The notes beneath the pieces were generated by a model, which saw only the letters and a program-made list of their open reading frames with translations, did no database searches and was not told the origin of the DNA. A stretch of 5,957 bases of DNA from a virus: IMG/VR virus record IMGVR_UViG_3300020029_000023, positions 1 to 5,957 of that record; one strand, written 5' to 3'. Every line of letters begins with the position of its first letter. Position 1 is the first letter of the stretch. This document shows positions 1 through 5,957 of this stretch, piece after piece. Made by a program: the position numbers and the translations under genes.

Positions 1-121
1 AAGATTTAACCCCGATATTGATTTTGATCCCAACTCTTTCTCTCGTATGGATAAGTTTGACGGTCTCGAGGTTGGTCAGGAACTTATTGATTCACAGCTT
101 GATAGGTCAAAACCCTCGTCA
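1..121. repeat. Terminal direct repeat, copy 1. Assembly overlap of a circular genome, identical to 5837..5957.
   Basis: Base-by-base comparison: 1..121 (aagatttaaccccgatattg...aaccctcgtca) equals 5837..5957 at a constant offset of 5836. The repeat runs exactly to both window ends. An ORF reads through the junction in frame. Confidence 0.97.
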
Positions 122-148
122 AATCCTACCAGTTCTGAAGAAAAATAG
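1..148 (+). CDS. 3' portion of the same junction-spanning ORF. Bases 1..121 duplicate 5837..5957. Codons are in phase from position 2, and the stop TAG is at 146..148.
   Basis: The frame continues from 5955..5957 (TCA, equal to 119..121) into AAT CCT ACC AGT TCT GAA GAA AAA TAG, ending at 148. Confidence 0.6.
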   Translation, partial: RFNPDIDFDPNSFSRMDKFDGLEVGQELIDSQLDRSKPSSNPTSSEEK

Positions 149-178
149 TATACCCTTTACTTGACGATATATGCTACG

Positions 179-256
179 TGCGCGGACCCCTTCTGCGAGA
201 GTTCGTGAATTGCTGAAGGTTATTGGTAACGACTGCCGGAGAGGCCGCGCATTTTT
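179..256 (+). terminator. GC-rich imperfect long hairpin followed by TTTTT. Candidate intrinsic terminator or ssDNA structure after the capsid/scaffold module.
   Basis: tgcgcgg (179..185) is the exact reverse complement of ccgcgca (245..251), and ttttt follows directly at 252..256. Imperfect pairing continues inward (c187-g244, c188-g243, c190-g241, t191-a240, c193-g238). The enclosed span is about 59 nt, so this is not a classic compact terminator. It also overlaps the optional 5' extension of ORF 171..473. Confidence 0.25.
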
Positions 257-281
257 CTATCGTTCTTTAAATCTTACTCTG

Positions 282-473
282 ATGTCTGATACTAAACAAC
301 CTCTTTATAAGTCGAAGGCGTTTTGGACACTCGTCTCGTCTATCGTTGCTGCACTGGCTGCCTTTTTTCTTTCATCGTGTTCGGCTCAAGCTAGACTGCA
401 GCGTAGTGGTGTTCACATCGATACTGTGCGTGTCGATTATATCATTCGTTCTAACAATTTAATTAACACGTAG
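282..473 (+). CDS. Small putative lipoprotein: 63-aa precursor, 31-aa mature part. An alternative upstream ATG at 171 would give 100 aa.
   Basis: From Met at 282 the sequence is MSDTKQPLYKSK (basic n-region), AFWTLVSSIVAALAAFFL (h-region), then L-S-S-C. That lipobox fits [LVI][ASTVI][GAS]C, with the Cys codon tgt at 378..380. The stop TAG at 471..473 lies 1 nt before the VP2 ATG at 475. Starting at 171 would put 37 Arg-rich residues ahead of the signal peptide, which does not fit a Sec/SPII signal, so I prefer 282. Confidence 0.6.
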   Translation: MSDTKQPLYKSKAFWTLVSSIVAALAAFFLSSCSAQARLQRSGVHIDTVRVDYIIRSNNLINT

Positions 474-474
474 T

Positions 475-1728
475 ATGCCTATCCCTGTTGCCGCATCTTT
501 TGGTCAAGCCCTTGGTCAGTCTGCTGCTTCTACCGGCTCTAGCGGCTTGATTAATGGTTTCCTAGGCCAGCTTTTTGGTGGCATGAACGCTCGTCGTCAG
601 TGGCGTTTTCAGCAGAAGCAAATGAAGCTTCAACAGCAGTATGCTTTAGAGCAAATGCAAAAACAGTCAGAGCTCTCTTATGCTAATTGGCAGAAACAGT
701 TTGACTACGAAAACGCTTACAATGACCCTTCGAAGGTTTTCGATCGCTATTTGAAGGCCGGTGTAACACCTGCTGCCGTACTCGGCTCTTCCGGCGTTGG
801 TGTAAATGCCACTATGTCAGGCGGCTCCGCGTCTATGCCTTCTGCCTCTGGCCCTTCTGGTGGCGCTCCTGTTAGTCCTGGCGCCATCTCCCCTGGCGAC
901 CCTACTGCTATCGCGCAGAATATGATTGCACAATCTACGGTTGATCGCAATGTTGCTGCTGCTAATCGAGATGATGCAGAAGCTGCTAATCTTCGAGGCA
1001 ATACTCATACGCAAGAGTGGCGAGAGCGAATGGATAAATTTGAGTTGCAGATTGCTGAGCACCATGTTAAGGATGCTCGTGAGCTTGCTAACCTTCGTGA
1101 GGCGCAGGCTCAAATTGTAGCAATTGATGCTTATTTGTCCAATATTACACAAGGTTATAAGATGACTTCTATTATGGCTATGGCTGGCATCTTGGAGGAG
1201 AAATACCAGAATCTTCGCTTAACGAATGATTGGTTCGAACCTGAAGCCGGTGCGGCGCTCGCCGTCGCTTGGAGTTCTGCCCTCGCTAACGTCGCCTCGG
1301 CTAATGAGTCTGACTCTCGTACAAAACTTAACGCCCAAGAGCTCAAGGATTTGCAAAAGTGGTTCGAGCTCAACTGGGAAAAGGAGGTTCCCGTTCAGAT
1401 ACGTAACGAGAAGGGTGAAGTCGTTGAGACGAAGACAATGAAGGTGGCTGAGACCTTGGCCATACTGAAGACTGCTGCCGCTGAAACTGCTCAGCTCGAA
1501 ACAGGTAACGCTCGTTGGGACTTGCGGAATTCTCGCCTTCGCCTCGGACATGATGTTGTTCGCTCCTTCGCTGCTGCTGCTGGCATTGCCGCTTCTTCCT
1601 ACGTCAGTCGTAAGGCTGGAGGTCCCGCTGGCCCAGAAGGTTACGAGGAAATGAGGGAATTCTACGGCCCTTCAGGTGATCATGTCGGCGGTACTTACGT
1701 TCGCCGGAATTATCTTGGGAGAAACTGA
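475..1728 (+). CDS. Minor capsid / DNA pilot protein (VP2, H-like), 417 aa.
   Basis: The N-terminal region ...RRQWRFQQKQMKLQQQYALEQMQKQSELSYANWQKQFDYENAYNDPSKVFDRYLKAGVTPAAVLG matches, from memory, the conserved Q-rich ...YN.P......R...AG.NP... block of gokusho/alpavirus VP2. It is followed by a Gly/Ser/Pro low-complexity linker and long Ala/Glu-rich, helix-like segments. Size and position are typical. Confidence 0.8.
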   Translation: MPIPVAASFGQALGQSAASTGSSGLINGFLGQLFGGMNARRQWRFQQKQMKLQQQYALEQMQKQSELSYANWQKQFDYENAYNDPSKVFDRYLKAGVTPAAVLGSSGVGVNATMSGGSASMPSASGPSGGAPVSPGAISPGDPTAIAQNMIAQSTVDRNVAAANRDDAEAANLRGNTHTQEWRERMDKFELQIAEHHVKDARELANLREAQAQIVAIDAYLSNITQGYKMTSIMAMAGILEEKYQNLRLTNDWFEPEAGAALAVAWSSALANVASANESDSRTKLNAQELKDLQKWFELNWEKEVPVQIRNEKGEVVETKTMKVAETLAILKTAAAETAQLETGNARWDLRNSRLRLGHDVVRSFAAAAGIAASSYVSRKAGGPAGPEGYEEMREFYGPSGDHVGGTYVRRNYLGRN

Positions 1729-1739
1729 ACAACTTATTC

Positions 1740-1754
1740 GACCTTTTGACCTTT
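1740..1754 (+). repeat. Tandem direct repeat GACCTTT-t-GACCTTT in the VP2/ORF1809 intergenic spacer.
   Basis: GACCTTT is read directly at 1740..1746 and again at 1748..1754. It is short and could arise by chance. Confidence 0.4.
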
Positions 1755-1782
1755 ACATCTCTCTTTCCGTGTTGTATATTTG
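1745..1782 (+). promoter_or_regulatory. Candidate Bacteroidota-type promoter (TTTG ... TAnnTTTG) upstream of ORF 1809.
   Basis: TATATTTG at 1775..1782 fits the Bacteroides -7 consensus TAnnTTTG and ends 26 nt before the ATG at 1809. A TTTG sits at 1745..1748, but the 26-nt spacing is longer than the roughly 19-21 nt I recall for the -33/-7 pair. It lies in an 80-nt non-coding gap. Confidence 0.3.
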
Positions 1783-1808
1783 TACTGTAAACCAATAACC
1801 ATACTACC

Positions 1809-2129
1809 ATGAAAAAGTCTAGCAAGAGTGTTAGAACTGACGATTTGATGATCGACGTTGTAGAGTACGCATTCACTGAGTGGCTCGTTCGTCGAGGAAT
1901 ATTTTCCGCCTTTAAGGCGAATTACGAGCACGCTTTCGCACCCTACGAGAGTTTTCGTGATCACCTGCGTTCTCGCATTCGACACTCTCTTTACGGTTTC
2001 GGTTTCAGACTTACTCACCTTGTGTCCTCCGCGTTTTTGTTCACTTCGACGCCCGAAGGTCCTAAGTTTTGGTGTAAGCAGTCTGCTGCCTGGGCGCGTT
2101 TTTGCTCTGAATTTCAAGTAAAATTTTAA
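1809..2129 (+). CDS. Hypothetical protein, 106 aa (ORFan).
   Basis: ATG-initiated ORF on the same strand as all other genes. It fills the gap between VP2 and the next ORF, and its T-rich third codon positions match the recognised genes. I recognise no motif. Confidence 0.55.
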   Translation: MKKSSKSVRTDDLMIDVVEYAFTEWLVRRGIFSAFKANYEHAFAPYESFRDHLRSRIRHSLYGFGFRLTHLVSSAFLFTSTPEGPKFWCKQSAAWARFCSEFQVKF

Positions 2130-2140
2130 ATCACATTATT

Positions 2141-2464
2141 ATGACACAGATTCATGTTGTTGTCCGGCGAGTTAATCCGGCTCTCAAGGTTGATTTCGCC
2201 CAGATAGGTCGTTTTAAAGACGGCCAGTTTGATCCACTCCCTCTTAGCGCTATTGCGAACACTCCTGTTGCGCGTTTCTTGGAGAATTCGGATATCAGCG
2301 ATTCACCCTACGTCAACCACTCGAAAATAGCAGATATTATTGCTGCCTGTGAAAGCCTTCCTGGTTTTAGCATCGAGTTTTTTGATAATACAATAGTTCT
2401 TATGTTTGATTTTGATCTCAACTACAATGAAAGCGCGACGAAAGAAGAAGGGAAAGGGAACTAA
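2141..2464 (+). CDS. Hypothetical protein, 107 aa, with an acidic C-terminus (ORFan).
   Basis: The ATG is 11 nt after the preceding stop, on the same strand and with the same codon style. It shares an in-frame 17/18-nt segment (2406..2423, encoding DFDLN) with the junction-spanning acidic ORF (18..35, encoding DFDPN). Confidence 0.6.
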   Translation: MTQIHVVVRRVNPALKVDFAQIGRFKDGQFDPLPLSAIANTPVARFLENSDISDSPYVNHSKIADIIAACESLPGFSIEFFDNTIVLMFDFDLNYNESATKEEGKGN

Positions 2465-2507
2465 AGTTGTGACCCGCCCGCTTGGTGGTAGAGTTCTTTA
2501 ACTACTT

Positions 2508-2572
2508 GAACCCCAGGGGACAACCGAAGGTTGTGGCCACCGCGAAGCGGTAAGGTACCCCCCTGCGGGTTC
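2508..2572 (+). other. Compound stem-loop (three-way junction) with two C(GAA)G triloop hairpins. Candidate ssDNA complementary-strand origin, or an RNA structure/terminator.
   Basis: Outer stem: gaaccccagggg (2508..2519) pairs with cccctg(c)gggttc (2560..2572), 12 bp with C2566 bulged.
Hairpin A: caacc (2521..2525) pairs with ggttg (2529..2533), loop gaa.
Hairpin B: accgc (2539..2543) pairs with gcggt (2547..2551), loop gaa. It extends through cc/gg (2537-38 with 2554-55) and gg/cc (2535-36 with 2558-59), leaving two 2-nt bulges.
GCGAAGC lies at 2542..2548. The junction strands are only 0-1 nt long. Confidence 0.65.
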
Positions 2573-2601
2573 TTCCTTTTAACCCGTATATACCTTTTTT
2601 T
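2566..2601 (+). terminator. Alternative hairpin plus T7 tract. It excludes the outer stem of the 2508..2572 fold and is a weak intrinsic-terminator candidate.
   Basis: cgggtt (2566..2571) pairs with aacccg (2581..2586) around the 9-nt loop cttcctttt. A T7 run at 2595..2601 begins 8 nt after the stem, which is not canonical spacing. The hairpin reuses the 3' strand of the outer stem, so the two folds compete. Confidence 0.25.
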
Positions 2602-2802
2602 ATGGATTATTTCGATTTCCGCCCTCGGTTTTCGCCTACCGTTGATAGTATTCCTTATCGTTATTCTATTGGCGCATATCGCGGCAAAAGGCGCGTTGTT
2701 ATTGCCTGGTTTTCTGACGAGTGTTTCGCACATGACTACCTTGTCCGCTGTCGCCGCGATAATCCTGATATTAAATTTGATTGTCTTCGAAGCCTACTGT
2801 AA
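2602..2802 (+). CDS. Hypothetical small protein, 66 aa, apparently translationally coupled to the Rep gene.
   Basis: ATG at 2602. The stop TAA at 2800..2802 overlaps the Rep ATG at 2802..2804, forming TAATG. Third codon positions are T-rich as in the recognised genes. The competing 100-aa ORF 2531..2833 looks like the hydrophobic +1-frame shadow of this ORF. Confidence 0.55.
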   Translation: MDYFDFRPRFSPTVDSIPYRYSIGAYRGKRRVVIAWFSDECFAHDYLVRCRRDNPDIKFDCLRSLL

Positions 2803-3872
2803 TGCCTTGTTCGTCGCCCATATGGATACGTAACCGTCGTTATTTTGACAAGAAGAACCCCTGTCGTAACGGCTCCGATGTCGCTAAGTCCGCTCTGGCT
2901 CTCCGCCCCTGGGATATCGCTCGTCAGTGGCTTATGGTCCCGTGTGGAAAGTGCGAAGACTGTCTTCGTCGCCAGCGCAACGATTGGTTCGTCCGGCTCG
3001 AGCGTGAGCTTGCCCGTTGTAAGGCTAATGGCTCGCAGGCTATTTTTGTTACGATAACGATTGCTCCGAAGCATTATAACGAAGCCTTGCTTGATCCGTC
3101 CTGGTTTATTCGGAAATTTAACGAACGCCTACGCCACAAGCTTGGCCATTCGTTTAAACACGCTTTTTTCCAGGAGTTTGGCACCCATCCAGAAACAGGA
3201 AACGAGCCTCGATTGCATTTTCACGGCTTTTTGTTTGGCACAAACGTTCTCTATAACACGATTCGTTCTGCGGTTCGAGACCTTGGTTTCGTTTGGCTAA
3301 CAAAAGCAACTCACAAGCGTGCTCGTTACTGCGTTAAATATGTTACTAAACAAATTCAGTTTAACCCCGAAGAGATTTCGGATAAATATGTTACCGTAGA
3401 TGGAAAACCTACAGCTTTGTCTCGCCTCCTCCAACATCGGCGTTATACGCGCAAGTTTATATCTGCTGGCGTCGGCGATTTTCTTGGTTACATGCCTCGC
3501 CCTTCTTCTCGCGTTTCGTCGTGGTCTTATTTTGATCCTGAGAAACGTATCAATTATAATTACTCGATTCCTCGATACTATCTTAAATATCTTAAATCGG
3601 AAGACGACGTTGTTCGCTCGATTGCCGCCGCTGATGCTTATTCACGTTTTAGCAAGTCTCCTCTGGTTAAGCGTATTGTTTCTTTGTGTGTTGAGCGGTT
3701 CAATCTCAATTCCTCCGTATCCCGTAGAGCGTCTTATACGTGGGAACAGCGACAAATAATGCGTTTTTCCGCCTCTTCCCGGAAAATGCCTGATCTTGAT
3801 CCTCCAACCTGGTTGAATTTGGATATTCTTCAGTTTTGGAGAGATCACTATAAACTTCAACTAATTATTTAA
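2802..3872 (+). CDS. Rolling-circle replication initiation protein (VP4, phiX A-like HUH endonuclease), 356 aa from the ATG at 2802. The ORF track extends it to a TTG at 2781.
   Basis: The N-terminus MPCSSPIWIRNRRYF and PCGKCEDCLRRQRNDWF are typical of VP4. Motif 1 is IFVTITI. The HUH motif is RLHFHGFLF, with the first His codon at 3216..3218. The double-tyrosine motif YCVKYVTK (Tyr codons 3327..3329 and 3339..3341) has the same Y-x-x-K-Y-x-x-K spacing as the catalytic tyrosines of phiX174 protein A. Confidence 0.9.
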   Translation: MPCSSPIWIRNRRYFDKKNPCRNGSDVAKSALALRPWDIARQWLMVPCGKCEDCLRRQRNDWFVRLERELARCKANGSQAIFVTITIAPKHYNEALLDPSWFIRKFNERLRHKLGHSFKHAFFQEFGTHPETGNEPRLHFHGFLFGTNVLYNTIRSAVRDLGFVWLTKATHKRARYCVKYVTKQIQFNPEEISDKYVTVDGKPTALSRLLQHRRYTRKFISAGVGDFLGYMPRPSSRVSSWSYFDPEKRINYNYSIPRYYLKYLKSEDDVVRSIAAADAYSRFSKSPLVKRIVSLCVERFNLNSSVSRRASYTWEQRQIMRFSASSRKMPDLDPPTWLNLDILQFWRDHYKLQLII

Positions 3873-3875
3873 TTT

Positions 3876-5675
3876 ATGGGAAAACAACCTTTTATTTCGC
3901 ACTCCGTCAACGGCTACTCTCGCTACGATGTCCCTGAGAGTAAAGCTTTTACGTGTACACCGGGTATTTTGTACCCAGTGAGAATCGATTTTATTAATGC
4001 TCGAGATCGTGTGTCTATCGAGCAAGGTATCGATGTTCGCAGCAATCCTCTCGCTGTCCCAACATTCAACCCCTATACTGTTCGACTTCATCGTTTTTGG
4101 GTACCGCTCCAGCTGTACCACCCTGAGATGAGGACGAATAGCAGTAAGTTCGATATGAACAATTTGAGCCTTAATTGGATTGCTTCCTGTCAGGCTCAAG
4201 CTGGTGGTCTGAATACTGATTTTTTCGGTGCAGCTTATACTAATTCGTTGATGTCTTGGTTGCGTATCGCTAATAAGTACACTACTGGTATACCCAGCGT
4301 CCCTTCTTCCGTGGCTCTTCCTGCTGATTCTTCTATAGATCGTTGGAGTAACGCGGATTCGTATCTAGCTTATTGGGATATCGTCCGCAACTACTATAGC
4401 TATTCGCAGTGGGGACTTTACTCTTTCGCTTGGCCTATGGCTAATAAACTTGTTTATTCTGGTTCTAGTTATTCTCTCAATTCCAAAAATTCTGGAGACT
4501 CTCGCTTTTTTACGCAGTGTTTTGGTAATCTCGAGTTCCTTGATTCTTACTTTGAGAGTCAGTTTTATCCGTCATCCATACCTTCTTCGAATAATACTTT
4601 TAATCGTGGTAATTTGTTCACGCAGATAATTCGCTCTGATCTGGATAATGATGCTTTTTCTACTGATGGTTTTCCTGTTTCTTCGACCTTCCCGTCTACC
4701 TCGCTTTGCGGTTCAACCGGTATTCTTTCCCAGACTTTAACTACCACTTCTTCTACGGCCAATTCTTCTATTGCCTACTTCGTTACTGCGCATCCTATGG
4801 CTGTATGTCCTTCGAATCCTGATCGTTTTAGTCGCCTTATTCCCACTGGCACTAATTCTGCTGTATCTATGACGGGCGTGTCTACTATTCCTCAGTTGGC
4901 TATTGCTTCTCGTCTCCAGGAGTACAAGGACTTGCTTGGCGCTGGCGGTAGTCGTTATAGTGATTGGTTGGAAACGTTTTTTGCTTCCAAAATTGAGCAT
5001 GTTGATCGTCCAAAACTCCTTTTCAGTGCCTCGCAGACTGTTAATGTGCAGATTATTATGAATCAAGCTGGGGATAATAATTTTTCTGGTAATCAGCCTC
5101 TTGGACAACAAGGTGGTTCTATTGCTTTCAACGATCGTTTAGGTCGTCGCCAGTCTTATTACTTTCGCGAGCCTGGTTATATGATTGATATGTTGAGTAT
5201 TCGCCCTGTTTATTACTGGTCTTTTATTAAGCCAGACTATCTCAGCTATACGGGTCCTGATTACTTTAACCCCATTTATAACGATATTGGATATCAAGAC
5301 GTTCCTGCCTTTCGTCTTGCTTTTAACGGTAATCCTGGGACTTCATTTGCGACCGAACCTTGTTTTAACGAGTTTCGTTCTTCTTACGATGAGGTACTAG
5401 GTCAGCTCCAGGCTTATAGTAGGCCGGAGGCTGAAGGTGGGTCTGGAATTCCCCTCTACTCTTATTGGATTCAGCAGCGCACTGTTTATACTTATAGTGG
5501 AACCGGTACTCTTCCCGAGGCTAGTTATTATCCCCTTCTTTTCGTTGATTTGGCTCAAGTTAATTCTCCTTTTAAGTCGAACGTCGAGGATAATTTTTTT
5601 GTGAATATGTCTTATGCTGTCCAGAAGAAGAACCTCGTTAATAAAACTTTTGCAACTCGTTTGTCTAATCGTTAA
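3876..5675 (+). CDS. Major capsid protein (VP1, F-like jelly-roll), 599 aa.
   Basis: This is the largest ORF. The blocks TPGILYPV, NPYTVRLHRFWVPLQLY, AYWDIVRNYY, RLQEYKDLLGAGGSRYSDWLETFFA and DRPKLLF match the conserved pattern I know from gokusho/alpavirus VP1. A long Ser/Thr-rich insertion sits between the AYWDIVRNYY and PSNPDRFSR blocks, where VP1 surface loops vary. Confidence 0.92.
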   Translation: MGKQPFISHSVNGYSRYDVPESKAFTCTPGILYPVRIDFINARDRVSIEQGIDVRSNPLAVPTFNPYTVRLHRFWVPLQLYHPEMRTNSSKFDMNNLSLNWIASCQAQAGGLNTDFFGAAYTNSLMSWLRIANKYTTGIPSVPSSVALPADSSIDRWSNADSYLAYWDIVRNYYSYSQWGLYSFAWPMANKLVYSGSSYSLNSKNSGDSRFFTQCFGNLEFLDSYFESQFYPSSIPSSNNTFNRGNLFTQIIRSDLDNDAFSTDGFPVSSTFPSTSLCGSTGILSQTLTTTSSTANSSIAYFVTAHPMAVCPSNPDRFSRLIPTGTNSAVSMTGVSTIPQLAIASRLQEYKDLLGAGGSRYSDWLETFFASKIEHVDRPKLLFSASQTVNVQIIMNQAGDNNFSGNQPLGQQGGSIAFNDRLGRRQSYYFREPGYMIDMLSIRPVYYWSFIKPDYLSYTGPDYFNPIYNDIGYQDVPAFRLAFNGNPGTSFATEPCFNEFRSSYDEVLGQLQAYSRPEAEGGSGIPLYSYWIQQRTVYTYSGTGTLPEASYYPLLFVDLAQVNSPFKSNVEDNFFVNMSYAVQKKNLVNKTFATRLSNR

Positions 5676-5687
5676 TATGTTGATTTT

Positions 5688-5957
5688 ATGGCACTTGATT
5701 GGTTACTTGAAGATGCTCCCGCTTATGTTTCTCGCGGTCAGCGTATACTTTCGGTTCTTGATGGTTCTGGTTCCGTCGACGTTCTTCCTGGTCGCCCGGA
5801 TGTAGTAGTAGAACCTTCTGACTTCGATAAGGGTGAAAGATTTAACCCCGATATTGATTTTGATCCCAACTCTTTCTCTCGTATGGATAAGTTTGACGGT
5901 CTCGAGGTTGGTCAGGAACTTATTGATTCACAGCTTGATAGGTCAAAACCCTCGTCA
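5688..5957 (+). CDS. Acidic 98-aa protein that wraps the circular junction; possible internal scaffolding protein (VP3-like). The window cuts off its 3' end. The full ORF is 5688..5836 joined to 1..148.
   Basis: ATG at 5688, 12 nt after the VP1 stop, with an in-frame TAA at 5673..5675 upstream. Hand translation gives MALDWLLEDAPAYVSRGQRILSVLDGSGSVDVLPGRPDVVVEPSDFDKGERFNPDIDFDPNSFSRMDKFDGLEVGQELIDSQLDRSKPSSNPTSSEEK*. There are 21 acidic and 10 basic residues. The position directly after the capsid gene and the small acidic character fit a scaffolding role. The functional call is inference only. The six-frame ORF track missed this ORF because it runs off the window end. Confidence 0.6.
   Translation, partial: MALDWLLEDAPAYVSRGQRILSVLDGSGSVDVLPGRPDVVVEPSDFDKGERFNPDIDFDPNSFSRMDKFDGLEVGQELIDSQLDRSKPSS
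5837..5957. repeat. Terminal direct repeat, copy 2. Assembly overlap of a circular genome, identical to 1..121.
   Basis: Same comparison as copy 1. The non-redundant genome is 1..5836. Confidence 0.97.

What the first reader, a model, noticed from the sequence alone, without database searches (positions are those of the whole stretch)
282..473. Tiny lipoprotein gene between the capsid module and VP2: candidate lysis or superinfection-exclusion factor
The ORF has a textbook SPII signal. It has a K-rich n-region, an 18-residue hydrophobic core and the lipobox LSSC, with Cys at codon 33 (378..380). The mature peptide is only 31 aa (CSAQARLQRSGVHIDTVRVDYIIRSNNLINT). The ORF's stop codon (TAG, 471..473) lies 1 nt before the VP2 start, so it is probably co-expressed with structural genes.

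Lipoproteins are not part of the canonical microvirus gene set (capsid, pilot, scaffold, Rep). Outside the phiX174 group, which has the E membrane protein, microvirus lysis functions are to my knowledge largely unassigned.

Small phage lipoproteins have two precedents:
- Receptor-masking exclusion factors such as T5 Llp.
- Outer-membrane spanin subunits such as Rz1.

Either role, or an E-like single-gene lysis role using the membrane anchor, would be notable in a 5.8-kb genome. There is no acidic stretch after the Cys, so a Bacteroidota surface-export signal seems absent.
Basis: partly seen in the sequence, partly recalled or inferred. Interest (0 to 1): 0.62.

Follow-up and report, generated by a model that had tools for sequence, protein, structure and literature searches.

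The report
Conserved tiny lipoprotein gene, gut microvirus
This 5.8-kb gut ssDNA phage of Alistipes bacteria carries a real, strongly conserved 63-codon gene for a lipid-anchored 31-residue peptide, a testable but unproven candidate for how these phages open or seal the host envelope.

Summary
Window 282-473 is a real gene for a 63-aa lipoprotein precursor: K-rich N-terminus, hydrophobic core, lipobox LSSC, Cys33, a 31-aa basic mature peptide, and a stop 1 nt before the VP2 ATG. The Cys is invariant in 92/92 homologous loci. dN/dS is about 0.09 with synonymous sites near saturation. The 100-aa form from ATG171 is not real.

- The gene is in all 23 GenBank members of microvirus 'Family 18' (predicted host Alistipes) that I could check.
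- It is in all 20 nearest capsid relatives.
- It also occurs, at other genome positions, in very distant microviruses and in Alistipes prophages. There it stays 52-76% identical while capsid and Rep are only 24-32% identical.
- The signal peptide is the most conserved part. The mature peptide comes in swappable types.
- It matches no known family (colicin lysis, Rz1, entericidin, phiX E).

Function is inferred only. My best guess is a colicin-lysis-protein-like egress factor (about 0.4). Superinfection exclusion is the main rival (about 0.3). A second conserved membrane-protein gene, overprinted in Rep (3400-3759), competes for the lysis role.

Earlier follow-ups in this scan reached similar conclusions on sister genomes.

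The parts
282..473 (+). Gene for the 63-aa lipoprotein precursor (stop included)
   Evidence: ORF. There are 408 close homologue clusters. dN/dS is about 0.09. The start is supported in 96/97 loci.
282..377 (+). Signal peptide, codons 1-32 (n-region K5/K10/K12, h-region FWTLVSSIVAALAAFFL). It is the most conserved part of the family.
   Evidence: Invariant S11, F14, W15, L17, A24, A27, F28 and F29 across sequence types. Column conservation is 80-99% over 58 representatives of 50% clusters. AlphaFold helix with pLDDT about 88. It resembles the lipoprotein signal peptides of the Rikenellaceae host.
369..380 (+). Lipobox L-S-S-C. Cys33 (378-380) is the predicted lipidation and cleavage site.
   Evidence: Sequence. 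Cys is present in 92/92 loci. Lipobox statistics over 348 members are.
378..470 (+). Mature 31-aa basic lipopeptide ('type A', core motif GVHIDTVRVDYIIRS)
   Evidence: dN/dS is 0.095 and pI is 9.5. No acidic export signal follows the Cys. The AlphaFold model is not confident here, with pLDDT below 50 for residues 43-53. Relatives carry alternative mature types on the same signal peptide.
471..477 (+). TAG-T-ATG junction with the pilot gene VP2 (475-1728); possible translational coupling
   Evidence: Sequence. The same 1-nt spacing occurs in most of the 80 related loci. VP2 is identified by PHROG 8689, 'pilot protein'.
171..281 (+). Leader in front of the gene. It is not part of the protein and holds a GC-rich hairpin followed by a T run.
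   Evidence: The frame is interrupted or shifted in 43/97 loci. The DNA fold is -15.8 kcal/mol with z = -1.86.
3400..3759 (+). Overprinted 119-aa two-helix membrane protein gene inside Rep (+1 frame). It is a rival or possible partner for the lysis role, not part of the lipoprotein gene.
   Evidence: It is open with the same start and stop in relatives, and synonymous diversity of Rep drops from about 0.5 to 0.15-0.25 over nt 3340-3730. It is full-length in 73/93 loci, with most of the other matches in loci where the Rep region is only partly held. It is present in both type-A and type-B genomes. AlphaFold gives a helical hairpin with mean pLDDT 80.

Best explanation
Window 282-473 encodes a 63-aa prolipoprotein made in an Alistipes (Rikenellaceae, Bacteroidales) host.

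Shown: it is a real gene under strong purifying selection. It has a conserved lipoprotein-type signal peptide, an invariant lipobox Cys and no surface-export signal.

Inferred from established lipoprotein biogenesis: it is exported by Sec, diacylglyceryl-modified on Cys33 by Lgt and cleaved by signal peptidase II. This leaves a 31-residue basic lipopeptide anchored to a membrane leaflet facing the periplasm.

Inferred and untested function: it acts on the host envelope as an egress (lysis) factor, in the manner of colicin lysis / bacteriocin-release proteins. Those are tiny lipoproteins whose slowly processed precursor, stable signal peptide and mature lipopeptide together damage the envelope. 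The gene sits directly upstream of the pilot gene VP2 and may be translationally coupled to it. Its product would therefore accumulate with the structural proteins. It may work alone or together with the overprinted two-helix membrane protein at 3400-3759. The exceptional conservation of the signal-peptide helix suggests that this helix has a sequence-specific role in the inner membrane beyond targeting.
For: **Gene reality and lipoprotein features**
- Sequence features are verified.
- Cys is invariant in 92/92 loci.
- Position -1 is S/G/A in 339/348 members, and the PROSITE-type core pattern is met in 332/348.
- dN/dS is 0.08 for the signal part and 0.095 for the mature part, with pS 0.63. 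The other frames give values above 1.
- Host Rikenellaceae lipoproteins have look-alike signal peptides such as ...LTALFLSSCSSS.

**Host**
- Relatives are placed in 'Family 18' with predicted host Alistipes (PMC9239249 supplement).
- Homologues lie in microvirus prophages of Alistipes montrealensis and an uncultured Alistipes.
- The family was found in 5 of 301 Rikenellaceae genomes, each next to a microvirus Rep. It was found in 0 of 400 other Bacteroidales genomes sampled.

**Core-gene status, as expected of a lysis function**
- Present in 23/23 Family 18 GenBank records that I could check.
- Present in 20/20 of the nearest VP1 relatives.
- Present in all related IMG/VR loci that cover the site.

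**No other recognisable lysis gene**
- No muralytic or peptidase domain was found in any ORF.
- There is no phiX174 E homologue.

**Layout like colicin lysis proteins**
- The precursor is about 60 aa and the mature lipopeptide about 30 aa.
- The signal peptide is conserved. The BRP signal peptide is stable and functional on its own (van der Wal et al. 1994 and 1995, as listed in the references of PMC5727409).
- The signal peptide is more conserved than the mature part.
Against: - No experiment and no homology links it to lysis. It does not match Lysis_col, Rz1, entericidin or Microvir_lysis.
- A second conserved membrane-protein gene (3400-3759) is at least as E-like or holin-like.
- Other lipoprotein-bearing lineages carry small single-TM ORFs after VP2. 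The lipoprotein is therefore never the only membrane-protein candidate.
- Known single-gene lysis proteins tend to be diverse. This peptide is the most conserved protein of the genome.
- The mature peptide occurs in alternative types on one signal peptide. Such diversity is also typical of specificity or exclusion functions.
- The gene sits in prophages, where a lysis gene must stay silent.
- The AlphaFold model of the mature part is uninformative.
Confidence: 0.4

Rival explanations
1. Superinfection exclusion or receptor masking, working like T5 Llp or the Cor proteins. The periplasm-facing lipopeptide would bind the host receptor or envelope route used by these microviruses, or the incoming pilot tube. 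It would protect infected or lysogenic cells and keep progeny from being wasted on cell debris.
For: - Small phage lipoproteins with this role are established (general knowledge of Llp and Cor).
- The gene is carried by prophages in Alistipes and is the first or second gene next to the host flank.
- The mature peptide comes in alternative types (A, B and others) on a constant signal peptide, as expected for a specificity determinant.
- The family is confined to microviruses of one host group and is shared across unrelated microvirus families.
- The gene is adjacent to the pilot gene.
Against: - It is universal in a probably lytic family, present in 23/23 and 20/20 records. Exclusion genes are usually accessory.
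- Peptide type does not follow capsid type. Type-B genomes are scattered on the VP1 tree; for example L120_B groups with type-A genomes at 100/99 support.
- One peptide type goes with VP2 variants that are only about 54% identical.
- This reading does not explain why the signal peptide is the most conserved part.
- There is no sequence match to any exclusion lipoprotein family. The best is EexN at E = 0.089 in one member.
Confidence: 0.3
2. An accessory of another phage function at the envelope, without lytic or exclusion activity of its own. Examples are a partner or timer of the overprinted two-helix membrane protein (antiholin-like or spanin-like pairing), or a factor that conditions the envelope for assembly or release.
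For: - In Family 18 both genes are always present together.
- In sister lineages the lipoprotein frame runs on into a long extension that ends in a hydrophobic segment and a basic tail. This is reminiscent of a membrane-spanning tether.
Against: - The lipoprotein also occurs in families that have no recognisable homologue of the overprinted gene, so the two are separable modules.
- The open extension could be chance. The probability of it staying open is 2-37% per genome.
- No coiled-coil or type-II partner ORF of the Rz kind was found.
Confidence: 0.15
3. It is not a lipoprotein in vivo. It would be an uncleaved N-in, C-out membrane peptide whose conserved helix inhibits a membrane enzyme, working like phiX174 E on MraY. 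The Cys would then be kept for another reason, such as a disulfide.
For: - The helix is the most conserved element and carries small-residue (AxxxA-like) faces.
- Some type-B members have Glu at -2 (LESC). This fails the classical lipobox pattern.
Against: - The Cys is invariant and a small residue sits at -1 in 97% of members.
- One relative (L102) keeps the lipobox and mature peptide on a different signal peptide.
- The host's own lipoproteins carry the same ...FLSSC ends.
- The only weak family hits are to lipoprotein signal regions.
Confidence: 0.1

Closest known systems
Colicin lysis proteins / bacteriocin release proteins (Pfam PF02402 Lysis_col; e.g. pCloDF13 BRP, ColE-type Cel/Kil)
   Same: - A very small prolipoprotein with a mature lipopeptide of about 30 residues.
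- The signal peptide is itself conserved. In BRP it is stable and functional on its own (references 16-17 of PMC5727409).
- The gene is encoded by a small mobile replicon.
- The presumed role is release of a cargo through the envelope.
   Different: - No sequence relationship: PF02402 gives no match in the window at E <= 10, and Pfam finds no match for 13 family members.
- It is phage-borne in Bacteroidales, not on an enterobacterial Col plasmid.
- There is no SOS-operon context.
- Whether a phospholipase or any envelope damage is involved is untested.
Exclusion lipoproteins of phages (T5 Llp, Cor of phi80/N15/HK022)
   Same: A small phage-encoded lipoprotein with a periplasm-facing mature part. 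The family is host-restricted and is carried by temperate elements too.
   Different: - No sequence match in any library.
- The mature part is only about 31 aa.
- The gene is universal in its virus family.
- Peptide type does not track capsid type.
Outer-membrane spanin subunit Rz1 (PF06085) and unimolecular spanins (T1 gp11)
   Same: A phage lipoprotein with a short mature part that acts, if at all, at the last envelope barrier.
   Different: - No PF06085 match.
- There is no Pro in the mature peptide.
- There is no Rz-type partner gene.
- The window's protein has no C-terminal membrane segment. Only the long forms in sister lineages hint at one.
phiX174 lysis protein E (PF04517)
   Same: A small membrane-targeted protein of a microvirus whose transmembrane helix is the conserved element.
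   Different: - No PF04517 match.
- E has no lipobox.
- E is overprinted in gene D. Here the lipoprotein gene stands alone, and it is the other candidate (3400-3759) that is overprinted.

Membership tests
Bacterial lipoproteins (signal peptidase II substrates) | Positively charged n-region and a hydrophobic h-region before the lipobox | tested here: met
   K5, K10 and K12, then FWTLVSSIVAALAAFFL. The helix has pLDDT about 88.
Bacterial lipoproteins (signal peptidase II substrates) | Lipobox [LVI][ASTVI][GAS]C with the Cys at about position 15-35 | tested here: met
   LSSC with Cys33. The consensus is as given in PMC12462473. The coded PROSITE-type core pattern is met in 332/348 family members.
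Bacterial lipoproteins (signal peptidase II substrates) | Cys and the small -1 residue conserved among homologues | tested here: met
   Cys in 92/92 loci. Position -1 is S/G/A in 339/348 members.
Bacterial lipoproteins (signal peptidase II substrates) | Actual lipid modification and globomycin-sensitive cleavage | not testable with these tools
   This needs labelling and processing experiments. SignalP and LipoP are not available here.
Colicin lysis proteins (PF02402) | Match to the family profile | tested here: not met
   No match in the six-frame window at E <= 10. No Pfam hit for 13 members.
Colicin lysis proteins (PF02402) | Prolipoprotein of about 45-60 aa that gives a lipopeptide of about 30 aa | tested here: met
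   63-aa precursor and 31-aa mature peptide. This is a resemblance, not homology.
Colicin lysis proteins (PF02402) | Causes quasi-lysis or release when expressed | not testable with these tools
   An expression experiment is required.
Rz1 o-spanin (PF06085) | Profile match, a Pro-rich mature part and a partner i-spanin gene | tested here: not met
   No PF06085 match. There is no Pro in the mature peptide. No type-II membrane or coiled-coil partner ORF was found in the ORF and hydropathy scan.
Unimolecular spanin (T1 gp11 type) | N-terminal lipobox plus a C-terminal transmembrane segment in one chain | tested here: not met
   The window's protein ends 31 residues after the Cys. Long forms in other lineages have only an 11-17-residue hydrophobic stretch.
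phiX174 E (PF04517) | Profile match | tested here: not met
   No match in the window at E <= 10.
Entericidin (PF08085) | Profile match | tested here: not met
   No match at E <= 10.
Exclusion lipoproteins (Llp, Cor, Eex types) | Sequence similarity to a described exclusion lipoprotein family | tested here: not met
   Only generic lipoprotein-signal hits were found. EexN gives E = 0.089 in 1 of 13 members. Nothing was found in Pfam or PHROGs. PADLOC gives only weak PDC-M02A hits at E of about 0.005-0.02.
Exclusion lipoproteins (Llp, Cor, Eex types) | Blocks infection by the cognate phage | not testable with these tools
   This needs a cultured phage-host pair.

The most novel reading that the evidence does not exclude
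The 63-codon gene makes two effectors from one precursor. The unusually conserved signal-peptide helix would persist in the inner membrane after cleavage. There it would block a membrane enzyme of envelope synthesis or of lipoprotein processing. The swappable lipopeptide would act at the outer membrane. This would be a complete, minimal lysis system for Bacteroidales microviruses, exchanged horizontally between microvirus families that share a host. In sister lineages it would be extended into a membrane-spanning (spanin-like) form.
Probability: 0.12. Interest if true: 0.85.

Novelty: new variant of a known kind. Interest (0 to 1): 0.6.

Why it matters
Outside the phiX174 group, how microviruses get out of their hosts is largely unassigned, and these phages are among the most abundant in animal guts. 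This gene is a short, universally conserved and easily synthesised candidate that makes the question directly testable in Bacteroidales.

It is also a clear case of one small gene shared at 52-76% identity between microvirus families whose capsids are only about 25-30% identical. A recent survey judged microviral families to exchange genes rarely, if ever (PMC9239249).

The lipoprotein's signal peptide is more conserved than its mature part. This points to a function for the signal peptide itself. If the helix or the lipopeptide hits a specific envelope target, it would mark a weak point of the Bacteroidales envelope.

Tried and rejected
- **100-aa form from ATG171:** rejected. 43/97 loci have a stop within 20 codons upstream of the conserved FW motif, and the 171-281 stretch shows frame shifts.
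- **Alternative-frame ORF 283/346-462:** rejected. dN/dS is above 1.
- **Membership in known families:** no real matches in Pfam, NCBIfam, PHROGs or PADLOC, nor to Lysis_col, Rz1, entericidin or Microvir_lysis. There is no PDB relative.
- **AlphaFold model of the precursor:** only the helix is confident and the mature part is not. I therefore ran no fold search.
- **Mature peptide mimicking a piece of the phage's own proteins:** no similarity found.
- **Linkage of peptide type to capsid type:** none on the VP1 tree.
- **Cellular origin:** no stand-alone copies. Every strong hit in Rikenellaceae lies next to a microvirus Rep.
- **TonB-box or BamA beta-signal mimicry by the DTVRV / YEQVG motifs:** considered only from memory, not testable here, and dropped.
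- **Sigma-70 promoter and terminator scan:** uninformative for a Bacteroidales host.
- **Literature:** no paper in the library discusses a microvirus lipoprotein.

Full report
**What the window is.** The 5957 bases are a complete circular microvirus genome of 5836 nt with a 121-nt terminal overlap. All genes are on the + strand:

| Coordinates | Gene |
|---|---|
| 282-473 | the small ORF under study |
| 475-1728 | VP2 pilot (PHROG 8689) |
| 1809-2129 | unassigned ORF |
| 2141-2464 | unassigned ORF |
| 2802-3872 | Rep (PF23343, PHROG 942) |
| 3876-5675 | VP1 capsid (PF02305, PHROG 514) |
| 5688..148 | 98-aa ORF across the circular junction |

No ORF has a muralytic or peptidase domain, and there is no phiX174 E homologue.

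**Check of the observation.**
- ATG at 282.
- K5, K10 and K12.
- The hydrophobic core FWTLVSSIVAALAAFFL.
- LSSC, with the Cys codon at 378-380.
- A 31-aa mature peptide.
- TAG at 471-473, one T, then the VP2 ATG at 475.

The precursor meets the lipobox consensus (PMC12462473) and the PROSITE-type core pattern that I coded.

**It is a real gene.** A search with the 63-aa protein found 408 clusters. A profile found 721. A profile search of 1.84 billion representatives found 81 clusters at 50% identity, 54 of them at E <= 1e-10.
- In 92 homologous loci the Cys is invariant.
- Pairwise synonymous differences are near saturation (pS 0.63).
- dN/dS is 0.080 for the signal-peptide codons and 0.095 for the mature codons.
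- The two other frames give dN/dS above 1, so there is no hidden overlapping gene.
- Over 348 family members, position -1 is S, G or A in 339. An acidic residue occurs within +2..+6 in only 5, so the Bacteroidota surface-export signal is absent.

The start is ATG282, not ATG171. 96/97 loci keep a Met close to the conserved FW motif. 43/97 have a stop within 20 codons upstream of it, and the 171-281 stretch shows frame shifts between relatives.

Some database records already carry the automatic label 'MAG TPA: lipoprotein [Microviridae sp.]'. No paper in the library discusses such a gene.

**Host.** The nearest GenBank relatives are MG945664, MG945784, MG945456 and others, with VP1 66-87% identical. 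They are listed as 'Family 18' with predicted host Alistipes in the supplement of PMC9239249.

Independent support comes from prophages:
- Homologues of the lipoprotein lie in integrated microvirus prophages in Alistipes montrealensis and an uncultured Alistipes.
- They also lie in two metagenome contigs, between an HTH_3 gene and a ZnuA gene.
- In a sample of 301 Rikenellaceae genomes, 5 have a strong match, each next to a microvirus Rep.
- In 400 other Bacteroidales genomes, none was found at E <= 1e-5.
- The host family's own lipoproteins carry very similar signal peptide ends (...LTALFLSSCSSS...AMFLSACS).

**Distribution among microviruses.** All 23 Family 18 GenBank accessions that I could read from the supplement, and all 20 nearest VP1 relatives, have a family member. 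So do all related IMG/VR loci that cover the site.

It is the most conserved protein of the genome. It stays 85-97% identical where VP2 is only about 54% identical. It stays 52-76% identical in microviruses and prophages whose VP1 and Rep are 24-32% identical.

In those distant lineages the gene sits elsewhere: between VP2 and Rep, directly after VP1, or as the first or second gene of the prophage. PMC9239249 noted that small peptides of about 65 aa link microviral families but assigned them no function. This family is a concrete case.

**Anatomy of the family.** The signal peptide is the most conserved part. Across sequence types, the invariant columns are S11, F14, W15, L17, A24, A27, F28, F29 and C33, plus D47 in the mature part. 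Over 58 cluster representatives the signal-peptide columns are 80-99% conserved, and most mature columns are much less so.

Relatives that lack the 'type A' mature peptide (GVHIDTVRVDYIIRS) carry a 65-aa lipoprotein at the same place before VP2. It has the same signal peptide and a different mature peptide, 'type B' (TTRHYVVQSASSVKSGDTTRTTITYEQVGNFKRP). Intermediate forms (GVHHDTVRYEQVIKHKNY) link the two types.
- One prophage has the type-A peptide on a different signal peptide.
- Another has the usual signal peptide on a type-B-like peptide.
- Peptide type does not follow the capsid tree.
- Both mature types are basic, with pI about 9.5.
- AlphaFold2 models the helix with confidence (pLDDT about 88) but not the mature part (below 50 for residues 43-53).

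**Comparison with known families.** There is no match to any of these:
- Lysis_col
- Rz1
- entericidin
- Microvir_lysis
- any PDB chain

The weak hits in NCBIfam are all to lipoprotein signal regions (YgdI/YgdR, LpoB, EexN, Lpp). PADLOC gives only borderline PDC-M02A hits.

By layout, the nearest known things are the colicin lysis / bacteriocin release proteins. They are tiny prolipoproteins whose signal peptide is stable and active on its own (references 16-17 in PMC5727409). This is a functional analogy, not membership.

**A competitor for the lysis role.** Earlier scan note e1-3466603 mentioned a second membrane-protein gene on a sister genome. I tested this here.

Inside Rep, in the +1 frame, window 3400-3759 encodes a 119-aa very hydrophobic protein.
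- It is open with the same start and stop in relatives.
- Rep's synonymous diversity falls from about 0.5 to 0.15-0.25 exactly over this stretch.
- It is full-length in 73/93 loci, with most of the other matches in loci where the Rep region is only partly held.
- It is present in both type-A and type-B genomes.
- It has no clear counterpart in the distant families that also carry the lipoprotein.
- AlphaFold2 gives a helical hairpin with mean pLDDT 80.
- Other lipoprotein-bearing lineages have small single-TM ORFs after VP2.

The lipoprotein is therefore never the only membrane-protein candidate.

**Weighing the functions.**

For lysis or egress:
- The gene is a core gene of a probably lytic family.
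- There is no other recognisable lysis enzyme.
- The layout is like BRP, including the conserved signal peptide.
- It is placed next to the late structural genes, and may be coupled to VP2.

For exclusion:
- Phage lipoproteins with this role are known.
- The gene is carried by prophages, at the prophage edge.
- The mature peptide types are swappable.
- The family is host-restricted and shared across virus families.

Against exclusion: the gene is universal, there is no linkage to capsid or VP2 type, and the conserved signal peptide goes unexplained. Against lysis: there is a rival overprinted membrane protein, and this peptide is extremely conserved whereas known single-gene lysis proteins are diverse.

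I put lysis/egress at about 0.4, exclusion at about 0.3, an accessory or partner role at about 0.15, and 'not lipidated, E-like helix' at about 0.1.

**Unresolved.** In sister lineages about 33 of 58 cluster representatives are 160-225 aa. In these, the lipoprotein frame has no stop and has a conserved junction (RSRN-IQTA..C). It runs about 90 codons over a real gene in another frame. It ends in a short hydrophobic stretch and a conserved basic tail, RRGGRRGKPRPK.K.IPLGGSHL, just before Rep.

The window has a stand-alone 24-aa ORF at 2427-2501, MKARRKKKGKGTKVVTRPLGGRVL. From memory, it resembles the J/VP8 DNA-binding peptides of other microviruses. The chance that the frame stays open is 2-37% per genome, depending on the null model. 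I cannot say whether the long forms are real fusions.

**Limits.** No signal-peptide predictor is available here. All functional statements are inference.

The scan had already followed up this same gene family on several sister genomes, with similar verdicts. I re-derived the shared points independently. I add the following:
- The signal peptide is more conserved than the mature peptide.
- The alternative mature types and their intermediates.
- The 23/23 and 20/20 counts.
- The restriction to Rikenellaceae among the genomes sampled.
- The test of the overprinted gene.

Noticed in passing
window 3400-3759 (+): Overprinted 119-aa two-helix membrane protein gene inside Rep (+1 frame). It is conserved across Family 18 and depresses Rep's synonymous diversity. 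AlphaFold gives a helical hairpin with pLDDT 80. It matches no Pfam or PHROG family.
   Followed up: yes
window 2427-2501 (+): 24-aa highly basic ORF, MKARRKKKGKGTKVVTRPLGGRVL. From memory, it resembles the J/VP8 DNA-binding peptides of other microviruses. The same tail...RRGGRRGKPRP...LGGSHL, is conserved just before Rep in distant lineages.
   Followed up: partly
L097 7983-8591; L101 1501-2088; L092 4688-5320; proteins P0295-P0341: In sister lineages the lipoprotein frame has no stop. It continues for about 135 codons over a real gene in another frame and ends in the basic tail. About 33 of 58 cluster representatives are such long forms. The chance of the frame staying open is 2-37% per genome.
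   Followed up: partly
window 2602-2802 (+): Probable 66-aa gene whose TGA overlaps the Rep ATG at 2802 (TGATG). It has ordinary protein composition and matches no family.
   Followed up: partly
window 171-281: GC-rich imperfect hairpin (stem 179-185 with 245-251) followed by TTTTT, between the 98-aa ORF and the lipoprotein gene. The DNA fold has z = -1.86. The stretch is conserved as DNA but with frame shifts in relatives, so it is non-coding and perhaps a terminator or origin-type element.
   Followed up: partly
window 52, 1035, 1775, 2401, 2772, 3041 (and 5888): All 7 matches to the Bacteroidota -7 promoter motif TAnnTTTG lie on the + strand. Two sit just upstream of the ORF at 1809 and of Rep at 2802. 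The count itself is not above chance: 7 found against 4.3 expected.
   Followed up: no
L094 about 5050-10900; L095 about 1100-7450: Two related microvirus prophages lie between the same host genes (an HTH_3 regulator and ZnuA) but in opposite orientations. This suggests a symmetric, dif-like integration site.
   Followed up: partly
loci L001-L082 versus the window: The genomes are strongly mosaic. With Rep at 80-93% identity, VP2 falls into two classes (82-88% and 52-58%). VP1 is exchanged independently: L117 and L120 share an identical lipoprotein and near-identical backbone identities but sit apart on the VP1 tree.
   Followed up: partly
L091 4202-4345; L095 1742-1894; L085 4309-4515: In the distant lineages a small conserved ORF (motif ..KSAKYL[IL]IGFG..) immediately precedes and overlaps the start of the lipoprotein gene.
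   Followed up: no
family alignment A3: Weak PADLOC hits to the candidate defence protein PDC-M02A (E of about 0.005-0.02, in up to 5 of 23 members per model). They cover the lipobox and the first part of the mature peptide.
   Followed up: no

Follow-up and report, generated by a model that had tools for sequence, protein, structure and literature searches.

Synthesis of the complementary strand is the first step in every microvirus infection, and microviruses are abundant in animal guts; to my knowledge, how this strand is started has not been described for microviruses other than phiX174 and G4. The sso cassettes (ssoA, ssoT, ssoU and ssoW) and the M13 minus origin are strand-specific, structured, non-coding and host-dependent, and sso cassettes are interchangeable between related replicons, as well as dispensable or replaceable. 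The ori-c of G4, St-1, alpha3 and phiK consists of three hairpins in a row in the F-G gap, with Hirao-type mini-hairpin motifs of the GNNA tetraloop kind (GCGAAAGC, GCGTTAGC) at the start of the primer. A 2026 review (PMC13037366) places these mini-hairpins where primase starts in the complementary-strand origins of G4, St-1 and alpha3; it also lists CCGAAGG in ssiA of RSF1010, and reports that SSB binds two consecutive mini-hairpins poorly and that RNA counterparts of the mini-hairpins are much less stable than the DNA ones. A statement to the same effect, namely that such hairpins occur at ssDNA-phage origins, in a preliminary description of the locus treated here is upheld by this source. 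The same description held that no complementary-strand element had been defined for non-phiX microviruses; this is outdated, for covarying hairpins upstream of Rep have been predicted in two microvirus clades as possible negative-strand origins (PMC9865509). As for transcription signals, the terminators of phiX174 are weak and intergenic, and one of them, the weak intrinsic terminator T_J, lies in the J-F gap.

Here, I show that a microvirus genome carries, between its structural and replication modules, a genuine three-way junction whose outer helix is homologous to the plain terminators of its relatives. The window, i.e. the whole stretch of 5,957 nucleotides that was analysed, contains the following features at the locus:

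2427-2501, plus strand: unannotated ORF for a basic, J-like peptide of 24 amino acids (MKARRKKKGKGTKVVTRPLGGRVL), recognised by peptide conservation and codon-position entropy.
2508-2519, plus strand: 5' arm of the outer helix, the predicted terminator stem, from the minimum free energy (MFE) folds, covariation and the covariance-model alignment of relative L054.
2520-2534, plus strand: hairpin A (ACAACC/GGTTGT), a 6-bp stem with a GAA triloop closed by C:G, from covariation.
2535-2538, plus strand: junction GGCC linking hairpins A and B, nearly invariant in the alignments.
2539-2551, plus strand: hairpin B (ACCGC-GAA-GCGGT) with the exact mini-hairpin heptamer GCGAAGC, from alignments and covariation.
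2552-2559, plus strand: junction AAGGTACC between hairpin B and the outer 3' arm, mostly conserved in the alignment, with a C run of varying length.
2560-2572, plus strand: 3' arm of the outer helix, with C2566 bulged, from the fold and covariation.
2573-2580, plus strand: T-rich tail, kept T-rich across all subtypes.
2579-2601, plus strand: conserved motif TTAACCCGTATATAC, followed by a T run into the ATG of a 66-aa ORF at 2602, from the alignment.

The outer stem, the two GAA-triloop hairpins and the heptamer, as first described, all match the sequence. The outer stem runs from G2508-C2572 through G2519-C2560 (12 bp, nine of them G:C); hairpin A (caacc-gaa-ggttg) occupies 2521-2533 and reaches 6 bp with the added pair A2520-T2534, and hairpin B has its heptamer at 2542-2548. 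Further motif copies lie at 2581-2586 (aacccg) and 2471-2476 (gacccg). When 2465-2601 is folded as DNA, the MFE structure is the three-way junction (-24.3 kcal/mol, z = -3.2, with 1/200 shuffles equally good), as it is with RNA parameters (-45 kcal/mol, z = -1.7). The signal is stronger for the core, 2502-2580, which folds far better than its shuffled controls under both parameter sets, with z = -4.36 for DNA and z = -3.81 for RNA (-36.8 kcal/mol), 0/200 shuffles being equally good in either case.

The non-coding gap is shorter than the 137 nt originally assigned to it. Its 5' third (2465-2501) is coding, being the end of the J-like ORF, and the true gap spans 2502-2601. This ORF overlaps the end of the 107-aa ORF in a different frame, and its stop codon lies 6 nt ahead of the fold. 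The peptide is conserved in 72 relatives, where 69 distinct nucleotide sequences yield 28 distinct peptides, and entropy by codon position is ~0.16-0.17, 0.08-0.14 and 0.87-0.88 at positions 1, 2 and 3, respectively. Its likeness to the phiX J DNA-packaging protein is limited to size and charge, and it has no PHROG or Pfam match because it is too short. The gacccg at 2471-2476, at first regarded as a third copy able to act as a fold partner, falls in the V-T-R-P codons of this ORF and is therefore explained by protein coding. Two overlapping ORFs (2461-2733 on the minus strand, 2531-2833 on the plus strand) were rejected, as their frame is disrupted by indels in the C run and relatives have altogether different sequence there.

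Compensatory changes, which a comparison with related genomes was expected to reveal if the fold matters, are present in all three helices. Across 26 distinct homologues, all gut-microvirus sequences and most of them drawn from a few samples, 97.7% of cells pair (slid controls reach just 36-49%), and both-sided changes affect 13 of the 26 base pairs, a figure matched by 0/500 shuffles. The outer helix accounts for most of them, with 10 of its 12 pairs covarying. In hairpin A, 100% of cells pair and two of six pairs covary (AU to GC in 6 sequences), while its loop, in the 25 aligned sequences, is GAA in 21, AAC in 2 and GGA and AAA in one each. Hairpin B is nearly invariant, with a GAA loop without exception, its compensatory variants being ACCAC/GTGGT (L154) and ACCCAC/GTGGGT (L089 and L100); no covariation was seen in a 3-bp extension of it (GCC/GGT), which fails to pair in 2-5 of 25 sequences. 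With an identity of 0.91, where the genome averages 0.69, the three-way junction is one of the three segments of the genome with the highest conservation. The outer stem is swapped across subtypes with hairpin B and the junction unchanged, and the inner hairpins are kept across three outer-stem subtypes, even where the neighbouring proteins are only 33-60% identical to those of the window. The near-invariance of hairpin B could, on the other hand, come from recent recombinational spread and not from selection. Rfam, a collection without DNA origins, gave no match to the region, either in the window (E <= 10) or in ten relatives (E <= 1), and ARAGORN called no tRNA or tmRNA.

A terminator is the best-supported function of the outer helix, which probably closes the p106-p107-J-like gene block as an intrinsic terminator, a role suggested by its homologues. 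A GC-rich hairpin 0-10 nt past the J-like stop, with a T-rich tail after it, occurs in 78/78 related genomes, and the 65 relatives without the three-way junction all have a plain hairpin and T-run terminator in its position. L022 and L054 have a plain terminator (CCCCAGGAG...CTCCTGcGGGTTC followed by TTTTTT) that the outer stem (CCCCAGGGG...CCCCTGcGGGTTC) matches, bulge included, and the bulge position is common to the plain terminators of relatives (CCTG(c/t)GGG); the outer stem is their positional and sequence homologue. The tail reads TTCCTTTT, or TTCTTCCTTTT with the TTC of the stem base counted, and is interrupted by CC. The median T content is 5 among the first 8 nt of the tail, and a T-rich tail is kept despite full replacement of the stem in L010 (TTTTCCATT) and in L089 and L100 (TCTCCATTT). 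Upstream of the block there is a promoter-like site (TTTACA-17-TATATT, 1752-1780) overlapping TATATTTG at 1775-1782. Against a terminator stand the poor T-tract (TTCC[T/A]TTT) and the atypical "loop", a 45-nt two-hairpin branch in place of the ~3-8 nt of a compact hairpin; a consensus terminator scan did not call the fold because its loop limit is 8 nt.

The closest counterpart is T_J of phiX174, likewise a hairpin with a T-rich tail directly past a small basic gene at the end of the late block, and the predicted terminator of the window is likewise expected to be leaky. Unlike T_J, its stem is capped by the two-hairpin branch and not by a short loop, the next gene is a small ORF followed by Rep instead of a capsid gene, and the two have no sequence similarity. 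The preliminary description had also remarked that alternative pairings of the outer stem resemble a switch or terminator. The terminator part is supported by the homology just described, and the switch has little support. The alternative hairpin (CGGGTT/AACCCG) was rejected, being thermodynamically minor; only 4 bp of it are left in the GGTGGTTC variants, the L010, L089 and L100 subtypes lack it, and the sole near-compensatory change read from the alignment is an A-T pair in L131.

The two-hairpin insert belongs to a set of interchangeable, modular cassettes. The three-way-junction cassette is present in 13 of 78 related genomes and absent from the other 65, most close relatives included. At least three interchangeable structured cassettes occupy the locus within the clade, among them a sister cassette, X, found in 43 relatives, which forms a separate covarying three-way junction downstream of the terminator and outside the terminated transcript; 16 genomes have no cassette at all, and most of these lack a GNA hairpin anywhere. 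A search of 185,579 species genomes with VP1 and a 27-nt pattern found no prophage copy. Wider pattern scans of IMG/VR and metagenomes returned chiefly chance matches, together with seven additional true members. A 19-mer, GGCCACCGCGAAGCGGTAA, found in three contigs of 27-50 kb was set aside, its context being unrelated and its count that of chance for one independent event.

The distribution of cassettes is a mosaic, unlinked to VP1 or Rep phylogeny; the cassette may be present or absent among genomes sharing >90% VP1 identity, and its region is duplicated in tandem in three contigs (L075, L085 and L091). Such a pattern is what would be expected of a selfish or neutral recombination cassette at an inter-module hotspot, harmless within the loop of a terminator. 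This explanation is unlikely, for the compensatory changes in three helices and an identity exceeding that of the coding sequence indicate purifying selection on the fold; retention of the inner hairpins across the outer-stem subtypes, next to such divergent neighbours, also speaks against it, and flanking terminal repeats or target duplications were not found.

The same mosaic bears on a second possibility, that of a plus-strand rolling-circle origin at which an HUH Rep would bind the hairpins and nick nearby, e.g. at the conserved CCCG/TATATAC. HUH endonucleases often have their nick site beside hairpins, a conserved motif does lie 3' of the fold, and a related one (CCGGTATAT, akin to TTAACCCGTATATAC) follows a covarying hairpin in relatives with other cassettes. 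Yet Rep keeps 72-92% identity whichever cassette is present, and even where there is none, and nearest-neighbour concordance between cassette and Rep is 2/12 for three-way-junction genomes. Moreover, the TATAT motif is missing from several 'simple' genomes, and a better-conserved, phiX-ori-like TTCAACTAATTATTTAAT is found at the Rep/VP1 junction. A Rep nick site at the element was rejected on these grounds, co-variation with a cognate Rep being absent, and a plus-strand origin here seems very improbable. A XerCD/dif-like site at 2579-2601 was also considered and dismissed, inspection by eye having revealed no inverted arms.

The near-invariance of hairpin B and the junction (GGCC...AAGGTACC) despite replacement of the outer stem, together with the location between structural and replication modules, would suit a sequence-specific binding site, in DNA or RNA, for the 66-aa protein (p66), the J-like protein or a host regulator; such a site might help to regulate Rep, to change from RF to ssDNA synthesis or to nucleate packaging. 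Nearest-neighbour concordance of cassette type is indeed highest with p66 (0.71) and p107 (0.66), against 0.37 at random, but this is expected from physical linkage alone, and for three-way-junction genomes it amounts to only 4/11 (p66) and 6/13 (p107). In p66, p107 and J, genomes with the three-way junction show no greater identity to the window than the others do, the J-like peptide hardly differs between cassette types, and a domain search gave no candidate binding domain. Binding by one of these proteins is an improbable explanation of the cassette.

What the two inner hairpins have in common with the described origins is their mini-hairpin motif, CC-GAA-GG in hairpin A and the exact GCGAAGC in hairpin B. 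C(GNA)G hairpins whose stem has 4 bp or more appear on the minus strands of the 78 related genomes at a rate of about one per 26 kb; therefore, two of them 19 nt apart are not due to chance. The related genomes also display a plus-strand bias of GNA loops, with 116 C(GNA)G hairpins on the plus and 18 on the minus strand. In one hairpin of cassette X, the loop is GCA in 20, GAA in 15, GGA in 3 and GTA in 3 sequences: G and A never change and only the middle base varies, and this is the DNA mini-hairpin signature. Two further contrasts are small and were obtained by differing procedures, namely the share of G.U among pairs (~11% in plain terminators against 0.4-1.3% in the three-way junction and cassette X) and the z-scores for DNA and RNA folding (-4.67/-4.09 for the three-way junction, -2.95/-2.09 for X and -4.65/-4.80 for plain terminators); DNA parameters thus score better for both cassettes, but not for plain terminators. 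A strand test based on G.T versus A.C mismatches was uninformative (5 vs 5 after one conserved G.T position was dropped). Virion DNA and mRNA are not directly separable because they are the same strand.

One alternative is an explanation at the level of RNA only, in which the three-way junction is a terminator and a stabiliser of the 3' end of the late mRNA, with no function in ssDNA, its inner hairpins pre-organising or strengthening the terminator stem and blocking 3' exonucleases. In its favour, plain terminators are homologous in position and outer stem, no subtype has lost the T-rich tail, and the RNA fold of the core is very stable. The precedent of phiX174, with its weak intergenic terminators, one of them after J, is in keeping with it, and many relatives manage without the cassette. 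In addition, the other large intergenic gap, IG2, is also branched and has a GC stem followed by TTTTT, so that branched terminators may be a habit of the clade. Triloops are not favoured in RNA, however, and GNA with a free middle base belongs to the DNA mini-hairpins, whose RNA counterparts are far less stable; the sequence of plain terminators drifts freely in relatives, unlike the nearly invariant hairpin B and unpaired junction bases, which suggests sequence-specific recognition. Cassette X shares the motif yet lies outside the terminated transcript, and the cassettes avoid the G.U pairs that are common in plain terminators. An exclusive role in RNA is a possible account, nearly as likely as a priming role of the cassette in ssDNA.

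The latter reading is preferred here, tentatively: the apical cassette may have been selected in the packaged ssDNA as an SSB-resistant landmark for priming. Placed in the apical loop of a predicted terminator, the conserved cassette (45 nt, two C(GAA)G mini-hairpins) gives it the form of a three-way junction. Once transcribed, the outer helix (12 bp, GC-rich) together with its U-rich tail would attenuate RNA polymerase and cap the 3' end of the mRNA. All genes lie on the plus strand, which supports the placement of the fold, in its first account, on the packaged, mRNA-sense strand; since the two are one and the same, the incoming virion DNA is expected to carry the same fold. Selection on the cassette would most likely act at the DNA level, where it may form an unusually stable folded island that resists SSB. 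Host primase (as at G4 ori-c), RNA polymerase or PriA might then recognise the near-invariant hairpin B and junction, and the recognising enzyme would start the complementary strand there.

A complementary-strand origin is a plausible candidate function. Like the ori-c of G4, St-1, alpha3 and phiK, the element lies in an intergenic part of the packaged strand and would fold there, as ssDNA, into several hairpins side by side; it is non-coding, with extensive conserved intrastrand pairing. It differs from them in being nested in a predicted terminator, in having GNA triloops in place of GNNA tetraloops and in not being universal in its clade, and there is no sequence homology. RSF1010 ssiA is a single hairpin and not a three-way junction, capped by the same CCGAAGG as hairpin A; in ssiA and ssiB, primase reads the base of a stem to which the mini-hairpin gives stability, the primase for ssiA being the RepB' of the plasmid, whereas this phage encodes no primase. 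What similarity there is to characterised origins lies in the mini-hairpins alone, which recall ssiA by their CCGAAGG and G4 by the GCGNAGC class, with nothing alignable. The sso motifs RS_B and CS-6 are missing here, and so is any evident promoter-like -35/-10 arrangement. With the hairpins predicted in reekeekee- and roodoodooviruses (PMC9865509) the element shares conservation, covariation, a place in the gap before a replication gene and an origin in uncultured microviruses; those hairpins belong to different clades, have different sequences and are simple, no GNA motif or terminator homology being reported for them.

The sporadic presence of the element (13/78, with 16 genomes devoid of any cassette) means that it is not the only or an essential origin of the clade. 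The alternative cassettes or IG2 could be substitutes for it. IG2 (~158-262) is a covarying branched element, its GC closing stem followed by TTTTT, which is found in 77/77 relatives and is therefore a better candidate for an indispensable cis-signal; it competes for the role of origin. Interchangeable cassettes that are unlinked to Rep resemble the sso of rolling-circle plasmids, as well as the way in which phiX, with its PAS, differs from G4, with its ori-c. It is possible, although the idea should be taken with reserve, that the C(GNA)G-capped three-way-junction cassettes of this clade are host-specific, SSB-proof complementary-strand origins.

To sum up, whatever the element does, a predicted terminator elaborated into a three-way junction has been found, natural examples of GNA mini-hairpins under selection are supplied, recombination of structured cassettes has a hotspot in the gap that separates the structural and replication modules, and the annotation of the clade gains a previously missing J-like gene. 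The 65-nt element, its sister cassette and the natural cassette-free controls are ready for conversion and Term-seq assays. If the origin reading is true, these cassettes would provide the first defined sso-like system in phages other than the phiX and G4 types, and the terminator-nested cassette described here would serve, in one sequence, as an RNA signal and a DNA signal.

The three-way junction, in which an outer stem (2508-2519 with 2560-2572) encloses the C(GAA)G hairpins A (2520-2534) and B (2539-2551), lies at the coordinates of the preliminary description, each of which proved correct on reading the sequence. It was the minimum-energy fold in 4/4 runs:

Folding energies against shuffled sequences
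2465-2601, DNA parameters: -24.3 kcal/mol, z -3.2, shuffles as good 1/200
2465-2601, RNA parameters: -45 kcal/mol, z -1.7, shuffles as good 10/200
core 2502-2580, DNA parameters: -20.5 kcal/mol, z -4.36, shuffles as good 0/200
core 2502-2580, RNA parameters: -36.8 kcal/mol, z -3.81, shuffles as good 0/200

The core therefore beats all 200 shuffles with either parameter set, as a functional element was expected to. Homologues were sought by BLAST against GenBank phages, by pattern scans of IMG/VR and metagenomes, and in 80 VP1-related loci, a small number of samples supplying many of the contigs. With the 26 distinct copies collected, a covariance model was built; it matches only those genomes, always on the plus strand and at one fixed place. 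In the model-guided alignment 97.7% of the pairing cells pair, as against 36-49% when the 3' partners are slid, and 13/26 pairs are altered on both sides, which 0/500 shuffles reached; a MAFFT alignment (9/26) points in the same direction. The compensatory changes looked for in the three helices occur in all of them, namely in 10/12 pairs of the outer stem, 2/6 of hairpin A and 1/8 of hairpin B. Much of this signal comes from particular variants: three genomes with a wholly replaced outer stem (e.g. AAGCAGGCGCGG/CCGCGCTTGCTT in the related locus L010), and hairpin B, where ACCGC/GCGGT becomes ACCAC/GTGGT in L154 and ACCCAC/GTGGGT in L089 and L100. The 3-bp extension of hairpin B and the alternative pairing with aacccg, proposed earlier as part of a switch, are both weak and unsupported in the alignment.

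Among 12 genomes with the three-way junction, the element is 0.91 identical to the window (genome mean 0.69) and is in the top three 60-nt windows for conservation. The near-invariance of hairpin B and of its unpaired junction bases, alongside replacement of the outer stem, suggests sequence-specific recognition; a protein-binding site is a less likely explanation than the account developed below. The 19-mer GGCCACCGCGAAGCGGTAA (hairpin B plus junction) also occurs in L014 (~4920-4938), L016 and L021, related proviral contigs of 27-50 kb, directly 3' of a long perfect palindrome. It was rejected as a true relative, for its context is otherwise unrelated and one independent event fits chance.

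The window is a complete circular Microviridae genome with a unit of 5,836 nt, the exact 121-nt direct repeat at its ends (1-121 and 5837-5957) indicating a circular assembly that read past its own start. The plus strand carries every gene:

3876-5675, plus strand, capsid VP1 (Phage_F)
5688 to 148, across the window end, plus strand, 98-aa ORF, absent from linear ORF lists
171-473 as listed, internal ATG at 282, plus strand, 100-aa ORF
475-1728, plus strand, pilot protein VP2 (PHROG 8689)
plus strand, 106-aa ORF and 107-aa ORF
2602-2802, plus strand, 66-aa ORF
2802-3872, plus strand, Rep (PF23343 and PHROG 942)

To these a 24-aa ORF must be added (2427-2501, plus strand), which runs in a different frame over the 3' end of the 107-aa ORF and lacks annotation in the MG945xxx records examined. 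The earlier observation of the fold holds, with boundaries that needed correction: the 5' third of the supposed 137-nt gap (2465-2601) codes for the end of this ORF, as does the supposed third copy, gacccg; the true gap is 2502-2601, and the fold begins 6 nt 3' of the stop codon. In the relatives compared, variation directly 3' of the 107-aa ORF is strictly 3-nt periodic. The peptide is kept across 72 relatives, whose 69 distinct nucleotide sequences reduce to 28 distinct peptides; entropy is 0.87 at codon position 3, as against 0.17 at position 1 and 0.14 at position 2. Very basic with a hydrophobic tail (MKARRKKKGKGTKVVTRPLGGRVL), it is probably the clade's J-like DNA-packaging protein, by analogy with phiX174 J, which it resembles in size and charge, 24 residues being too short for profile scoring.

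A GC-rich hairpin starting 0-10 nt past the J-like stop and followed by a T-rich tail is present in 78/78 related genomes, and in all 65 without the three-way junction it is a textbook intrinsic terminator, as in L047 (CCTGCGGGAG-aaga-TCTCCCGCGGG+CTTTTTTTTT). The terminator stems of L022 and L054 (GAGCCCCAGGAG...CTCCTGcGGGTTC+TTTTTT) are clear homologues of the outer stem in the window, bulged base included, and the covariance model aligns L054 to it with the branch deleted. On this homology, the three-way junction would be a terminator hairpin with a 45-nt insert in its loop, and the resemblance to a terminator, formerly an aside, gains substance. The tail of the fold, TTCTTCCTTTT, is poorer than those of plain terminators, and is T-rich even where the stem sequence differs. 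In phiX174, too, a weak terminator, T_J, lies directly 3' of gene J. A T_J-like terminator is predicted, with good confidence, as the first layer of the account.

The gene block that the fold would terminate may have its promoter upstream of the 106-aa ORF, at a TTTACA-17-TATATT site overlapped by a TAnnTTTG motif at 1775-1782. All seven TAnnTTTG motifs of the window lie on the plus strand and no Shine-Dalgarno sequence was found before any of its genes, whose leaders are A/T-rich; both hint at a Bacteroidota-type host. The closest relatives are uncultured microviruses from faeces of pig, deer, civet and human, and no prophage copy was found among 185,579 species genomes searched.

Downstream of the terminator, the 78 related genomes carry the three-way junction cassette (13/78), cassette X (43/78), cassette Y (6/78) or no cassette (16/78). 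Cassette X is likewise a covarying three-way junction, with outer stems such as GGCCGA/TCGGCC, GCTCGA/TCGAGC, GCCCGA/TCGGGC and others. The loop of its arm GACGC-GNA-GCGTC (GCA 20, GAA 15, GGA 3, GTA 3) has G and A fixed, a free middle base and a C:G closing pair, the features that define the Hirao DNA mini-hairpin. Across the genomes, 116 C(GNA)G hairpins lie on the plus strand and 18 on the minus strand. The other arm of X has a GTTAA loop; cassette Y (GAGCCGTTAAGAGCGCGGCGAG..., six genomes) shares GCCGTTAAG with X. Besides X and Y, the modules that occupy the gap 3' of the J-like stop in relatives (e.g. L026 1266-1504, L033 and L031) include a covarying hairpin, ACCGGnTTTnCCGGT, with ATAT after it, and the hairpin GCGCTCGAAAG-taccgt-CTTTCGAaGCGC. 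In L075, L083, L085, L091 and L029 part of the gap is duplicated in tandem, either cassette X or the end of J together with the terminator; these repeats are artefacts of assembly or else real duplications at a hotspot of recombination.

Cassette type is only modestly linked to neighbouring genes (nearest-neighbour concordance for the 66-aa product 0.71, the 107-aa product 0.66, Rep 0.49 and VP1 0.49; random ~0.37), and Rep is 72-92% identical to that of the window in every cassette class; the locus therefore acts like a hotspot at which structured cassettes recombine. A selfish cassette is a less likely reading. The same constancy of Rep led to the rejection of the cassettes as its cognate site, and a Rep nick site at the fold is likewise less probable.

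Packaged strand and mRNA being identical in sequence, no test here decides between DNA and RNA. Four observations point more to DNA than to RNA. GNA triloops have exceptional stability as DNA and far less as RNA (PMC13037366). Cassette X bears the same mini-hairpin motif outside the terminated transcript. Two weak ones are the share of G.U pairs, ~11% of predicted pairs in plain terminators against 0.4-1.3% in the three-way junction and X, by differing counting methods, and z-scores somewhat better with DNA than RNA parameters for both cassettes and not for plain terminators. Mini-hairpins at ssDNA-phage origins, mentioned in the preliminary description, are indeed documented for the G4, St-1 and alpha3 primase origins, as well as for RSF1010 ssiA, whose CCGAAGG matches the core of hairpin A exactly, and the N4 hairpin promoters; two in succession bind SSB poorly (PMC13037366). 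The second layer is offered tentatively: the apical mini-hairpin cassette may be selected in ssDNA, its most plausible role being that of a priming landmark resistant to SSB. Both layers together form the most likely account; a terminator and stabiliser acting at the RNA level only is nearly as likely.

Several points speak against an origin. Most close relatives lack the cassette, 16 genomes having none and most of these no GNA hairpin genome-wide, and recent exchange could partly explain the high identity of the cassette. Another element, IG2 (~158-262, between the 98-aa ORF and the gene after it), is present in 77/77 relatives at very high identity. IG2 (CTTTACTTGACGATATATGCTACGTGCGCGG...CCGCGCATTTTTC) is a non-coding branched fold with a closing 8-bp GC stem followed by TTTTT; several of its inner pairs covary, and indels in it break the reading frame. 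A further branched terminator, a small RNA and a replication signal universal to the clade are all conceivable roles, and if one element is indispensable, IG2 is a better candidate than the cassette. The 100-aa ORF probably starts at ATG 282 (MSDTKQPLYKSKAFWTLVSSIVAALAAFFLSSCSAQ...), so that its product would begin with a lipoprotein-like signal peptide bearing an LSSC lipobox; the part upstream of this ATG belongs to IG2. Also among the three most conserved stretches is 3822-3901 (0.93 identity), which takes in the 3' end of Rep and the start of VP1 and whose TTCAACTAATTATTTAAT bears a loose resemblance to the plus-origin core of phiX174, CAACTTGATATTAATAAC; a Rep nick site or a VP1 promoter and leader is possible there.

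To sum up, the novelty formerly claimed holds in that Rfam has no match, but not in kind, for candidate hairpin origins have been proposed earlier in other microviruses (PMC9865509). The element belongs to kinds already known, a terminator and a candidate sso, and founds no new category; it is nevertheless a well-defined and testable element absent from Rfam.
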